From Methanomassiliicoccales archaeon (GTDB taxonomy: Archaea > Thermoplasmatota > Thermoplasmata > Methanomassiliicoccales > JACIVX01), in the NCBI GenBank assembly GCA_038850735.1, contig JAWCLO010000002.1, forward strand, positions 105,902-169,901: a stretch of DNA of 64,000 bases, written 5' to 3'. Numbering within the stretch: the first letter of the stretch is position 1; each line of letters opens with the position of its first letter. This document shows positions 1 through 64,000 of the stretch, in pieces. The notes under the pieces were generated by a model. That model ran no database searches. It was not told where the DNA came from and saw only the letters and a list, made by a program, of their open reading frames with translations. The translations under genes and the position numbers were made by a program.

Positions 1-783
1 TAGAACTTTGATAAAATTGCTCTGGCTCACCATGTATTCAATGCCGGAAACCAGCACGACTCCGCTCTTCACGCTATCAAAAAAATTCTTGATCTCGCTG
101 TAGATCAACGGGATATTTGTTGGTTCTCGAGCATACTTGATATCTCTCTCATATGATAGCCATAGCACCGGTGACTTGCCTATGTCGTACTTGAGGCGCA
201 ACTTTTCTGGATATTCCCGAACGACGCACATTCCAGGTCTTCCATGTCTTATCTGATCGACGAAAATCTCAAATGCATAAGAAGAATCATCAGATTCAAT
301 CAAATACGAATAACCTTCCTCAAGATCGTACTTTATCGGCTCGTCAGCAATTTTTCTCTCTTGTCGATCTATGAGTTCGTTTGCGGGTTTTAAAACATGC
401 ACACAGCAGTTGCTTCCGGAAGAAATGCATTCTTTCTCTTCCGCATTGTAACGAGTTTTTAGCAACCCACTAACAATTCCGGCAAGATATCCTCGAGTGA
501 AGTCGCATCGGCGACCATGGGTAGCTTCAATCGATTCTTCGAATGTGATCGTGATCTCTTCATCGGTAATCTCTTCCATGATCATCCTGCTTAACCCGGT
601 TTCTGACCATAACTGAGGGAGTATGTCTGAGAAATCTTCGTAGTCTTTGGCCTCGATACCTAACTCTCTAACAAGGTTCATCCCCGCTCTAAACCCAAAT
701 CGCTCAAGCGTCCCCGATGCCGCATCACCTTCGATCAGTTCAAGTTCTTCTCTCAGATCCAAGAGGGCTGAACCTGGTAACAC
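1..783 (-). CDS. V4R domain + DUF835 domain protein (C-terminus lies beyond the window edge)
   Basis: Hand-translated; absent from the ORF track because it has no stop in the window. GTG at 783 lies 11 nt after the GTPase stop, and the frame stays open to position 1. The N-terminal part (ITITFEESIEATHGRRCDFTRGYLAGIVSGLLKTRYNAEEKECISSGSNCCVHVL) has the V4R Cys pattern. The C-terminal part (EEGYSYLIESDD...GMCVVREYPEKLRLKYDIGKSPVLWLS...VVLVSGIEYMV) aligns with the DUF835 protein at 49569-50039. Confidence 0.7.
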   Translation of the reverse strand, partial: MLPGSALLDLREELELIEGDAASGTLERFGFRAGMNLVRELGIEAKDYEDFSDILPQLWSETGLSRMIMEEITDEEITITFEESIEATHGRRCDFTRGYLAGIVSGLLKTRYNAEEKECISSGSNCCVHVLKPANELIDRQERKIADEPIKYDLEEGYSYLIESDDSSYAFEIFVDQIRHGRPGMCVVREYPEKLRLKYDIGKSPVLWLSYERDIKYAREPTNIPLIYSEIKNFFDSVKSGVVLVSGIEYMVSQSNFIKVL

Positions 784-794
784 ATAAAAGGGTT

Positions 795-1313
795 TCAATC
801 GCACACCTCCAGCATAGCCCTGCCGAGTTTGGAAAAAGCATTTTGTACTCCTTCGCCTGTTTTGGCACTCGTCCTTACAAACTTATGGCCTATTATGCTT
901 TCTATTTCGCGCAGCAATGATTCTTTTACTTTGCATTCGAGATCACTTTTGTTTGCTATTGGCAATATTGGAACGTCACCAACCACCTCGATAAAATCAT
1001 TTCGCCATCCGACGAGATTTTTCACGGTTTCCTCCCGCGTGAGATCGCACACGAGAAGTGCACCGTTGGCACCCTTATAGTACGCATGATGCAGTGCCTG
1101 GTGAGTCTTTTGGCCAAGGATGTCCCATATCATTAATGTCAGCTCAGCTTCATCGAAATCGATGACTTTCTTCGTCACCTTTGTACCGAAGCTCGTGAGA
1201 TACTCATCTCCGAAAAAGTCATAAACAAAGCGTCTTACCAGACTTGTCTTTCCGACGCCTCCGTCACCAAGCAAGCAGATCTTCCTAATGAATTTCCTTT
1301 TTGCTTTTTCCAT
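795..1313 (-). CDS. Ras/Rab-like small GTP-binding protein
   Basis: 172 aa. All G motifs are present: G1 GDGGVGKTS, G3 WDILGQ, G4 NKSD, G5 SAK. Confidence 0.9.
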   Translation of the reverse strand: MEKAKRKFIRKICLLGDGGVGKTSLVRRFVYDFFGDEYLTSFGTKVTKKVIDFDEAELTLMIWDILGQKTHQALHHAYYKGANGALLVCDLTREETVKNLVGWRNDFIEVVGDVPILPIANKSDLECKVKESLLREIESIIGHKFVRTSAKTGEGVQNAFSKLGRAMLEVCD

Positions 1314-1420
1314 AATAATTAGACTATCATAACTATGGGCTTCTATTTAACCATAATTGTTCGAGCAGTATCCAGATGATCAGACCATGATGAGAAATCG
1401 GATTTGTCGATCCAACTCAA

Positions 1421-2188
1421 TTATCCGTAGAGAAGCGATTCATCGCCGATCCGCCGAGATTGTTTCATACCTTCAAGCGCGGCTTTCATCTGCTGTTCAA
1501 TCTGCTCAGCTTCTTTATACAATGGATCTGGGTCAAGTCTCAATTCAGGAAGCATCTTTGCAACGATCTCCAAAAGCCTTGCAGCGCCTCGTGCGTCCGG
1601 GTAATCCAATCGTGCTGGACCAAGCAAGCAGACTACGTCAATATTTAAACGTTCGCCTTCATACAGGAGGACGCCGGATAATCCCGAAACCATTCCCTCT
1701 TTCATTTCCTTGATTCCATATTTGTCCAACATCTGTCGCGTTCGCGGGGTGCTAGCAACTCCATAGATGGGAAGTTCTCCTGTTGCATCGCCTACGTTGA
1801 TGCCTTCGAGTGTAAGAATGATCTCTATTTCCTTTTCTTTGCACCACTGCAAGATGAGATCAGCAACCGGTTTCATTAAATCAGGTCTTGGAATGAATTC
1901 TGACATGATAACGACGAGCTGCTCGCATCGAATTCCGTTACTGCATGTTCTTTCCCCAGCATATATTCTAACTGGGGAAGATGGTATTCCGTCGTGAATG
2001 ATCGTATACGGTGGAAAATCCTTTGAAACCATTGTCGCAACGCGCTCAAGCTTCATCGTCCTAGAAATGAAATTGGCGGCAATACTGCCGACAAGCCCTA
2101 CGCTTGGGAATCCCACCACGGCTACCGCGTTTGGATACTTTTCGTTCTTATATTCATTAATAAAGGGATCGGTATGCATACTGAGCAT
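1421..2188 (-). CDS. PAC2-family proteasome assembly chaperone-like protein
   Basis: 255 aa. The N-terminal AVAVVGFPSVGLVGSIAANFI motif and overall layout are typical of archaeal PAC2 (COG1938) proteins. Confidence 0.75.
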   Translation of the reverse strand: MLSMHTDPFINEYKNEKYPNAVAVVGFPSVGLVGSIAANFISRTMKLERVATMVSKDFPPYTIIHDGIPSSPVRIYAGERTCSNGIRCEQLVVIMSEFIPRPDLMKPVADLILQWCKEKEIEIILTLEGINVGDATGELPIYGVASTPRTRQMLDKYGIKEMKEGMVSGLSGVLLYEGERLNIDVVCLLGPARLDYPDARGAARLLEIVAKMLPELRLDPDPLYKEAEQIEQQMKAALEGMKQSRRIGDESLLYG

Positions 2189-2494
2189 CTCTATTTTTTA
2201 TAAGATTTCGTTCATACTTAATTTTTCTTCTTTTTGACAAGAGAGAAAAAGAAGTGATCTGTTTTCCATTGCTGTCAACGTCGGATGTAAATGCGACGAG
2301 TCGACGTAAAAATGCTTCTGATTAATGGAGATTTAGTGATTAGTTCGAAAATTGAGAACTTCTGAAATGAATAATGCTTGCCAATACGGTAGAGTTGTTA
2401 TAGTTCCACAGAAAGTACCATTTATGATAAACATATGAAGCGAATGAGGATCTCCATTTTCACGAAAAATCTAAACAGGTCTTGTTACACTTAC

Positions 2495-3778
2495 ATGTTC
2501 GTGCTTGAAAAGAAAGTATCGATAAGTTACACATCTGGAAGGATACCCATTGTAATTGAAGAGAGACCTTACGCTAGAACCTCCGCATTGGCGGTTTTCA
2601 TTACCGTGGGATCAAGAGATGAGCCCACTGGTAGCCAAGGAATAGCGCATCTGCTTGAGCACACCATTTTCAAAGGGACGGAGAACATGAGCTCTCGACA
2701 GACATCTGAACTCATTGAAGCTGCGGGGGGTGAGTTCAATGGCTACACGGGTAAGGAAATGACGTGCTATTATACCATAACCCTGTCAGAGACTGTGGAC
2801 GTAGCTCAAAGAATCCTGGCAGATGCACTTCTAAATGCACGTCTCGAAAGGGAGTCTATCGAAATAGAGAAGGGAGTGGTTTCCGATGAAATAAGATTGA
2901 TTAAAGATGAGCCTGATGATTACATTCACCATCTTCTGTCACGCGCCATGTGGAATGGACACCCCATGGCTTCATCAGAAGCTGGCGAAATCGAATCGGT
3001 TGAAAATATCACTGAGAGTCAGCTCAAGGAATTTTACAAATCATATTACCAACCAGCTAATTTCGTGATCGCGGCTTGTGGGGATGTGAAAAAAGAGAAT
3101 GTCGTGCGGTGGGCCGAAGAATCTTTCGACGATCTTATTAGTGGTAAGTCTACGAGAAACCGCATTCCACCAACACCGAGATCGCATGTGGAGATCCTCC
3201 CACGCGACGGAGAGCAGGTCTATGTTGGCATAGGCTTTCCAGGGTATCGTGCTAGCCACCCCGATAGATTTGCACAGACACTGATGAGCGCTATTTTAGG
3301 CGGTGGAACAAGCTCAAGGTTTTATCAAGAGATTAGAGAGGAAAAAGGTCTTGTCTATTCCATTTATACATCATCCCAACCTTATAGTGATTGCGGAATT
3401 TTCGGAATCTTCTTTTCAGCTAAATCCTCAAAAGCTGAGTTAGTATGCAAAGCGATTGCTGATGAGTTGAGAAAAATCAAAGATTGTGGATTAAAGAAGG
3501 GGGAGCTGGTAAGGGCAAAACGCTACATTAAAGGATTGCTGGTAAGGAAGATAGAACCTACTGAGTCGAGACTGTTTCATCTCGGAGAGTTTTATGTTAT
3601 GACAGAAAAATTACCCACCGAAGCAGAAATTATTTCTCAACTTGAAAAAGTGACCGAAGAAGATGTTAAGAAGACCATAGAGAAGATTATTGTTCGAGAT
3701 AAGATGAGTGTTGCAATATATGGCACTACTGAAAAGCAAGATTCAACGATTGAGTCCATCGAATGCCTGGAGTTCTAG
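2495..3778 (+). CDS. M16 (pitrilysin/insulinase) family zinc peptidase
   Basis: Inverted zinc motif HLLEH followed by GTE. The length is typical of M16B. The track ORF starts at 2435; the internal ATG at 2495 (MFVLEKK) is preferred, so the start is uncertain. Confidence 0.85.
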   Translation: MFVLEKKVSISYTSGRIPIVIEERPYARTSALAVFITVGSRDEPTGSQGIAHLLEHTIFKGTENMSSRQTSELIEAAGGEFNGYTGKEMTCYYTITLSETVDVAQRILADALLNARLERESIEIEKGVVSDEIRLIKDEPDDYIHHLLSRAMWNGHPMASSEAGEIESVENITESQLKEFYKSYYQPANFVIAACGDVKKENVVRWAEESFDDLISGKSTRNRIPPTPRSHVEILPRDGEQVYVGIGFPGYRASHPDRFAQTLMSAILGGGTSSRFYQEIREEKGLVYSIYTSSQPYSDCGIFGIFFSAKSSKAELVCKAIADELRKIKDCGLKKGELVRAKRYIKGLLVRKIEPTESRLFHLGEFYVMTEKLPTEAEIISQLEKVTEEDVKKTIEKIIVRDKMSVAIYGTTEKQDSTIESIECLEF

Positions 3779-3817
3779 ATCTTGAAAAATCCGTAATCAG
3801 TAATGAGTAATCGAAGA

Positions 3818-4324
3818 TCAATAATTCGCATCGCACCTCGTTTTGTAAATAAGATCCAATACTGCTTCGACAGCCTTGGGTATTGAAGCTTCTACCTCTG
3901 GAGTGAGGTTTTCACCAACAGTCTTCGTATTCACAACTTCGATCGCTACAAAGAAAATTTTCTTTGGCATTCTCTCGGGTTCTATCATTCTTCCCAGTCT
4001 TATTGCCGTTGCGATATTCACATCATGAGGGTTTGCACCGCGCACGGTGGTAGAGAAATTTTGCTCGTCGAAGACGAAAACTGAGCCAGGATTGCTAATT
4101 CCAGTTATAATTCCATCAACGACTATTACGTAATCGAAATCCAACATCAATTCAATAAGATCGAGTCCGCTAGTGCTAGCATCGCGGATTTCCACATTAT
4201 CAAATCTATGTGACCGAATTTCATCTGCTATACGTAATCCAATGGAATCGTCTGAGATTATGGGGCTCCCGAGACCGAGCACGAGAATTCTTTGTCTTCC
4301 TTTTTCTGTTGTCATCTGATTCAT
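3818..4324 (-). CDS. [NiFe]-hydrogenase maturation endopeptidase (HycI/FrhD/HyaD family)
   Basis: 168 aa. Contains ILVLGLGSPIISDDSIGLRIADEI and VIVVDGI, the conserved Asp/His layout of hydrogenase maturation proteases. Confidence 0.8.
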   Translation of the reverse strand: MNQMTTEKGRQRILVLGLGSPIISDDSIGLRIADEIRSHRFDNVEIRDASTSGLDLIELMLDFDYVIVVDGIITGISNPGSVFVFDEQNFSTTVRGANPHDVNIATAIRLGRMIEPERMPKKIFFVAIEVVNTKTVGENLTPEVEASIPKAVEAVLDLIYKTRCDANY

Positions 4325-4563
4325 CTGGGAGGCTTTCCTATAATTTCTAATTTATGGAGGATGAAAGACAGAATTGTTTCTGGAGGTCATAATTATACGG
4401 ATTTTTTTTACATCCCATTATTCTTGAGATGTGCTCTGATGCGATCCTAGGCCAGCAAAACTACGTCAACAATACGAAAAGATGTCTTATTCGATAGAGG
4501 AACATTGAATTGAAACGAGAGTTCGTCGTAGTGATTCCCCTAACTATTTTCTTGATAAAGTCA

Positions 4564-5421
4564 ATGAGTGTATGTATGTATATTGAGCCGAAAGTGTCCT
4601 TAGTCATTAACGGTAAACAGATAAGTTCAAAGGTTATGGAGGCGTTGATAGCAGTTTTACAAGAGGGGAGCCAGAAGCGAGCTGCGAATAAACTCTATAT
4701 TTCAGTGCCCGTTCTGCACCGCTATATAAAAAAAATCGAGGATGCCGCTGGTTTTCCCGTGTTCGAAGCAGATCGATCAGGTACCAGATTGACGAATGGG
4801 GGTAAACAAATCGTCGAGGAATATATTGCACTTAAGTCCCGAATGAGAAAGCCCCACAGTATCACGGTGGGTGGTACGATTATTACAGAAGAGCTTCTTT
4901 TATCCGCCACAACTCGCTATGATAAAGATATCAGATTCGATATCGTCATTTCAGATGACGAAAGCAATGTTGAAAATTTCAAAGCTGGGCTGATCAATTT
5001 GGTTATCCTTGACGATCCCTTTTACATTTACGAATTAGATGGCATTGAGTGGGATGAAATAGGCGAGGACAGACTTGTACATGTTGACAGAGGTCCAAGA
5101 TACCTGAGATTTCGGTTCGGTCCCCAAAGAATTGGTTTCAAACACTTAGAAACTACTGGAGCCAAATATGAAGTTGTCGGCGAAACAGGACACCTTCAAA
5201 CACTCGTGCACTCACCATTTAGTTTCTTTGCAAATGAGAGTTTGCTTGAAAGAAGGGGATTCAGTATAAAAAGCGCAACTTCGGCCGATCTTCTTTCACA
5301 TAAGATCGTTGCGATGTATAGGTGTAAAGATGAGGGTGTTGCAAACATTGTTACCATGCTTAAATCAAAAAAAATGTCTCTGCCTAGATTTACCAAAAAA
5401 GGTAATAAAATCGCACTTTAG
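4564..5421 (+). CDS. LysR/ModE-type HTH transcriptional regulator with a substrate-binding-like C-terminal domain
   Basis: HTH segment LQEGSQKRAANKLYISVPVLHRYIKKIEDAAGFPVFE...TRLTNGGKQ resembles LysR/ModE N-terminal domains. The track start is TTG 4510; the ATGs at 4564 and 4576 are more plausible. Confidence 0.6.
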   Translation: MSVCMYIEPKVSLVINGKQISSKVMEALIAVLQEGSQKRAANKLYISVPVLHRYIKKIEDAAGFPVFEADRSGTRLTNGGKQIVEEYIALKSRMRKPHSITVGGTIITEELLLSATTRYDKDIRFDIVISDDESNVENFKAGLINLVILDDPFYIYELDGIEWDEIGEDRLVHVDRGPRYLRFRFGPQRIGFKHLETTGAKYEVVGETGHLQTLVHSPFSFFANESLLERRGFSIKSATSADLLSHKIVAMYRCKDEGVANIVTMLKSKKMSLPRFTKKGNKIAL

Positions 5422-5468
5422 CCCTTTCATTTTAAATATCAATAGTCAATTTTCAATAAGGTGAGAAA

Positions 5469-5978
5469 ATGGTTACGGTAAAAGAACCAAACCCCTCATT
5501 TGCTGAGAGTATCATTAAAGCCGGAGGGACAACGCTTAATCTTTGTTACCAATGTGGAACATGCACGGCGAGCTGTCCGTCGGGAAGACAAACAGCATTT
5601 AGGACAAGAAAGCTCATTCGAAAGGCACAGTTGGGCCTAAAAGAAGATATTCTACCATCTGACGATTTGTGGATGTGTACCACATGCTATACCTGTGTTG
5701 AACGCTGTCCCCGTCAAGTAGATATAACGGACATCATCATGATTCTGAGAAATTTTGCTGTTAAGGAAGGATATATGGCAGACACGCATAGACGAACTGC
5801 ATCATCAATGATGAACACTGGCCACACAATCCCCCTTACCGACGATTATAAAGAAATGAGGAAGCGATTAGGGCTTTCAGAAATGCCCCCAACTGTTATA
5901 GGAAATCCAGATGCTTTGGAAGCTTGGAAAAAAATCATGCAGATAACAGGTTTTGACAAACTCATCGGAGGGAAATAA
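5469..5978 (+). CDS. hdrC: heterodisulfide reductase subunit C
   Basis: Two ferredoxin-like clusters, CYQCGTCTASCP and CTTCYTCVERCP. AAGGTGAG precedes the ATG, and hdrB follows immediately. Confidence 0.9.
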   Translation: MVTVKEPNPSFAESIIKAGGTTLNLCYQCGTCTASCPSGRQTAFRTRKLIRKAQLGLKEDILPSDDLWMCTTCYTCVERCPRQVDITDIIMILRNFAVKEGYMADTHRRTASSMMNTGHTIPLTDDYKEMRKRLGLSEMPPTVIGNPDALEAWKKIMQITGFDKLIGGK

Positions 5979-6833
5979 ATGGGAGAAAAATATGCACTCT
6001 TTCTTGGTTGCATCGCGCCACTTAGGTATCCTGGCATCGAGAAGACAACAAGAGAAGTCTTTAAGGCGCTTGACGTAGACTTAGTTGATCTGGAAGGGGC
6101 TGGCTGCTGCCCAGCGCCAGGAGTCATCAGGTCATTTGATCAGGCAACTTGGCTCGCATTGGCAGCAAGAAATCTCGCCTTGGCTGAGCAGAAAGGACTT
6201 GATATCATTACAATTTGTAACGGATGCTTCGGCTCGCTTTTCGATGCCGCACACTTCCTGCACGAAAATAAGGAAAAAATAAAAGAAGTCAATAAAATAC
6301 TCAAGCAAGTTGGCCTCGAATACAGTGGTGAGAAAATAAAGGTACGCCACTTTGCTGACGTCCTTCATAAAGATATTGGCATTGAGAAAATCAAATCAAA
6401 AGTGATTAATCCCCTGAACTTTAAAGTTGCAGTGCATTACGGTTGCCACTTTGCAAAGCCCAGCAAAATCAAACAACTTGATGATCCTGAAAGACCAAGC
6501 TTGCTTGATGAGCTTGTTGAAGCAGTGGGCCCAAAGAGTATATACTATCGTGACAAGATGATGTGCTGCGGAGCTGGCGGGGGTCTCAGGACAAGAGCAA
6601 ATGAGATCGCCATGAAAATGACTGTTGAGAAGCTGGCAAATGTGAAAAAGGCTGGAGGACAGTTCATAGTTGATGTCTGTCCGTTTTGTCACCTGCAATT
6701 CGACAGAACTCAGAAGGACTTTCCAGATTACAACATTCCAGTGGTGCATCTTTCACAGCTATATGGCGTAGCCTTTGGACTTCCAAAAGAATCGATGGGT
6801 TTCGAATCACATGTTGTGCCGGTGAATCTCTGA
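5979..6833 (+). CDS. hdrB: heterodisulfide reductase subunit B
   Basis: CCG-type cysteine motifs are present (GAGCCPAPG; MMCCGAGGG...CPFCHLQF). The ATG directly abuts the hdrC stop. Confidence 0.9.
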   Translation: MGEKYALFLGCIAPLRYPGIEKTTREVFKALDVDLVDLEGAGCCPAPGVIRSFDQATWLALAARNLALAEQKGLDIITICNGCFGSLFDAAHFLHENKEKIKEVNKILKQVGLEYSGEKIKVRHFADVLHKDIGIEKIKSKVINPLNFKVAVHYGCHFAKPSKIKQLDDPERPSLLDELVEAVGPKSIYYRDKMMCCGAGGGLRTRANEIAMKMTVEKLANVKKAGGQFIVDVCPFCHLQFDRTQKDFPDYNIPVVHLSQLYGVAFGLPKESMGFESHVVPVNL

Positions 6834-6842
6834 GGTGCGCAT

Positions 6843-7115
6843 TTGTACAAGGCGCATCTCGTTACAATCACTGATATTGGCTCTGTACCTGAGGGGCTAA
6901 GGGGATTTGTCAGTTTTCAGGCTGCATACGAAGGACATCGAGTCCATGAGCACGAGAAGATAGCTCTCCTTGTCGTTGAAGGTACCGCTTCATACATAGT
7001 AATCTTCCTCGAAAAAGTGAAAAGAATAGAAGAAATTGAAGTCAGGCTTATGAAACAACAGACGGAGATGACTCAAGATACCAGAGCGGCAATCGAGAAT
7101 GCACTAAATTCATGA
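6843..7115 (+). CDS. hypothetical small protein (possibly co-transcribed with hdrCB)
   Basis: 90-aa ORF with a TTG start 9 nt after hdrB. No motif recognised, so the call rests only on position and length. Confidence 0.3.
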   Translation: MYKAHLVTITDIGSVPEGLRGFVSFQAAYEGHRVHEHEKIALLVVEGTASYIVIFLEKVKRIEEIEVRLMKQQTEMTQDTRAAIENALNS

Positions 7116-7361
7116 AAAATTCTTCCACTCTATTTAAGAAAACAGATTAACAACCTCCTGATAAAATTTGTCATATTTTAACATTCAAACTACAAAGCTT
7201 TATTTTAGATATCATTGTAGCAGCATAACTTGCTAAAGAGAAAGGCCTGATAATATTTGACGAGGTTACTCAAATTCCCTTAGAATTTAAGTTAATCATC
7301 GCAACCTCATTCAAACAAAAACAAAATCATTAATCTTGATAAGTAAATCTCTTGAAATGCG

Positions 7362-8321
7362 ATGAATACGCTTGGAAGTCTGGGGGAAAGAGAAATAGTA
7401 AGACATATATTAGAGATAATCAACACAATACCTCCTAAGGGCCCAGGCGATGATGCTTCTGCGATTGATCTGGGTGAATTTTACCTCGTCTTGAGTACTG
7501 ATATGGTCTCTCGAAAAACACACGCACCAAAAGGTATGACCTTCTGGCAATTGGGATGGTTCTTAGCTGCCATTAATTATAGTGATATTGCAGCTATGGG
7601 GGCGAAACCGATTGGATTGCTCACATCTCTTGGTTTTCCGCGAGAGACTGAACTTGTAGACATGTTGGAAGTTATTAAAGGTGCTAAAGCGTGTTCAGAA
7701 TATGTTGGCGGCGAGATTCTTGGAGGAGATACTAAAGAGACCTCAGATATTACGCTTGCCGGAACTGCTGTTGGCATAGTAGGAAAAAAAGAAATCTTGC
7801 TGAGAAAAGGTGCCAAAGTCGGTGATATACTAGCAGTCACAGGTACTTTAGGCCTCCCTGCTGCTGGTCTGCATGCAATTAAAAATAACCTAACGTGCGA
7901 AAAATGTAAGAAAGCACTTTTCGAACCCATGCCCAGGGTAAGAGAAGGGTTAACTCTCTCTTCATCAGGATTCGTGACATCATGTATCGATATTTCAGAT
8001 GGTCTTGCAATTTCACTCAGGCATTTATCGGAAGCAAGCGGCGTATCGTTTGAGGTGGTATGGAACAAAATTCCAGTCGATCCAGCAGTGAAGCGCATAG
8101 CGAGATTGGCAAAACTTGACGAGAAGGAGTTGGTGCTTTACGTTGGGGGCGACTATCAATTACTTTTCACGGTGACTCCTAAGGGATGGTATCATTTGAA
8201 AAAACGGCTCGGCTCGGCTATTTCGCAAATTGGAGCGGTTGTCGATCGTGAGAAAAATACATTAGTTATCAATGGTAAGAGATTTGAAATCGAGGATCGA
8301 GGATATGAACATTTCAAGTGA
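7362..8321 (+). CDS. thiL: thiamine-monophosphate kinase (AIR-synthase-related family)
   Basis: 319 aa. Contains LGEREIV...GPGDDASAIDLGEFYLVLSTDMV and GGDT motifs of the PurM-like ThiL family. It lacks the HypE C-terminal Cys motif. Confidence 0.75.
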   Translation: MNTLGSLGEREIVRHILEIINTIPPKGPGDDASAIDLGEFYLVLSTDMVSRKTHAPKGMTFWQLGWFLAAINYSDIAAMGAKPIGLLTSLGFPRETELVDMLEVIKGAKACSEYVGGEILGGDTKETSDITLAGTAVGIVGKKEILLRKGAKVGDILAVTGTLGLPAAGLHAIKNNLTCEKCKKALFEPMPRVREGLTLSSSGFVTSCIDISDGLAISLRHLSEASGVSFEVVWNKIPVDPAVKRIARLAKLDEKELVLYVGGDYQLLFTVTPKGWYHLKKRLGSAISQIGAVVDREKNTLVINGKRFEIEDRGYEHFK

Positions 8322-9327
8322 TTCTTTGAAGGAGGCAAGATTTTGGAGGACAATGGGCGGCAAAATCCAATGCGAATTGTGTCCACATTCGTGTTTAATT
8401 GCGCCGAATAAGCGAGGCATCTGTGGCGTTCGAAGAAATGTCGATGGGAAGCTCGTATCTCTCATTTACGGCAGAGCCTCTTCCATCCATGTTGACCCTA
8501 TTGAAAAAAAGCCTTTCTTCCATTTCAAACCTGGTGATAGGGTACTTTCCCTTGGATCTGTTGGATGCACTTTTAGATGTCTTCATTGTCAAAACTTCAC
8601 GATATCCCAGGCAGAAGTCGATAAATTTCCGCTTGAATACATAAATCCGCAAGATGTCACCACAATGTGTCAAAACACGGAAGCTAAAGGAATTTCGTGG
8701 ACTTACAACGAGCCCATTATTTGGCATGAATTCGCGTGCGATGCCTCGAAGATTGCAAAAGAAAACGGATACTATTCTCTGTATGTCACGAATGGATATA
8801 TCCAGGAAGAACCTCTCAGAGAGATTTCTAAGTATATCGATGGAATGAATATCGACATAAAAGGATTTACCGAAGAATTCTATAGAAAAATCTGCAAGGC
8901 ACGTCTAGAACCAGTGCTCGAAGCAACGCAAATCGCAGTTGGACTGGGGATGCATGTCGAGCTTACATATCTCATCATTCCAAACAGGAATGACACAGAA
9001 GAAGAGATTCGAAGATTCGTTATATGGGTTCGTGATTCACTAGGTGAAAGCATACCCGTACACTTCACGAGATTCCATCCAGATTACATGATGACGGATG
9101 TACCATCAACTCCATTAAAAACCTTAGAGATGGCTCTGAAAATCGGCAAGGAGGAGGGGTTGAGATTCGTGTATGTTGGCAATGTCCCGCATCATGAAGG
9201 CGAAAATACATACTGCCCCAAGTGTGGCAATCTTGCAATAGAACGTGTTGGGTTCGAGGTCGTGCACATTGATGTCAAAGAGGGAAAGTGCCGGAAATGC
9301 GGCGAGTCGCTCAATATCATTATGTAA
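8305..9327 (+). CDS. AmmeMemoRadiSam-system-type radical SAM enzyme (PFL-activase related)
   Basis: Contains CELCPHSCLIAPNKRGICGVRRN, VDPIEKKPFFHF, the radical SAM triad GCTFRCLHCQN, and a C-terminal Zn ribbon (CPKCG...CRKCG). The ATG at 8305 overlaps the thiL end by 17 nt; the track start at 8272 is probably an over-extension. Confidence 0.8.
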   Translation: MNISSDSLKEARFWRTMGGKIQCELCPHSCLIAPNKRGICGVRRNVDGKLVSLIYGRASSIHVDPIEKKPFFHFKPGDRVLSLGSVGCTFRCLHCQNFTISQAEVDKFPLEYINPQDVTTMCQNTEAKGISWTYNEPIIWHEFACDASKIAKENGYYSLYVTNGYIQEEPLREISKYIDGMNIDIKGFTEEFYRKICKARLEPVLEATQIAVGLGMHVELTYLIIPNRNDTEEEIRRFVIWVRDSLGESIPVHFTRFHPDYMMTDVPSTPLKTLEMALKIGKEEGLRFVYVGNVPHHEGENTYCPKCGNLAIERVGFEVVHIDVKEGKCRKCGESLNIIM

Positions 9328-9388
9328 AGCTAAATCCTCGAAATTGTTGCCTGTTTGATAGTCTCAAAACTTATTATTTTGAAATGAA

Positions 9389-10096
9389 ATGCACAAGAAC
9401 GTGGATATCCAAACAGTTTATGCCAAACTAATTACTATTTTTGAGGTTGATGGATGGTGGCCTGCTGAGTCCCCTTTTGAGATAATGATAGGCGCAATTC
9501 TCACTCAGCAAACCATGTGGGAGAACGTGGAAAAGACGATAAAAGAATTGAAAAATAGGGGACTGCTTTCGGTCGATTCGCTTGTTAATATTGACCAAAA
9601 AGAGCTCGAAAACATCATAAGACCAGTTGGATTCTATAGGCTAAAGGCCAAACGAATAAAGGCGCTTGCTTTACACCTTCGCAACTATTATGATTCAAAT
9701 CCGATGGGTGTCCTTCAGAAGGCACTTCCGGAGGCGAGGGGAGAATTGATGAGCATTGACGGTATAGGGAAAGAGACGGCCGATGCGATTTTGCTGTTTG
9801 CTGGTCGTAAACCTACTTTTGTTGCCGCCAAGTATTGTGCAAGGGTATTCATGAGGTTAGGACTTGTCGAAAAAGATGACTATGATTACGTGAAACAGTT
9901 CGTAGAGGAAAGAATGCCTAAAAACCCGAGAGTCTATGCAGAACTCTACTCACTGCTCGTACAACTTTCTAAGACGTATTGCAGGAAAAATCCATCTTGC
10001 AATAGTTGCCCTCTTTCTGATGAGTGTGCCTTTAGCTTGTCAGGAGGAATATCGGGTTACCTATCACAGAAGAAACGACTAGAGAGACCGTTATAG
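9389..10096 (+). CDS. endonuclease III-related HhH-GPD protein with Fe-S cluster loop
   Basis: Contains ILTQQTMWENV, the HhH motif IDGIGKETADAILLFA, and the C-terminal Cys cluster CRKNPSCNSCPLSDEC. Confidence 0.8.
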   Translation: MHKNVDIQTVYAKLITIFEVDGWWPAESPFEIMIGAILTQQTMWENVEKTIKELKNRGLLSVDSLVNIDQKELENIIRPVGFYRLKAKRIKALALHLRNYYDSNPMGVLQKALPEARGELMSIDGIGKETADAILLFAGRKPTFVAAKYCARVFMRLGLVEKDDYDYVKQFVEERMPKNPRVYAELYSLLVQLSKTYCRKNPSCNSCPLSDECAFSLSGGISGYLSQKKRLERPL

Positions 10097-10916
10097 GTAT
10101 CAAGAAAGGTATCTTTGGCGTAACCCAGATTTTCTCAACTCCCATTCTTCTGAATACCTCAACATCAAATTCCGATGAATCGCTTGCTTTTGGAAAGAGC
10201 GATAGTCTTCTCTTATTTTCCTCGATGAATTCAAGTGGCCATACAAATTTGAATCGAACATTTTCAACTTTCTCTTTATAACCGAAAAACATTACCGGAA
10301 ACTTTCTGTCCCCTTTGGCTAGATTATATATGAAGAGACCTATTGGCACAGAAATTGTAAGGAGCGCAGCGTTGAAGAGTATGAGAAGAGAGAACGGAAA
10401 GATAATCTCATTTATCTGGTTGGGAATTTCAATTATTGGCAACGTGTGAACGGTTGGATACATTGGAAACATTATTGACAATGCAAGAAGAGCTTTGGCA
10501 TCGGCACCGCCCTTGATGATGTCCAGCTGATAAAAAAGAATGATTATTCCGAACATAAGAACAACTGTCATTAGATGCCACATGAAGGAATCATACCAGA
10601 ATTCAATTAGAAGGTAAATCACAATCAAAAAGCTTAGGATATACAGAAAAAGCGGAACGACATTGATGCCATCTTCGAAAATCCCCCTTCTTTCCCAAAA
10701 AAGGTCATAGAAAATAACTGCAAGAGGTATCAGATATATTGAATAGAGTATGTCCAAGCCTGATATAAGTATTTCACAAAAGAGAGCTATAAGAGCTGTA
10801 CTTCCGAGAAAAATCCAGTAAGAATCAGAAACTGTACGCGTCTTCCAATCTGAAATCGATGCGATTGCCAAGATGAAAAAAGAAACAGTGATCCTGATAA
10901 GGTCCAAGGCTTCCAT
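10032..10916 (-). CDS. A24-family aspartic peptidase (archaeal prepilin/preflagellin peptidase, FlaK/PibD-like)
   Basis: Polytopic membrane protein with the two catalytic Asp contexts, ISDWKTRTV and KGGADAKALLALS. Confidence 0.8.
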   Translation of the reverse strand: MEALDLIRITVSFFILAIASISDWKTRTVSDSYWIFLGSTALIALFCEILISGLDILYSIYLIPLAVIFYDLFWERRGIFEDGINVVPLFLYILSFLIVIYLLIEFWYDSFMWHLMTVVLMFGIIILFYQLDIIKGGADAKALLALSIMFPMYPTVHTLPIIEIPNQINEIIFPFSLLILFNAALLTISVPIGLFIYNLAKGDRKFPVMFFGYKEKVENVRFKFVWPLEFIEENKRRLSLFPKASDSSEFDVEVFRRMGVEKIWVTPKIPFLIPITVSLVVSSVIGNPIFLLTS

Positions 10917-11060
10917 TTAACGGCTAGATTTGAATCATTGAATTAAACCTTTCCTCAGATCGGATTCGAATTTAAAGATACCAAACAAATAACCTTGGAG
11001 AACAGAGGAACAAAATTTTATAGTAGGATGCAATGAAGCCATTTACGCCCGGGGAAGAAC

Positions 11061-12647
11061 ATGATGATTGCAGATGGCATCTTCAAACTCATTGGCAGAC
11101 TGTTGCCATTCTTTGCAATTGCAATTTTCCTCTTCCAAGGCGTTGCTCAGGTCTCTGCCTCGCAAATGGTAAACGTCTTTCCAATAGACCCATTTGAACA
11201 GCAAATAGACGCGGGCGAAACGGCTCATTTCAGATGGGTCATATTTAACAATGCCTCATCATCATATCTCGTAAAAGTTACGATCGAACCAGAATTTGGT
11301 AAAGATTGGACTGCTCACTTCAATAATGACATACTGACTCTGGACGCCAATGAACACGGTACAGTGATTCTAAATATTACAACATCGAAAACAATGGCAT
11401 CAAGGGATGTCGAGTTCCGGATCATTTTCAATGCTACAGAGATGAGTTCACCATTGAATTCATACAAGATCGTTGAAAATATCCATCTCCGGGTTATTTC
11501 GCTATTTGGGACAAGAGCTGGAGAGAATAAGATTTTTGGCGTCTGGGATAATTTCTTGCCACCCCCACTTGATACGAATTATGGTGCATTTGCAGTGACA
11601 TTAATCGGCTGGATTGCCATAGCTCTTTTTATAGCGTTTGTAATAGATCCCATTGTGCATCAATTTACAAAGAAAACAAAAACTGAACTGGACGATCGTA
11701 TTTTGAAGATTATTCACGGACCGTTATTCGCAATAATAGTTCTCTATGGGATGGTCAATTCACTTGAGATTCTGAATATACCGATCGAGATCGTGGCGAC
11801 AATCGAATTGGTTTACACAATTTCAATGGTGATCGTCATAGCTTGGATTGCTTACAAGATATATCACAATATACTTATTTACTACGCCCAAAGTTTTGCG
11901 AAAAAAACTGAGATCGAGATTGATGATGTGCTAGTCCCAGTATTTGAGAAAATTGGAATGATTATAATACCATTGGTGGCATTCACTGTCATCCTTCACA
12001 TACTTGGATTTGATGTGACGCTAATTGTAGCAGGAATGGGGGTTCTGGGTCTAGTCATAGGTCTTGCTGCCCAGTCGACGCTTTCCAATCTATTTGCCGG
12101 TATCCAACTTCTTGCCGATCGCCCATTTAAGGTAGGCGACCTACTGATGATGGAAGATGGCGAAGTCTGTGAAGTTCGAAAAATCGGTTTAAGGAGCGTT
12201 ACACTTTATGATATTTTCAAGCACTCAAATATTGTAATTCCAAACAATGAAATCGCAAATAAGAAGATCATTAACATCATGAGGCCAGATCGCAGATACA
12301 AGAAAAGCGTCACCGTAGGAGTTGCGTATGGTTCTGATATTAATAAGGTCGAGTCGCTGATGATGCAGGCCGCACTTGAACATCAAAATGTATTGAAGGA
12401 TGAAGAGCATGCCCCGATTGTTAGGTTCGAAAATTTCGGCGACTCGGCGCTTGTATTTACGATCTACTTTTGGGTCGACGACGTTCGCAATCAATGGAAG
12501 GCCACATCGGATATAAGGAAAAGGATCGATCAATTGTTCCGAGAGGCTGGCATAGAAATTCCGTTCCCGCAGAGAACTATATGGATTCGTCATTCTGACG
12601 GTGATGATCAAATGAGCCGAAGACCCAATTCCGAAGCGAAGGAATAA
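11061..12647 (+). CDS. MscS-family mechanosensitive channel with a large N-terminal extracytoplasmic domain
   Basis: Contains the MscS core (LSNLFAGIQLLADRPFKVGDLL), several TM helices, and a roughly 170-aa N-terminal non-membrane domain after a signal-like helix. Confidence 0.85.
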   Translation: MMIADGIFKLIGRLLPFFAIAIFLFQGVAQVSASQMVNVFPIDPFEQQIDAGETAHFRWVIFNNASSSYLVKVTIEPEFGKDWTAHFNNDILTLDANEHGTVILNITTSKTMASRDVEFRIIFNATEMSSPLNSYKIVENIHLRVISLFGTRAGENKIFGVWDNFLPPPLDTNYGAFAVTLIGWIAIALFIAFVIDPIVHQFTKKTKTELDDRILKIIHGPLFAIIVLYGMVNSLEILNIPIEIVATIELVYTISMVIVIAWIAYKIYHNILIYYAQSFAKKTEIEIDDVLVPVFEKIGMIIIPLVAFTVILHILGFDVTLIVAGMGVLGLVIGLAAQSTLSNLFAGIQLLADRPFKVGDLLMMEDGEVCEVRKIGLRSVTLYDIFKHSNIVIPNNEIANKKIINIMRPDRRYKKSVTVGVAYGSDINKVESLMMQAALEHQNVLKDEEHAPIVRFENFGDSALVFTIYFWVDDVRNQWKATSDIRKRIDQLFREAGIEIPFPQRTIWIRHSDGDDQMSRRPNSEAKE

Positions 12648-13780
12648 GCTTCTTCGAATTCGGAGTATTTGAGAGGTCTGTTAATATCGGAATGCTCGAA
12701 CGCTCTGTGCAAAGGTCTGTACTGATCCATAACATTGACAACAGCCTTAGGGATATTGTCCGCAATCCATCTCAGTACAGGTTTTGTGCAGCACTCTACA
12801 TGATTTGGAAGCACAAGATGCCTGACGATAATTTCACATTGCCTGGCAGCAATGATATGATTTCGTGTGATCACTTCGATGTAATTGTTAATACAGGATA
12901 AGCGTTTGGCGCATGAATTATTACCATATTTGAAATCTGTCAGATATATATCAATTAGTCCGTCCAGCAATGCTATCGATCTTTGTGTCAAATACATATT
13001 TGAATTCCACACTTGTGGTGCATTTATCGACGTATGACGGAGAACGTCGATAATATAATGCAGATTGGGCGTTGGATCTCCTCCCACCCAGTTCACATTC
13101 AATGCACGCATAAGACTCATATCTCTGGGCGAAGACGCCACAACCGTACCGCCTCGCCCCCCGAACCTCTGGGAGATCTTTTCTGCCATTACAGGTGGCG
13201 GAATGCATAATCCCAACTGGGGATTGGTGCTAATATCATGATTTTGACAATACGCACATCTAAAATTGCACCCGCTAAAGAATACAGTGTAAGATGGAAC
13301 AAGTGGCGGTTCTTCGCCGTAATGAAGAAATTCGCTGGCGATTTTTGCATCCAGCACACCACAGATCCCTTTGTTTCCCTCAAGCCTATTTACGTGGCAT
13401 CGGCGCTCGCAGATCTCGCAACTACTCATCATTCTCCGTGAAAGCTCCAATTTCAGATCGAGCAGAGATCTGTTGTTCCTACTTGTGCCAGTTTCACCCG
13501 ACAATCTCATGGAGCTTGAATGTGATATGAAAGATCGAAACTCTTCCATTGCTCGCCTATGAATGTCCCATAGCTCCTCATCACTTTGCGAAGAAGAAAA
13601 ATCCACGGGTATTTGTTTGGCCAATAGGAAATATGCCTTTTCTTTGCCCGCCAGAATCGAATAGTATCTATCTAGTCCGTTAGACATCAAATCATACTCT
13701 GCGAATCTTTCGTTTAAGTGTTTCTCTTCAAATTGTATCCCAACTATACTATGAAACAAAAATACACTAAGATCATCCAA
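12608..13780 (-). CDS. radical SAM protein, PflX-like (COG1313 type)
   Basis: Contains CEICERRCHVNRLEGNKGICGV and the radical SAM triad GCNFRCAYCQNHDIS. The longest ORF starts at a TTG; the first in-frame ATG is 31 codons downstream, so the start is uncertain. Confidence 0.8.
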   Translation of the reverse strand: MDDLSVFLFHSIVGIQFEEKHLNERFAEYDLMSNGLDRYYSILAGKEKAYFLLAKQIPVDFSSSQSDEELWDIHRRAMEEFRSFISHSSSMRLSGETGTSRNNRSLLDLKLELSRRMMSSCEICERRCHVNRLEGNKGICGVLDAKIASEFLHYGEEPPLVPSYTVFFSGCNFRCAYCQNHDISTNPQLGLCIPPPVMAEKISQRFGGRGGTVVASSPRDMSLMRALNVNWVGGDPTPNLHYIIDVLRHTSINAPQVWNSNMYLTQRSIALLDGLIDIYLTDFKYGNNSCAKRLSCINNYIEVITRNHIIAARQCEIIVRHLVLPNHVECCTKPVLRWIADNIPKAVVNVMDQYRPLHRAFEHSDINRPLKYSEFEEAYSFASELGLRLI

Positions 13781-14012
13781 AATTAGAAACGAGCGCTAGA
13801 GCGATGGGACTAAGTTCTGATCCATAAGCCATTATTCTTCGATAAATATCAGATTTCCTAGATTTGTGAAATAGATAAATGATTAAGAATTCCCCCGGCC
13901 CACCAATCAGATAAGGTTAAATTAGAAATCATACATCTTTAATACTGCATATTGGCTTTTAATCTTGCAGATGTATTAAACAAGGATGTTTGGGGGTATT
14001 GTCTTGGGAGTG

Positions 14013-14504
14013 ATGGAGGTAATTAGAAGCAGAAGGAGCATTAGAAAATATAAGAAAAAAGAGATTCCAGAGAACACTCTTAAAGAGATTTTGGAAGCTG
14101 CAAGACTTGCACCCTCCGGTGCTAACAGGCAATTCTGGAAATTCATAGTGGTGAGAGACGAGGAGAAAAAAAGAGGACTAGTACCGCTCTGTCGCGACCA
14201 GAAATTCATTGAAGAATGTTCAGCTTTTATCGCGGCTGTGGATGATCCGACCCAGAAATGGTATAGAGTTGACGTTGCCATAGCACTTGATCACTTGTCC
14301 TTGGCAGCTGCAGAAAAAGGTCTTGGAACCTGCTGGATAGGAGCGTTTGATCAAGAGAAGGTTGCCGAGTATCTCGGGGTTCCGAAAGGTCTTGTGGTAA
14401 CAGTTTGCATGACGTTAGGATATCCAGCAGAATCGCCAGAAGCCAGACCAAGGAAGCCGCTTGAAGATCTTGTATACTGGGAAAAATACGGGGAGAAAAA
14501 ATGA
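14013..14504 (+). CDS. nitroreductase family protein
   Basis: Contains RRSIRKYKKKEIPENTLKEILEAARLAPSGANRQFWKFIVV, the classic nitroreductase N-terminus. ATG 14013 is preferred over the track start at 13986. Confidence 0.85.
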   Translation: MEVIRSRRSIRKYKKKEIPENTLKEILEAARLAPSGANRQFWKFIVVRDEEKKRGLVPLCRDQKFIEECSAFIAAVDDPTQKWYRVDVAIALDHLSLAAAEKGLGTCWIGAFDQEKVAEYLGVPKGLVVTVCMTLGYPAESPEARPRKPLEDLVYWEKYGEKK

Positions 14505-14824
14505 AAATCGTGAATGCCCAAAAAATGGGAAAAACAATATCCGAAGGGGATCGAGGCGTGGTCGTCATCTCCGATGTCGTGAATGAGCAAAATATCGTAA
14601 TTGGGTTAAGAGAGATCGATCCAAAATCGAGAGTACCAAAGCGGCCGCATGCTCACGCTCTAAGGCAGGTCATGTTTGTCGTCGAAGGGCATGGGGTTGT
14701 TAGCAACGGGCGAGAATCTCGCCAATTTAAGCCTGGCGATTTTCTGATATTCGAAGCGAATGAAGAACACTATTTTGAAAGCGATGATAGATTAGTTAAG
14801 ATGGTAGAAGTGCGATTTCTGTAG
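14501..14824 (+). CDS. cupin domain protein
   Basis: Cupin_2-like motifs are present: HAHALRQVMFVVEGHG...KPGDFLIFEANEEHYF. It overlaps the nitroreductase stop by 4 nt. Confidence 0.65.
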   Translation: MKIVNAQKMGKTISEGDRGVVVISDVVNEQNIVIGLREIDPKSRVPKRPHAHALRQVMFVVEGHGVVSNGRESRQFKPGDFLIFEANEEHYFESDDRLVKMVEVRFL

Positions 14825-15117
14825 ATGTTATCAACAATAGATCATCGGCCTGTTCAATGACATGCCATTCAACACTCCTGCAAATACAACTGCGACATCT
14901 TAGCTTTGTATCTTAGGTTAATTGTCAACTGTCAATATATTGGACCCGTATTGACCCTCAGAGGCTATCATCCCACAAATGACAAGTCATGGTTAATTCA
15001 ACAGCGCTAATACTCTCTCTTATTGTTTGAATTATTCTCGACTATTGATAGAGTTTTTCGATTTTTTTAGGGAGAAAAGATATTACATTGATAATATGTT
15101 TAACAATAGTGAATAAT

Positions 15118-15636
15118 ATGCAAGCTAGATTTGATAGTATAATTAATAGGTTCCTTAAACCAGAATTTATAATGGGTGCTTTGCGTATCGCTCTCGGATG
15201 GATTTTGTTCTGGGCCTTTCTGGACAAATTATTTGGATTTGGGTTTAGCACCGCCCCAGAAAATTCATGGTTGAATGGCGTTTCACCGACTACAGGATTC
15301 CTTAAATTTGGAGTTTCGGGAATCTTTGCCGAAGTCTTCAATGAATTGGCTGGAAACATTCTCGTAGACATCTTATTCATGGCTGCATTATTATTAGTTG
15401 GAGGATCGCTTATACTTGGCATTGGAACGAAGATTGCTGGTTATACGGGTGCGATTCTAATGTTTATCCTTTATCTTACCAATGTCCCTCCACTGCACAA
15501 TCCGGTGATCGATGAGCACATAATATATTTGATTTGTCTAGTTGGAATAGCCAATTTCAAGTCTGGTCATGTGCTAGGTCTCGGCAAATGGTGGTCCGAA
15601 ACCAGAATCGTAAAGCGATTCCCCATACTTGAATGA
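15118..15636 (+). CDS. DoxX/DoxD-like membrane protein
   Basis: Four predicted TM helices. LRIALGWILFWAFLDKLFG...SPTTGFL...NPVIDEHIIY resembles the DoxX family. The internal ATG at 15118 is preferred. Confidence 0.6.
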   Translation: MQARFDSIINRFLKPEFIMGALRIALGWILFWAFLDKLFGFGFSTAPENSWLNGVSPTTGFLKFGVSGIFAEVFNELAGNILVDILFMAALLLVGGSLILGIGTKIAGYTGAILMFILYLTNVPPLHNPVIDEHIIYLICLVGIANFKSGHVLGLGKWWSETRIVKRFPILE

Positions 15637-15644
15637 GAAACGAA

Positions 15645-15667
15645 GATGGCGGTATCAAATCGCCATC
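15645..15667 (+). terminator. perfect 7-bp stem-loop just after the DoxX-like gene (possible 3' end signal)
   Basis: GATGGCG-gtatcaaat-CGCCATC starts 8 nt after the stop codon. No oligo-T run follows, so a terminator function is only a guess. Confidence 0.25.
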
Positions 15668-16081
15668 CCCTCTGTTTCCACAGGCACCATGAACACAAAC
15701 TTTTCTTATGAAAAATCATGATGTCTAGTCGTTACGCGTAGCGGGAAGGCTAATCAATGTAAGTAAATGATAGTTTTTTTATTATGCAAGCGAAGAATTC
15801 ACCACTGCGATTTTGTGCCCCGATCTTTTTAAAAAAAAGAGTCCCGTTAGAAGCGCAGGTGTTTCCGAGCCGTTTATGCGCGAATTTTCACATCCTCAAT
15901 TTTGGATCATCACCCGATACATGGTTTTATACCTTCCGCCATATGGTTCATACATCTGATTTTCATGCAGAATTTTTTAGAACTGTGGAAGAATTCTACA
16001 ATGATCATGTGAGCCCCCACATTGAATAAAGTATTATTAAAACAACAGTTATCCGAATGTGCTCAGAAAGAAGCTTTGAGC

Positions 16082-16816
16082 ATGAAATCAATGCTCTCCT
16101 TGATGAGAGTAGGAGCGGTAGGCGATTTACATGGTGCTAGATTTCTTGAATTTCTTTCAGAGAGGGACGAATATCGAAATCTCGATCTTCTACTTCTTGC
16201 AGGCGATCTCACCGAAAAGAACAACCTTGATGAATTTGATCTCGCCATCAAAAAGTTGAGAAGATTGACAAGTGCCAAAATGATTGCGGTTTTTGGAAAT
16301 GAAGAATACGACGAATCCCATGTGGAGTACAAGAAAAGAAGCGAGATCATATTCCTCGAAGATGAGAAAATAATACTGAATATTCAGAATAAGATCGTCA
16401 AGATTATCGGTACCACAGGTTCACTTGATCGTCCCACATGGTGGCAGAGAACTCATATGCCTGAAATATGGAGAAGATATCAAGAACGTGTCGCTAAGAT
16501 CTATGAACTGTTGGAACGAGATGATTCTGATTTTCTGATTCTTCTAATGCATTATGGACCGACGTACAAAACCCTTGTTGGCGAAAAACCAGATAAATAT
16601 CAAGAAATGGCCTCGATAAAATATGAACAGGTCATTCTAGATAAACGCCCGGATGTGGTTTTTCATGCTCATGCCCACAGGGGAACCAGATACGCTGAAT
16701 TGGTTCGTTTGCAGAAGAGACTTGATCAGCTTAAAGGAGACAGTAAACCAATCCCGGTCTTCAATGTGTCACTGCCACTTAATAAAGCGATTACTATTGT
16801 GGAATTAGGAGGCTAG
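16082..16816 (+). CDS. calcineurin-like metallophosphoesterase
   Basis: Contains GAVGDLHG, LLLAGDLTE, GNEEYD and HAHAHRG motifs. The start is ambiguous (TTG 16022; ATGs at 16082, 16091 and 16103). Confidence 0.8.
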   Translation: MKSMLSLMRVGAVGDLHGARFLEFLSERDEYRNLDLLLLAGDLTEKNNLDEFDLAIKKLRRLTSAKMIAVFGNEEYDESHVEYKKRSEIIFLEDEKIILNIQNKIVKIIGTTGSLDRPTWWQRTHMPEIWRRYQERVAKIYELLERDDSDFLILLMHYGPTYKTLVGEKPDKYQEMASIKYEQVILDKRPDVVFHAHAHRGTRYAELVRLQKRLDQLKGDSKPIPVFNVSLPLNKAITIVELGG

Positions 16817-16823
16817 ACCACTG

Positions 16824-17816
16824 ATGTACTGCGATAAAATACCGTCACACTCCATTGACATCCTGCGGGAAATCGTGCTAGATATGCTTAAGCAGATACC
16901 CGCTGGGATGGTAACGACCTATGGTGATATTGCATCAGCCTTAGGAGACATTCGTGCCTCGAGAGCCATCGGCAAAGTTGTTTCCGAAAATCCGTTCCCA
17001 GTAATCGTGCCGTGTCACCGAGTGGTATATTCTAATGGAGAAATAGGATGGTATGGTGGGTACGGCAAAGGAACGGAGGAGAAGAAGGAACTGCTTATGA
17101 AGGAAGGTGTCCAAATTGAAAACAATAAAGTAAAGGATTTCGAGCGCATTCGATTTCGCGCCTTCACAGCGCCACCGATTTTGAAATTGCTTTTGGAAAA
17201 ACAGCTAAAGATGAAATCGTTAGTTATTGAAAATGATGTTTTTGAATCGGCCAGGTATGTCGCTGGGATTGATGTTTCATACGAGGGAAATAAAGGTTAT
17301 GCAGCAATCGCTGTATTAGACATGGATGCAGGGGAATTCGTCGAAGAGCGGGTGGTTGTGAAGGATGCTCGATTCCCATATATACCTTCTTACTTAGGTT
17401 TCAGAGAGATCCCTGTTATCGCGGATCTGATTACATTTAAACCGCACACAATATACCTAATTGATGGTCACGGCGTTCTCCATCCCCGCGGCTTCGGTAT
17501 CGCTTCTCACATTGGTGTGGAATTTGATGTGCCAACAATTGGCATTGCGAAGGAGCTTTTAGTTGGCACTATCCAGGATAAGAATTCGGAAATCTCTGCG
17601 GTAATACTCGATAATAAAATAAGAGGATATAGGGTGCAAATTGAGAAATGGGGCACAAGGATCATTTCTGCTGGTCATAAGATTTCACTAGAATCAGCTC
17701 TTGATATATACATAAAATGTCTGAGACAACATTCAACAGATCCTTTAAGAAAAGCACACCGCATTGCGAATAATGCAAGAAAGAGTTCCGAGCATCAAAG
17801 AAGGGATGCACTTTGA
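16824..17816 (+). CDS. nfi: bifunctional O6-alkylguanine-DNA alkyltransferase domain / endonuclease V fusion protein
   Basis: The N-terminal roughly 100 aa form an MGMT DNA-binding/active-site domain (TTYGDIA...IVPCHRVV). The remainder is endonuclease V (GIDVSY, FPYIPSYLGFRE, LIDGHGVLHPRGFGIASHIG, PTIGIAK). Confidence 0.85.
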   Translation: MYCDKIPSHSIDILREIVLDMLKQIPAGMVTTYGDIASALGDIRASRAIGKVVSENPFPVIVPCHRVVYSNGEIGWYGGYGKGTEEKKELLMKEGVQIENNKVKDFERIRFRAFTAPPILKLLLEKQLKMKSLVIENDVFESARYVAGIDVSYEGNKGYAAIAVLDMDAGEFVEERVVVKDARFPYIPSYLGFREIPVIADLITFKPHTIYLIDGHGVLHPRGFGIASHIGVEFDVPTIGIAKELLVGTIQDKNSEISAVILDNKIRGYRVQIEKWGTRIISAGHKISLESALDIYIKCLRQHSTDPLRKAHRIANNARKSSEHQRRDAL

Positions 17817-18715
17817 AAATTACCGTCTTCGGTGCGGGTGCCATTGGCAGTTTCTTTGGAGGCTTGCTTTCGGAAGTCCATGATGTTGTCCTTATCGGAA
17901 GAACGGCACACGTTGATGCGATTCTACAGAATGGTTTGAAAATCTCAGGGCTAGTAGACAAATTTGTTTATCCCGATGCTCAGACAACCGTCTCGGGATT
18001 AGCAGAACAAGACATGGTAATTGTAACCGTTAAGGCTTATGATACAGAAAAGGCAGCGAATGAAATCGAATCAATAGTTGGCGAAAGAACTAATGTGCTT
18101 TCCATTCAAAATGGCCTTGAGAATATTTTCATTCTTCGTGCAAAATACGGAAATAAAGTGTATGCATGCGTGACCTCGATTGGGGTTACATTCCTGGAAC
18201 CTGGTCACATTCGTTTTGCAGGCGCTGGTGACGCAATAGTCGGAAGCATTGACGGATCTATACATCTTGCGCGAGAGATTGCCGATATTTTCACACGTTG
18301 TGGGATTACAAGCCGTGTCACCGACAACATCCTAGGAGAAATATGGCTAAAGGCTATTGTAAATACCACGATCAATCCGATCACCGCGATCATGAGCAGA
18401 TCAAATAGTTGCATATTAGCAGATCAAGATCTAACCGAATTAGCGAAGATGGTTTGCCAAGAGGCGTTGTCGGTTGCGGCAGCAGAGAATATTGCTCTGC
18501 CTACAGATGATCCTTTTGCGCAGGCATTAAACGTCGCTCGAGCAACCGGGGAAAATATCTCTAGCATGTTACAAGACATTAGAAAAGGTAAGAAGACTGA
18601 AATCGATGAGATTACAGGGAAGATTGTTTCAAAAGCTAGAGAACATGGTTTTTCCGTACCAGCTAATGAGACTTTGTGGAGATTGATTAGGGCCTTGACA
18701 AAAAAAGGACTTTAA
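17813..18715 (+). CDS. panE: 2-dehydropantoate 2-reductase (ketopantoate reductase)
   Basis: Contains the Rossmann N-terminus MKITVFGAGAIGSFFGGLL and the C-terminal KTEIDEITGKIV motif of the ApbA/PanE family. The TTG start overlaps the upstream stop by 4 nt. Confidence 0.8.
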   Translation: MKITVFGAGAIGSFFGGLLSEVHDVVLIGRTAHVDAILQNGLKISGLVDKFVYPDAQTTVSGLAEQDMVIVTVKAYDTEKAANEIESIVGERTNVLSIQNGLENIFILRAKYGNKVYACVTSIGVTFLEPGHIRFAGAGDAIVGSIDGSIHLAREIADIFTRCGITSRVTDNILGEIWLKAIVNTTINPITAIMSRSNSCILADQDLTELAKMVCQEALSVAAAENIALPTDDPFAQALNVARATGENISSMLQDIRKGKKTEIDEITGKIVSKAREHGFSVPANETLWRLIRALTKKGL

Positions 18716-18792
18716 TCGATCGAAATATATCCAGAGTATGCGGGCTAGAAAGATTAATATCGCCGCACCATGATTTTCCTGCGTGATCACAT

Positions 18793-19434
18793 ATGGTCGA
18801 TGTCAGAGAGCTTGCTGAGAGGGCAATGGCATATAAAGAGAAGGGGCTCAGTGAAAGAGAGATCGCCGATGAATTGCACCTTTCAATTGACACAGTTAAA
18901 TATCTACTCGAGGAGGGCAGTGCAGGGCTACTTCCACCATCTGACGTTAAAATCGGATGGAGGAGTATTGGCGTTTTCGGAAATCGTATCAGTATGATGA
19001 GCGAGATCCTCGCTGATATAATTATAGAAGAACTTGATAAAAGAGAAGTTTCAGCGGACGTTGTGCTTGGCATCGCAATTAATGGAGTGTCTTTTGCAAC
19101 GATTATATCCGATATGCTCGGTATGGAATTGGCAGTTTATAAGCCACCAGCTGAAAGAGGAAAAAAAGGTGGAGCTTTCAGTTCAAACTTTGCGTCCGTC
19201 GAGGGAAAGAACGTTATAATCGTCGACGACGTTATTTCAACAGGGGCAACTTTGCAAGAAGCCATCAAAGACATTCGAGAAACTGGTGGCAAGCCGATAC
19301 TTGCAGTTGTCATTGTTAACAAGAGCAGCCTGAATGAAATAGACGGTGTTCCACTCAGGGGAATTATCAGGGCCCGTTCAATGGGTGGTACGATTTTGGG
19401 GGGCGGTCCACTACACTCATTTCCGTATGGCTAA
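18793..19434 (+). CDS. orotate phosphoribosyltransferase-like protein with N-terminal HTH (GfcR/PyrE-like regulator family)
   Basis: Contains an HTH (KGLSEREIADELHLSIDTVKYLL) plus a type I PRTase PRPP loop (VIIVDDVISTGATL). Confidence 0.7.
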   Translation: MVDVRELAERAMAYKEKGLSEREIADELHLSIDTVKYLLEEGSAGLLPPSDVKIGWRSIGVFGNRISMMSEILADIIIEELDKREVSADVVLGIAINGVSFATIISDMLGMELAVYKPPAERGKKGGAFSSNFASVEGKNVIIVDDVISTGATLQEAIKDIRETGGKPILAVVIVNKSSLNEIDGVPLRGIIRARSMGGTILGGGPLHSFPYG

Positions 19435-19930
19435 ATTTGAACCTAAGACCGCGCGGAGAATGTAATAAAAGCCAATTAGGAACTGCTATATTATTTTAGA
19501 TATTGACTCAGGAATGTAATTCATACGCCGAGCGTCGAGATGAAATTATAAATACACTTTCGTCTTCAGATATCCCTTCGATTCATCGAAAAACTTTTTC
19601 CGCTACGCCTCAATCTGACTGTCTGTTAACATCCTTGGGATATCGCCAGCATTGTATAAATTCTGGCTCAAAAAGATTTACTCGCAAATGGAGAGCTTAA
19701 CCTGCTGAAAGAGCCATCAATTCTCAGCATCACACATAGTAAATCTAAATTATGCATAATCCATGAAGCTATAAAGATAATCATATCATCGAAAAATTTT
19801 GGGGATTAATAGGCACTAGTATACTAACAAAATATTGCGATCGTGGTTGTGGGTCGTATTGCTAAGATCCTTGAGACTTTGAAATTCAAATTCAATTCAT
19901 TTTTGTGAGAAATTGCATGTTTTCATAGCT

Positions 19931-19979
19931 ATTCTCAAGAATTCGGAAGAATTAAATAATTTCTTTCTATTCTTAGAAT
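19931..19979 (+). promoter_or_regulatory. pair of short inverted repeats upstream of the Lrp-lysine operon (candidate Lrp operator)
   Basis: ATTCT-CA-AGAAT (19931-19942) and ATTCT-T-AGAAT (19969-19979) are each followed by TC, giving AGAATTC. They lie 38-86 nt upstream of the Lrp start in an AT-rich leader. Confidence 0.3.
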
Positions 19980-20016
19980 TCAGCGTTACGAAAAACGAAA
20001 CTGTGGAAGGGATACC

Positions 20017-20439
20017 ATGTTGGATCATTTGGATGAGAAAATTATTGAAATTCTCAAGAAGGACTCAAGAAGACCTTTTGTTGATATTGCGAATCAACTA
20101 AAGGTTTCAGAGGGTACCGTACGCAGCAGGGTCAGACGGTTAGTTGATGATGGCATTATAAGAAGCTTTACAATAAAGACCAGCAACAAGAATGTGAAAG
20201 CAATCATAGAGATAAAAATCAACGTGAATGTCAACACATCAGTTGTTGCCAGCGAAATATCAAAATTTGAAGGAGTTTCAGAGGTCTTTGAAGTGACAGG
20301 AGATGAAGATATTGTTGCAATCGTTGATGTGAATTCTTCACCCCAGCTCAACGACATCATCGAAAAGATTAGACGATTCGAGAACGTTCAATCAACAAGA
20401 ACGAGGCTGATCTTGAAAGATTATTTTGGAGGATCTTAG
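20017..20439 (+). CDS. Lrp/AsnC family transcriptional regulator
   Basis: Contains LDEKIIEILKKDSRRPFVDIANQLKVSEGTVRSRVRRLVDDGII plus a RAM/ACT-like C-terminal domain. The stop TAG is followed directly by the dapA ATG. Confidence 0.9.
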   Translation: MLDHLDEKIIEILKKDSRRPFVDIANQLKVSEGTVRSRVRRLVDDGIIRSFTIKTSNKNVKAIIEIKINVNVNTSVVASEISKFEGVSEVFEVTGDEDIVAIVDVNSSPQLNDIIEKIRRFENVQSTRTRLILKDYFGGS

Positions 20440-21324
20440 ATGTTCTATGGTTGTGCAACCGCTATCATCACACCATTTAGGCAGGATGGAAGTATAGATG
20501 AAGAAGGGTTGCGCGAGCTTATAAATTTCCAAGAGGAACAAGGTATAGATGCTATAGTGCCGTGTGGTACAACTGGGGAATCGGCGACACTTTCTCATGA
20601 AGAGCACATTAGGGTTATAGAAATTGTTGTGGATCAGGCCAGAAAAGCTAAGGTAATTGCGGGGGCTGGAAGCAACTCTACTCAAGAAGCGATTTTTCTT
20701 AGCAAGGCAGCAAAGGATTTAGGAGCAGATGCAATACTTTCCATATCGCCTTATTACAACAAACCCACTCAGAGAGGAATTTATGAACATTATGAGAAAA
20801 TTGCAAGATCAGTTGATATCCCCATTATCATCTACAATGTACCCAGCAGAACTAGTTCTAATATCGAAGTGGCTACTGTAGCTAAACTTGCTGAAATTTC
20901 GAACATAGTTGGAATAAAAGAAGCGAGTGGAAACATAGTTCAGGTGATGAGTATAATCGCACAAACCCCAAAGAGTTTCACTGTCTTCTCAGGAGACGAT
21001 ATCCTCACATTTTCAATGATGACACTGGGTGCAAAAGGCGTCATTTCGGTTGCATCAAATGTTGCTCCTTTAATGGTTAAAAAGATGGTCGATTGTCTAC
21101 TTTCTGGCAAATGGGAAGATGCTCGCCACTTGCATTACAAATTAATGCCCTTATTCAGGACATTATTCATCGAAACAAATCCTATCCCAGTCAAAACTGC
21201 CTTAAGACTTATGGGAAAGCCAGCTGGGGTATTTAGATTGCCTCTGTGCGACATGAGTGGAGCCAATCTCGAAATTTTGAAAAACACACTACGTGAGCTG
21301 GGCATAAGTATTGGAGATCAGTGA
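20440..21324 (+). CDS. dapA: 4-hydroxy-tetrahydrodipicolinate synthase
   Basis: Contains AIITPF, GTTGE, YNVPSRT and IVGIKEASG motifs, with the active-site Lys context. Confidence 0.95.
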   Translation: MFYGCATAIITPFRQDGSIDEEGLRELINFQEEQGIDAIVPCGTTGESATLSHEEHIRVIEIVVDQARKAKVIAGAGSNSTQEAIFLSKAAKDLGADAILSISPYYNKPTQRGIYEHYEKIARSVDIPIIIYNVPSRTSSNIEVATVAKLAEISNIVGIKEASGNIVQVMSIIAQTPKSFTVFSGDDILTFSMMTLGAKGVISVASNVAPLMVKKMVDCLLSGKWEDARHLHYKLMPLFRTLFIETNPIPVKTALRLMGKPAGVFRLPLCDMSGANLEILKNTLRELGISIGDQ

Positions 21325-21339
21325 GACTTAAGAGATTGT

Positions 21340-22131
21340 GTGGTGAAAACATTGATTCGAGTCGTCGTAGCTGGTGCGACTGGAAAAATGGGTACCCTCA
21401 TTTGTGATCTTATCTCACAACAACAAGACATGGAGCTTTATGGAGCGATTGTTTCGTCATTTGGAAAAAACGTTGGGAAGAAAATCCAAAGTGACGTAAT
21501 CGCTGTTGGCGATGACAAATTAGATGTAGCCCTACAAGGCGCTGATGTATACGTAGATTTCACAACTTCAGATGCGGCTAAAAGGAATTTGATGAAGGTA
21601 CCACCAGCTGGCGTGAATATGGTGATAGGGACAACTGGTATTCCCCCAGAGTTTATTGCAAAGCTTTCAACTTCTATACGGAGGCATCAAGTCTCAGCAG
21701 TGATTTCTCCGAATTTTTCGATTGGCGTTAACGTATTTTGGAATACTTGCGAAGTAATGGCTAGAACTTTGAAGGATTATGATGTAGAGATCATTGAATT
21801 TCATCATAATCAGAAGAAAGATGCACCTTCTGGAACGGCCAAAAAAGCGGCCGAAATTATTAGCAATATTACAGGCATAAGCAAACTCGTAACAGGTAGG
21901 GAAGGAATCACTGGACCAAGGGGTAAAGAAATTGGCCTTCATGCGCTCAGGGGTGGCGATGTTATTGGTGAACACACTGTTATATTCGCTGGAAAAAGAG
22001 AAAGACTAGAACTTACTCATCGGGCACATTCAAGAGAGGCTTTTGCTGAGGGCGTGATTCATGCTATCCGATGGGTATGGCAAAGAAATGACGGTAAAAT
22101 CCATTCAATGAGTGAGGTGTTAGAGCTTTGA
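21340..22131 (+). CDS. dapB: 4-hydroxy-tetrahydrodipicolinate reductase
   Basis: Contains VVVAGATGKMG, the EFHHNQKKDAPSGTA motif, and IHALRGGDVIGEHTVIFAG. Confidence 0.9.
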   Translation: MVKTLIRVVVAGATGKMGTLICDLISQQQDMELYGAIVSSFGKNVGKKIQSDVIAVGDDKLDVALQGADVYVDFTTSDAAKRNLMKVPPAGVNMVIGTTGIPPEFIAKLSTSIRRHQVSAVISPNFSIGVNVFWNTCEVMARTLKDYDVEIIEFHHNQKKDAPSGTAKKAAEIISNITGISKLVTGREGITGPRGKEIGLHALRGGDVIGEHTVIFAGKRERLELTHRAHSREAFAEGVIHAIRWVWQRNDGKIHSMSEVLEL

Positions 22132-23483
22132 TGAAAGTTATGAAGTTTGGAGGAACGAGTGTTGGCTCTAAAGATGCTATTGAGCGTGTATTGAACATTA
22201 TCGCGCATGAAAATGCCAAGAAGGCAATCGTTGTCTCGGCGCAATCAGGGGTGACCAATGCATTATTTGCATGGATGAAAGACGATGATCAGAGTCCGGA
22301 GTCGCTCCTCGCATTTCTAGAATCGAAATACATCGATCAAGTAGCACCAAAAATGAGTGACGCTGGATCCAGTACCTACTCAACACAGATAAAGGAATCG
22401 CTTTCGAAATTGGGACCATATCTGGAACATTATAAGACTACAAAGGATCCGGCTACAGGGGATACCATTGCAAGCTGGGGCGAGCGGTTATCGGTCATCA
22501 TGATTTCATCTCTACTAAAGGCACGCGGAATCGATGCGATACCGCTGACTGCTGAAGAGGCTGGTATAGTGGCCTTGGGCGTCCACGGAAATGGTTTTGC
22601 AGATCTGAATTCAACTGCAGCGAATTTCAAGAAGACAATACTTCCATTGATGAATTCTGGTAAAGTTCCAGTCATTACGGGCTATTACGGACGTGGAAAG
22701 AACGGAAAACCAGTTACATTCGGTCGTGGTGGCTCAGATTACTCAGCAGCCGTAGTTGCATATGGGATTGGAGCAGACTACTTGGAAATCTGGACCGATG
22801 TCGATGGATTCATGACAGCAGATCCACGAATTGTTCCTTCGGCAAGGACGATAAGGGAAATGGATTATGGAGAAGCTGGCGAACTTGCATATTTTGGTGC
22901 AAAAGTGCTTCATCCGAGAACAATTGAACCAGTTCGCCGGAAGAAAATCAAATTGATTGTAAAAAATACCTTCAATCCCGAAGCTAGCGGGACGCTCATT
23001 CATAATCTCCGTTCCCCAGCAACGAGTCTTCTGAGGAGTGTTGCGATCAAATCAGATCTCTCGATCGTTAAGATCTATTCATCAGAAATCGCCTATCAGG
23101 CTGGAATTGTATCAGATCTTCTCAATGCCATCGGCGAAGATGGCATTACAACCTATGCAATTTCAACATCCCTTTCAACCCTTGCAATAGTGATTCCGAC
23201 ATCAGATGTTCCGCAAGCTCTGAAGAAAATCAATGACCTTGGTGAGTCGAGAATGGAAAAACTGATGGTAAAGAACAATATGTCTCTGATTTGCGCAGTA
23301 GGTGATAACATGATCGATACAATGGGTGTGGCAGCTAAAATATTCCAAGTCGTTGAAGAAGCACAGGCAAATGTCGAGCTGATCTCTGAAGGTGCCTCGG
23401 ACATAGCCTTGAATTTTGTTGTTCCGAGTGAGAGAGCTCATGAGGTAGTCAAACTTCTTCACGATCGATACATAGGTGGTTGA
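22131..23483 (+). CDS. lysC: aspartate kinase
   Basis: Contains MKFGGTSV, GRGGSDYSAA, and C-terminal tandem ACT domains. The start (22128, 22131 or 22140) overlaps the dapB stop. Confidence 0.9.
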   Translation: MKVMKFGGTSVGSKDAIERVLNIIAHENAKKAIVVSAQSGVTNALFAWMKDDDQSPESLLAFLESKYIDQVAPKMSDAGSSTYSTQIKESLSKLGPYLEHYKTTKDPATGDTIASWGERLSVIMISSLLKARGIDAIPLTAEEAGIVALGVHGNGFADLNSTAANFKKTILPLMNSGKVPVITGYYGRGKNGKPVTFGRGGSDYSAAVVAYGIGADYLEIWTDVDGFMTADPRIVPSARTIREMDYGEAGELAYFGAKVLHPRTIEPVRRKKIKLIVKNTFNPEASGTLIHNLRSPATSLLRSVAIKSDLSIVKIYSSEIAYQAGIVSDLLNAIGEDGITTYAISTSLSTLAIVIPTSDVPQALKKINDLGESRMEKLMVKNNMSLICAVGDNMIDTMGVAAKIFQVVEEAQANVELISEGASDIALNFVVPSERAHEVVKLLHDRYIGG

Positions 23484-24744
23484 ATTGAGAGAATTCGAGT
23501 GCATTAATGGTGAAATGTTAATTGGTGGTATCCCGGTAACAAAGTTGGCCGAAAGGTATGGAACCCCCGTTTATGTTACTGATGAGCTCGCGCTTAGGGA
23601 GAATTTTAGGCGGATCAACAAGGTCTTCTCTCGCTATATTCGAACGCGCATTCACTATGCTTGCAAAGCTAATACAAATTTAGCAATTCTTAGGATATTA
23701 AGGCAGGAAGGAAGCTATATTGATGCCGTTTCAATAGGCGAAGTTGAAACGTGCCTGAGGGCTGGTTTCTCCCCAGATAGAATCATGTATACTGGGGTGA
23801 GTGTTTCGACTAAAGAGCTAGAGGCTGTCGCTTCAAAGGGAGTATTGATCAACATTGATTCATTTTCAGAAATGCGCAGGCTTGCGAAAATCAAGAAGGA
23901 AATTCCAATATCGATACGAGTCAACCCTGATGTTGGCGCAGGTCATCACGATCACGTTGTCACAGGAAGTAGGAAATCTAAATTTGGAATTCCCAAGGAG
24001 GAAATAGTCAGGGCATATACTGAGGCCGTAGATCTTGATCTTATCCCGGTAGGTTTGCATGCACATATTGGTGCAGGCGTTCAAGATGTCGAGCCGTTCG
24101 TGAAGGTGACGGAAGTTCTGACATCCATTGCAAGAGAACTTGAAGATAAGCTGAAAATAAATCTCGAATTTATTGATATCGGTGGCGGAATCGGTATACC
24201 CTATAAGCCCGAGGAAAAACCGATGGATTTGGAACTTCTGGCTAAGGAAGTTGTTTCGAAGATCGAAGAGGGTTGCTCGGTCAAAACTCTAGCTGTTGAG
24301 CCAGGCCGATACATCGTGGCTGACACTACAGTCTTGTTAACCAGGATTGTCGATATTAAAGAAACTTCTGAAAAGAAATTTGCATGTGTAGATGCTGGCT
24401 TCAATGTGCTCATACGACCCGCATTCTACGGCTCTTACCACCACGTAGTTGTGGCAAACAAACTCAATGCCCCAGGAGAGGTGATTTATGACGTCGTTGG
24501 CCCCATCTGTGAGTCTGGAGACTTCCTTGCAAAAGAAAGACTTCTCCCACGATTAGAAGAGGGGGATCTCCTCGTGGTCTATGACGCAGGTGCATATGGA
24601 TTTGCCATGAGCTCCCAGTATAATTCTCGGCCTAGATGCCGTGAAATTCTAGTCTGCAATGGAGTTGCAAATGTCATACGCGAGGCTGAGACTCTAGACG
24701 ATTTACTGAGACTTCAGAAGATACCGTCGAGGCTGATGGTTTGA
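23476..24744 (+). CDS. lysA: diaminopimelate decarboxylase
   Basis: Shows the fold-III PLP decarboxylase pattern (YACKAN, HAHIGAG, GGGIGIPY, EPGRYIVA, CESGD). The GTG start overlaps lysC by 8 nt. Confidence 0.9.
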   Translation: MVELREFECINGEMLIGGIPVTKLAERYGTPVYVTDELALRENFRRINKVFSRYIRTRIHYACKANTNLAILRILRQEGSYIDAVSIGEVETCLRAGFSPDRIMYTGVSVSTKELEAVASKGVLINIDSFSEMRRLAKIKKEIPISIRVNPDVGAGHHDHVVTGSRKSKFGIPKEEIVRAYTEAVDLDLIPVGLHAHIGAGVQDVEPFVKVTEVLTSIARELEDKLKINLEFIDIGGGIGIPYKPEEKPMDLELLAKEVVSKIEEGCSVKTLAVEPGRYIVADTTVLLTRIVDIKETSEKKFACVDAGFNVLIRPAFYGSYHHVVVANKLNAPGEVIYDVVGPICESGDFLAKERLLPRLEEGDLLVVYDAGAYGFAMSSQYNSRPRCREILVCNGVANVIREAETLDDLLRLQKIPSRLMV

Positions 24745-25589
24745 AATTCTGGAAATATCACGGCATCGGAAACGATTTTATCCTCATTTATGATCAAACG
24801 GGAAGATTGACACCCACCGCTTCAGGAGCGGCAAGAATGTGCGATAGACATTATGGAATAGGCGGAGATGGAATCCTAATTCTTTCGCCAACGAGCGATG
24901 CAGATGCAAGAATGAGGATTTTTAATGCTGATGGCAGTGAGGCTGAAATGTGTGGAAATGGGATAAGGTGCGCCGCAAAACACCTCTATGATCATTCAAT
25001 AATAAAAAGCAAAAAAATGCGTATATCAACGCTGGCTGGAATAAAGCATGTCGAATGCCTTGTCAATGAAGGTGCTGTTTCGGAAGTTATCGTCGACATG
25101 GGCCAGGCTGTTTTGGACTGCAAGAAAATCCCAGTAAAATTCGACGGGGAGTTTATCGACAGAATAATTGAAATCGATGGGAGAAAAGTCAAAGGCACCG
25201 CGGTCTCTATAGGAAATCCACACTTCGTCACTTTTGATGATTTTACGACAGAAGAAAAGAAGACAATTGGTCCGTTATTAGAAAAGCATTCAATGTTCCC
25301 AAAAAGAACTAATGTTGAGTTTGCCACAGTGGAAAGAGATGAGATCAAAGTGGAAGTTTTTGAGAGGGGAGCTGGATGGACTTTAGGCTGCGGAACTGGT
25401 GCATGCGCTACTACTGTAGCAGCTGCAATTACGGGACGTGTAGAATTTGATAAAGAAATCAAAGTCAAACTACCCGGCGGCTCTCTTGTTATCGTAGTTC
25501 CGAAGACGCTCACTTCAATTCTAATGCGTGGTCCCGCGGTTTGTGTGTATGAAGGTAATTTCAACTGGAGTGATTTCGATGACGCATGA
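24741..25589 (+). CDS. dapF: diaminopimelate epimerase
   Basis: Contains KYHGIGNDFILI and both catalytic Cys contexts (EMCGNGIRC and GCGTGACA). The TTG start overlaps lysA by 4 nt. Confidence 0.9.
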   Translation: MKFWKYHGIGNDFILIYDQTGRLTPTASGAARMCDRHYGIGGDGILILSPTSDADARMRIFNADGSEAEMCGNGIRCAAKHLYDHSIIKSKKMRISTLAGIKHVECLVNEGAVSEVIVDMGQAVLDCKKIPVKFDGEFIDRIIEIDGRKVKGTAVSIGNPHFVTFDDFTTEEKKTIGPLLEKHSMFPKRTNVEFATVERDEIKVEVFERGAGWTLGCGTGACATTVAAAITGRVEFDKEIKVKLPGGSLVIVVPKTLTSILMRGPAVCVYEGNFNWSDFDDA

Positions 25590-26730
25590 AATTGCAGAAA
25601 GATTGAAGAAAATTCCCCCATATCTATTCGCAGAGATTGAAGCAAAAACAAGCGCCCTGAGAGCAAAGGGCATTGATATCATTGACTTCGGAATCGGCGA
25701 CCCTGATATTCCGACGCCAAGCGAAATCGTTGAAACGCTTATTAAGGAAGTAAAAGATCCCGCGAACCATCAATACCCTACGAGTGCTGGCGAGGCAGAA
25801 ACGAGGAGAGCGGTTGCCGATTGGTATTTCAAGCGCTTCGGCGTGGATCTTGATCCCGAAAAGGAAGTCGTTATAACAATGGGAAGCAAAGAGGGATTAG
25901 TCAATATTTGCAGAGCATTCATAAACCCAGGCGATAAAGTTCTTGTGCCAAGTCCTTCGTACCCTGTATATGCTCAGGGAGGCACTCTACTATCTGATGG
26001 AGTTCCTTTGAGGTTTCCGTTACTAATTGATAATAATTTTCTTGTCGACTTAGATAAACTTCCAGAAGATGCGAAAATGCTCTTTGTTAATTACCCAAAC
26101 AACCCCACCGGTGCTGTTGCAACCGACGCATTCTTAAAACAACTGGCTAAATGGGGCCGTGAGACGGGGACGATCGTCTGCTATGATAATGCGTATTCGG
26201 AGATCACCTTTGATGGTTACGTTGCGCCCAGCATATTGAAATATGGGAGAGAATTCATCGAATTCGGTTCTTTGTCAAAGACTTTCAACATGACTGGATA
26301 TAGGATTGGATATGCCGTAGGCAACGAAAGCCTGATTTCAGGCTTAAAAAAGGTCAAATCCCAGGTCGATTCTGGTGTTCCAAAATTCATTCAGAAAGCC
26401 GCTATATGTGCACTAAATCAATATGTCGATTCTAAGAAGCCGTTGAGCGTCGAAAGAAATTGCCAGATATATCTCAAAAGGCGAGATGTGTTTGTCAGAG
26501 GAATGAAAAGCCTTGGCTTCGATGTTAAGCCGCCAAAAGGAACCTTCTATCTATGGATTCCGGTCGAAGAGAACTCGATGGACTTTTCCAAGAGACTGCT
26601 AGCTACCGGGGTTGTTGTTACGCCGGGAGTTGGATTCGGAGAATATGGTGAAGGTTATGTCCGAATAGCTCTAACCCAACCTGTGGAGAGGATTGAAGAG
26701 GCTATTGAAAGAATGCGGGAGATCTTATGA
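25579..26730 (+). CDS. dapL: LL-diaminopimelate aminotransferase (class I aminotransferase, DapL-type)
   Basis: Contains PPYLFAEI, FGIGDPDIPTP, NYPNNPTG and SLSKTFNMTGYRIGY (PLP Lys). It is the last gene of the dap/lys operon. The ATG at 25579 overlaps dapF by 11 nt. The DapL assignment, as opposed to a generic aspartate aminotransferase, rests partly on context. Confidence 0.75.
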   Translation: MTHEIAERLKKIPPYLFAEIEAKTSALRAKGIDIIDFGIGDPDIPTPSEIVETLIKEVKDPANHQYPTSAGEAETRRAVADWYFKRFGVDLDPEKEVVITMGSKEGLVNICRAFINPGDKVLVPSPSYPVYAQGGTLLSDGVPLRFPLLIDNNFLVDLDKLPEDAKMLFVNYPNNPTGAVATDAFLKQLAKWGRETGTIVCYDNAYSEITFDGYVAPSILKYGREFIEFGSLSKTFNMTGYRIGYAVGNESLISGLKKVKSQVDSGVPKFIQKAAICALNQYVDSKKPLSVERNCQIYLKRRDVFVRGMKSLGFDVKPPKGTFYLWIPVEENSMDFSKRLLATGVVVTPGVGFGEYGEGYVRIALTQPVERIEEAIERMREIL

Positions 26731-27951
26731 GCTTCTCCTCACAGCTAATTTGAGGGCTTCAACCGCAGGAAGCGGCTTGCCCATCATGTAAGTCTCTAGT
26801 GCTCCTCCGCCAGTACTTACATATGTAAGGCGGTCAGAAATCTTCAACGACTCTGCAACACTGACTGTATGGCCACCTCCAATAACTGTATATGCATGCG
26901 AGCTGGCCATTGCCTTGAGTAATTCTCTTGTACCGAGCGTGAATTCCCTTTTCTCAATCATCCCAGCAGGCCCTGACATGAAAACTGTCTTCGCATTCTG
27001 AATAATCTTAATGAATTTCTCGATTGATGCTCTGCCTATATCCAGGATTGGATATTCCGAAGGAAGATCGCCTACGAGAATCTCTCGCCGTTTACCATCA
27101 ACCTCGATTGCGACATCGTGAGGAAGTATTATGTATTCGCCTTTCTCCTCCAGAAGTTTCTTTGCCGAGACCAGACTGTCCTCGCTCAACTCGCTTTCGA
27201 GGATTTCCTCATTACATGCCCCGAGATTAACTCCTCTTGCCTTGAGAAATGCATGTCCAGATAATCCAACAAGAATGACACGAGTGGCAATTTTCTTAGA
27301 GATCAAACGGCTTACTACCGCAACAATGTCGGCTAATTTCGAGCCGCCGAGAACGAATACAGACGGCTTTGTTGGATTTTCAAAAAGCTTCTTTAACATG
27401 TTCAGTTCTTTTTCCATTAACCGACCAGCAGCCGATGGTACCACAAGAGGAAAGCCCACCAACGAACAGTGAGCCCTATGAGCTGCGGCAAATGCATCAT
27501 TGACATATAAATCTACATGCGGGGCAAGCACGCTAACGAGTTCAGACTTTGCGTGCTCTTCCGGTGATTTCTTATCCTGTTCATAGGGCAATTCGCGTAC
27601 GTTCTTCAGGAGAATAGCTTCACCTGGATTGAGAGATCTTATTGCCTCGACCGCTTGTTGCCCTACGAGATCATCTACGTACCGTACTTCCTTTCCTAGA
27701 AAATTGCTCAAAATAGAGGCGTGCTCGTTCAGTGGTATGAAATCCCAGTCACCTGGTCTTCCTTGATGGGCAAGAATGATAACTTTGGCCTGCTTATCGA
27801 GCAATTCTTTCAGTGTTGGGATTACTTGCCGTATTCGATTGGCATCCTCAATTTCTAGCGTGTCCTTCTTCAATGGGCAGTTTATATCTACCCTCAAGAG
27901 AACGGTCTTTTTTCTTACATCGAAATCGTCCAGAGTATTGAATTCCCTCAT
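26725..27951 (-). CDS. pgk: phosphoglycerate kinase
   Basis: 408 aa. Contains RVDINCPL, AHQGRPG, AAAHRAHCS and STGGGA motifs. Confidence 0.95.
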   Translation of the reverse strand: MREFNTLDDFDVRKKTVLLRVDINCPLKKDTLEIEDANRIRQVIPTLKELLDKQAKVIILAHQGRPGDWDFIPLNEHASILSNFLGKEVRYVDDLVGQQAVEAIRSLNPGEAILLKNVRELPYEQDKKSPEEHAKSELVSVLAPHVDLYVNDAFAAAHRAHCSLVGFPLVVPSAAGRLMEKELNMLKKLFENPTKPSVFVLGGSKLADIVAVVSRLISKKIATRVILVGLSGHAFLKARGVNLGACNEEILESELSEDSLVSAKKLLEEKGEYIILPHDVAIEVDGKRREILVGDLPSEYPILDIGRASIEKFIKIIQNAKTVFMSGPAGMIEKREFTLGTRELLKAMASSHAYTVIGGGHTVSVAESLKISDRLTYVSTGGGALETYMMGKPLPAVEALKLAVRRSS

Positions 27952-27960
27952 AACAACACC

Positions 27961-28974
27961 TCAAAGGATGTATGAAAGGAAGTCGATCAATCGATTTGAA
28001 TATCCCCATTCATTATCGTACCAGCATAGCACCTTGACTAAATTACCTTTTTCCTTTGAAACCATGGTACTTTGCGCATCGATGATGGAGGATCGTGGGT
28101 CGCCCACTATATCAACTGACACTATTGGATCTTCCGAATAACCAAGCAAACCCCTCATAGAACCTTCCGCTGCTTTTTTGAGAACTTCGTTTACTTCAGT
28201 CTTTTCAACATTCTCCATAAGCCAAACAGTTAAATCAGAAATTGATCCGTTTGGAACAGGAACTCGGAGGGCTAAACCATCGAGCCTACCTTCGAGTTCT
28301 GGAAGAACTTCAGATACCGCTCTTGCCGCACCAGTCGTTGTTGGAATAATAGACATAGGGGCAGACCTGGCCCTCCTCAGATCAGTATGAGGGAAGTCCA
28401 GTAGTCTTTGATCAGTGGTATATGCATGAACCGTTGTCATGAGACCGCAAATTATGCCAAAATTGTCATTGAGGACTTTTGCAGGCAACGCTACGCTGTT
28501 CGTCGTACACGAAGCCATTGAGATAATATTGTGCTTCACCTTATCATATTTCTCCAGATTCACACCCAAAACTACAGTGATGTCAGGATTGACAGCCGGT
28601 GCTGTTATTAGAACTTTCTTCGCTCCAGCCTCGAGATGATGCTTACTTGCTCTTCTATCAACAAAAAATCCAGTTGCTTCAATAACGACGTCGACCTCTT
28701 CTTTTTGCCAAGGCAGACGAGAAGGGTCCTTTTCAGATAGAAATTTAACCGTTCTATCGTTGACTTTCAAAAGGCTTCCTTCCAATTCTATTTTTGCATG
28801 AAGTTTTCCGTGCACACTATCATATTTCAACAGATGAGAAAGTATTCGAGGAGCTGCAAGATCATTGATTGCCACAATTTCAAAATCATCCACATAGTTT
28901 GGTCTTTCAATAGCGCACCTGAAAAAGGAGCGGCCAATCCTGCCAAATCCGTTTATAGCTACTCTTAGGGGCAT
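27961..28974 (-). CDS. gap: type I (bacterial/eukaryal-class) glyceraldehyde-3-phosphate dehydrogenase
   Basis: Contains INGFGRIGR, the active site ASCTTNS, and WYDNEWGYS. Confidence 0.95.
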   Translation of the reverse strand: MPLRVAINGFGRIGRSFFRCAIERPNYVDDFEIVAINDLAAPRILSHLLKYDSVHGKLHAKIELEGSLLKVNDRTVKFLSEKDPSRLPWQKEEVDVVIEATGFFVDRRASKHHLEAGAKKVLITAPAVNPDITVVLGVNLEKYDKVKHNIISMASCTTNSVALPAKVLNDNFGIICGLMTTVHAYTTDQRLLDFPHTDLRRARSAPMSIIPTTTGAARAVSEVLPELEGRLDGLALRVPVPNGSISDLTVWLMENVEKTEVNEVLKKAAEGSMRGLLGYSEDPIVSVDIVGDPRSSIIDAQSTMVSKEKGNLVKVLCWYDNEWGYSNRLIDFLSYIL

Positions 28975-29028
28975 AGTATTAATTAATACTACTGAACATG
29001 CAAAAAGTATTCTATTGAGAAAGGTTGC

Positions 29029-30045
29029 TCATTTACCGATGCCAAGAGATCTATCTGTTTTCTTTATCGACTTGAGTGGATCCCTTTCAAGCTTCATCAT
29101 TGCCCTAATGCAATCGATATTCTCTGGTATCACATCACTTTCCTGGTGAACGGCCTGATAGTAGTAAAGCGTACTATTCACGACCTTTATTCCATCTTCC
29201 CAAACAATAATCTCCATGAAATCTCCCCGAGGCCTGTTGAGATCTCGAGCGAGTTCCATGATCTGCGCAGAGGACTTAATGCCGTGTTTGCCGCTCACAA
29301 ATTTTATTCTAGGAACTTTATCCCAAACTGACAAAATATCCTCGTCCTTTGCCTTCTTCTTCAGATCAACGGCTAAACAGTGAATATGCATTTGAGTCGT
29401 AGGGGTCACCACTGCCATTGTTTCGATGTTCAACCAAGGCATAATCGTCTGAACATCTGGACCGTGATGCGTCGGAAGCTTAAGACTTGGTTCAATCGCG
29501 TTAAGTGCGGCACCCTTCCGATCTGCGGGATCTGCACCCCTCCTGATCAAGGCAGCAAAAACTCGTTCTATTCCAAATACTTTATCGATTGGATAAAGAG
29601 TCCTTATCAGACCTGTGGTATTGCAACTCACCACACGCACAAACCTTGCACCCCAAGCTTCATGATAATTAGCAAATGAATTGAATGATATTCCCGCAAC
29701 ACCGTGTTTCTCACCGCCCTGGAATATTGCTTTCACGCCTGCTTTTTCGTAAATTGGTTTGTAAAGAGCGCCAACATCTCCAGGTGTTGCGTCCACCATG
29801 ATATCAACCCTTGAAAGAAGGTCCTCAAGCGTCCCTTCAACCTTAATACCATCCTTTTCGAATGCTTCGATGTGTTCATGTTTCGCCGCATACAGAGAAA
29901 TGCCTTCCTTAATTGCCAGCCGCGCTTCATAACTTGGTTTCGTTTTGGTAACACCAACAACTTCCATGTCGTCCTGTTTCGCAATTGCAAATGCTATTCT
30001 CTTCCCGATCGTACCATAGCCGTTGATACCAACTCTAACCTTCAT
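29029..30045 (-). CDS. gap: type II (archaeal-class) glyceraldehyde-3-phosphate dehydrogenase
   Basis: Contains INGYGTIGKR and the active site VSCNTTGL, with archaeal GAPDH length. The ATG at 30045 (MKVRVGING) is preferred over the track start at 30072. Confidence 0.9.
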   Translation of the reverse strand: MKVRVGINGYGTIGKRIAFAIAKQDDMEVVGVTKTKPSYEARLAIKEGISLYAAKHEHIEAFEKDGIKVEGTLEDLLSRVDIMVDATPGDVGALYKPIYEKAGVKAIFQGGEKHGVAGISFNSFANYHEAWGARFVRVVSCNTTGLIRTLYPIDKVFGIERVFAALIRRGADPADRKGAALNAIEPSLKLPTHHGPDVQTIMPWLNIETMAVVTPTTQMHIHCLAVDLKKKAKDEDILSVWDKVPRIKFVSGKHGIKSSAQIMELARDLNRPRGDFMEIIVWEDGIKVVNSTLYYYQAVHQESDVIPENIDCIRAMMKLERDPLKSIKKTDRSLGIGK

Positions 30046-30148
30046 CTTTCTCGTCCTCGCGTATTGGTGCATCCTCAGGATGCTAACAGGCTATTGAGTG
30101 TTTTCTTCCGAATCTAAGTAGCGATATATGAACCTGAGCGGCAAAAAA

Positions 30149-31141
30149 TCAAAGATCCCAATACTTTCTCTGCACGTTGACCACATTATCTACAAACCTT
30201 TTGCCAACAATCTCTAAATCTGTCATTTGTTCGTGCCTAAGGGGGATTTTCTTTACCTGGAATTGTGCAACTAATGCAGAAAGAACATCGGCGGTTGCTT
30301 CAAGATCGTAGCCACCTTCAAGCATGAACGCTATTCTAGAATCGGGGGAAATTTGAATTAATCGCCGGCATAATTCTACATACCCATAGGATGACAATTT
30401 CATCGAGGCAAGGGGGTCTTTATGATGCGCGTCGATTCCCAAACTCACCAGAAGAGCTTCCGGCTGAAATTGTAACATCAACGGCTGAACTATCTTTTCG
30501 AAGGCATAGAAATAGGTTCCGTCGCCCGATCCACTTCCCAAGGGAATATTGATGTTGAAGCCTTCTCCTTCTCCGACACCAACATCCTCAGCGGCGCCAC
30601 TGCATGGGTATATTCCATATTGATGCAACGATATGAAAAGCACACTCCTATCTGCATAGAAAACGTTCTCTGTGCCATTGCCGTGGTGAACGTCGAGGTC
30701 AACAATCGCCAGCCGGTTCAAAGAAAGTCTTTTTGCAGCGATCGCCACATTGTTAAAATAGCAAAAGCCGCCACAAAAGTTCTTTCCAGCATGATGTCCT
30801 GGCGGTCTCAATAGTGCTAAAACAGGTTTTCTATGAAAGAAAGCATAATTAGCAGCTGCGATCGCTCCCCCCGCAGCAAGAAGTGCAATCTCAAAAGTTT
30901 CATTTCTGATGTATGTATCAGGATCGAGAAAACCCTCGTCAGCGTTCCTTATGGTTTCCACGTGATCCTTCGTATGAACGAGCAGTAAATCACTTTCGGT
31001 CGCGGCTTCAGGTTTTAATACGTCCTTCCATAAATCTAAATCGATCATTTTTCTAACAACAGTCATCAATCTCTCTGGACGCTCGGGATGGCCTCTATAT
31101 TGCATGTGATCAAGGTACCTCTCGTGAAAAACTATCGTCAT
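30149..31141 (-). CDS. histone deacetylase-family (AcuC/acetylpolyamine amidohydrolase-like) protein
   Basis: Contains RPPGHHA, DLDVHHGNGT and EGGY motifs. The internal ATG (MTIVFHERY) is preferred over the track start at 31186. Confidence 0.85.
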   Translation of the reverse strand: MTIVFHERYLDHMQYRGHPERPERLMTVVRKMIDLDLWKDVLKPEAATESDLLLVHTKDHVETIRNADEGFLDPDTYIRNETFEIALLAAGGAIAAANYAFFHRKPVLALLRPPGHHAGKNFCGGFCYFNNVAIAAKRLSLNRLAIVDLDVHHGNGTENVFYADRSVLFISLHQYGIYPCSGAAEDVGVGEGEGFNINIPLGSGSGDGTYFYAFEKIVQPLMLQFQPEALLVSLGIDAHHKDPLASMKLSSYGYVELCRRLIQISPDSRIAFMLEGGYDLEATADVLSALVAQFQVKKIPLRHEQMTDLEIVGKRFVDNVVNVQRKYWDL

Positions 31142-31449
31142 CAAAGCATACACTGCGCACGATTCAAATAAAAGCATTCCCACCAAAAGGATCTCAGCAT
31201 GGAAACAGATAACTTATTAGATTGTCAACGCCACAAAGGTTAGCGGATTCAGCTGTTTGCATTTAACTTCTCTGTCATATCTAGCAAATATTAAATAGTG
31301 ATCTCGAGATAAAGGACGAACGTGCTAGATATGACCACGCGCTCTAGTTTCCGGACTATTTCTTGTATTAGCGCAGTGGTGATCATAATTAGTTAGAGGC
31401 ATCCTGTGTGGGATGTCCTCACCCATTGTCGAATTATGGAGGGTAGCTT

Positions 31450-33120
31450 TTGAAGGGTTCAAAAGCAGTTGTAGAATTACTCGAGCGACATGGCGTCGAT
31501 GTGATCTTTGGTTTGCCAGGAGGAACGACAATCCCCCTTTACGACGACCTACTGGATTCCAAAATACGTCATGTGCTCGTTCGCCATGAACAATGTGCTG
31601 CACATATGGCTGATGGATATGCACGAGCAACCGGCAGACCGGGCGTGTGTACCTCAACATCTGGTCCAGGGGTGACAAATCTTGTGACTGGCGTTGCAAC
31701 TGCCTACATCGATTCCTCTCCCATGCTCGTGATAACTGGACAAGTAGCTACCCACCTAATAGGTAATGATGCCTTCCAAGAAGCTGATTCTTTCAGCCTT
31801 ATGATGCCCATAACGAAGCATAACTTCAGAGTTTTGGACCCCAAGGATATCCCAGAAGCAGTCAAGAGGGGATTTAAGATTGCAACAACGGGACGGTTCG
31901 GTCCTGTACATATTGACCTTCCTGTGGATATCATGCGAACAGATCTTCCAGATGAACTGCTTGAAAAGGAATTTTCAGTAGTAAGACCGGCTGAAGACTT
32001 ATCTGAACTTTCCTGCGCGATCAAGATGATCTTAGAGGCGGAGAGACCTCTACTACTCGTTGGGGGCGGAGTGATTTGGTCAAATGCGAGCATGGAGGTT
32101 CTTCAATTGGCTGAAGCCCTGATGGCTCCAGTTGTAACTACGATCATGGGAAAGGGTGCTGTTCCGGAGGATCATCCATTATGTCTCGGCGTCATTGGCA
32201 TGCATGGCCGAGAAGTTGCGAGACGGGCTTTTATGGAATGTGATGTGCTCCTTGCAGTTGGTACTCGATTTTCCGACAGAAGCGCCGGCAATCAGAGCGT
32301 CTTATCTGGAAATGTCAAGATAATCCATATCGATATCGACGCGGGCGAGGTCAGTAAAAGTCCTAGAACCCAGGTAAGATTGATTGGAGATGCCAAGAAA
32401 ATACTGCGGCTGATCCTTTCGGGCATAAATGGATCGAGAAAAGACACAGCGTGGTCTCAGAGGATGAGGACAATGCGAGAGGAATGCGACTGTTGCATTG
32501 ATATAGGAGGCAATCCAATCAAGCCTCAGAAGGTCATTCATGAGCTCAACACAATAATGCCAGATAATGCAATTGTGACGACTGAAGTGGGACAGAACCA
32601 GATGTGGGCAGCTCATTTTCTCAAGGTTCGTCATCCCAGGCAATTCATAACTTCTGGAGGTTTCGGAACAATGGGATTTGGATTTCCTGCAGCCCTTGGT
32701 GCAAAAATTGCATTTCCTGAGAAACCAGTTATTGATATTGCTGGTGATGGGAGTTTGCAGATGGTATTTCAAGAATTCGCAACCGCAGTGTCAGAGAATC
32801 TTCCCGTACTCGTATGCCTTATGAATAACGGTTGGCTAGGAATGGTGAAACAATGGCAGAAGTTATTCTGGCAAAAAAGATATTCCGGAACTGAATTAAA
32901 GAATAACCCCGATTTTATCAAACTTGCACAGGCTTTTGGGGCCGATGGCGTAATTGTCGAAAGACCTTCAGAGTTAAGAGAGGCTCTGGAAAAGGGATTA
33001 AAGTCAGATGTCCCGTTCATTGTGGATGTTCGTGTAGATCCTGAAGAAGATGTGTTGCCGATGATTCCACCAGGAGGTGGAAAAGAATTAGTATGGGGGC
33101 GATGTAAGTGGAAGTCTTGA
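31450..33120 (+). CDS. ilvB: acetolactate synthase large subunit (ThDP-dependent)
   Basis: Contains GVDVIFGLPGG and GSLQM...NNGWLGMV ThDP-binding motifs. The start is TTG. Confidence 0.9.
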   Translation: MKGSKAVVELLERHGVDVIFGLPGGTTIPLYDDLLDSKIRHVLVRHEQCAAHMADGYARATGRPGVCTSTSGPGVTNLVTGVATAYIDSSPMLVITGQVATHLIGNDAFQEADSFSLMMPITKHNFRVLDPKDIPEAVKRGFKIATTGRFGPVHIDLPVDIMRTDLPDELLEKEFSVVRPAEDLSELSCAIKMILEAERPLLLVGGGVIWSNASMEVLQLAEALMAPVVTTIMGKGAVPEDHPLCLGVIGMHGREVARRAFMECDVLLAVGTRFSDRSAGNQSVLSGNVKIIHIDIDAGEVSKSPRTQVRLIGDAKKILRLILSGINGSRKDTAWSQRMRTMREECDCCIDIGGNPIKPQKVIHELNTIMPDNAIVTTEVGQNQMWAAHFLKVRHPRQFITSGGFGTMGFGFPAALGAKIAFPEKPVIDIAGDGSLQMVFQEFATAVSENLPVLVCLMNNGWLGMVKQWQKLFWQKRYSGTELKNNPDFIKLAQAFGADGVIVERPSELREALEKGLKSDVPFIVDVRVDPEEDVLPMIPPGGGKELVWGRCKWKS

Positions 33121-33425
33121 GAATCACCGGAAAAAACACACAAAGCATTTTTCCCAGGGTAATTTCGGAACTCGTAAGGCGGAAGGTTGAACTACATAGA
33201 GTATTTTTCCATGGAGATGACGCTCATGTTGAAATGATTATTGAGGTCAGGAATTCGTCCTTGAATGGTAAGCTTTTACATGCTTTGCGTGCCATACAGG
33301 ATGTAACCTCCGCTGACTACGTTGAAAATGGTCTCGGATGTCCTTGGGAACTTGATCCAAGAAATGAACTTGCTACGACGTTCACAAATTCAATGAGCAG
33401 TAATCGTCAAAAGAGTCATGTTTGA
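33108..33425 (+). CDS. ilvN: short ACT-domain acetolactate synthase regulatory subunit (IlvN/IlvM-like)
   Basis: The GTG start overlaps the ilvB stop. The ACT-like segment IFPRVISELVRRKVELHRV...MIIEV, and its position between ilvB and ilvC, support the call. It is shorter than canonical IlvH. Confidence 0.5.
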   Translation: MEVLRITGKNTQSIFPRVISELVRRKVELHRVFFHGDDAHVEMIIEVRNSSLNGKLLHALRAIQDVTSADYVENGLGCPWELDPRNELATTFTNSMSSNRQKSHV

Positions 33426-33486
33426 AACGAATCTTGTTTATATATCCCCATGCTTTATGGTGCAAAGCAAACATCAGGTGAAAAAT

Positions 33487-34485
33487 ATGGCAAAGATTTA
33501 TCATGATAAAGATGCGGATCTGAATATTCTGACGGGAAAGAGAATTGCCGTTCTTGGTTATGGAAGTCAAGGAAGAGCCCAGGCCCTCTGCCTTAAAGAC
33601 AGTGGCCTCAACGTTGTCGTTGGGCTAAGAAAGAATGGAAACTCCTGGGAACTTGCAAGGAAAGATGGCATGACTGTCATGGAAATGCCTGATGCCGTCA
33701 AGAATGCTGACATCGTAATGATGCTGCTTCCAGACGAAGTTCAAGGAGAAATCTACGAGAAATATGTCCTCCCAAATTTGAAGCCTGGATGTGCTCTAGA
33801 CTTTGCCCATGGCTTTACTATTGTCTATAAACAGGTCATCCCCCCAAAGAATGTTGATGTTATCATGGTAGCCCCAAAGTCGCCAGGAAAACGTGAGCGT
33901 GAGCTCTACCTCGAAGGGTTTGGCGTACCCGCACTCATTGCCGTTGAACAGAACTATACAGGCCACGCGAAGGAAATCGTGCTAGCCTTAGCGAAAGGGA
34001 TCGGCTCAACAAGGGCAGGCGTGATTGAAACAACCTTCCATGAAGAAACGACATCCGATCTCTTCGGAGAACAAGCCGTACTATGCGGTGGCGTCACTGG
34101 TCTGATCATCGCAGGCTTTGAAACGCTTGTGAAGAGAGGATATCAGCCGGAGCTCGCCTACTTTGAATGTCTCCATGAACTCAAGCTCATCGTAGATCTC
34201 ATTCAGGCAGGGGGGCTTATACACATGTGGAAAAACGTCAGTAACACCGCTGAATTCGGTGGACTTACTCAGAGAGATTACATAATCACAGACGAAACGA
34301 GAAAGGCGATGGATAGAATGCTTGATAAAATTCTTTCTGGCGAATTCTCCAAAGAATGGATTGCCGATTGGAAGAACGGATTGAAAAAGATGAAAGAGCT
34401 TGAGAAACAGGAATCTGAAAGGCTAATAGAAGTCGTGGGCAAAGAAATACGATCCCTATTTGAAGTAAAGAAACCTGCTCAATAA
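33487..34485 (+). CDS. ilvC: ketol-acid reductoisomerase
   Basis: Contains MAKIYHDKDADL, GYGSQGRAQALCLKDSG and FGEQAVLCGG. The track start at 33418 is an upstream over-extension. Confidence 0.95.
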   Translation: MAKIYHDKDADLNILTGKRIAVLGYGSQGRAQALCLKDSGLNVVVGLRKNGNSWELARKDGMTVMEMPDAVKNADIVMMLLPDEVQGEIYEKYVLPNLKPGCALDFAHGFTIVYKQVIPPKNVDVIMVAPKSPGKRERELYLEGFGVPALIAVEQNYTGHAKEIVLALAKGIGSTRAGVIETTFHEETTSDLFGEQAVLCGGVTGLIIAGFETLVKRGYQPELAYFECLHELKLIVDLIQAGGLIHMWKNVSNTAEFGGLTQRDYIITDETRKAMDRMLDKILSGEFSKEWIADWKNGLKKMKELEKQESERLIEVVGKEIRSLFEVKKPAQ

Positions 34486-34633
34486 GCATTCTCTCCCTTC
34501 TTTACTTTTTTGATCTCCGATCACAGCAAAGATTTTCTTCAAAAAAGTTGTTCTAAATGACACACACAGATTGCAGTTTGCTGCGATCTCCATTCAAGAG
34601 GAGGTTTGGTGAGTCTTGACAAAAAAAATCAAA

Positions 34634-34987
34634 ATGATTACCCCAAATGATGAATATCTCATTGAACTCAATGACACAAAGACTGCAATGGAGATCTGGG
34701 ATGCACTTCCCTTTGAAGCTTACACAAATGTGTGGGGCGCTGAGATTTACTTTGAAATTCCAATAGCTGCAGAATTAGAAAGAGGCAAAACGTTAATGGA
34801 AGTTGGCGAGGTTGCATTCTGGCCCGATGGTAATGCGCTTTGCCTATTCTATGGACCAACACCGGTGAGCCGCAGCAATAAGCCTGAAGCTATATCCAAG
34901 GTCACTCCAGTCGGCAGAATCCTCGGTGATCCGGGAAGACTAAAGAATGTCGGTGATAGGATGAGAGTAATCCTCGAGCGCGCATGA
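34634..34987 (+). CDS. cyclophilin-like superfamily protein of unknown function
   Basis: About 117 aa. Contains LNDTKTAMEIWDALPFE...WGAEIYFEIP...GEVAFWPDGNALCLFYGPTP, the pattern of the small cyclophilin-like (TM1367-type) family. Confidence 0.6.
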   Translation: MITPNDEYLIELNDTKTAMEIWDALPFEAYTNVWGAEIYFEIPIAAELERGKTLMEVGEVAFWPDGNALCLFYGPTPVSRSNKPEAISKVTPVGRILGDPGRLKNVGDRMRVILERA

Positions 34988-35087
34988 GTCAAAGTGTGTG
35001 ATCTCAGTGTCTGCCTATGCACCTTTCAGTTCTTTCGCTTCAAAACATGCTGTCGGAACAATACTTGCTCCAACAACGGTAGGATCA

Positions 35088-36009
35088 TTAGCCATTTCCC
35101 GTCACATTTGCGAGTACTTCAAAAATATTTCCGAGAAGCAGCGCATACTTTACGATCTTTCTAACAATTTTGCCCATTTCAATGATGGAGTTACGAGAGC
35201 CCGGAGTACCCTCATTGTCAAACGATATCGAGCCATAAGCACCAGGTATCGTTACGTCGTCGACTATTGTAACTCCATCGCTTGCAATCATTTTGCCTAA
35301 GATACCAGTCAAAAAAATTCGTCTCTTAACGACTTCATCGGCTTCTGCTGCATGATAGATAATTTCATGAACCATAAGACCTGATGCCTGGGGTCCATAA
35401 TGCAGTCTAAATGGCCATTGGAAGGTTTTTCACTGAGAGCATATTTACTACCTCGATATCGGATTTTCTCCCCAAAAACTCAAGATCGTTCTCTTTAACA
35501 ATCTCAAACCTACAAATGCCATCGAATCCTTCATAGTATGATTCCCTACGATTGCCGTTGTGTGCGATAGCACAAGCAATCTCTTTAGCACGCACTTCAT
35601 CCCAGTTAACCTTCCTTCCAAAAGAATTTAAAAGCAAATTCTTTCGCACCTCGTCAAATATATAGCATTTGTATTCACAACTTTGCATTCAACGCGTTCA
35701 GACAAGATACTTGACTTCTTCGATTTTCTCTTCTATTGAAACTTCGAGTCGAGGAAGCTTAGCGTCTTATCTTACTTTAGATTTAATTGCTATCCTCACT
35801 AAGTTTTCGTATCAACCAGCATTTCCAAAACGAGCAACTTTAATCGCGTCCTCACACATTGGCCCAGTTGAATCACTCCTCGAAGTGGTTGATGATGCAT
35901 ATCCCCATTTTACTGCGATTCTCGCTCTCAAACATATGCCAGCAATCCTATCCACGCATGGAGAGTTGAGATTATCATCGACAATTCTGAACCTGCTAGA
36001 TACAATTAA
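35088..36009 (-). pseudogene. decayed TldD/PmbA-family metalloprotease gene (multiple frameshifts, truncated at both ends)
   Basis: Family-typical segments occur in three different frames, separated by stops. They are 36009-35815 (RIAVKWGYASSTT...AIKVARFGNAG*), 35760-35701 (KLPRLEVSIEEKIEEVKYLV*), 35688-35407, and 35375-35088 (GLMVHEIIYHAAEADE...IVDDVTIPGAYGSISFDNEGTPG...TGNG*). There is no N-terminal start and no C-terminal third. Confidence 0.6.
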
Positions 36010-36084
36010 TTAATATTTCACGTGACAGAAATTCCCTCTGTCTGCCACCAGCTAGTCAACCGCAAATTCCAATAAATCCTATAC

Positions 36085-37173
36085 TCAAATCACCAACAAC
36101 TCCCTTCGGGCCGTTGTCAGTATCTCACAGCCATCCTTTGTGACCCTGACGTTATCTTCGATTCTTATTCCACCCTTGCCAGATACATATATGCCCGGTT
36201 CTATCGTAAAAACCATATTCTCTTCTAGGACAAGATCGTTATCTTGGGATATCCTACCGCCGTCATGAACTGCGAGACCTATTGAATGACCCAATGAATG
36301 TACAAATTTGCCCTTATAACAAGTGGAATCAATGATCTTTCTTGCACGTGCATCAACATCCCTCGCCATGATTCCTGCTCGCATCATATCAATTGCAGAT
36401 TGCTGCGCCTCGAGCACGATTTCGTACATTTCTTCGAATTCGAACAAAGGTCTCCCGAAGAAGTAAGTCCGTGTGATGTCTGAGCAATAACGCTTATATT
36501 TGGCTCCAAAATCGAACAAAGTACAGTGACCGATTGAAAGTTTGTTGTCGGAAGACAAATGATGAGGCTCTGCTGAATTCGAGCCAAATGAAATGATCGG
36601 ATCGAAAGAGGGCGAAGTAGCACCCATTTTTTGCATCCTGTAGGAAATTTCCGCGGCTGCTTCGTATTCTGTTATGCCTTCGGTCAGAAAATTCGGTATT
36701 TCATCTGCCACCGCAGAAACAATCCTACAGGCTTTTCTTATTTTCTCTATCTCATCCAACTCCTTTACAAGACGGGTCTTTTCTATGGCGGATGAAACAT
36801 CCACCTTCTCTGCCTCATCCAATAGTTTATTGATCTCTTTATAGTTCTTGACGGTGAGTGAGGAAAAGTTCAACCCAATTCGATTGATTCCTCTGAGCGA
36901 TTCTTCAATCATCTTGTTTCGTTCCGCAGTCTTTTCGAATATCTTGAAATTTTGAAAAGCAGAGCGGGCACTCGCTTCTTCAAGTTTTGACGAAATCAAT
37001 TCAGTGCTTCCATCAGGCCAGAGTATTAAACAGGAGCCCTCGAAAATGCCTGAGTCGAGACCAGTTACGTAAAAGAATGTAGAATCAATGTTTGGTTCAA
37101 CATCATTCAGAATGAGAATTGCATCAATTTCCTCTGAAACGTTTGAAAAAATGCGCTTTACTTTCGAATTCAT
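36085..37173 (-). CDS. M24-family Xaa-Pro aminopeptidase/dipeptidase
   Basis: Contains a creatinase-like N-terminal domain plus metal ligand contexts (FDFGAKYKRYCSDITRT, HSLGHSIGLAVHD, EPGIY, GGIRIED). Confidence 0.9.
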   Translation of the reverse strand: MNSKVKRIFSNVSEEIDAILILNDVEPNIDSTFFYVTGLDSGIFEGSCLILWPDGSTELISSKLEEASARSAFQNFKIFEKTAERNKMIEESLRGINRIGLNFSSLTVKNYKEINKLLDEAEKVDVSSAIEKTRLVKELDEIEKIRKACRIVSAVADEIPNFLTEGITEYEAAAEISYRMQKMGATSPSFDPIISFGSNSAEPHHLSSDNKLSIGHCTLFDFGAKYKRYCSDITRTYFFGRPLFEFEEMYEIVLEAQQSAIDMMRAGIMARDVDARARKIIDSTCYKGKFVHSLGHSIGLAVHDGGRISQDNDLVLEENMVFTIEPGIYVSGKGGIRIEDNVRVTKDGCEILTTARRELLVI

Positions 37174-37263
37174 CGAATCACTCGTCTTGAAACTTCCTAT
37201 GAAATTTATAACAGTTCCTATGCAGATTAAAATTATAGAAGGCAGGGGATGACTCTGATCGGA

Positions 37264-38082
37264 TCAGATACCTATCCAGATATTTGTAATGATGCGCCTC
37301 AGAGCGGAAATTGCCGAAAGGGCTGCTAAATAACTTGTAGATGGATTGTTAGGAAATGGGACATTCTCTGTTGTCGAAGTGATTTCGCCAAATGATCCCT
37401 TGACTATAAGTGTATGCCTGTTCCTTTCGGACCTCGGATCACAGATGATCCTTACCTTCGTCTTATCAAATCCTACACCCAACAGACTGACGGTTGCCGC
37501 AACGTTCATGTTTTTTGGAAAGTTCGCAGCGGCTTCCCGGGCGGTTCCCTCAAAAACAATCATGGGTTCCTTAATTGCATCAAAGTCTATGCGTTTTTTC
37601 TTAAAGTATTCCACCGATTTGAGGCTATTTGGTCCTTTCGTGGTGACTAGTATCACCTCATCGATCTTGCCAGTTGATGCAGATCGGAGTCCGTCCGTGC
37701 CTGTTATCGCGCCAGACGGTACGTAAATTCGAGAATTCTTTTCTCTAGCTAGTTGAAAGCATTTGTCTCTGAACTTTTCGTCCGCGAATGCGCCAACACT
37801 TAACACCATCACATCAACGCCACGCTCAAGGAAAAACGGGACATAATGCTTTGCTGCTTCTTGGCTTGCGGCTTCAACAACGATGTTAACCTCCTTGGCA
37901 ATTGAATCTAAATCCATTTCGGTATTTCCCACAGATCTAACTTTGCGAAGTTTCTTAACCAAATCGGCAGTACAGCCCCTGTTCTTGTCTGTAATATAAA
38001 TTAGATCTACTTCGGGCATATTGTCGAGTGCCTTGGCAAGGGTACTTCCTATTGACCCGCATCCTATTATAAGAAGACGCAT
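37264..38082 (-). CDS. nadX: L-aspartate dehydrogenase
   Basis: 272 aa. Contains MRLLIIGCGSIGS and VPSGAITGTDGLRSA, with the length and layout of NadX. Confidence 0.75.
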   Translation of the reverse strand: MRLLIIGCGSIGSTLAKALDNMPEVDLIYITDKNRGCTADLVKKLRKVRSVGNTEMDLDSIAKEVNIVVEAASQEAAKHYVPFFLERGVDVMVLSVGAFADEKFRDKCFQLAREKNSRIYVPSGAITGTDGLRSASTGKIDEVILVTTKGPNSLKSVEYFKKKRIDFDAIKEPMIVFEGTAREAAANFPKNMNVAATVSLLGVGFDKTKVRIICDPRSERNRHTLIVKGSFGEITSTTENVPFPNNPSTSYLAALSAISALRRIITNIWIGI

Positions 38083-38305
38083 GCGGATTTTGAAATACCC
38101 GACTTTCTTTTAATTTTATTGTTGCTATTATTAAACGACTTTAGAAAATGACGATTTTGTGCACATATTCGTAGCAGTATCGCTAAATATGCACCGTACA
38201 AAAATGGTCATGGATCAAATACATTCTTCCCATGAATGGACCGGTATTAGATACTTTTTTTCAAATCGAAAACTCCACTGTGATGACTATACGCATATGA
38301 TATCA

Positions 38306-40714
38306 TCATAACTTGTACTCCTTTGCTCTTTCTGCCATGTCTGAAAGTTTTTTCTGAACTAAATCATTAATTGACCCTTTCTCGAATGTACCATCAACAA
38401 GCTTCCTTCCCGCAGCAACTCCTGTGAGCACTTCGATGCCTTCATCGACGGTCTTAACTGGATAAATGTGAAACTTTCCACTTCTCACCGCCTCTACGAC
38501 CTCTTCTCTTAGCATAAGATTTTGTACATTGCTATGCGGTATGAGAACACCCTGCTTCCCTGTAAGTCCTTTATACTTGCAGATTTCATAGAAACCTTCA
38601 ATTTTCTCATTGATCCCGCCTATCGCTTGGACCTCTCCCTTCTGGTTTATGGAACCCGTGACCGCAATGTACTGCTTGACAGGTTTTTCTGAAAGAGCCG
38701 AAAGGATAGCATAAAGTTCCGTGCTTGAAGCGCTGTCTCCGTCTACGCCAGAATAACTCTGCTCAAAAACAATTCTAGCGTTGAGGCTGAGTGGTTTCTC
38801 CCGTGCATAGCGGTCGTTGAGAAAACCGGTGAGAATCATGACTCCTTTCGTATGTAACGGGCCGCCCATTTGCGATTCACGTTCTATGTCGATGATTCCC
38901 TCACGTCCAATCCCAATGCTCGCGGTAATTTTGCTAGGCTTACCAAAAACATAATCGCCGATGCCCATTACCGCTAGACCGTTGACTTGTCCAACCTTTT
39001 CTCCATCAGTGTCTATCATTAGAAGATTTCTTTTTACAGCTTCGTTGATTTTTTCCTGAATCATGTTCGATCTGAAGACCTTTTCATCCAATGCCATACT
39101 AATATGTTCTTTTGTGATTACAGACGATCCGTCGCGTCTTGCGTAGTAATTCGCTTCTCTAACAACATCTGAAATCTCCGAAAATCTCGTTGATAACTTC
39201 TCCTGATGATCTGCAAGCCTCGAACCATATTCTATGATATAGGCAAGCGCGCCTCGATCCAGATGGAGAAGATGTTCTTTCTCACATAGAGTGCGAATGA
39301 ATGATGCGTATTTCCTAATGTTTTCTTCATTCCTATCCATCGTCACATCAAAGTCAGCTTTTACTTTGAAAAGTTCTCTAAAATCCTTATCTAGCGCATA
39401 TAGGATGTTATAGATATCTGGTTTTCCTATAAGGATGACCTTTACCTTGAAGGGGATCGGACTTGGACGAAGTGTTTTCGTAACTACATAACCCAACTTT
39501 GCGGCGGGGTCTTCAATTTCTATCATTTCATTGGCTATCGCTTGTTTCAAGCTCTCCCAGACAATAGGATCTCTTAGAAGTTCTTCGACTGGTAGAACAA
39601 GAAAGCCACCATTTGCCTTATGAGCTGATCCGCTACGAATCATTGTGAAATTAGTTACAAGTGCTCCGAATCGAGCCTCCTTTTCGGTAAAACCAAAGAG
39701 TCGCCCGTAGGTAGGATTTAGTTCGATCACTACAGGCGCGCCTTTCAATGCTGAATTATCGACAAAGAGATTTACAGCAAAATTTTTTAGCGGATCATCA
39801 GATGGTTGCAGCATAAATGGAATCTGCGGTTCTTTCGGTTGTCCTTCAAGGATGATGGGCAGATTTTCAATAATGTAGTCTCTTACCTCTAGTAAGTACT
39901 CAACCACATCCCTGGCGCCGCTAAATTCCTCTCGGAGAATGTCCAAAAATGGTTCCAGGGCAAAACTCGCGACTCTTTTGTTGAAATCTTTTACCATCTC
40001 CTCTGCTTTCTGTTCAAGGTTTCGTAGCGATCGCAAAATTCCAAAGATTTGGCTCTGAACCGCGCTTCTTTTTTCCTGAATTTGCTTCTGAAGTACAGAA
40101 GGGAGTCTCAGAAATTCCTCATCTGTAATTGCTTTGCCATTAATGACAGGCACGAGAACAAGACCGATCTGTGATTGTTGGAGAATGAATCCGCTTTCTT
40201 CGGCAGTTTTGTTCAGCTGCTTGCTCAATGTATTCCTCTCATCTTCCAACGATCTTAGCATTCCAGTCCGTGCTTTAATGTAGTCATCACTTTCAAATGC
40301 AAATTTAAGAGCAGCTATTACCGATGAGACGAACTTCTCCATTTCCCTTTTAAAGACGATACCCTTACCAGCTGGAAGTTCAATAGCCTTAGGTCTAGTC
40401 GGATCTTTAAAATTGTTCACATAACACCAGTCGCTCGGAACTGGTTTTGATTTGGCAAGCTCCTCAACAAATTCTACTACAGCTGTCCTTCTCCCAGTAC
40501 CTGGAATACCTGCAACGTATATGTTAAATCCTCTTTCCGCAACATTGAGTCCAAACTGAAGTGCCTTGATTGCCCGTTCCTGACCAAGAATTCCCGAGAG
40601 AGCGGGCAAATCGGCTGAAGTCTTACATTCAAGAACATTCTCAGAACATACATTTCGACACTGAGATGCTGATAATTCTACAACCATGGTACCAACAACC
40701 TGCTTGCTCTGCAT
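38306..40714 (-). CDS. Lon-like serine protease with AAA-like domain and long insertion (COG1067 / LonC-like)
   Basis: The C-terminal Lon protease domain has a Ser-Lys dyad context (VDGDSASS ... GGINEKIEG). The N-terminal AAA-like domain carries GIPGTGRRT in place of GxxGxGK[ST]. A roughly 200-aa coiled insertion is present. Confidence 0.8.
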   Translation of the reverse strand: MQSKQVVGTMVVELSASQCRNVCSENVLECKTSADLPALSGILGQERAIKALQFGLNVAERGFNIYVAGIPGTGRRTAVVEFVEELAKSKPVPSDWCYVNNFKDPTRPKAIELPAGKGIVFKREMEKFVSSVIAALKFAFESDDYIKARTGMLRSLEDERNTLSKQLNKTAEESGFILQQSQIGLVLVPVINGKAITDEEFLRLPSVLQKQIQEKRSAVQSQIFGILRSLRNLEQKAEEMVKDFNKRVASFALEPFLDILREEFSGARDVVEYLLEVRDYIIENLPIILEGQPKEPQIPFMLQPSDDPLKNFAVNLFVDNSALKGAPVVIELNPTYGRLFGFTEKEARFGALVTNFTMIRSGSAHKANGGFLVLPVEELLRDPIVWESLKQAIANEMIEIEDPAAKLGYVVTKTLRPSPIPFKVKVILIGKPDIYNILYALDKDFRELFKVKADFDVTMDRNEENIRKYASFIRTLCEKEHLLHLDRGALAYIIEYGSRLADHQEKLSTRFSEISDVVREANYYARRDGSSVITKEHISMALDEKVFRSNMIQEKINEAVKRNLLMIDTDGEKVGQVNGLAVMGIGDYVFGKPSKITASIGIGREGIIDIERESQMGGPLHTKGVMILTGFLNDRYAREKPLSLNARIVFEQSYSGVDGDSASSTELYAILSALSEKPVKQYIAVTGSINQKGEVQAIGGINEKIEGFYEICKYKGLTGKQGVLIPHSNVQNLMLREEVVEAVRSGKFHIYPVKTVDEGIEVLTGVAAGRKLVDGTFEKGSINDLVQKKLSDMAERAKEYKL

Positions 40715-40943
40715 TTATCAATTGGTGCTTCTAATAAAAAAGCGTAACTCCCTTAATTCATGGTGCCCAACGCCGCACCAAACATTAATCGTTCCAATTA
40801 ACGAATTACGACCAATTGATTCGATATTCGCATCAATTAGATTCATTTTTTATCAAGATCGCAAAGATTATCAGGAATTGTCAAATTCCTATCGCTAAAA
40901 TATAGGGTAAAATTTAATATGAACATCACTCTAGCGAGGAGAA

Positions 40944-42416
40944 ATGAGTCCAAAAACTAAAATTCCACGGTGTATGAGCACCCAACATCCCGACAACGTT
41001 AACGTGCCTTTCTTCGCCGAGAGCTCTGAACTCGGAGGAGAAGATGAGATCCAAGAAGCATATTATGTTTTTTCTCACTTAGGTTGCGATGAACAGATGT
41101 GGGATTGTGAAGGAAAGGAAGTTGACAATTTTGTTGTAAAAAAACTCCTTACAAAATATGATCTTTTCTTCAGGAATTGTAGAATAGGTAGGGATGTGTT
41201 CATAACTCCGAGAGTTCCTAATCCAAGTGTTGAAAGAGATGAAGCAAAGATTCTCCTTGAGACACTAGAAAGTATTCCACGATCATTTGACACCGCCAAA
41301 CTGTTTTACAATGATGATATCTCTCCAATCTTTGAAGTCATACTGCCAATGACGTCCTCAGCTCAGTGTCTAGATAGAGTATACATATACTACAGAGATT
41401 TTGTTGTTGGAAAACAAGCAAAGCAATTTAAAAAAGGAGACATCACGATCGCAGAGTGGATTGGCCGTTTTGAGCCGGAAACGATTAATGTTATACCACT
41501 TTTCGAAGAACTTGACCATATGTTGAATGCTCACAGAATTACCAAAGAATACCTCGAAGACAAAGAAATAGAGCAACAAAGAGTTTTTCTGGCAAGGTCA
41601 GATCCTGCCATGAATTACGGCTTCATCACTGCCGTGCTTATCAACAAGATAGCACTCTTTAGGTTGCGAAAATTCGAAGAAGAAAGCGGGATCGAAATCT
41701 ATCCAATTATTGGGATTGGCTCGGTACCTTTCAGGGGAGGATTTAGACCAGAAACTGTAGAAAGAGTTATTGATGAATATCCATCGGTTTACACTTTTAC
41801 CATACAATCCTCATTCAAGTACGACAACCCGCCTGATAAGGTAAGAAATGCAATTGAAAAGATTAGAGACAGAAAGCCCGAGAAAGCAAAAGAGGTTGAT
41901 GAAAAGAGGTGTCTAGAAATTGTTGAAAAATACTCGAGGGAATATAGAAATCAAGTTGCTCAGCTGGCAATGCTGATCAACGAAATGGCAAAATTCGTAC
42001 CGAGCAGAAGAAAAAGAAAACTACACATCGGGCTCTTTGGTTATTCTCGAAACATTCAAGGAGTGAGATTGCCAAGGGCTATAACTTTCACGGCGGCGCT
42101 TTATTCGCTTGGACTACCTCCGGAAATACTTGGACTCAATGCTCTCAGTGATAGAGATCTTGAATTCATCAGGGAGACATTCGTTCATTTTGATGACTAC
42201 ATGAAAGATGCGCTAGCTTACCTAGATCCCGAATCTTTGAGTCTTGTGCATGCGAATTTAAGGGATGCTCTTGCCAATCTCGATTTGGACGTCTCACCCG
42301 ATGAAACACATCTGGATTTAACCAGGGAAATGGTTGATATTCTAAGACATAGGTCAGGCAGAGACATGACTGAAATACTCATTCGCGCGGCATATCGTAG
42401 AGGTTTCTTAGGCTAA
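40944..42416 (+). CDS. ppcA: archaeal-type phosphoenolpyruvate carboxylase
   Basis: Contains the N-terminal IPRCMSTQHPDNV signature, has a length near 490 aa, and ends in RRGFLG. Confidence 0.9.
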   Translation: MSPKTKIPRCMSTQHPDNVNVPFFAESSELGGEDEIQEAYYVFSHLGCDEQMWDCEGKEVDNFVVKKLLTKYDLFFRNCRIGRDVFITPRVPNPSVERDEAKILLETLESIPRSFDTAKLFYNDDISPIFEVILPMTSSAQCLDRVYIYYRDFVVGKQAKQFKKGDITIAEWIGRFEPETINVIPLFEELDHMLNAHRITKEYLEDKEIEQQRVFLARSDPAMNYGFITAVLINKIALFRLRKFEEESGIEIYPIIGIGSVPFRGGFRPETVERVIDEYPSVYTFTIQSSFKYDNPPDKVRNAIEKIRDRKPEKAKEVDEKRCLEIVEKYSREYRNQVAQLAMLINEMAKFVPSRRKRKLHIGLFGYSRNIQGVRLPRAITFTAALYSLGLPPEILGLNALSDRDLEFIRETFVHFDDYMKDALAYLDPESLSLVHANLRDALANLDLDVSPDETHLDLTREMVDILRHRSGRDMTEILIRAAYRRGFLG

Positions 42417-42730
42417 GCGTGTGCCCTCGAAATGCCTTATCGAAAATGGGCATCAGTTCACATATGAAAAAACTGGTACATTCGCAATTGAAGTGAAAAT
42501 TCATGATTTGTTAGATTGCCCGCATGAACGCAGTGAATGTCGACGAAAGTTATTCTCTATGTATTATTTCTGCATCACGGCTTTTCATTTATCTCAAAGT
42601 TTCCACATTAGAATTGGTATAGCATCTGTATTGCAGGGGTGCTACAATCATGCATGCTTTTTTCATACCATATTTTTTATACAAAGTGCGAGTCAATTTC
42701 AATCGAGCAATCAATGGTATATGCGCACGC

Positions 42731-43180
42731 TTACCAAGAATCACCATCAATAACATCGAATCCCTTTTCAGCATCGCGCTTTCTTAGAACATCTGGCACG
42801 ATCAGTTCAATGAGAACAACCTCCACGAACTCCCATACATGAACCCCCTTCCTTAGGCAACCGACCATTGTGTGATCGCCGCGACCAAGAGCACCATGTA
42901 CATGAGCGAGAGGAATTCCTTGCTCATCGGGAAATACTGTTCCAACTGCCAATATTTCATGTACTCCCGAGAAAACAGATACCATCGGCTCGATTGGTCT
43001 TGCTATTCCGTCCTTTGGGCCTACAACTAGGCTGCCTTTTTTGGTTCCGCCCAAAACAATAAAAAAGGCTGATTTTACGCCATTTTCTCTGGCGAACCTT
43101 TCGATGCAACCGTGAATGATTTCATCGTCCTCAAGACGAATGACAAATATTCGCCCCTCTTTTGCCTCAACCCATTTCAT
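42731..43180 (-). CDS. PPC (DUF296) domain protein
   Basis: 149 aa. Contains GRIFVIRLEDDEIIHGCIERFARENGVKSAFFIVLG...HVHGALG, typical of the PPC/DUF296 fold. Confidence 0.7.
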   Translation of the reverse strand: MKWVEAKEGRIFVIRLEDDEIIHGCIERFARENGVKSAFFIVLGGTKKGSLVVGPKDGIARPIEPMVSVFSGVHEILAVGTVFPDEQGIPLAHVHGALGRGDHTMVGCLRKGVHVWEFVEVVLIELIVPDVLRKRDAEKGFDVIDGDSW

Positions 43181-43458
43181 AATATCATCTCCGAATGACG
43201 AAGGATTGAATTAAGTTGTCACGAATCTGTAAGAAGTTGAGATATTTTTGCGTCACGCTCTATGATCTTCAAATAGGCCAATCATGATATACACTCTTGA
43301 CAGATTTTCTCAGTTATAGCTCAGAAAATATTTATTCCGTGGATGTAGATCGACGATATCTTAAGCTTATGTCAAACATTATATGCTTAATGCTCAAAGA
43401 CCAGGAGAAACATTCAATCAAAAAATTGAAAAAATGAGAGAAAGAGAATGGTTTTCGT

Positions 43459-45108
43459 TTAATCTCCAAATTCCTCTTCACCAGCGCCGCTACCCTCTTT
43501 GCCCTTACCGCCTGCACCTGTCTTAGTCTCGCCCTTCGCGGCGATGACGTCATCGATCCTTAATATCATGATTGCCGCATCCGTTGCGGAATTGATCGCT
43601 TGCCTTCCTACCCTCAGGGGCTCGATGACGTTTTCCTTGAGCATGTCCGTGACCTTGCCGGTGAATACATTTACACCAGCGTGCTTCTCACCACTCTTGT
43701 GGGCCTTACGTAGCTCGATCAGTATGTCTATTGGATCGAGACCAGCATTCTCTGATAAAGCAGTCGGGATGACTTCCATAGCCGCCGCAAAGGCATCAAT
43801 TGCAATTTGCTCACGACCGCTGACGGTAGCTGCATATTCTCTGAGCCGCATAGCCAGCTCGACGGCTGTCGAGCCACCGCCCGTAATCATCTTGCCGTCC
43901 TCTATTGCCACGGCGACGACATTAAGTGCATCATCAAGTGATCTCTCCATCTCATCTACAACGTGCTCTGTACCGCCTCGGACGAGAATGGATACTGCCT
44001 TCGGATTCTTGCAACCCTTTACAAATGTCATCTCATCTTCCTGGATTTTCCTGACTTCCACGAGATCCGCGGTCCCCAGATCGGATGGTTCAAGCTCAGT
44101 AAACTTGTTGACAATGTTTGCACCAGTGGCTTTTGCTAGCTTCTCCATGTCGGATTCCTTTACCCTGCGAACGGCAAATATCTTTTCCTTTGCCAGGAAG
44201 TGCTGTGCAAGATCATCGATTCCTTTCTGGCAGAATAGCACGTTTGCGCCAGCTTTCTTGACGCATTCCACCATTTTCTTAAGCATGTTTTCCTCTTCTG
44301 CGAGGAACGCTTGCATCTGCGACGGATCTGTAATTTGAATCTTTGCCTCAACTTCTGTTTTCTTGATTTCCATCGCGCCGCTGACTAGTGCAATCTTCGC
44401 CTTTTCAATTTTCTTTGGCATCGCTGGGTGCACAGGTTCCTTATCAATGATTATTCCTTTTATTATCTCAGTGTCTTCCATTGCGCCGCCTTGCTTCTTG
44501 ACGATTTGGATGTTGTCTTTGAGGTCAACTACCCATCGCCCGTCTCTTTCTTCTGCAATTGTTGTAACAGCCTCGACTGCGAGATTCGCCAGGTGTTCCC
44601 TAGATGCTGAAACAGCCTTACTGATCATGGCCGTCATGGCGATCTTCTTCAATGTTTCCTTGTCGTCGTGCCTTACTGGGATTGCTAGAGATTCAAGAAT
44701 TTCGACCGCTTTCTGCGAAGCCATTCTGTAGCCCTGTGCAATGATCGTCGGGTGAACATCAGCATCGATTAAGTCCTGCGCCTTTTTGAGTAGTTCTCCC
44801 GCAAGAACTGCTGCTGTGGTGGTTCCATCTCCGCATTCTTCGTCTTGCGCTTTCGAAACTTCAACAAGCATCTTGGCCGCAGGGTGCTGGACATCCATTT
44901 CTTTCAAAATCGTGACTCCGTCGTTTGTTATGACGACGTCGCCCATGCTATCAACCAGCATTTTGTCCATGCCCCTCGGACCCAAAGAGCTTCTGACTGC
45001 ATCGGCAACGGCTCTAGCTGCCATTATGTTGTTGTATTGGGCATCTCGCCCACGTTCTCGTTTGGTACCTTCTTTAAGTATTAATATTGGTGTTCCTGCC
45101 ATACCCAT
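43459..45108 (-). CDS. ths: thermosome subunit (group II chaperonin)
   Basis: Contains [19 protein letters not shown] and GDGTTT, with a C-terminal G/E-rich tail. GGAGGTG lies 5 nt upstream of the ATG at 45108; the track start at 45132 is less likely. Confidence 0.95.
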
Positions 45109-45211
45109 ATACCCACCTCCGCAGGAATCCAATCCAACAGCGTTTGATGCGTACCCCTAATGTGTTTGTTCTTCTATATTAATATATCGATCAAAAACCT
45201 ATTGAACTTAT

Positions 45212-45997
45212 TTAGTTTTGACGTCTGTACATAAGTCTCCATTCGCTATACGCATCATCAAATGAATGACTCGAAATAACCAAATCCAAAAAAATCAAGT
45301 GTTCTTTAATTCTCCTTTCGACTAGATCATCTGGAATTTCTCGGCCGGCCGTAATGTAATATTTCATCTCATTTCTCAGAATATCAAGAGGTAACATGGG
45401 CATGTCGACAATCACCTTCCTCACCTCGATGCCTTCAGATCTAAGTGATGCTTCCAAATCTCCAGATGAATCCACGCAAACGGCACTGTCTGTAATCTCA
45501 GATTTGAGCTTTCTAGCGTCCGTTTGAGATTCACGCCTTGAGATGTCAATTTCTTCATAGATCAATTCTTTCCATTGATTAACATCAATTCTACCTGCTC
45601 GTGATCGAAGAGCTAACAACATATACTCAATCGCGATTTGCCGCTCACAGTCAATTGATGAAATATCTCTGTAGCATCTAATTTTCTTACTGGGTGCAAT
45701 CAATGAGATTCCCCTGATTAACGGTTCCCATGAGGTAATCAGCCTTTTGTCTTCTGGAAGCCGAATAACTCCGGAATCTTCCATGTCTCGAACAATTTCG
45801 TAAAAATCAAAACCTTGTCTTAAGGCTACGATGGCATCCTCCCATGCCTTTGGAAGTGGTAAGAAAATTGAATTCCACTTCAATTTCTCGAGCACCTCAA
45901 GCACTTTTCTCTTCGACCAACTTGTCTGTACGGATGATATCAGGGTGATTCCCTTATGCTTTAATTCTTTCGAGGCATCTCCCGTATTGTTTTCCAT
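45212..45997 (-). CDS. hypothetical protein
   Basis: An ORF of about 260 aa with protein-like composition and no motif I can assign. The start is uncertain (track start 46045; ATG at 45997). Confidence 0.45.
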   Translation of the reverse strand: MENNTGDASKELKHKGITLISSVQTSWSKRKVLEVLEKLKWNSIFLPLPKAWEDAIVALRQGFDFYEIVRDMEDSGVIRLPEDKRLITSWEPLIRGISLIAPSKKIRCYRDISSIDCERQIAIEYMLLALRSRAGRIDVNQWKELIYEEIDISRRESQTDARKLKSEITDSAVCVDSSGDLEASLRSEGIEVRKVIVDMPMLPLDILRNEMKYYITAGREIPDDLVERRIKEHLIFLDLVISSHSFDDAYSEWRLMYRRQN

Positions 45998-46160
45998 GTT
46001 ACGTTTATCCCTCTTGCGAATGCATCTATTATCATATGTTCGCAAATCAATACAAATTCTTTTCGCGTCAATTCAAATTCTTAACTGAACATGTCAAAGA
46101 TCCATTGTATGTTTCCGATACGAAAACCTTAAGCCAACAGATTTAAAAATGACTGGATAC

Positions 46161-47030
46161 TCATATTTCGATATGCAATGCATATCTTATCAAAAGCCCT
46201 AGGATGAAAGAGACCAGTGCAACCCCCAGACTCACAATCAACATATGTAGAAATCTTTTGCTGAATTTCATATCCTTGGCAATGCTGAGGTGATAGTTAA
46301 AAAGAAAGATGAGGATTACGGCATTAAAAACAACGATCGGCAAAGCGGTGACCGACGGAATGCCTATTAATAGAGGCCAAATGAGTATAACCAGGGTTAT
46401 CATATATGCAACGACCGTATACGATGCAGCTCCCAGAGGCGTCTGTTGATTTTCCTCCCAAAACGCCGCGAGGTACTCGGAGCTTGCCAGACTTAATGAT
46501 CCCACCGAGCCTGAGATAAGTGCAATAAAGCCCACAAGTCTGCTTTCATGAAAGATAAGTGAAAGACCTATTATCTCGCCAGTGATCTCCACCACGCCGT
46601 CATTTATCCCTCTGATAATCGCACCTGTGTACCTGAGCCTTCTTTCATCTATCAAATTAATCAGATCTTCTTCATGCGACACTTCGTCTTCAAGTAGACT
46701 GTTGATTCCTTGATACTTTGATTGCCGTATTTCATAGGAACGTTGAGCCTGCTTTTCATGGCGCTCCATGAGTTTCATTGAGAAAGTGATGCCGAAAATC
46801 CATGACAGTACAGTATAAATCAAGAGTTTCATCCTGCGCGGTTTCACTTCCTTTTCCGAAATATCTTTCCAGTATTCGTAGTGAGCTAACTCATCAGCGG
46901 CTATCGACTTGAGAATATCTCTATTCCTTTGTCCTTTCGCTGATTTGGCTAATCGCTTGTAAAATTCGTGAAGAGTGATTTCGGTCTTTTGGAACTCAAG
47001 AACTTCATCCTGGATATCAGATTTATCCAT
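46161..47030 (-). CDS. VIT1/CCC1-family iron/manganese transporter with N-terminal ferritin-like domain
   Basis: Contains an N-terminal ferritin/rubrerythrin-like helix pair (EFYKRLA...ELAHYEYWK) followed by TM helices of the VIT1 type. Confidence 0.75.
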   Translation of the reverse strand: MDKSDIQDEVLEFQKTEITLHEFYKRLAKSAKGQRNRDILKSIAADELAHYEYWKDISEKEVKPRRMKLLIYTVLSWIFGITFSMKLMERHEKQAQRSYEIRQSKYQGINSLLEDEVSHEEDLINLIDERRLRYTGAIIRGINDGVVEITGEIIGLSLIFHESRLVGFIALISGSVGSLSLASSEYLAAFWEENQQTPLGAASYTVVAYMITLVILIWPLLIGIPSVTALPIVVFNAVILIFLFNYHLSIAKDMKFSKRFLHMLIVSLGVALVSFILGLLIRYALHIEI

Positions 47031-47301
47031 CTATTAATGGATTTGCAATTAGTGGTATATTTTCTTTGGCATCTGAGCCTTTTCGTGCACTTCCTATGCA
47101 CTTATTCTTGAAAAAAATCGAAGGAAATGATTTTCCGCGATGAATGATTAATTTTTTGCAAAAGAAATGTCGAATGGCATGTATCGCTTTCATCAGTCCA
47201 AACAAATTAATTCGAGGCGGAGTTCATTTTGGTGTTATCCTCTGTTGACCTAGGTATTCGATCTCGCTTGATCAAATTGCCAGCGACTATACAATTCATC
47301 T

Positions 47302-47916
47302 TTACAAGCATAGTATTGCATTTGAAACTCTGCCATTGAAAAACCAATATCCCTTCATATCGATCCGATAAACAACCGTTGGTTCTATAATGAGATGCCC
47401 GCTCACCTCTGAATTATTGTTCAGAACATAAAATCCTGGCCTAGGTGATTTGCTGGCATACATTTTCGAAAGAAATTTTGAGTGTGACGGTTTCTTGATT
47501 CTGGTAACTTTGACCACTATTTCAAGCCACTTTTCAAGTCCCTGTTTCGATTTTAAAGACGAGAGTTCATCAAAAATGAATTCCTTATCTTCTTTCGTCA
47601 AGCGCGTATTTGTATTTGGATGAGAATGAAATCCGCCGATGATAGCAAGTCCTACAGCACTTACTGTGCTGTGTAGGCGATTTCTTGCTGCAAGATTTCC
47701 ATATGTTACGGACGTCCTCCCACGCTGAGCGGTCTGTATGGGATAGGCTATGTCGATCGCCAGACACGATCTAAATCTGCTCGAAATGGATCGCCTTTCT
47801 TCATGACCAAGGAGTAGGCCCATCGATTCTGTACCAGGAATCTCAACAACGGACATCAATAGAGACGAAAAGGCGCTGGGCTCGAAGATCACAGGTGGAT
47901 TACGATTGTGGACCAA
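47302..47916 (-). CDS. JAB/MPN (JAMM) metalloprotease domain protein
   Basis: Contains the upstream Glu context GTESMGLLLG and the JAMM motif GGFHSHPNTNTRLTKED (H-x-H-x7-T-x2-D). The start is TTG. Confidence 0.6.
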   Translation of the reverse strand: MVHNRNPPVIFEPSAFSSLLMSVVEIPGTESMGLLLGHEERRSISSRFRSCLAIDIAYPIQTAQRGRTSVTYGNLAARNRLHSTVSAVGLAIIGGFHSHPNTNTRLTKEDKEFIFDELSSLKSKQGLEKWLEIVVKVTRIKKPSHSKFLSKMYASKSPRPGFYVLNNNSEVSGHLIIEPTVVYRIDMKGYWFFNGRVSNAILCL

Positions 47917-48170
47917 GGTACCACCCCTTAGAGCATCTCACTTATCCAACCTACTTGTGAGAGATATTAAAAGTTGTGAATATCCAAAATATAGCGTTTC
48001 TTTTGCCAATAAGTAATCCAATTCAATTTCTCGAATAAGAGGATGTAACTTGCGGATCGATTCAGGGAGGAATTTTGGGGTCTCCCAAACGATTCCTTTC
48101 AACCACTGAATCAATTATGTATCATCCTTAATAAATAATATAATTGATCTGCTGATAATGTGTGTCTGAT

Positions 48171-48575
48171 ATGATGTACGAGAAGCTAGATCACACCGCG
48201 GATGTGATGATTAAGGCGCGTGGCTCAAACATTGAAGAATGTTTTGCAAACGCCGCATATGGCATGTTTGATCAAATCGTCGAAGCCAATAAAATAGATC
48301 CAAAAATCGAGTACAACATAAGAGTCGAAGCCGAGAATACAGAAGCACTGCTTTACAATTTTCTTTCAGAACTTCTTTATATTTTTGACACGAAGAAGCT
48401 TGTGTTCTCAAAGTTCAGTGTGAAATTTGTAGGCAATGCACTTATCTGTACCGCCTGGGGCGAACAATTTAATCCGCATAAACATAAGCCCAAGAAGGAG
48501 ATCAAAGCCGTAACCTATCATATGATGACTATTAACAAAGACGAACCTTCCGTAACCGTTCTTTTTGATATATGA
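48171..48575 (+). CDS. archease
   Basis: Contains the MYEKLDHTADVMIKARGSNIEECFANAAYGMFD signature N-terminus and KAVTYHMM near the C-terminus. Confidence 0.85.
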   Translation: MMYEKLDHTADVMIKARGSNIEECFANAAYGMFDQIVEANKIDPKIEYNIRVEAENTEALLYNFLSELLYIFDTKKLVFSKFSVKFVGNALICTAWGEQFNPHKHKPKKEIKAVTYHMMTINKDEPSVTVLFDI

Positions 48576-49568
48576 AATTGAATATAAGTCACTTCGTTTA
48601 AGCCTTTGAACGCTAGGTAATTTCGGGGCGACAATTAAGTAGTGTTGGAGTGCAGCGCGCACGAATAAATTATGTGAATGAATATCCGATTCTTTACTCT
48701 TTTTCGGTAAAATTAATACAGGCCCGCAAAAAGGTTATTGAGATCGAGCTCATTGCGTTTGGTGAATGCCGGACGAATTTTGTGCGTTCCTGGTCTTTGT
48801 TCTCAATAGTAGATAACCATAGTATGTGACTGCGGAAGGGGGTCTCCTCTGGGAGATACTCTAACTGCAATTATTGCATTCACGCGAAAATATAGATTAA
48901 TTAGGCTATTTCATTCATACCTCCAAACCGCATTATCTTGGTTGGAATCCGCTCTGCGAAGGAATTTTCGACCGTGGCTAACTGGCCTCCGACCTTTCCT
49001 ATTTACGGCTCGAATAATTATTTCATACACAAAACTTCATCATTTTCTTCTAGCACGATTCATGTCAATAGAAAAATGGCATAACTCATTGATTTGAGCC
49101 ATTATTGGACGCTTTCGATATTATTATTTGGAAAAGTAACATAGATTAGCACTTCGCTGATTGATGCAAAACAAAAAAACAATGCTGATTATGGAACCAG
49201 TTTGCTTTGGGGAAAATATTGAATGCGCCATTGATTGCAGAAAAACTACGAGCATCGATGCAGAAGTTCAATCTATTAAATCTAAACGCTAAGGTATCAT
49301 TATTGACAATTTCATAAATTCATTGACCTGGCATAGAACTAAATAGGTTTAGCAAACTTCCGCGACTTACCGCCTTGTTTATTAAAACGCCTAAACAATA
49401 AAGTGATGAAATCGGCATTCGAGTATTCGCTGCTACTCTATCCGCAATAGATTAAAGGCCCTTATGCATTGTCATAATTTGCCGAAAAGAACATAGGGCA
49501 AACATATTTGAAACAGATTGCGGCCTAGCCATCTGATTCAGAATAAAAATTGTATCGAGGGGTGTCCA

Positions 49569-50039
49569 ATGAATAATGTAGAACTGGTTCTGGAAAAAGG
49601 ATCAACATATATCATCAAAGAAAAGACACCCAAATTAGCGTACCGCATTTTTTCCAATGCGATTGGAGACGGGGCTTCTGGAATCATCATAACCCGCATT
49701 TATCCTATAAAACTTAAGAAGCAATTTGAAATAGGTTCTTCAACGATATATTGGCTGACCAATGTAATAGCAGATATGGCACTTAGACCCAAAGATCTAG
49801 AAGAGTTGAGTTTTAAACTGGAGAGGTTCATTTCTACGCATGAAAACCCGATTGTAATTATTGATTGTCTCGAATACCTAATCACGAATAACGATTTTAC
49901 AACAGTCTTGAAATTTGTGCAATCAATAAGAGATCAGATTACGATAAGAAACGCAATTCTACTGATTTCTATTAACCCTCTAACATTGGATTCACATAAT
50001 CTTAAATTGCTCGAAGAAGAAGCGGATTATATCATTTAG
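49569..50039 (+). CDS. DUF835 domain protein (stand-alone)
   Basis: LEKGSTYIIKEK...GIIITRIYPIKLKKQFEIGSSTIYWLT...IVIIDCLEYLI aligns with the C-terminal half of the ORF at 1-783. The ATG at 49569 is preferred to the track start at 49518. Confidence 0.75.
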   Translation: MNNVELVLEKGSTYIIKEKTPKLAYRIFSNAIGDGASGIIITRIYPIKLKKQFEIGSSTIYWLTNVIADMALRPKDLEELSFKLERFISTHENPIVIIDCLEYLITNNDFTTVLKFVQSIRDQITIRNAILLISINPLTLDSHNLKLLEEEADYII

Positions 50040-50173
50040 GCAATATGAGAACAGCATGTTTAGTTCCTTGGTTATCTCATGACACGAAATTCTTTTCAAG
50101 GAATGCGTTCGAGAAGTTAGGCTCTCATGAGTAGTTCTTGTTTCTTTAATATAACTGAAACTTCGACTCGACT

Positions 50174-50851
50174 TTACTCGATTCCAAGAATGATTCTATG
50201 AAGAACGTCGATCGTCATTCCAAGAATTCTGCCAGCGTCCTTTAGATGGTGATAAATCTCCCTTTTTTTGATTATGCCTATTGGATCGTCAGTTTCAAAG
50301 ATAGTACTCATTGATTCAATGTAAATCGTTTCAATTTTTCTTTCACTATTCCGCATCTTATGGATCATGAATTCAGGTAATTTCTCATTTCGCTTCATCA
50401 AGGATATCGCTTCTGCCAGAGTAGATGTTCCTTCATATAGACATTCAACCATCGTTACGATTGGCCCATCTGGGTTTATCCCAAACGCCTTCATTTCAAG
50501 TGCCGTAGAAAGCGAATAATTGAGGATATAATCCATCTGGCGGGAAATCGTGTAAATATCCTGCCTATCAAATGGTGTCACGAAACTTTCCATCAGCTTG
50601 CCTTCCATATCGTATCTCATTTCATCCGCTTTCTCTTCAATTTGCTGAAGTAGTCTCGGGGCATCTATCTCGCCAAACTTAACCCACTCCAAAAGCACAC
50701 GCACCCCCTCTAAAGTGATCTTCGCTTGATCACTGAGCATTTTGTAAAAATCATACCGTGGAGGAAACAAGACATCTACGATTTTCCCCCTTGCGCCGTC
50801 GCTATCTCTTCTCGAACTATTCTTTGCGTTCTTACGAAACATCATTGTCAC
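50174..50851 (-). CDS. DUF47/PhoU-like phosphate transport regulator (Pit accessory protein)
   Basis: YDFYKMLSDQAKITLEGVRVLLEWV and the helical repeat layout fit the DUF47 family. It lies immediately downstream of the PiT transporter. Confidence 0.8.
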   Translation of the reverse strand: MTMMFRKNAKNSSRRDSDGARGKIVDVLFPPRYDFYKMLSDQAKITLEGVRVLLEWVKFGEIDAPRLLQQIEEKADEMRYDMEGKLMESFVTPFDRQDIYTISRQMDYILNYSLSTALEMKAFGINPDGPIVTMVECLYEGTSTLAEAISLMKRNEKLPEFMIHKMRNSERKIETIYIESMSTIFETDDPIGIIKKREIYHHLKDAGRILGMTIDVLHRIILGIE

Positions 50852-50899
50852 CTAAGTAGAGATCCATCTCAATTCAAATGAATGAGTTATCACTTCCGC

Positions 50900-51934
50900 C
50901 TAAATGACGGTCAACATTAAGGATAATAAACCCGATATTAACATTGTGATGGGGAATGTTAATAACCATGAAACGAAAATTTCCTTCCCAAGAGTCCAAT
51001 CTACCATTTTTGCATTCTCTGCGGTGCCGATTCCGATGATGCTCGCAGAAACCACGTGAGTGGTCGATACTGGTGCTCCTGCAATCGTTGAAAATAAAAC
51101 TGCTGCAGTTGACACCGATTGCGAATTAAGGCTGTGTAGAGGTCCTATGCGGTAGATTTTTACTGCAAGCGTCCTTACAATACGCCACCCACCAAACATC
51201 GTTCCTACGGCCATCGCTAATGCGCATGCTAATCTTATACCGAGATGAACGTCTGATTGTACTAGAAATCCACTTGATGCGAAAACGATCATAATTATAC
51301 TAATCTGTTTTTGTGTGTCGTTAGCGCCATGACTGAAAGAAAGAAGACTTGCGGTTATCCATTGGACTTTTCGAACAGATTTGTTCGCGGAACGCGTCGA
51401 TTTCCGCAATACCATTGTTGTTGTCTTCATGAGCAGATAGCCACCTGCGAGGCCAACAACTATCGAAGTGGCAAGCAATACGAAAACTTTTAGAATACCA
51501 TCTAGAGAAGGCGATGGAGCCAAAACCGAATCAATACCCCAATTCAGAGCTTCGATTCCCCCTACAGGAATGGTTGCACCGATCAATCCGCCGATGAACG
51601 CGTGGGTAGATGATGACGGTAGTCCATACTTCCAAGTTATGATATTCCAAACAACCGCGCTTAATGTCGCACTAAATAGACATATCACGAGAAGTTGAGG
51701 ATGTGAAATAAAAGTTAGAGATTGAATAGTATACACCACAGCACTACCCCCAACGAGTGCACCGACGAGATTTGAAACAGATGCAAGTAATACAGCTTGT
51801 ATAGGCGTTGCTGTTTTTGATCCAATCAATGTAGCAATTGTTGAGCTGGCATCATGAAACCCATTTGTTGCACAAAAAAACAGAGCCAAGATTACTACAA
51901 TGAAAATGAAGACGACATTGACGGCGGATTCCAC
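50900..51934 (-). CDS. inorganic phosphate transporter, PiT family
   Basis: Contains TNGFHDASSTIAT and SHGANDTQK signature repeats in a polytopic membrane protein. The start is GTG. Confidence 0.9.
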   Translation of the reverse strand: MESAVNVVFIFIVVILALFFCATNGFHDASSTIATLIGSKTATPIQAVLLASVSNLVGALVGGSAVVYTIQSLTFISHPQLLVICLFSATLSAVVWNIITWKYGLPSSSTHAFIGGLIGATIPVGGIEALNWGIDSVLAPSPSLDGILKVFVLLATSIVVGLAGGYLLMKTTTMVLRKSTRSANKSVRKVQWITASLLSFSHGANDTQKQISIIMIVFASSGFLVQSDVHLGIRLACALAMAVGTMFGGWRIVRTLAVKIYRIGPLHSLNSQSVSTAAVLFSTIAGAPVSTTHVVSASIIGIGTAENAKMVDWTLGKEIFVSWLLTFPITMLISGLLSLMLTVI

Positions 51935-52133
51935 ATGAAAGTGATAAGTTACTAGTTATCTTTAGGATATCGGGATATTGAAGCATTCATCGTTTTCGAA
52001 TCTAACCATCTGCGCAAGGAATATCTGCAACTTTCGCTTAATTTAATCATTTGATTCTAATGATAAAGAGCAGTTTTCTTCGAAATTTCGAATTCCTCAA
52101 CTATATTTATGGCGAAAGCAATTGCAAATTCAG

Positions 52134-53099
52134 ATGAAGCGCGATGTTGTAGGTGTAGGAGCTCTTAACGTGGATTTCATTTATGAAGTCAATAGGTTAG
52201 TAGTTGCAGAGAAAAGTTATGTCCCAGGTTCAGAAATCTTTGAAGATAAGAGACGATTCCGTCGTGTGAAAGAAGAGCTTGATCAAACTGGTAAGCTTGT
52301 AAGAAGAAGCGCGGGCGGTTCGGCTGCAAATACCGTTTATGCACTTGCCAAAATGGGGTTCAAAACTGGAATTCTTGGTATAACTGGAATCGATGAATTA
52401 GGAGATTTCATACTTTATTCCATGAATGACGTTGATTACTCGCATGTGAAACGACTTGATGATACTGGCGTATGCTTATCTCTTGTCTCAAGAGGGGAGC
52501 GATCCTTGATCGTTTTTCCCAATGCAAATGACATGTTTTCTATTTCGATAGAAGATATTGGATATCTGAATGAGTCCCGAATCGTTCACATGAGTTCTTT
52601 TGTGGGAGACCGTGGATTGAATGAACAGAAGAAAATTGCAAAAGAACTGGATGCCGGCGTTATGCTTTCATTCGATCCGGGCGAAATCTACGCAAGAAAA
52701 GGTTTGAGAGCCATCAAAACAATTCTGAGACGATGTGACATTCTTTTCATCAATGAGAGGGAACTGCAATTGCTAACATCTAATGATGTTGTGGAAGGAT
52801 CGAAAATGCTTTTGGAGACAGGTCCTGAAATTGTTGCGTGTAAAATGGGAGAAAAGGGTTCGATCATTGTGACTGATACTGATGAAATCACCATCTCTCC
52901 AACCAATACAGTGGTTGTTGATAAAACTGGCGCAGGCGATGTCTACGATGCGGGTTTTTTGGCAGGAATCCTTATGGACTGGCCAATTGAAAAATGTGGT
53001 AATTTTGCATCTTTCGTCGCGGGAAGAAGCATCGCTTATTATGGAAGGGACGGGTATCCAGATAAAGATACGATAAAGATATTCGATGGCGTGATGTAA
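52134..53099 (+). CDS. PfkB-family carbohydrate/nucleoside kinase
   Basis: Contains VVGVGALNVDFIY, GGSAANT and the PfkB signature DKTGAGDVYDAGFLAG. The ATG at 52134 is preferred to the TTG at 52122. Confidence 0.85.
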   Translation: MKRDVVGVGALNVDFIYEVNRLVVAEKSYVPGSEIFEDKRRFRRVKEELDQTGKLVRRSAGGSAANTVYALAKMGFKTGILGITGIDELGDFILYSMNDVDYSHVKRLDDTGVCLSLVSRGERSLIVFPNANDMFSISIEDIGYLNESRIVHMSSFVGDRGLNEQKKIAKELDAGVMLSFDPGEIYARKGLRAIKTILRRCDILFINERELQLLTSNDVVEGSKMLLETGPEIVACKMGEKGSIIVTDTDEITISPTNTVVVDKTGAGDVYDAGFLAGILMDWPIEKCGNFASFVAGRSIAYYGRDGYPDKDTIKIFDGVM

Positions 53100-53945
53100 A
53101 TGGTATTGAAAATCGGTTGGTTTTCAACGGGAAGAGATGCGGCAGCACGCAATCTTTTAAAAACTATTGTGAAGAAGAAGGATGAGGGTTTTTTTGACAT
53201 AGAAATTGCCTTTGTGTTTTCAAATTGGGAAGAGGATGAGGATCCAACCCATCCAACATTTGAAGATCGCCGCAGATTTTGCAAACTGGTTCGGGGATTT
53301 GATATCCCGCTCGTTTGTTTGTCTTGGAAGAAATTTCGACCAGACCTCCGTCTAGAAAACAGAGAAAAATGGAGAAGTGCATATGGTGAAAAAATGAGAG
53401 AATTAATTTCTCCATTTCCTTTCGATCTCGGCGTTCTCGCAGGCTACATGCTTTGGATGGATAATGAATCCTGCAAAATCTTCAACCTCATCAATTTACA
53501 CCCGGCATTGCCAGGTGGGCCAAAGGGAACGTGGCAACAAGTTATCTGGCAACTCATGGAATCTCGGGCAGACCGACAAGGTGCGATGATTCACTTGTGT
53601 ACCCAGGAATGGGACGAGGGGCCTCCACTCACGTTCTGCTCATTTTCTCTGCGAACTGCAGAGTATGAGGTTCTATGGGAGCAGTTCGAAAGGAAGTTAG
53701 AATCGGTAACTCTAGCGGAAATAATGAGGACTGAAGGAGAAAATGAACCTCTCTTTGCAAGAATACGCAAAGATGGCGAGATTCGAGAGATACCATTGCT
53801 TGCATATACTTTGAAGTATTTCGCTGATGGCAAACTTAGAATCAAAGATCGAATGATTTATGAAAAAGAAAGACCTCTTGCTGGGGCGTATGATTTAACT
53901 GCGTTGGTGGATCACGCGGTTAAAACAAGAGAATTTGAGGTGTGA
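53100..53945 (+). CDS. formyltransferase-fold protein (PurN-like N-terminal domain, extended)
   Basis: KIGWFSTGRD...VLAGYM...LINLHPALPGGPKG...GAMIHLCTQEWDEGP matches the Asn/His/Asp layout of the PurN-type formyltransferase core. The ATG directly abuts the PfkB stop. Confidence 0.6.
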   Translation: MVLKIGWFSTGRDAAARNLLKTIVKKKDEGFFDIEIAFVFSNWEEDEDPTHPTFEDRRRFCKLVRGFDIPLVCLSWKKFRPDLRLENREKWRSAYGEKMRELISPFPFDLGVLAGYMLWMDNESCKIFNLINLHPALPGGPKGTWQQVIWQLMESRADRQGAMIHLCTQEWDEGPPLTFCSFSLRTAEYEVLWEQFERKLESVTLAEIMRTEGENEPLFARIRKDGEIREIPLLAYTLKYFADGKLRIKDRMIYEKERPLAGAYDLTALVDHAVKTREFEV

Positions 53946-53948
53946 TCC

Positions 53949-55070
53949 TTGGAATTCGACCTGCTCGACGAACTAATACCTGGTGAAAACAGGCAATTCG
54001 TTACGGATGGAGAGGGGCCTATTACCAAAAATGACAACGCTTTCGAACTTTGCGCGGCTTTTATTGAAAATGGGGAGAAATTTTTCAGTGTAATCAGCAG
54101 ATACGATGACGTGCTTAGTGATGTTTTTCATAGGCAGGGATACAAAGCGGGAGATACACTCCGCCTTATTCTTCCTTTTCTCAAAGCGTATGGAGTGACA
54201 AATCAGAAAATGATCGAATTTTCAAGATCCGACATATTGCTAGTACCTGGCGCAAAGCGTACGATGCGATTTGTTAGGGAGCTTATGCAGTCTTTCATTG
54301 TGAGTACAAGCTATGAACACTATGTGAATGCGGTGTGCGAGGCGATTGGATTCCCGTTTGAAAATACTTATTGCACTCGAGTTAATTTGGATTCCTGCAA
54401 GATTGACTCATGGGAAGAGAACATCTTGAGAAACTATGCTAAAGAAATCGCTTCAATGGATGTCATAGAAATTCCACCAAATGCGAAAAGACTAGAGGAC
54501 TTCAACAAGAAGGATGAAGAGACAATAAAAAGGCTCGACGAGATCTTTTGGGAGGAAATGACGGATCTCGCTTCATACGAGCTTATCCTCGAAGTCAATC
54601 CAATTGGTGGAGAAGAAAAGGCCGCGGCAATTCTAGATGTATGCAGAAGGACAGGTATTGGCATCGAAGATACCATGTATGTCGGTGACAGCATAACCGA
54701 TGTAGAAGCGTTTAAGATGGTAAGAGAGGCCGGTGGTGTCACGGTTTCATTCAACGGAAATTCCTATGCGGTTAGAAATGCAGAAATTGCCGTCCTATCG
54801 CACGACACCGTCGTGACCTCGGTACTTGCGGAAACTTTCTACAAAGGGGGAAAAGAATCCGTCTTAGAACTCGTTGAGAATTGGAATCTTGAGTACATCA
54901 GAAAAATGGGATATGTGCATGAATATCTGGTGAAAGAACTGATCAAGGTATTTCCGGAAAAACTTCCGCTCGTTGTTAAAGTGACTCCCGAAAATATGTC
55001 CGAGATCGCAGCACTTAGCTCGAAGTTCAGGAAAACAGTGAGAGGGGAAGCAATAGGCGCACTTGGATGA
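53949..55070 (+). CDS. HAD-superfamily-like protein (resembles proteins annotated EhaR)
   Basis: Contains the N-terminal FVTDGEGPITKNDNAFE and the late HAD motif MYVGDSITDVEAF. The TTG start lies 3 nt after the upstream stop, and no in-frame ATG occurs before residue 88. The EhaR resemblance is from memory. Confidence 0.6.
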   Translation: MEFDLLDELIPGENRQFVTDGEGPITKNDNAFELCAAFIENGEKFFSVISRYDDVLSDVFHRQGYKAGDTLRLILPFLKAYGVTNQKMIEFSRSDILLVPGAKRTMRFVRELMQSFIVSTSYEHYVNAVCEAIGFPFENTYCTRVNLDSCKIDSWEENILRNYAKEIASMDVIEIPPNAKRLEDFNKKDEETIKRLDEIFWEEMTDLASYELILEVNPIGGEEKAAAILDVCRRTGIGIEDTMYVGDSITDVEAFKMVREAGGVTVSFNGNSYAVRNAEIAVLSHDTVVTSVLAETFYKGGKESVLELVENWNLEYIRKMGYVHEYLVKELIKVFPEKLPLVVKVTPENMSEIAALSSKFRKTVRGEAIGALG

Positions 55071-55203
55071 TGCAACACATCCTGTACTCGCGAAAGCGAG
55101 ATAAATGATCTGGCTAGCCCGGAAAGATTTATTCTTAATCTTTGCGGATATTGATCTCGGCAATATATGATTATGCTCTGTAATCAGAACCCGGTAAGAA
55201 AAG

Positions 55204-55298
55204 TGCTCCGGTCGGGATTTGAACCCGAGTCTTCGGCTTTCTTTCGGAATTTATCCGTCGAAAGGCCGAGATGATTGTCCGGACTACACTACCGGAGC
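55204..55298 (-). tRNA. tRNA-Glu(UUC) with a 20-nt intron at the canonical 37/38 position
   Basis: The minus strand reads GCTCCGG-TA-GTGTAGTCCGGACAATCAT-CTCGGC-CTTTCG[ACGGATAAATTCCGAAAGAA]A-GCCGA-AGAC-TCGGG-TTCAAAT-CCCGA-CCGGAGC-A. This is the archaeal tRNA-Glu consensus. Intron CGAAAG pairs with exon CTTTCG, as in a BHB motif. CCA is not encoded, and a T-run follows. Confidence 0.85.
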
Positions 55299-55321
55299 GA
55301 GAGGCAAGCGTTCATGTGGAA

Positions 55322-55333
55322 TTTTATACTTAA
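55322..55333 (-). promoter_or_regulatory. TATA-box/BRE-like element upstream of tRNA-Glu
   Basis: The minus strand reads TTTAAGTATAAAA, ending about 23 nt before tRNA position 1. This is the standard archaeal promoter spacing. Confidence 0.45.
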
Positions 55334-55507
55334 ATCTTAGCAAAGTGCCCTATGGTTTCATAGAAGACAGCTGAATAGGTTATTTGTTGAAACCTAATTT
55401 GGATAATGTAGGTGGAATCGCATCGGTTTTAAAGGAATGCTCGATCGAAGCTATTTTTAAAGCTTCTAAGTCTGATGTTGCCATAGCATTAAATAATCGA
55501 TTATGAT

Positions 55508-55897
55508 ATGACACAAGAAGCTAAAAGGTTCAAGTGGAGGATTCAATTGAATCACCACAATTACCACCTCGAGGAGGATGAAGAACTGGATGAACAGGGC
55601 GAGGACGTATTACGATCCCCTCTCCCAAATAGAAGAGAAGGGGAAATGTTTGGCATAGCTGATCAGCTCCTCGGGGGATCGAGGATTAGAGTTTTGTGTG
55701 CAGATGGAAAGGCCAGAATGGGTCGGATACCAGGAAAAATCAAAAAACGCATGTGGATAAGAAAAGGAGACCTGGTTATCGTCAAACCTTGGGATTTTCA
55801 GGATGATAAAGCTGACATCCTTTATCGTTACACTAAGACTCAGGCCAATTACTTAAGCAGAAAGAAAATTCTTCCAAAGAATCTTGATATTTTCTAA
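55508..55897 (+). CDS. eif1a: translation initiation factor aIF-1A
   Basis: Contains EGEMFGIADQLLGGSRIRVLCADGKARMGRIPGKIKKRMWIRKGDLVIVKPW, the S1-like OB core. An acidic/His-rich N-terminal extension is present. Confidence 0.9.
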   Translation: MTQEAKRFKWRIQLNHHNYHLEEDEELDEQGEDVLRSPLPNRREGEMFGIADQLLGGSRIRVLCADGKARMGRIPGKIKKRMWIRKGDLVIVKPWDFQDDKADILYRYTKTQANYLSRKKILPKNLDIF

Positions 55898-55915
55898 TCA
55901 ATTGGAGTTTAACCT

Positions 55916-56701
55916 ATGAACAGTAAGGAATCTCTGGCTTATATCGAGAGAGAGCTCGAGAAACTGCGCCAGAAGAATAAGGGTATAGAGGATCGGAAGG
56001 TACTCGATCAAGTCTTTGATAAAGATACACTCCTTGCAATTTATAAATTGATGAGTGATGGGGTCTTTGAAACTGTCGAGTTTCCCATCTCAACTGGCAA
56101 AGAAGGAAATGTATTTCTTTGTAAAAGGGAAGACGAGAGCTATGTAGCGCTCAAAATATACAGGGTAGCTACAGCTACCTTCAAGAGAATTTCTAGTTAT
56201 ATTGAAGGTGACCCTCGATTCAAGGGATTATATGGCAATCACAGGAAGATCATTTTTGCATGGGCAGCCAAGGAGTTCAGAAATCTCCAGAGATTCTATG
56301 AGGCTGGTGTGAGGGTGCCACATCCAATCAGATTTTACAAGAATTTGCTTGTGATGGAATATATAGGTACAGAAGAAGCGCCAGCGCCACTCATGAAGGA
56401 TGTTACCCTGGACGATCCTCAGGAAATTTACGAGACCTTAGTAAAATACATGAGATTATCTTTTCAGAAGGCTGAGTTGGTCCACGGAGATCTCAGCGAG
56501 TATAATGTGCTCATTCATGATAACAGTCCAGTGATCATAGATTGCGGCCAGGCGGTGTTAATTGACCATCCAAATGCTAGAGAATATTTAAAAAGAGACA
56601 TTACGAATATTAATGAGTATTTCAAATCTAAAAAAGTTAAAACTCTCGATTCAGATGAGATCTTTAAGGTCGTTATGGGTGAGGGACTTGAAGATTCTTA
56701 G
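55916..56701 (+). CDS. rio1: RIO-type serine protein kinase
   Basis: Contains STGKEGNVF, ALKIYR, LVHGDLSEYNVL and IIDCGQAV motifs. Confidence 0.9.
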   Translation: MNSKESLAYIERELEKLRQKNKGIEDRKVLDQVFDKDTLLAIYKLMSDGVFETVEFPISTGKEGNVFLCKREDESYVALKIYRVATATFKRISSYIEGDPRFKGLYGNHRKIIFAWAAKEFRNLQRFYEAGVRVPHPIRFYKNLLVMEYIGTEEAPAPLMKDVTLDDPQEIYETLVKYMRLSFQKAELVHGDLSEYNVLIHDNSPVIIDCGQAVLIDHPNAREYLKRDITNINEYFKSKKVKTLDSDEIFKVVMGEGLEDS

Positions 56702-57227
56702 AATACCAGCAGAACGCGTCGGAGTCCTCATTGGCAGAAACGGCGAAACGAAAAGACTCATCGAAAATAGGACAAAAGTAAAGCTTCAGATAAATTCAGA
56801 CGGCGAGGTTGTTCTCGATGATCACGAAGTGGAAGATCCTATCATGTCCCTGGTCGTCGTAGATATAGTGAAAGCAATAGGGAGAGGATTCTCTCCGGAA
56901 AGAGCATTACGACTCCTCGAAGAGGATGAATATCTGGAAACAATTGACATCAGAGAATTTGTTGGCAAAAAGAAAAACCATGTCACGAGGATGAGGGCGA
57001 GACTCATCGGTACAAAGGGGAAAACCAGGAAAATCATAGAAGACCTCACTGGCGCTTCCATTTCTATTTACGGAAACACCGTATCTATAATTGCAAATTC
57101 TATCCAAATGCCGATTGCAAAAACGGCAGTTGAAATGATCCTGAGGGGAAGTGAGCATGCCACTGTTTACCGCTATCTTGAGAGATCCAGACCCTATCTC
57201 CGGATTGCTGAAATGGGATTTGATTGA
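56679..57227 (+). CDS. KH-domain RNA-binding protein (Dim2/Pno1-like)
   Basis: Two KH modules are present (IPAERVGVLIGRNGETKRLIE and LIGTKGKTRKIIEDLTG). The start is probably GTG 56679 or TTG 56688, overlapping the rio1 end; the track start at 56613 is an over-extension. Confidence 0.8.
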   Translation: MRDLKILRIPAERVGVLIGRNGETKRLIENRTKVKLQINSDGEVVLDDHEVEDPIMSLVVVDIVKAIGRGFSPERALRLLEEDEYLETIDIREFVGKKKNHVTRMRARLIGTKGKTRKIIEDLTGASISIYGNTVSIIANSIQMPIAKTAVEMILRGSEHATVYRYLERSRPYLRIAEMGFD

Positions 57228-57320
57228 TGCACTTGCCCCTAATTCTATACGCCAACGTATTTCGCTTCAAAAACGAGGGACAGGTTGCATTATTACCGTA
57301 ACAGTATTAAAATCGATTAA

Positions 57321-58574
57321 ATGATTCAGGGTCACATGCACGATTTACTATCAAAGGCGCAGCTCGCACTCAAGAGAGATTTATGCGACCACTGTCTCGG
57401 TAGGTTATTTGCTCAAGTCAGACGCGGATTAACAAATAAACAACGTGGAGAATCCCTAAGAATGGCTGTGGCCTTACACAGTGCGCTAATTGGTAAAAAT
57501 ATTCCATCTCATGATCACTGCTGGGTTTGTGGCGACCTTTTCTGGGAATTAGATCGATTCGCGGAGGCTGCGATCAAGAAGCTTTCATCGTTGGAGTTTG
57601 AGACTTTTCTCATTGGAACGAAAATCGACCCAGAGATCGTAGAGAGAGAAGAGCGGTTATGGGGGGAGGTTGGAGGAGAATCTGCTGAAGCTATCAAAAG
57701 TGAGCTAAATAGAGAAATAGGCAAGCTGGTAGAGATGAAAACGGGAAAACAGGTCGATTTTGATTCACCAGACGTTATTGCAATTATCGATACTCGGTTC
57801 GCCTCTGTTGAGCTTGAGATATCACCACTGTTCATCTTCGGGACGTACAGAAAGTATTCAAGAGATATACCTCAAACCCGTTGGATTTGTTCTGTTTGCA
57901 GAGGTAAAGGATGTGTACGTTGTCAATTTAAAGGTAAATTATATCAAACAAGTGTTCAGGAACTTATTGGCGATCCGATCATGAGAGCTGCGGGTGGAGT
58001 AGATCATTATTTTCACGGGATGGGGCGTGAAGATATCGATGCTAGAATGCTTGGGAATGGAAGACCGTTTATCATAGAGATTAGAAAGCCTAAGAAGAGG
58101 AAACTCGACTTGCCAAGCTTGGAGAAAATTATCAATGAATCTGCAAATGGTCTGATTGAAGTCCTTAACTTGCGCATGTCATCTCGATCTGAGGTAAGAA
58201 AAATTAAGGATGCGACACCCGATAAAGTTTATAGAGTCGAAGTAAAAATCGATGGCAAAATTAATAAGGAGAAGATTAATGAGGTAGTTCAATCACTCAA
58301 AGAAATTCCTATCACTCAACGAACACCGGTCAGGGTCGCTCATAGAAGAGCCGACAAAGTGAGAAAGAAGAAAATCATTGATGTCCACATCGCTGATATG
58401 AATGACGAAAACATAATCCTCATCATAAAGGCTGAGGCAGGAACATACATCAAAGAATTTATACACGGCGATGGTGGAAGAACGAAACCGAATTTCGCAG
58501 AAGCTTTGGGAGTACCCTGTGAGGTGAAATCGCTGGATGTGATAGAAATCGCTTACGACACTGGAGAGGAATGA
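57321..58574 (+). CDS. pus10: tRNA pseudouridine synthase Pus10
   Basis: Contains N-terminal Zn-binding CDHCLGRLF...CWVCGDLF, a THUMP-like middle region, and a C-terminal catalytic domain (GREDIDARMLGNGRPF). Confidence 0.85.
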   Translation: MIQGHMHDLLSKAQLALKRDLCDHCLGRLFAQVRRGLTNKQRGESLRMAVALHSALIGKNIPSHDHCWVCGDLFWELDRFAEAAIKKLSSLEFETFLIGTKIDPEIVEREERLWGEVGGESAEAIKSELNREIGKLVEMKTGKQVDFDSPDVIAIIDTRFASVELEISPLFIFGTYRKYSRDIPQTRWICSVCRGKGCVRCQFKGKLYQTSVQELIGDPIMRAAGGVDHYFHGMGREDIDARMLGNGRPFIIEIRKPKKRKLDLPSLEKIINESANGLIEVLNLRMSSRSEVRKIKDATPDKVYRVEVKIDGKINKEKINEVVQSLKEIPITQRTPVRVAHRRADKVRKKKIIDVHIADMNDENIILIIKAEAGTYIKEFIHGDGGRTKPNFAEALGVPCEVKSLDVIEIAYDTGEE

Positions 58575-58575
58575 T

Positions 58576-58869
58576 ATGGTCAAAGCGTCGAAAGGGCCAA
58601 GATGTAAGTCGAGGAACATACTCAAAAAGAGTCCAAGGGAGAGAGGTCTATCGCCGATTACCCGTGAATTTCAGAAATTTGAAGAAGGAGACAAAGTGAG
58701 TATTCTAATCGACTCCAGTGTTCATCGGGGCGCTCCTGATATCAGATTTCATGGAAAAACAGGCACCATTATTGGAGCCCGAGGTCGAGCTTATGTTCTC
58801 AGCGTAAAGGATGGAGATAAGTACAAGACAGTAATCGCAAGACCTGAACATCTGCGAAGAGCATCATAG
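58576..58869 (+). CDS. rpl21e: 50S ribosomal protein L21e
   Basis: 97 aa. Contains SKGPRCKSRN...FHGKTGTIIGARGRAYVLSV, typical of L21e. Confidence 0.95.
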   Translation: MVKASKGPRCKSRNILKKSPRERGLSPITREFQKFEEGDKVSILIDSSVHRGAPDIRFHGKTGTIIGARGRAYVLSVKDGDKYKTVIARPEHLRRAS

Positions 58870-58880
58870 GCGGTGGTGCC

Positions 58881-59201
58881 GTGACCGAAGAGCACTTCAT
58901 CACTTTAGCAGAGGTAGAAGAAATACTGATGGAAGAGAGCAAATCACGAGATCTTACGTCTGAACAGAAACTCGCTCTGGACCATGCTACTCGATTGAGA
59001 AAACTCTCTGCTGATAAAGCAAAGGCGCTTCGGGAAGAATTAGGGCAATTGGATTTTGTCTCTTCAACTATTGCATGCAAACTTGCTGATATTCTTCCCA
59101 CTCACCCAGATGATATTCGCATTCTGTTCACTAAAGAGAGACTCATCCTCGAAAAGAAGCACATCGAACAGGTACTCAATATCGTGCAGAAGTATCTGTA
59201 G
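58881..59201 (+). CDS. rpoF: DNA-directed RNA polymerase subunit F (Rpo4)
   Basis: 106 aa with a GTG start. The helical Rpb4-like sequence (LAEVEEIL...EQKLALDHA) and the conserved position after L21e support the call. Confidence 0.8.
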   Translation: MTEEHFITLAEVEEILMEESKSRDLTSEQKLALDHATRLRKLSADKAKALREELGQLDFVSSTIACKLADILPTHPDDIRILFTKERLILEKKHIEQVLNIVQKYL

Positions 59202-59213
59202 GCCCGTGGGGTG

Positions 59214-59768
59214 ATGATCTTGGAAGATTATGCTAGGATAATCGATTATTTACCCCAAGGGCTTCCTTCAGAAAAATCCTTCAAGAGAGAGCCAATCGCG
59301 TATGCTGTGGGTGAGACGGAATTTAAGCTATTCGAGCTCATTCCCAAAACTGGAGTCCAGATAATTATAGGACAAAGAGTTTACATAGGCAAGGAGGCTA
59401 GCAAGAGAGCTGAAATACTTCATGTCAAAAGAAGAGTAGGTTATAGCGAGCTGACCACAGCTGCGCAGAAGGAGCTACCATTCGTGATAGAGGAAATTGT
59501 GAAGAGTCAAGAATCGAGATTCGTTCAGTTCTTTAATGATGCCCAGGCGATAACAACGAGATTCCATATGTTGGAACTCTTGCCAGGTCTTGGAAAGAAG
59601 ACGATGTGGGCAGTGCTTGAAGAGCGTAAGAAGGGTAAATTCAAAAGTTTCGAGGATATTGCGCAGAGGGTTCCTTCGATTAAGCATCCTGAAAAACTAA
59701 TAGCTCGTCGCATTGAAACAGAACTTTCTGATCCTACTCAGAAATATCATATCTTCGTTGCTAAATGA
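59214..59768 (+). CDS. DUF655 domain protein (putative nucleic-acid-binding, HhH-containing)
   Basis: It occupies the conserved archaeal position between rpoF and ksgA. It contains EPIAYAVGETEFKLFELIPK and an LPGLGKKTMWAVLEER HhH-like segment. Confidence 0.75.
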   Translation: MILEDYARIIDYLPQGLPSEKSFKREPIAYAVGETEFKLFELIPKTGVQIIIGQRVYIGKEASKRAEILHVKRRVGYSELTTAAQKELPFVIEEIVKSQESRFVQFFNDAQAITTRFHMLELLPGLGKKTMWAVLEERKKGKFKSFEDIAQRVPSIKHPEKLIARRIETELSDPTQKYHIFVAK

Positions 59769-59775
59769 TGTGGCC

Positions 59776-60597
59776 ATGAGAATTTCTGAGATTCTGGAGA
59801 TTACAAAGAAATACGGGGTCACCCCGCGAAAAAGAAAGGGGCAGAATTTTCTTGTAGATGAGCGTGTCGCAAATAGGGAAGTTGAGTACGCACAAATATC
59901 GAAAGATGATGAAGTTCTCGAAATAGGACCAGGTCTGGGAATCTTAACATCAAGACTTGTAGAGAGGGCAAGTAAGGTAATAGCAATTGAGTATGATAAG
60001 GGACTAGCGAGGTTCATTCGAGATAGATTTGGAGAAAAAGTAGAACTCATTGAAGGAGATGCACTTCAAATCGAGTTCCCCGCATTTGACAAAATCGTTT
60101 CTAACATTCCATACAATATTTCAACCCCCCTACTTTTCAAAATCCTTGGATACAAATTTGATCGTGCAGTGCTCATGATTCAGAAGGAATTTGCTGAAAG
60201 AATGGTCGCAATGCCTGGTGATGAAGGATACTCAAGGCTTTCCGTGGGCACCTATTATCGTGCACACTGCGAATTATTGGAATTCGTTCCTCGATCTAGA
60301 TTCTGGCCGGCTCCAGACGTAGACTCCATGATTATCAGCCTCACACCCAGGGATCCTCCCTTTAAAGTCAAAGATGAAATGTTATATTTTAGTCTAGTTG
60401 ATTTGCTATTTAAATACAGACGAAAGAAAATAGGAACGGTCATGAGAATGAAGGGAATTATTGCCAATAATATTGAGAGATTACCCTTCTCGAATCAACG
60501 GATCGAAACTCTCACCCCGGAAGAAATCGGAATTCTTTCTGATATGATTTTCGATATCATTTACTCAGAAAAGGAAAACGATCCAAAATCGCCTTGA
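59776..60597 (+). CDS. rsmA: 16S rRNA (adenine1518/1519-N6)-dimethyltransferase
   Basis: Contains KGQNFLVD, the SAM motif VLEIGPGLGILT, and NIPYNIST. The ATG at 59776 is preferred to the track start at 59713. Confidence 0.9.
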   Translation: MRISEILEITKKYGVTPRKRKGQNFLVDERVANREVEYAQISKDDEVLEIGPGLGILTSRLVERASKVIAIEYDKGLARFIRDRFGEKVELIEGDALQIEFPAFDKIVSNIPYNISTPLLFKILGYKFDRAVLMIQKEFAERMVAMPGDEGYSRLSVGTYYRAHCELLEFVPRSRFWPAPDVDSMIISLTPRDPPFKVKDEMLYFSLVDLLFKYRRKKIGTVMRMKGIIANNIERLPFSNQRIETLTPEEIGILSDMIFDIIYSEKENDPKSP

Positions 60598-61627
60598 CAA
60601 GCCTGTCAGGACCTTCCAAGAAGACATCCACGGCTGGAATTCTAAATCTAGCCTCTAGCTCTCTGCAAATCGACGGAACCATATTTGTGGGAAGTCCCTC
60701 ATGATTTATGCCCAAGGCGATAACAGGGGCGTTAGAAAATGCCTCGTAGAGAACTATTTCCCTATCCAGATCTGGCATGGGAAGTTTTAGTTCTGGATCA
60801 TAAGTTCTATATTTGCGCCCAGGTGCATGCTGCAATATAATTGCATCTGGCTTGGTAGCTGAGATTATGGCCCGAGTCCCACAAACATACGCCGGATGGC
60901 TTAGTGCTCCCTGCCCCTCAACGATAATAATATCTGGCTTTTCATTCAACCATGCTTGGTAAATTGCATTCTCAAGCTCTCCTACCATATAATCACCTTG
61001 AATGGCATCAAGAGGCACACCGTATTTGGCACCCTGTAGTAATCCGGTCTGCCCTGTTGCCACAAACTCTGATTTAACACCTAATCTGTTCAGTCCTTCA
61101 ACAATCTCGATCGCAGTAGTTCTTTTTCCTATTGCCGCATCGGTACCCAGAACTGGTATTCTCACCGCATTGATTTTACTAGCTAGATTTCTATATTTAT
61201 GCAGTTGCGTAAGTGGGGGTTCTTTCCTCATATCTATAATCGATGCTCCGCTACTCTTTGCGATCTGCGAAAATTCCTCATCATTAGCCAAAAATTCATG
61301 AAGACCTGAAATTACGCTAATGCCATGTTGTAGTGCCTCCTTAATAATTGGTTTAAATTCTTGTGGAAGCATACCACCCACGGTGGCAACACCAACGATA
61401 AGATACTGGGGCCTTAGCGGGCAATATTCTAGCACCTCTGCGATCGATGAAAACACAGGAATATTGCGATGTATGCCATCGACAACTTCCCCAGCATCTC
61501 TGCCGGCGTTCGTGCTGTCAATTACTCCTATAATGCGAAATTTCTTCGAGTATCGAACAAGCCCCCTTGCCGTTTTTCCAGCTGTGGAAGAGAGCTTCCC
61601 TTCGCAGAGTATTACTGCGCTCTCCAT
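60557..61627 (-). CDS. DUF1611 domain protein
   Basis: Contains AVILCEGKLSSTAGKTARGLVRYS, VLGTDAAIGKRTT, FVATGQTGL and IIVEGQGALSHP, the conserved blocks of the DUF1611 family. The ATG at 61627 is preferred. Confidence 0.8.
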   Translation of the reverse strand: MESAVILCEGKLSSTAGKTARGLVRYSKKFRIIGVIDSTNAGRDAGEVVDGIHRNIPVFSSIAEVLEYCPLRPQYLIVGVATVGGMLPQEFKPIIKEALQHGISVISGLHEFLANDEEFSQIAKSSGASIIDMRKEPPLTQLHKYRNLASKINAVRIPVLGTDAAIGKRTTAIEIVEGLNRLGVKSEFVATGQTGLLQGAKYGVPLDAIQGDYMVGELENAIYQAWLNEKPDIIIVEGQGALSHPAYVCGTRAIISATKPDAIILQHAPGRKYRTYDPELKLPMPDLDREIVLYEAFSNAPVIALGINHEGLPTNMVPSICRELEARFRIPAVDVFLEGPDRLVKAILDRFPFLSK

Positions 61628-61841
61628 GATATGACAAATACATTCAAATCCCAAATAGATTCCCGGTGCACGCTTAGTTTCAATTCATCTCTCAGCTTAA
61701 ACTCATAAATATTAGAGAATATGCAAATCTATGTCTTCTCGAGATCCTTTGTGCTCGCTTAATTGAAAAGAGGTTATTAACAGAACTTGCGGGCAAAAAA
61801 GAAGTATAACAAAGTCATTTATCCAGCGGGGTGTCATTTAA

Positions 61842-62501
61842 TTGATCTATGAAGAGATTGCCCAGGCTCTTGTCGACGGAGAAGGCGAAAGAGTGATCGC
61901 TCTCGTCGAAAGGGCTCTAGATTCTGAGGGGAAGCCTCCAGAAGAGATCATTCAGCAAGGACTTGCGAAAGGCATGGAGAGGCTCGGAGAATTGTACGAA
62001 TTAGGAGAAAGGTTCCTTGTCGATTTGATCGTCGCATCTGATGCCTTCAAGAAATCAATAGAAATCATAAAACCTCGACTAGCGAAAATGGCTTCGTATG
62101 AAAAGTTCTCAAATACTGTGGTCATTGGGACTGTAGAAGGAGATATCCACGAGATTGGAAAGAAGCTCGTTGGTGTGATGCTCGAGGTTGAAGGTTTCCA
62201 GGTTATAGATTTAGGTCCTGATGTCTCCCCTGAACGATTTTCAATCGAAGTGAAAAGAAACTGTGCGAAAATCCTCGGAATGTCTTCACTGATCACAACG
62301 ACGATGATCAATGCAGAAAGAACAATAAAAAAGCTAGAGGAAGACAATATTCGGAACAGGATTAAGATAATGATTGGGGGCGCTCCAGTTGATGAGGAAT
62401 TCGTGAAGAGAATCGGTGGCGATGCATACGGAAAAGATGCGTTCGAAGCTGCGACAGTTGCGAAAACAATCATCATCTCAGAAGATCGGTCGCTTTCATA
62501 A
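61842..62501 (+). CDS. cobalamin-binding corrinoid protein (methyltransferase cognate type)
   Basis: Contains an N-terminal helical B12-cap domain plus a Rossmann B12 domain. The base-off/His-on motif GDIHEIG (DxHxxG) and MSSL...GG are present. The start is TTG. Confidence 0.85.
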   Translation: MIYEEIAQALVDGEGERVIALVERALDSEGKPPEEIIQQGLAKGMERLGELYELGERFLVDLIVASDAFKKSIEIIKPRLAKMASYEKFSNTVVIGTVEGDIHEIGKKLVGVMLEVEGFQVIDLGPDVSPERFSIEVKRNCAKILGMSSLITTTMINAERTIKKLEEDNIRNRIKIMIGGAPVDEEFVKRIGGDAYGKDAFEAATVAKTIIISEDRSLS

Positions 62502-62675
62502 TTATCGACATTATACTCCTGTCGCGACTTCTGATCCGCTTCGAAATCATATGCTCCGAAAGAGCGAGATCTAGTTCTATGAAAAATGACGCACTTGAAG
62601 TTTGTACCCCTGCGTGAGCATAATACCGGCAAATCTAATTAACCCTATGTACATGATATGATCTGGTGATGATGA

Positions 62676-62822
62676 ATGAATGATGAGAAAAAAGGAAAGG
62701 CCGAAGAAACGGCTGAAAAGACTGGGCAGGTAATAGGGAAAGGCGTCAGGAAGGGTGTAGAGGTTACAAAAGAACTCGGAAAGGGTTTAAAGAAAGGATT
62801 CAAGAAAGACGACGAAAAGTAA
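62676..62822 (+). CDS. small Lys/Gly-rich hypothetical protein (48 aa)
   Basis: Hand-found ORF below the track cutoff: MNDEKKGKAEETAEKTGQVIGKGVRKGVEVTKELGKGLKKGFKKDDEK. It has a repetitive KG(V/L)xKG pattern. Coding status is unproven. Confidence 0.35.
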   Translation: MNDEKKGKAEETAEKTGQVIGKGVRKGVEVTKELGKGLKKGFKKDDEK

Positions 62823-62989
62823 ACAAATTCAACAGCTCTAACTCAAATTCTGTATATAGTGCTTCTATGATAAATTCAGTATATCCAATATGCTCTCTCC
62901 TAATAGATCGATCCGCTTTCGATCATATATCCCATCTATGATTTGATTAAAAATGGTTGCAGAATTTCGCAGGAAATTGAGAACTGTCT

Positions 62990-64000
62990 ATGAAATGCAT
63001 CAGTTGCGGTAGAGAATCATCTCTCATCTCCAAAAACCTACGACTCTGCAAAGAATGTATAGTTCGTAATGAAGAATTGCCATTGGAAGTTCCGGCCAGA
63101 TCAATAATGAGGACACGATTCAGTCTTCCGTCCCGTCCGCCAAGCGATGGAAAGCCATGTGGGCGTTGTATTAACTCGTGTAGAATGAAAGAAGGAGAGC
63201 GAGGATACTGTGGTATATGGGAAAACCGTAACGGGCATATTCACTGCATAACTGGTGACGATGCTATCGCAGATGTTTATTGTGATCCATTACCGACAAA
63301 CTGTGTGGCATCGTGGACGTGTCCAGGTTGCACTAAGATCGGTTTTCCAAGGTACTCCTTCGTCAACGGTCCAGAATACGGATACAAGAATCTTGCTGTT
63401 TTCTATGGGGCCTGTAGCTTTGACTGCCTTTTCTGTCAAAATTGGCAATACAGATTCATGACTCACTCAAAATCCCCAGTTATGAGTGTGGCTCAATTGG
63501 CCTCGACGATCGATAATGAAACCTCTTGTATTTGCTATTTCGGTGGGGATCCGACCCCTTTTATTGATCACTCCATTAGGCTTTCTAAAAAGATTTTGTC
63601 TGATCTGGATCGCATTTTGCGTCTCTGTTGGGAGACGAATGGATCGATGGCTAGGAAATATGCCAAGGACATAGGAAAATTGGCTCTTGACTCTGGAGGA
63701 TGTGTTAAGATCGATTTGAAAGCGTGGAATGAGAGATTACACAAGATCCTCTGCGGCGCCTCAAATGATTGGGCAATAAAAAACATCGAGTTACTTGCAG
63801 ATATTGGCCTATCAAGAAAGGAAGTTCCGCTTCTCATTGTTTCTACATTGTTGATACCAGGTTACATAGATGAATTTGAGATTGCAGCAATTGCATCGTT
63901 TCTTGCAGACTTGGATCCAGATATTCCTTACTCCCTCCTTGCGTTTCAACCCCAGTATATGATGTTAGATCTTCCTTCAACTTCAATGGAACAGGCAAAG
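62990..64000 (+). CDS. radical SAM protein, PFL-activase-like, with N-terminal Cys-rich Zn-ribbon region (3' end beyond window)
   Basis: Hand-translated; absent from the track because no stop occurs before the window end. Contains MKCISCGRE...LCKEC, CGRCINSC, DPLPTNCVASWTCPGC, the radical SAM triad ACSFDCLFCQNWQY, and then YFGGDPTP...WETNG. Confidence 0.8.
   Translation, partial: MKCISCGRESSLISKNLRLCKECIVRNEELPLEVPARSIMRTRFSLPSRPPSDGKPCGRCINSCRMKEGERGYCGIWENRNGHIHCITGDDAIADVYCDPLPTNCVASWTCPGCTKIGFPRYSFVNGPEYGYKNLAVFYGACSFDCLFCQNWQYRFMTHSKSPVMSVAQLASTIDNETSCICYFGGDPTPFIDHSIRLSKKILSDLDRILRLCWETNGSMARKYAKDIGKLALDSGGCVKIDLKAWNERLHKILCGASNDWAIKNIELLADIGLSRKEVPLLIVSTLLIPGYIDEFEIAAIASFLADLDPDIPYSLLAFQPQYMMLDLPSTSMEQAK

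Follow-up and report, generated by a model that had tools for sequence, protein, structure and literature searches.

The two genes at the left end of the window (the whole stretch of 64,000 nucleotides of a Methanomassiliicoccales genome that was analysed here) probably form a dedicated operon, in which a Rab/Rup-like GTPase switch and its cognate V4R-DUF835 sensor-scaffold would be expressed from coupled cistrons under their own TATA-like promoter. Collectively, the observations point to an uncharacterised GTPase signalling module in the Thermoplasmatota, with a partner protein that is unlike any known GTPase regulator. That the two genes encode a signalling pair had been suggested in an initial annotation of the DNA letters, and the suggestion is now supported by the conserved adjacency of the genes, by its specificity against ~58 other loci, by two natural fusions and by matches to profile HMMs. 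The features on which the following account draws are listed in Table 1.

Table 1. Positions of the GTPase/V4R-DUF835 pair, its sequence elements and related genes in the window
Feature	Position (nt)	Strand	Basis or remark
V4R-DUF835 partner gene, 5' 266 codons	1-798	-	Translation; left window edge cuts the gene
DUF835 domain (~residues 160-306; in-window part to residue 266)	1-321	-	Pfam PF05763, fold models
Interdomain linker of the partner (~residues 141-159)	322-378	-	Variable alignment columns; predicted disordered
V4R sensor domain (~residues 6-140)	379-783	-	Pfam V4R, PDB profile search, Foldseek
Putative Zn/redox site: C98, E121, C124, C132	505-507, 436-438, 427-429, 403-405	-	PoxR/MopR alignment
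Coupling junction	795-810	-	GGAGGT 805-810 (Shine-Dalgarno-like), TTG 796-798, TGA stop 795-797
Rab/Rup-like small GTPase gene	795-1313	-	ORF list, Pfam Ras; 172 aa
GTPase G5, SAK (residues 149-151)	861-869	-	Read from sequence
GTPase G4, NKSD (residues 121-124)	942-953	-	Read from sequence
GTPase G3, DILGQ (residues 64-68)	1110-1124	-	Read from sequence
GTPase switch-I, T40		-	Read from sequence
GTPase G1, GDGGVGKT (residues 16-23)	1245-1268	-	Read from sequence
TATA-box-like element GTTAAATA	1344-1351	-	5' end lies 38 nt before the ATG of the GTPase gene
PAC2	1421-2188	-	Pfam PAC2 1.2e-42; 107 nt separate it from the GTPase gene downstream
Stand-alone DUF835	49569-50039	+	Pfam 2.2e-33, 115.4 bits

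The G1 to G5 motifs of the GTPase, earlier described as intact, are so, and the protein matches the Pfam Ras profile at 5.6e-34 (117.5 bits), Roc at 2.8e-25 and Arf at 8.3e-10 (38.8 bits), as well as small_GTP of NCBIfam (68.5 bits). Judged by the features that define the Ras superfamily (G1 GxxxxGK[ST], a switch-I Thr, G3 DxxGQ, G4 NKxD and G5 SAK in a single domain of 150-240 aa), its sequence places it among the small GTPases of that superfamily, on the Rup/Rab-like branch, as a predicted binder and hydrolase of GTP. Its best solved relative in a PDB search is the Thorarchaeota Rab 7ezb (1.3e-28), followed by Rab21, Sec4, Rab8A and Rab1B, and its YYKGA and IWDILGQ segments resemble RabF4 and RabF2. 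The chain ends ...MLEVCD directly after the last helix and has no prenylatable C-terminal Cys tail, the single Cys at this end not being conserved among homologues. The signature of the family and its G motifs are kept in all partner-linked GTPases, and where GTPase paralogues are long, their extensions at the C-terminus gave no Pfam match. Membership in the MglA group, in which the conserved Asp of G3 is lost and an MglB gene is adjacent, while Rup proteins are not coupled to MglB (criteria of PMC4316618), was ruled out by the G3 sequence DILGQ and the lack of an MglB neighbour; ArvA membership was ruled out by the scores for Ras and Arf (117.5 vs 38.8 bits) and by the identity of the downstream genes, V4R-DUF835, PvlArgDC and DUF5817.

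The whole partner ORF could be recovered from two 100%-identical contigs (L001 and L002), which supply the remaining 53 codons to the left of the window and give a protein of 319 aa. The 11-nt spacer that the initial annotation had placed between the two genes presumes a GTG start at position 783, and this part of the annotation did not stand: the real start is the TTG at 798-796, in a 4-nt overlap with the TGA of the GTPase gene, because the N-terminus M-x-P-F-(F/Y)-V-(M/L)-P-G that it yields is conserved in ~100 homologues. Gene callers likewise place the start at TTG 798, and the junctions in 49 orthologous loci (ATGA/TTGA at -4, TGATG at -1, or 0/+1) agree with it. From the nucleotide sequence the junction is thus read as one of translational coupling, with overlapping or abutting equivalents at all 49 loci. 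A putative promoter of the operon's own is suggested by the TATA-like element, which sits downstream of PAC2 and upstream of the GTPase gene and has counterparts of the form (A/G)TTAAATA, TTATATA or AATATATAG 32-38 nt 5' of the start codon in ~42 of the 49 orthologous loci. Rfam and ARAGORN revealed no RNA element near the locus.

That this downstream ORF fuses a V4R to a DUF835 domain was borne out by Pfam, by profile matches in the PDB and by Foldseek, so that all three families, Ras included, have HMM support in addition to structural matches. Within the part of the ORF that lies in the window, V4R passes the Pfam threshold marginally (PF02830, 2e-07, 31.4 bits vs a cut-off of 31), and most of the 120 partner homologues listed carry a precomputed PF02830 match; a profile search of the PDB returned PoxR (E=0.0019) and MopR (0.0099). 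In the AF2 model of the partner, which has a pLDDT of 86.7 and a pTM of 0.57, the V4R part is predicted to take the V4R/Bet3 alpha-beta fold: Foldseek matched the model to DmpR, PoxR and MopR at 1e-7 to 1e-10 (best match 6iy8) and to TRAPPC3/Bet3 at ~1e-5 with a TM of ~0.6-0.67 (mouse, human, Naegleria and Drosophila, 12-17% identity), as well as to MJ1460, Thor-TRAPPC3 and H-NOX. The low pTM beside the high pLDDT, which falls below 50 at residues 142-147, indicates that V4R and DUF835 are modelled as two independently placed domains.

The residues of the putative Zn/redox site fall on the Zn ligand positions of PoxR and MopR in the profile alignment and are at least 90% conserved among 98 homologues, and the 26/8 spacing of the three cysteines equals that of C206/C232/C240 in MaMsvR. 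The site is missing in the distant lineages P0249, P0270, P0271, P0333, P0335 and P0303, and metal or redox sensing is therefore not essential to the pairing. Three identities for the partner were considered and rejected, namely MsvR (only the V4R part matches the NCBIfam model, at 4e-9 and 36.5 bits vs an equivalog cut-off of 220, and Pfam finds no HTH), an NtrC-type phenol sensor such as XylR, DmpR, MopR or PoxR (no AAA+ or HTH by Pfam, and DUF835 as the C-terminal domain) and TRAPPC3/Bet3 (a structural likeness only, with no TRAPP_Bet3 match in Pfam and no longin genes nearby).

The DUF835 domain, although truncated by the window edge, matches PF05763 at 1e-16 (61.4 bits vs a cut-off of 33.1) and carries the conserved motifs REYPEK, WLS, REPT and SGxEY, with LERE just beyond the edge. 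The Walker A motif [AG]xxxxGK[ST] is absent from all 120 partner homologues and from the stand-alone DUF835 paralogue, whose presence elsewhere in the window had also been noted correctly. The model of this paralogue (pLDDT 91.5, pTM 0.87) matches FlaH (E=1e-6, TM 0.70), KaiC (TM up to 0.72), RecA, Rad51 and DnaB; the whole partner model matches FlaH in Foldseek, and the NCBIfam match to ArlH/FlaH is weak. The models thus predict a KaiC/RecA-like fold that has lost its P-loop. A role as a hub of archaeal signalling has been proposed for inactivated KaiC, and the part of inactivated KaiC (iKaiC)/DUF835 in archaeal signalling was reportedly a subject of work by Makarova and colleagues that appeared in mBio in 2017. 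Elsewhere, DUF835 is found as a C-terminal, output-side module that follows REC, PAS, GAF or 7TM input domains; REC-DUF835 and REC-PAS-PAS-DUF835 proteins are on record from Methanomicrobia and Thermoplasmata, and DUF835 is described as a P-loop-less member of the KaiC superfamily (Galperin et al. 2018, PMC5847659).

A GTPase of this family is adjacent or fused to the partner in 80 of 82 V4R-DUF835 genes from genomes and metagenomes, and the other two, together with the 5'-truncated L050, lie on cut contigs and cannot be scored. No assessable cluster among the 17 formed at 60% identity is without the GTPase, all seven clusters at 45% identity have it, and so does every metagenomic V4R+DUF835 gene with flanking sequence; at L064 and L085 the N-terminus of the GTPase is visible at the contig end. 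Within the Methanomassiliicoccales the adjacency is kept at 47 of 47 assessable loci, which are not independent of one another, the whole ~10-kb neighbourhood (HycI, M16, PAC2, GTPase, partner, PvlArgDC, DUF5817) being syntenic. Since this synteny maintains neighbours that have no obvious functional link, it might be argued that the genes share position and regulation but that their products have no direct interplay, the arrangement being kept by inheritance or by selection for co-expression. We regard this as quite improbable, since the pair is also kept in every assessable distant lineage and has outlasted the turnover of all other neighbours, a swap in gene order and the duplication of paralogues: P0270, P0390, P0396 and P0254 have the pair between unrelated flanks (in P0254 with the GTPase downstream), and no further gene family is common to the lineages that carry it. 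These loci outside the Methanomassiliicoccales are labelled at most "Thermoplasmata/Thermoplasmatota archaeon". The adjacency is, moreover, specific to V4R-DUF835, since none of ~58 loci with other DUF835 architectures has a Ras-like gene within 3 kb (Fisher p ~4e-12, counted on clusters), and the conserved stop/start overlap and the two fusions likewise speak against mere proximity. Chance can be discounted, given domain E-values much lower than random matches would give and a pairing that reappears in each independent lineage examined. The pairing is not mere local synteny; it is a co-occurrence that is strict, specific and independent of lineage.

The remaining genes of the neighbourhood behave differently. 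The PAC2-like gene seen at the outset on the same strand upstream of the GTPase was confirmed, and PvlArgDC follows the partner after ~15-290 nt (mostly 45-70) in all Methanomassiliicoccales loci with an intact downstream neighbourhood and may be co-transcribed with it. It could be supposed from this arrangement that the pair serves its local neighbours, in proteasome assembly (PAC2) or in arginine decarboxylation and agmatine synthesis (PvlArgDC, DUF5817). Such a role is highly improbable, given that PAC2 is missing or displaced in L021, L027, L037, L043 and L046 (gaps of ~600 nt occur in other orthologous loci), that the conserved TATA-like element separates PAC2 from the GTPase gene and that, outside the Methanomassiliicoccales clusters, neither PAC2 nor PvlArgDC stands beside the pair and DUF5817 does so in one close cluster only. 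Because these neighbours are confined to the Methanomassiliicoccales, all three were rejected as functional partners. A GTPase link to the stand-alone DUF835 was rejected as well; its neighbours are archease, PhoU_div and PHO4, and the GTPase is absent from every DUF835-only locus. The GTPase/V4R-DUF835 module includes neither PAC2 nor PvlArgDC nor the stand-alone DUF835.

As the initial annotation had remarked, there is no Roadblock/MglB gene beside the pair: Pfam finds no Robl_LC7 in the operon or within ~5 kb on either side, and single-sequence phmmer, a weak test, finds no Roadblock in the whole window. At the distant locus L061 a trio of Robl_LC7, V4R and CBS genes lies ~2 kb from the pair. 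Pairs of a small NTPase and a sensor are common in defence islands, and by this general likeness the two genes could be taken for an anti-virus defence module or the cargo of a mobile element. The likelihood of this is close to negligible: PADLOC gave sub-threshold noise only (PtuA P-loop, 18.5 bits; Csx23, 16.9 bits), the surroundings are stable, syntenic and of a housekeeping type in 47 genomes, and the pair occurs as one copy per genome, at orthologous loci that are free of integrases and transposases.

Clues to the manner in which the two proteins might act on each other can be drawn from the natural fusions, both of which are singletons. P0303 combines Ras, a V4R-like domain and DUF835 in one protein; a homologue search with it returned itself and one DUF835 protein only, with no recurrence, and it might be an indel artefact. 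P0376 joins a Ras domain with a degenerate G3 (DIGL) through an 80-aa linker to DUF835, with V4R absent, and because it keeps DUF835 without V4R its composition points to DUF835 as the candidate GTPase-facing domain of the partner. From these data we infer that the GTPase may physically bind its partner, and for the contacting domain, the signal that is sensed and the output we envisage the following. The partner would reside in the cytoplasm, with V4R as its N-terminal sensor followed by a C-terminal, P-loop-less DUF835 domain, onto which the GTPase would dock as a nucleotide-dependent switch, filling the input role that in other DUF835 proteins is held by the fused REC, PAS, GAF or 7TM domains. 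The Cys3/Glu metal site of V4R might provide a second input, either redox (compare MsvR) or a small hydrophobic ligand (compare MopR/PoxR), and the combined state of GTPase and V4R would set the conformation or oligomerisation of DUF835, which would probably feed back on the GTPase cycle.

It is also conceivable, though less probable, that the partner is purely an upstream regulator, a V4R-gated GEF or GAP, and that the effectors of the GTPase are separate proteins encoded at unlinked sites. The known co-encoded partners of such GTPases do regulate them (MglB is the GAP of MglA, and ArvB/ArvC are proposed to be GEF/GAP), and the catalytic Gln of DILGQ could accept an Arg finger, for which the partner offers the invariant R194, R224 and R302. 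In a special case of this arrangement, the Bet3/TRAPPC3-fold V4R would take part in Rab-like nucleotide exchange as in TRAPP, with which the TRAPPC3/Bet3 matches of the V4R model and the presence of Rab1/Ypt-type Rabs and of the Thorarchaeota Rab among the best solved relatives of the GTPase are consistent. In TRAPP, however, most of the surface that binds the Rab is provided by longin/roadblock subunits, and none of these are co-encoded here. A purely upstream role is further opposed by the retention of DUF835, not V4R, in P0376, by the dispensability of the V4R metal site in some lineages, by the output-side position of DUF835 elsewhere and by the lack of sequence-level kinship between the partner and any known GAP or GEF domain. 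The narrower proposal of a V4R domain that is mounted on an inactive KaiC-like scaffold and has direct control over Rab-like nucleotide exchange or hydrolysis seems to us doubtful.

Were V4R control of a Rab-like GTPase nevertheless true, the pair would represent a prokaryotic, non-Asgard counterpart, and possibly an evolutionary relative, of the TRAPP-Rab system, and the first identified class of regulators for the archaeal Rup/Rab-like GTPases. No prokaryotic Rup/Rab-like GTPase has been characterised, and none has a known regulator or effector (PMC4316618); in Asgard archaea, GTPases and candidate regulators do not share operons, so that the one cannot be assigned to the other (PMC10933270). 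The present locus supplies a one-to-one, translationally coupled pair of GTPase and partner, kept across divergent Thermoplasmatota that include the human-associated methanogen order Methanomassiliicoccales, in which the partner joins V4R, from which the TRAPP core subunit Bet3 is proposed to descend, to an inactivated KaiC. Both proteins are small (172 and 319 aa) and soluble, which makes the partners of archaeal Rab-like GTPases directly testable in vitro, and the pair would give DUF835 its first functional context.

Full-text searches brought up no paper on a GTPase/V4R-DUF835 pair, although Makarova, Galperin and Koonin 2017 (mBio 8:e01959-17) may already do so. Among the known systems, the Rup and archaeal Rab-like GTPases (PMC4316618; PMC4915359; Thorarchaeota Rab 7ezb, PMC10933270) resemble the GTPase described here in their single domain, their DxxGQ, NKxD and SAK motifs, the absence of MglB coupling and the absence of a C-terminal prenylation motif, the last of which has been reported for archaeal Rab-like proteins. 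Surkont and Pereira-Leal (2016) listed one Rab-like protein each in a "Thermoplasmatales archaeon" and in Aciduliprofundum (PMC4915359). The difference lies in the strictly conserved, translationally coupled partner, of which those studies found none: the archaeal Group 2 Rup genes have "no conserved proteins in the neighbourhood" (Wuichet and Sogaard-Andersen 2015, PMC4316618), and those of MK-D1 are "not generally in operons" with genes for roadblock, longin or TRAPPC3 proteins (Tran 2024, PMC10933270).

Co-encoding of a prokaryotic small GTPase with its cognate partner is shared with MglA/MglB and with the actinobacterial conservon, in which a sensor protein is also part of the operon, but the partner in those systems is a Roadblock/LC7 protein rather than V4R plus a P-loop-less KaiC-like domain, and the present GTPase differs from MglA in keeping the Asp and Gln of G3, by which it is of the Rup type. 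The ArvA/ArvB/ArvC genes of Euryarchaeota likewise combine an archaeal small GTPase with downstream genes, conserved in this instance in >90% of genomes (Mills et al. 2024, PMC10927574). ArvA, however, resembles Arf (its annotation is MMR_HSR1) and carries an amphipathic helix at its N-terminus, and its partners, a SepF-like DUF2073 and a Zn-ribbon DUF2072 protein proposed to act as GEF/GAP with no homology to the eukaryotic ones (PMC10927574), stand against a Ras/Rab-like GTPase and a V4R-DUF835 partner here; Pfam found neither DUF2072 nor DUF2073 in the genes neighbouring the locus.

The V4R domain has its closest relatives in MsvR and in the phenol sensors of bacteria rather than in Bet3. 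Its Cys/Glu/Cys/Cys positions are shared with the zinc site of XylR, DmpR, MopR and PoxR, its three-Cys spacing with the redox-responsive cysteines of MsvR, and in DmpR, too, the sensor precedes a domain of the P-loop-NTPase fold; the partner differs from all of these in having no AAA+ sigma-54 module or HTH and in ending in a RecA/KaiC-like domain without nucleotide-binding motifs. From the iKaiC/DUF835 response regulators it is set apart by its input, which consists of V4R and a separately encoded, rarely fused Ras-like GTPase, and among DUF835 proteins the link to a GTPase is confined to the V4R-DUF835 subfamily. With TRAPP, in which Bet3/TRAPPC3 acts on Rab1/Ypt1, the pair shares the tie between a V4R/Bet3-fold domain, V4R being the proposed ancestor of Bet3 (Podar 2008, PMC2253512; Tran 2024, PMC10933270), and a Rab-like GTPase, a likeness that is structural only, the V4R domain here being joined to a KaiC-like domain in one polypeptide, with no longin-type subunits alongside.

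All of the genes and domains named in the initial annotation were recovered by ORF calling and Pfam searches, and its observation is thereby confirmed: a small GTPase, a PAC2-family gene upstream of it, a downstream ORF combining V4R and DUF835 domains (here called the partner) and a second, stand-alone DUF835 gene. The GTPase, PAC2 and partner genes all lie on the minus strand, and the whole window contains only one Ras-like ORF and one V4R ORF. The same locus exists on three contigs that match the GTPase exactly, among them one of 10.5 kb from Logan and one from the Methanomassiliicoccales MAG GCA_038870155.1 (NCBI); from these the full partner can be read as a protein of 319 aa. The N-terminus M-x-P-F-(F/Y)-V-(M/L)-P-G-S-A-L, common to ~100 homologues, begins upstream of the GTG codon originally proposed as the partner's start, and we therefore assign the start to the TTG at 798-796, which is preceded by GGAGGT and overlaps the TGA of the GTPase by 4 nt. 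The GTPase/partner junction in 49 orthologous loci is always ATGA/TTGA (-4), TGATG (-1) or 0/+1 nt, a conserved pattern indicative of translational coupling. In ~42 of these 49 loci a TATA-like octamer lies 32-38 nt 5' of the GTPase start codon, suggesting a promoter that is dedicated to the pair and situated downstream of PAC2.

The GTPase directly precedes the partner in all 47 Methanomassiliicoccales loci for which upstream sequence is available. These are not independent observations, since the whole neighbourhood (HycI, M16, PAC2, GTPase, partner, PvlArgDC, DUF5817) is syntenic there, and the survey was therefore widened to distant lineages. When 1.84 billion representatives were searched with a profile, the complete V4R plus DUF835 architecture turned up in at least ~20 clusters (at 50% identity), down to ~21-30% identity, and many other proteins carried DUF835 behind different domains. 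Four distant representatives inspected in their contigs (P0270, P0390, P0396 and P0254) each adjoin a Ras-like gene, and their flanking genes bear no relation to the window's. Scanning metagenomes yielded a further 79 loci, in which a GTPase lies within 300 nt of every V4R plus DUF835 gene that has flanking sequence; even on two short contigs where the GTPase seemed absent (L064 and L085), its first 22-33 residues are present at the contig end. Collectively, the GTPase is adjacent or fused in 80 of 82 V4R-DUF835 genes, the other two and a 5'-truncated copy (L050) being on cut contigs and outside the scoring, so that the adjacency on which the proposed signalling pair was based is indeed conserved among relatives. 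None of the 17 assessable clusters at 60% identity is without a GTPase, and all seven clusters at 45% identity have one; after removal of redundancy the gene pairs gathered number at least 50. By comparison, a Ras-like gene occurs within 3 kb in none of ~58 loci with other DUF835 architectures (Fisher p ~4e-12 at the cluster level), and no other gene family common to all lineages was found among the module neighbourhoods.

The genes next to the pair and the stand-alone DUF835 gene do not belong to the module. PAC2 is absent or displaced in several orthologous loci and absent from the distant ones. PvlArgDC (pyruvoyl-dependent arginine decarboxylase) and DUF5817 follow the pair in Methanomassiliicoccales only (DUF5817 also in one close cluster); they do so in nearly all loci there and may be co-transcribed with the partner. 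PvlArgDC begins ~15-290 nt (mostly 45-70) after the partner and is ~71-99% identical across this order, DUF5817 is missing from ~10 of the loci, and no PvlArgDC link was seen among the loci examined outside the order. The stand-alone DUF835 gene has conserved neighbours of its own (archease, PhoU_div, PHO4) and no GTPase; the ~1 kb separating it from archease is free of Rfam matches and of ORFs reaching 60 aa, recurs as an uncalled gap in the identical contigs L143-L145, and may represent the decayed remnant of an N-terminal sensor portion, or else a long leader or regulatory region. The only RNA gene of the window, a tRNA-Arg(TCG), is too long for a plain tRNA and probably carries an archaeal intron.

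Features of the window, of related contigs (L-numbers) and of representative homologous proteins (P-numbers)
Feature	Location	Strand	Details
Partner ORF, downstream of GTPase	window, exits left edge	-	In-window part: Pfam DUF835 61.4 bits, V4R 31.4 against a cut-off of 31 (marginal)
GTPase, 172 aa	window 795-1313	-	Pfam Ras 5.6e-34, Roc 2.8e-25, Arf 8.3e-10; NCBIfam small_GTP
TATA-like octamer, predicted promoter	window 1344-1351		Upstream of GTPase, downstream of PAC2
PAC2-family gene, 255 aa	window 1421-2188	-	Pfam PAC2 1.2e-42; 107 nt upstream of GTPase
Gap between archease and DUF835 gene	window 48576-49568
Stand-alone DUF835 gene	window 49569-50039		Pfam DUF835 2.2e-33
tRNA-Arg(TCG), 96 nt	window 55203-55298	-
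PvlArgDC + DUF5817	L001 5882-6795		Just left of window; also L004-L052
Tandemly duplicated GTPase gene	L024 3324-4485		Methanomassiliicoccales-related MAG; ahead of partner
GTPase split over two frames	L033 1677-2133
Partner lacking residues ~68-95	L047 5001-5817
Longer Ras-like paralogues	L055 2440-3414; L067 1632-2450; L074 1559-2437; L078 1583-2437; L061 4941-5774
Stand-alone V4R after V4R-DUF835	L065 4113-4535; L070 4047-4472; L075 2319-2747; L076 1765-2190; L077 1520-1945; L081 959-1384; L128 587-1012
Robl_LC7 + V4R + CBS trio	L061 6808-8165	-	Thermoplasmatota MAG
KaiC-type ATPase genes (PF06745)	L055 5896-9068; L058 7292-8014		P-loop intact
V4R-DUF835 protein	P0270		Two GTPases upstream
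V4R-DUF835 protein	P0390		One GTPase upstream
V4R-DUF835 protein	P0396		One GTPase upstream with 4-nt overlap, one downstream
V4R-DUF835 protein	P0254		GTPase downstream
Fusion, 527 aa	P0303		Ras + V4R-like + DUF835
Fusion, 394 aa	P0376		Ras + 80-aa linker + DUF835, without V4R

The module also occurs in variant forms. The clusters of several distant lineages contain an additional, longer Ras-like paralogue (~270-325 aa), in which Pfam recognises nothing in the C-terminal extension of ~100-150 aa; the architecture is possibly that of a Rag-like GTPase plus an unknown domain. A stand-alone V4R gene comes directly after the V4R-DUF835 gene in two metagenomic lineages, giving the order GTPase(-GTPase)-V4R-DUF835-V4R. 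The Robl_LC7 gene of L061, ~2 kb from a GTPase/V4R-DUF835/GTPase cluster, is the sole Roadblock gene seen near any module. Two distant lineages, unrelated to each other, have KaiC-type ATPase genes at 1-3 kb from the module, possibly by coincidence or as a link of active KaiC with iKaiC components. A tandem GTPase duplication was seen in one locus, and the split GTPase of L033 and the shortened partner of L047 are possible pseudogenes or assembly errors.

Among solved structures, the Thorarchaeota Rab 7ezb is closest to the GTPase (1.3e-28), ahead of Rab21, Sec4, Rab8A, Rab1B and Ypt7, and the GTPase has no conserved C-terminal Cys. It agrees with the description of the "Rup" branch among prokaryotic Ras-superfamily GTPases (G motifs of eukaryotic type, no coupling to MglB; PMC4316618) and with that of the archaeal "Rab-like" proteins of Surkont & Pereira-Leal (PMC4915359); its own motifs (GDGGVGKT, switch-I Thr40, DILGQ, NKSD, SAK) are intact, as the initial annotation had stated for G1-G5.

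Over ~145 residues, the N-terminal domain of the partner can be aligned to the phenol-sensing domains of PoxR and MopR, and C98, E121, C124 and C132, each at least 90% conserved among partner homologues, coincide with the zinc-site positions of those proteins. In NCBIfam it scores best against the V4R domain of MsvR, a redox regulator of methanogens in which the three functional cysteines are spaced identically (26/8; PMC3729527). An AF2 model of the partner (pLDDT 86.7, pTM 0.57, linker 142-147 disordered) matches DmpR, PoxR and MopR at 1e-7 to 1e-10, and also TRAPPC3/Bet3 (~1e-5), MJ1460, Thor-TRAPPC3 and H-NOX. The domain is a genuine V4R, with MsvR and PoxR as its nearest relatives, and does not belong to MsvR, the NtrC-type sensors or TRAPPC3. 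The C-terminal half of the model matches FlaH, as does that of the stand-alone DUF835 protein (pLDDT 91.5, pTM 0.87; 1e-6, TM 0.70), which also matches KaiC (TM up to 0.72), RecA, Rad51 and DnaB. A Walker A motif is found in none of 120 partner homologues and not in the stand-alone paralogue, and this absence, combined with the KaiC/RecA-type matches of the models, identifies DUF835 as a P-loop-less KaiC/RecA-fold domain, in agreement with its published label "iKaiC" (PMC5847659).

DUF835 is consistently C-terminal behind input domains (7TM, REC, PAS, GAF, AAA+ and V4R), a position also described in PMC5847659. When the GTPase-family HMM was run against the best 150 of ~3,300 DUF835 matches, two single-polypeptide Ras-DUF835 versions (P0303 and P0376) were found among those 150 representatives, both Pfam-confirmed; in them the input position is held by the GTPase, in P0376 without V4R. 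Both ORFs are continuous, their genomic contexts are unrelated and both are singletons, and the P0303 fusion is possibly an indel artefact. Another protein, P0312 (738 aa), places an AAA+ ATPase (PF00004 plus lid), another active NTPase, N-terminal to the P-loop-less KaiC-like domain.

On the most economical reading, the GTPase would serve as a GTP/GDP switch that acts on the DUF835 domain and is probably bound by it, V4R would supply a redox or ligand input via its Cys3/Glu site, and translational coupling would enforce a matched GTPase:partner stoichiometry. The partner may in turn act as a GAP or GEF; the GTPase carries a catalytic Gln of its own, and arginines R194, R224 and R302 of the partner are invariant. 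In the leading rival view the partner would be solely a regulator of the GTPase; the most novel version of this would connect a Bet3-fold domain with a Rab-like GTPase in TRAPP-like fashion.

A V4R-DUF835 partner of small GTPases is described neither in the two main surveys that cover such GTPases in prokaryotes and archaea (PMC4316618, PMC4915359) nor in the searchable open literature, to which the 2017 KaiC-hub paper (Makarova et al. 2017) is external; an earlier mention of a DUF835-GTPase neighbourhood in that paper is possible. With its strict pairing, the module is a tractable system in which to study archaeal Rab-like GTPases of an uncharacterised class. It differs from the MglA/MglB and conservon systems in having no Roadblock gene, from MglA in the Rup-type G3 motif of its GTPase, and from ArvA/B/C in containing neither DUF2072 nor DUF2073, but it resembles all of these in consisting of a small GTPase with a co-encoded partner.

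Follow-up and report, generated by a model that had tools for sequence, protein, structure and literature searches.

What pathway is served by a kinase, a formyltransferase and a HAD protein encoded by three genes packed one against the other in the DNA of a Methanomassiliicoccales archaeon? The genes, here denominated K, F and H, were analysed within a window of 64,000 nucleotides, by which the whole stretch of DNA is meant. Genes and signals are the following:

52102-52109, plus strand: TATA-box-like TATATTTA, read from the sequence, its centre about 29 nt upstream of the K ATG
52134-53099, plus strand: K, PfkB kinase (PF00294), 321 aa counted from the ATG
53100-53945, plus strand: F, PurN-fold formyltransferase with three insertions (PF00551), 281 aa
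53937-53942, plus strand: Shine-Dalgarno-like hexamer GAGGTG, within the 3' end of F, 6 nt upstream of the H TTG
53949-55070, plus strand: H, HAD-IB-type protein of the AF1437/'EhaR' family, 373 aa, TTG start, motif I D-G-E-G-P
55203-55298, minus strand: tRNA-Glu(UUC) with a 20-nt intron, downstream of the trio

The original prediction described three co-directional genes separated by 0 and 3 nt and took them for a single coupled unit. The coordinates bear this out: the F ATG abuts the K TAA, and 3 nt separate the F TGA from the H TTG. Seven further Methanomassiliicoccales contigs repeat the tight K-F-H order, and so do distant lineages, partly bacterial-looking. Genes called independently on three public contigs yield products of the same 321, 281 and 373 aa, and since each of the proteins has hundreds to thousands of homologues, K, F and H are real genes, not chance ORFs. 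The predicted TTG start of H is likewise sustained, because the first in-frame ATG is found only at codon 88, after the D-G-E-G-P motif (residues 20-24), homologues are alignable from residue 1 (MEFDLLDE in H, MDFDGLEE in relatives), the TTG is preceded by GAGGTG, and the independent gene calls agree. The hexamer plausibly works as the ribosome-binding signal for H. Given the usual archaeal TATA-to-start spacing, TATATTTA is the probable promoter of a leaderless, or nearly leaderless, K-F-H transcript. An alternative in-frame TTG for K is located at 52122. Pfam calls revealed neither hydrogenase nor purine genes within 10 kb of the trio. Searches of the 64-kb window by tblastn with five pur-protein queries and with a PurT-like query were negative, and nucleotide-sugar genes are missing near the trio. 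No ZTP, THF or purine riboswitch was detected in 15 K/F/H loci (Rfam, gathering thresholds).

F matches PF00551 with 35.6 bits (cut-off 26.1) over residues 78-177 only; this is its sole Pfam domain, and Ftr domains are lacking. The PurN model TIGR00639 (NCBIfam) gives 38 bits, under the cut-off of 150.1. F shares the fold of E. coli PurN (PDB 1CDE/1C2T, EC 2.1.2.2), and the two proteins are collinear end to end, F being set apart by three insertions, which bring its length to 281 aa against about 210. Residues N132, H134, D172 and E230, invariant in 18 homologues, align with PurN N106, H108, D144 and E173 (E. coli numbering); we take Glu173 to be a ribose-binding residue. The N-terminal phosphate loop, G-x-G-S-N in PurN, is expanded in F to S-T-G-R-x-x-x-x-R-N-L and includes two invariant Arg. 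The best Foldseek matches of the AlphaFold model (pLDDT 92.4) are PurN structures (3tqr, E 1e-13, TM 0.84), followed by PurU. F was predicted to keep the Asn/His/Asp arrangement of PurN, and does so. The judgement that it is PurN-like and divergent also stands, as denoted by the 38 bits scored against 150.1. That it is too divergent for a GAR transformylase does not, in view of the collinearity, the conserved triad and Glu, the fold, and the placement of F-type genes next to purF and purH described below. F is best regarded as a candidate GAR formyltransferase.

H has weak HAD family matches in Pfam, and belongs to the family of Archaeoglobus fulgidus AF1437 (PDB 1Y8A), deposited by a structural genomics effort as a 'hypothetical protein' (sequence E 4e-38; fold TM 0.93; 29-36% identity in structural and sequence alignments). 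Homologues of H carry the JGI label 'energy-converting hydrogenase A subunit R', and H shares 37-39% identity (E about 1e-84) with the Methanobrevibacter EhaR proteins P0412 and P0464, whose genes directly follow eha polyferredoxin genes. The resemblance to EhaR originally noticed thus reflects membership in that family. The HAD motifs of H are D20-x-E22, S119-T120, K224 and D247/D251; among 128 representatives, D20 is retained in 106, E22 in 111, S119 in 115, K224 in 126 and D251 in all 128. The Asp+2 position is occupied by Glu, a residue also found there in enolase-phosphatase E1. The nucleophile Asp is absent in 22 representatives, M. luminyensis included. Asn/Gln variants are possibly inactive pseudo-phosphatases. 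This status was not adopted for H, as the motifs are kept in most members.

K matches PF00294 with 141.8 bits. All NCBIfam equivalog cut-offs are missed by a wide margin (top score 99 bits, cut-offs 300-500), and the highest scores, about 87-99 bits, are against ribose-1-phosphate kinases and ribokinase. Matches in the PDB are generic. Curated models thus gave no specific substrate for K. The motifs G-x-G-A-L-N-x-D, GGSAANT, DPG and TGAGD are invariant or nearly so in 12 H-linked kinases. K shares 31-48% identity with other H-linked kinases, 31-36% with EhaT, and 22% with E. coli ribokinase RbsK. Judging from sequence, K is an EhaT-subfamily PfkB kinase with ribokinase-type N-x-D and GG pentose-binding motifs.

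H homologues were surveyed at 171 loci, corresponding to 42 clusters at 60% identity. Most loci derive from one class, Bathyarchaeia; locus counts hence overstate independence, and cluster counts are fairer. In 24 of the 42 clusters (25 once locus L111 was annotated) H has a formyltransferase gene at no more than 2.5 kb, and in 23 it has K at no more than 4 kb. What is new here is that H is almost always accompanied by a formyltransferase, and that this is of three unrelated kinds: Ftr-type, PurN-type and PurT-like. The Ftr type is found in Bathyarchaeia, in the order purF-purD-H-Ftr-K near purQLSM, and at the tail of Methanobacteriales eha operons. The PurN type occurs as K-F-H in Methanomassiliicoccales and bacterial-looking contigs, at locus L121, and fused to H in protein P0308, which joins an F-type PurN domain to H. 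The K-F-H order recurs in a distant lineage (L091; H cluster named Ca. Aerophobetes bacterium). Proteins P0330, P0334 and P0390 are fusions of a PurT-like ATP-grasp domain to H. This domain matches NF006766 (E 6e-9), and its top PDB matches are PurT, the formate- and ATP-dependent GAR transformylase, which catalyses the same step as proposed for F and is unrelated to it in fold and formyl donor. No PfkB kinase gene was found near these fusions, and their context of restriction/modification and OLD-family genes is uninformative. F thus differs from canonical PurN also because it is almost always paired or fused with an AF1437-family HAD protein, and usually with a PfkB kinase, whereas canonical PurN needs neither.

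Purine genes surround the module in several lineages. In Bathyarchaeia, H is directly preceded by purD in 66 of 67 genome loci, and convergent purQ-purL(-purS-purM) genes lie beside purF-purD-H-Ftr-K. The arrangement is purL-purF-K-F-H-purH at L121, purF-purM ... H-F-K-purH-...-purD at L101 (K on the minus strand), and purF-purD-H-K at L116 (K again on the minus strand). In an Aenigmatarchaeota contig (L174), purQ is followed by H and a P-loop kinase-like AAA_28 gene, with purB-purC-purE alongside; no formyltransferase was found in the portion of this contig that was covered, and the contig ends 313 bases upstream of H. The purine link of the trio in the window derives from these contexts of its relatives.

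Altogether, we give slightly better than even credence to the reading that K-F-H is one operon, and that it encodes a widespread module of three proteins, in its tetrahydrofolate-type version, by which glycinamide ribonucleotide (GAR) is formylated to FGAR in step 3 of de novo purine synthesis. As the catalyst, F would take a formyl group from N10-formyl-tetrahydrofolate and pass it on to the amine of glycinamide via Asn132, His134 and Asp172. H, an EhaR/AF1437 phosphohydrolase-like HAD protein with a D-x-E motif, and K, an EhaT-family PfkB kinase, would both be obligate-looking partners of the formyltransferase rather than of a hydrogenase. In users of methanopterin and methanofuran the two are paired instead with an Ftr-fold enzyme of the EhaS type, and in some lineages H is fused to the PurT-like ATP-grasp domain. 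Evidence is provided by the association of H with formyltransferases of three unrelated folds, fusions included, by the purine-operon placement in several lineages, by the resemblance of F to PurN, and by the likely donors, as the partner is PurN-type in Methanomassiliicoccales and Ftr-type in Methanobacteriales and Bathyarchaeia. Methanomassiliicoccales use the C1-tetrahydrofolate pathway, and methanopterin has no known role in them (PMC6147122). Against this reading speak the negative searches for purine genes in the window and within 10 kb of the trio, the missed PurN equivalog threshold, and the lack of the nucleophile Asp in 22 of 128 H proteins. The composition of the module is moreover variable: K and H are adjacent and F is missing in Methanomassiliicoccus spp., K-H pairs with no adjacent formyltransferase are also found at L097, L099, L100 and L116, Methanomethylophilaceae have F-H and no K, and H stands alone in Archaeoglobi-like contigs.

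The trio is best read as neither a part of a hydrogenase nor a free-standing sugar pathway. The latter had been proposed originally: a sugar or nucleoside would be phosphorylated, formylated and dephosphorylated, and the formylated end product, for instance a cofactor or a modified nucleoside precursor, would not be a purine. In its favour, a linear route of this kind could be built from the three enzyme classes, purine genes are absent near the trio, the PurN threshold is missed by F, and the fold is common to sugar N-formyltransferases, one of which, WbkC (5vyr), is matched by the F model with E 4.5e-8. PurN structures, however, precede the sugar enzymes by five orders of magnitude in E-value, and nucleotide-sugar genes are not found nearby, hence F was rejected as a sugar N-formyltransferase. 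Moreover, F-type genes sit in purine operons flanked by purF and purH, Bathyarchaeial H and K lie between purD and purQLSM, and the PurT-like partner resembles a GAR-specific enzyme. All this speaks against an independent sugar- or nucleotide-modifying pathway, which we regard as improbable.

It is less easy to dismiss, though still unlikely, that F is an ordinary PurN, with K and H forming a purine-related pair of their own, co-regulated with purine genes and acting outside the formylation step. They could be a nucleoside kinase and a 5'-nucleotidase, or convert ribose-1-phosphate to ribose-1,5-bisphosphate and this to ribose-5-phosphate, a 'mutase bypass' feeding PRPP. The K scores against ribose-1-phosphate kinases and ribokinase fit such roles, although all lie far under the cut-offs; the PfkB family includes nucleoside kinases, MJ0406 among them, and many 5'-nucleotidases are HAD proteins. 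K-H pairs deprived of an adjacent formyltransferase, as in Methanomassiliicoccus and at the four loci mentioned above, fit as well, as does the Aenigmatarchaeota H, which is found with a different kinase-like protein and purine genes. What is left unexplained is why H adjoins, or is fused to, formyltransferases of three folds and not other purine genes, and why an Ftr paralogue is dedicated to the module.

The relationship with eha operons is real, and the original account of it needs one correction. A kinase, a formyltransferase and EhaR are indeed found at the tail of the Methanobrevibacter eha operon, where an H homologue is followed by EhaS, a formyltransferase of the Ftr fold, and by a PfkB kinase; the formyltransferase is Ftr-like and not PurN-like. 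FTR and FTR_C domains (PF01913 and PF02741 in EhaS) are present in the equivalent genes of both Bathyarchaeia and Methanobrevibacter. EhaS is 50% identical to the Bathyarchaeial Ftr copy (328 bits), and scores 141-201 bits against canonical Ftr structures. The Bathyarchaeial copy could also work in the Wood-Ljungdahl pathway, a point that counts against the GAR reading. The EhaR-EhaS-EhaT genes of Methanobacteriales and the trio encode the same three enzyme classes with tight spacing. The order is H-formyltransferase-K in the former and K-F-H in the latter, and a hydrogenase operon is attached in the former only. In Methanothermobacter, ehaR-S-T are co-transcribed with ehaA-Q, according to a passage of Kaster 2011 citing Tersteegen and Hedderich. 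In M. maripaludis, PurT is used, and the last genes of the eha cluster are described differently.

The single transcript reported for Methanothermobacter, and the eha genes followed by H, Ftr and K also in Methanobrevibacter, would suit the view, suggested by the name EhaR, that K, F and H serve an energy-converting hydrogenase as subunits or in its maturation. We find this very hard to sustain. Hydrogenase genes are missing around the trio, the module is found also in bacterial-looking contigs, and K, F and H all belong to families of soluble small-molecule enzymes. The gene for the [NiFe] large subunit, ehaO, lies on the fetched stretch at 5 of the 171 H loci and is absent from it at the other 166, which upholds the predicted separation of the module from the hydrogenase.

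Brown 2011 (PMC3261824) reported no GAR formyltransferase for Methanobacteriales, Archaeoglobi and M. kandleri, and in 2022 the enzyme was still listed as unidentified in Archaeoglobales and Methanobacteriales (PMC9012536). Neither PurN nor PurT has been identified in Methanobacteriales (PMC3261824; PMC9012536), which carry H-Ftr-K, a phyletic hint in favour of the GAR reading. It is tentatively proposed that archaea without folate (Methanobacteriales, Bathyarchaeia, possibly Archaeoglobi and Methanopyrus) formylate GAR with H, a formyltransferase and K, which would be the system long missing from them. The donor of the EhaS-type enzyme would be formyl-methanofuran or N5-formyl-methanopterin, the HAD protein and the kinase would provide ATP coupling, either through a dephosphorylate-formylate-rephosphorylate shunt or in some other unprecedented way, and K-F-H of the window would be a tetrahydrofolate-adapted descendant. 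'EhaR/S/T' would then be a purine branch-point draining formyl-methanofuran, not hydrogenase subunits, and would ride on the anaplerotic Eha operon because of this drain. Among the open-access papers searched, none tying EhaR/S/T, AF1437/1Y8A or Ftr paralogues to purines was found.

H is shared by three kinds of formyltransferase, and this suggests that what stays constant is the acceptor, GAR/FGAR, rather than the donor of the formyl group. One may guess that H and K act at the phosphoribosyl end of GAR or FGAR. The chemistry held as most likely, itself a doubtful proposal, is a phosphatase/kinase pair bracketing formyl transfer. H would dephosphorylate GAR to glycinamide riboside, the riboside would be formylated by the formyltransferase, and K would re-phosphorylate the 5' position to give FGAR. 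Formyl transfer would be driven by ATP, and resemble the PurT reaction in that respect. A precedent is offered by the riboflavin/FMN pathway, in which ARPP, a ribose-derived intermediate, loses a phosphate to a HAD phosphatase, is modified further, and a phosphate is later put back on riboflavin by a kinase. The analogy is one of logic between non-homologous enzymes, and dephosphorylation of GAR is a guess. The order phosphorylate, formylate, dephosphorylate of the original prediction is retained as one possible chemistry, though the reverse order fits at least equally well. That F keeps the PurN phosphate loop with two invariant Arg added favours a phosphorylated substrate and disfavours the shunt, which would also need a kinase encoded elsewhere for the PurT-like-H fusions that have no PfkB kinase nearby.

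If the GAR reading is true, three families that are now orphans would gain a function: EhaR/AF1437, the PfkB kinases of the EhaT type, and the Ftr paralogues of the EhaS type. Their present labels are hydrogenase subunits, generic sugar kinases or 'hypothetical', and a propagated KEGG/JGI name would be corrected. A testable candidate would be at hand for the GAR formyltransferase missing in Methanobacteriales, Archaeoglobi and M. kandleri, and the anaplerotic role of Eha would be connected with the drain of formyl units into purines. A textbook step catalysed by one enzyme would exist in a version with three proteins in many archaea, as well as in contigs that bear bacterial hallmarks.

At ten H loci lacking both formyltransferase and kinase genes, neighbours are unrelated (THUMP/FtsJ, RNase HII, SelB, aminotransferase, NIF3, ThiF and others). 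In Archaeoglobi-like contigs, genes of the AF1437 type, unlike H of the window, have no formyltransferase or kinase neighbours. The Archaeoglobus-type loci L094 and L095 are uninformative, their neighbours being unrelated (SAM synthetase, an Asn-synthase-like gene, a Sun-family methyltransferase, RNA cyclase, FMN reductase). The gene predicted downstream of the trio in the window is indeed a tRNA-Glu; the default ARAGORN call, tRNA-Arg, is an artefact produced by ignoring the intron.

Three ORFs reading in one direction span positions 52134-55070 and encode a PfkB-family kinase (K), a PurN-fold formyltransferase (F) and a HAD protein of the AF1437/EhaR family (H). The region is organized as follows.

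49518-50039, + strand: DUF835 protein gene (156-173 aa by start chosen), upstream of the phosphate-transport genes
50174-51934, - strand: PHO4-family phosphate transporter (344 aa) and PhoU_div protein (223-225 aa), upstream of K and divergent from it
52102-52109: TATA-like TATATTTA, ~29 nt ahead of the ATG of K
52134-53099, + strand: K, ORF of 321 aa
53100-53945, + strand: F, 281 aa, ATG right after the TAA of K
53949-55070, + strand: H, 373 aa, TTG start 3 nt past the TGA of F
55203-55298, - strand: tRNA-Glu(UUC), 96 nt, interrupted by a 20-nt intron in the anticodon loop, at the canonical site, and convergent with the trio

The spacers of 0 and 3 nt and the TTG start of H had both been anticipated, and are confirmed. 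On sequence grounds the TTG start is sound, since no in-frame ATG occurs before codon 88, which is behind the D-G-E-G-P motif, alignments with homologues begin at residue 1, the TTG is preceded by a GAGGTG hexamer at a distance of 6 nt, and the products called on three public contigs are identical. The position of the TATA-like element ahead of K suggests that the transcript may be leaderless, starting at K itself. The divergent PHO4 and PhoU_div genes are kept on all three public contigs hosting the trio, and not in other clades. The genes for eIF-1A, Rio1, a KH protein, Pus10 and others are found 3' of the trio. The tRNA-Glu gene expected just downstream was recovered by ARAGORN with intron search; the tRNA-Arg(tcg) called at the same position by default ARAGORN is wrong. 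As the original prediction held, the module stands apart from hydrogenase genes, none being present within 10 kb. Five pur-protein queries found no match in the 64-kb window. By exact sequence matches, the window belongs to a Methanomassiliicoccales MAG.

H and A. fulgidus AF1437 (PDB 1Y8A) are homologues by both sequence (E 4e-38) and fold (TM 0.93), the next structural neighbours being SerB-type HAD-IB enzymes, ThrH and MtnX. Among 128 representatives of the family, the HAD motif residues Asp20, Lys224 and Asp251 are conserved in 106, 126 and 128 proteins, respectively, and the Asp+2 position is a Glu in 111. In most lineages H appears to be a catalytically active, Mg-dependent phosphoryl-transfer enzyme. 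The nucleophile Asp is missing in 22/128 representatives. It is replaced by Asn or Gln in some, as in M. luminyensis (P0144, Asn) and P0199, and Glu22, Gly23 and Pro24 stay invariant in the aligned variants, these two included.

F had been described as PurN-like, yet too long and too divergent to be a standard GAR (glycinamide ribonucleotide) transformylase. The former statement holds, the latter is not borne out in that form. The Pfam Formyl_trans_N match is restricted to residues 78-177, and F scores 38 bits on the TIGR00639 PurN model (cut-off 150.1). However, F is collinear with E. coli PurN from end to end, and its 70 additional residues make up three insertions, with no added domain. N132, H134, D172 and E230, invariant in 18 homologues, align with PurN N106, H108, D144 and E173; the PurN phosphate loop is also kept, in a lengthened form with two invariant Arg. 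The E. coli PurN and RbsK sequences were entered by hand, PurN residues 64-150 and 172-194 agreeing with the PDB alignment. A structure search with the AlphaFold model of F (pLDDT 92.4) retrieved PurN first (3tqr, E 1e-13, TM 0.84) and PurU second, Fmt and sugar formyltransferases ranking far below.

K is a PfkB kinase (PF00294, 141.8 bits) which reaches the cut-off of none of the curated NCBIfam equivalog models. G-x-G-A-L-N-x-D, GGSAANT, DPG and TGAGD, recognizable as ribokinase-type pentose and catalytic motifs, are invariant or nearly so in 12 H-linked kinases from different lineages. Other H-linked kinases are 31-48% identical to K, E. coli ribokinase (hand-entered RbsK sequence) 22%. K appears to act on a ribofuranosyl compound, which would be phosphorylated at the 5' position. 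An insertion of ~17 residues (K residues ~36-55) follows the first beta-strand region in the kinases that are linked to PurN-type F (window, Methanomassiliicoccus, L091, L121), and is absent from Ftr-linked kinases.

A kinase, a formyltransferase-like protein and EhaR had been suggested as products of tail genes of methanogen eha hydrogenase operons. This is borne out in two Methanobrevibacter genomes, where ehaA...ehaO and two polyferredoxin genes are followed by a homologue of H (37-39% identity to the window protein), a formyltransferase gene and a PfkB kinase gene, and then by a polyferredoxin and a CBS-domain gene. The formyltransferase, in contrast to F, is not of the PurN fold but of the Ftr fold (PF01913 and PF02741). 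According to Kaster et al. (2011), the tail genes are co-transcribed with ehaA-R.

One genome per species was scanned, and the 80 loci closest to H were then analyzed by tblastn. The trio does co-occur in other genomes: the K-F-H order of the window recurs in seven Methanomassiliicoccales contigs, and in six more, Methanomassiliicoccus spp. included, K is directly followed by H. In 66 of the 67 Bathyarchaeia/Thorarchaeota loci purD is immediately 5' of H; an Ftr-fold gene follows H in 62 of them, K is usually next, and purQ-purL converge from downstream. The order in a 1.46-Mb Bathyarchaeial contig is purF-purD-H-Ftr-K ... purQ-purL-purS-purM. H-Ftr-K, flanked by genes for steps 1-2 and 4-5 of purine synthesis, thus occupies the place of step 3, the GAR formyltransferase. 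The Ftr of the Bathyarchaeial purine cluster and Methanobrevibacter EhaS are 50% identical (328 bits), while each matches canonical Ftr structures at only 141-201 bits. The Ftr-type partner of H is, by these scores, a paralogue distinct from canonical Ftr (Ftr2).

Metagenomes were covered by a second scan, for which AF1437 was chosen as seed in the interest of diversity. Together with targeted look-ups it gave 171 H loci, falling into 42 clusters at 60% identity, which are not fully independent. Both locus sets are mostly Bathyarchaeial. In 24 clusters (25 once L111 was annotated) H has a formyltransferase gene at a distance of up to 2.5 kb, in 23 a K-type kinase at up to 4 kb, and in nine purine genes are found on the same stretch. 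Gene orders other than those of Bathyarchaeia and of eha operons are the following, (-) marking the opposite strand.

Contig with an H of the cluster named Ca. Aerophobetes bacterium: K-F-H
L121: purL-purF-K-F-H-purH
L101: purF-purM ... H-F-K(-)-purH-...-purD
L116: purF-purD-H-K(-)
L092/L093: F-H without K
L175, 6174-8122, rumen Methanomethylophilaceae: F-H without K, Archease gene directly upstream of F
L174, 314-1926, Aenigmatarchaeota: purQ-H-(P-loop AAA_28 kinase-like), beside purB-purC-purE
L111, 2275-5422: PfkB kinase, short PurN (236 aa), H

L175 keeps the window synteny F-H-eIF1A-Rio1-KH-Pus10-L21e-Rpb4, but its H shares just 30% identity with that of the window. The short PurN of L111 is canonical-looking (PF00551, 73.8 bits across the whole profile), which indicates that the partnership of K and H is not limited to long F-type PurN.

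H is also fused to formyltransferases, as found by searching 643 H relatives in a library of 50%-identity representatives. P0308 (599 aa; L088, 1207-3006) joins an F-type PurN domain to H, and is encoded by a contig which is probably bacterial, because it carries RuvA/RuvB and a trp operon. In P0330, P0334 and P0390 (about 900-961 aa) H is fused to a divergent ATP-grasp domain best matching PurT (NF006766, E 6e-9, 35 bits; PDB 2czg; three collinear motif matches). PurT is the formate-dependent GAR transformylase. Loci of this type (L089, 1200-4085; L103, L105, L107, L132) make up three clusters, none with a PfkB kinase nearby. JGI names these fusions 'EhaR'.

H is the constant element, and its partners are formyltransferases of three unrelated folds and three formyl donors, which would be formyl-methanofuran or formyl-H4MPT for the Ftr type, 10-formyl-tetrahydrofolate for the PurN type, formate plus ATP for the PurT-like type. 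The known GAR transformylases are of two folds, PurN and PurT. Since two of the three partner folds are such enzymes, the three systems would most simply share GAR/FGAR as acceptor, and operon contexts agree. The formyltransferase type tracks the host cofactor. The type found beside H is PurN in Methanomassiliicoccales, which have a C1-tetrahydrofolate pathway and no known methanopterin role (PMC6147122), and Ftr in Methanobacteriales and Bathyarchaeia. In Methanobacteriales, Archaeoglobi and M. kandleri, neither PurN nor PurT was found in otherwise complete purine pathways (Brown et al. 2011, PMC3261824), and for Archaeoglobales and Methanobacteriales the GAR formyltransferase is still listed as unidentified (Chadwick et al. 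2022, PMC9012536). Methanococcus employs PurT, and the genes that end its eha cluster are said to encode a CBS-domain protein and a protein specific to the lineage, instead of the H/Ftr/K trio. This distribution fits H-Ftr2-K as a candidate source of the missing activity. Eha is thought to refill intermediates of methanogenesis, including those drawn off for biosynthesis; for its operon to encode a purine enzyme that consumes formyl units would be physiologically sensible. The observation behind the original prediction is confirmed. Its interpretation holds in part, but the reading as an independent sugar- or nucleotide-modifying pathway is not borne out in that form: the trio is best filed as a putative three-protein version of the step that formylates GAR. 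For K-F-H, whose window has no purine neighbours, the purine link comes by association with the loci of relatives. The implications reach the 'EhaR/S/T' genes and the missing archaeal GAR formyltransferase; no paper linking EhaR/S/T or AF1437 to purines was found in the open-access literature searched.

Our preferred, though doubtful, guess is that K and H are a kinase/phosphatase pair bracketing formyl transfer. With a low-energy formyl amide as donor, ATP would thereby drive the formyl step. Bracketing is favoured by the order of the genes, purD-H-Ftr-K, and by the PurT-like fusions, which are ATP-dependent and have no K next to them. It is disfavoured by the phosphate loop and the two invariant Arg of F, and in a PurT-like-H system it would not do away with the need for a kinase. 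K and H would also be accounted for by nucleotide/nucleoside cycling, or by a bypass from ribose-1-phosphate to ribose-5-phosphate feeding PRPP, but neither explains why H is fused to formyltransferases. In the Aenigmatarchaeal locus L174 the stop of H overlaps the start of the AAA_28 gene, which is found where a PfkB kinase gene is missing, and its product may be a non-orthologous replacement of K.
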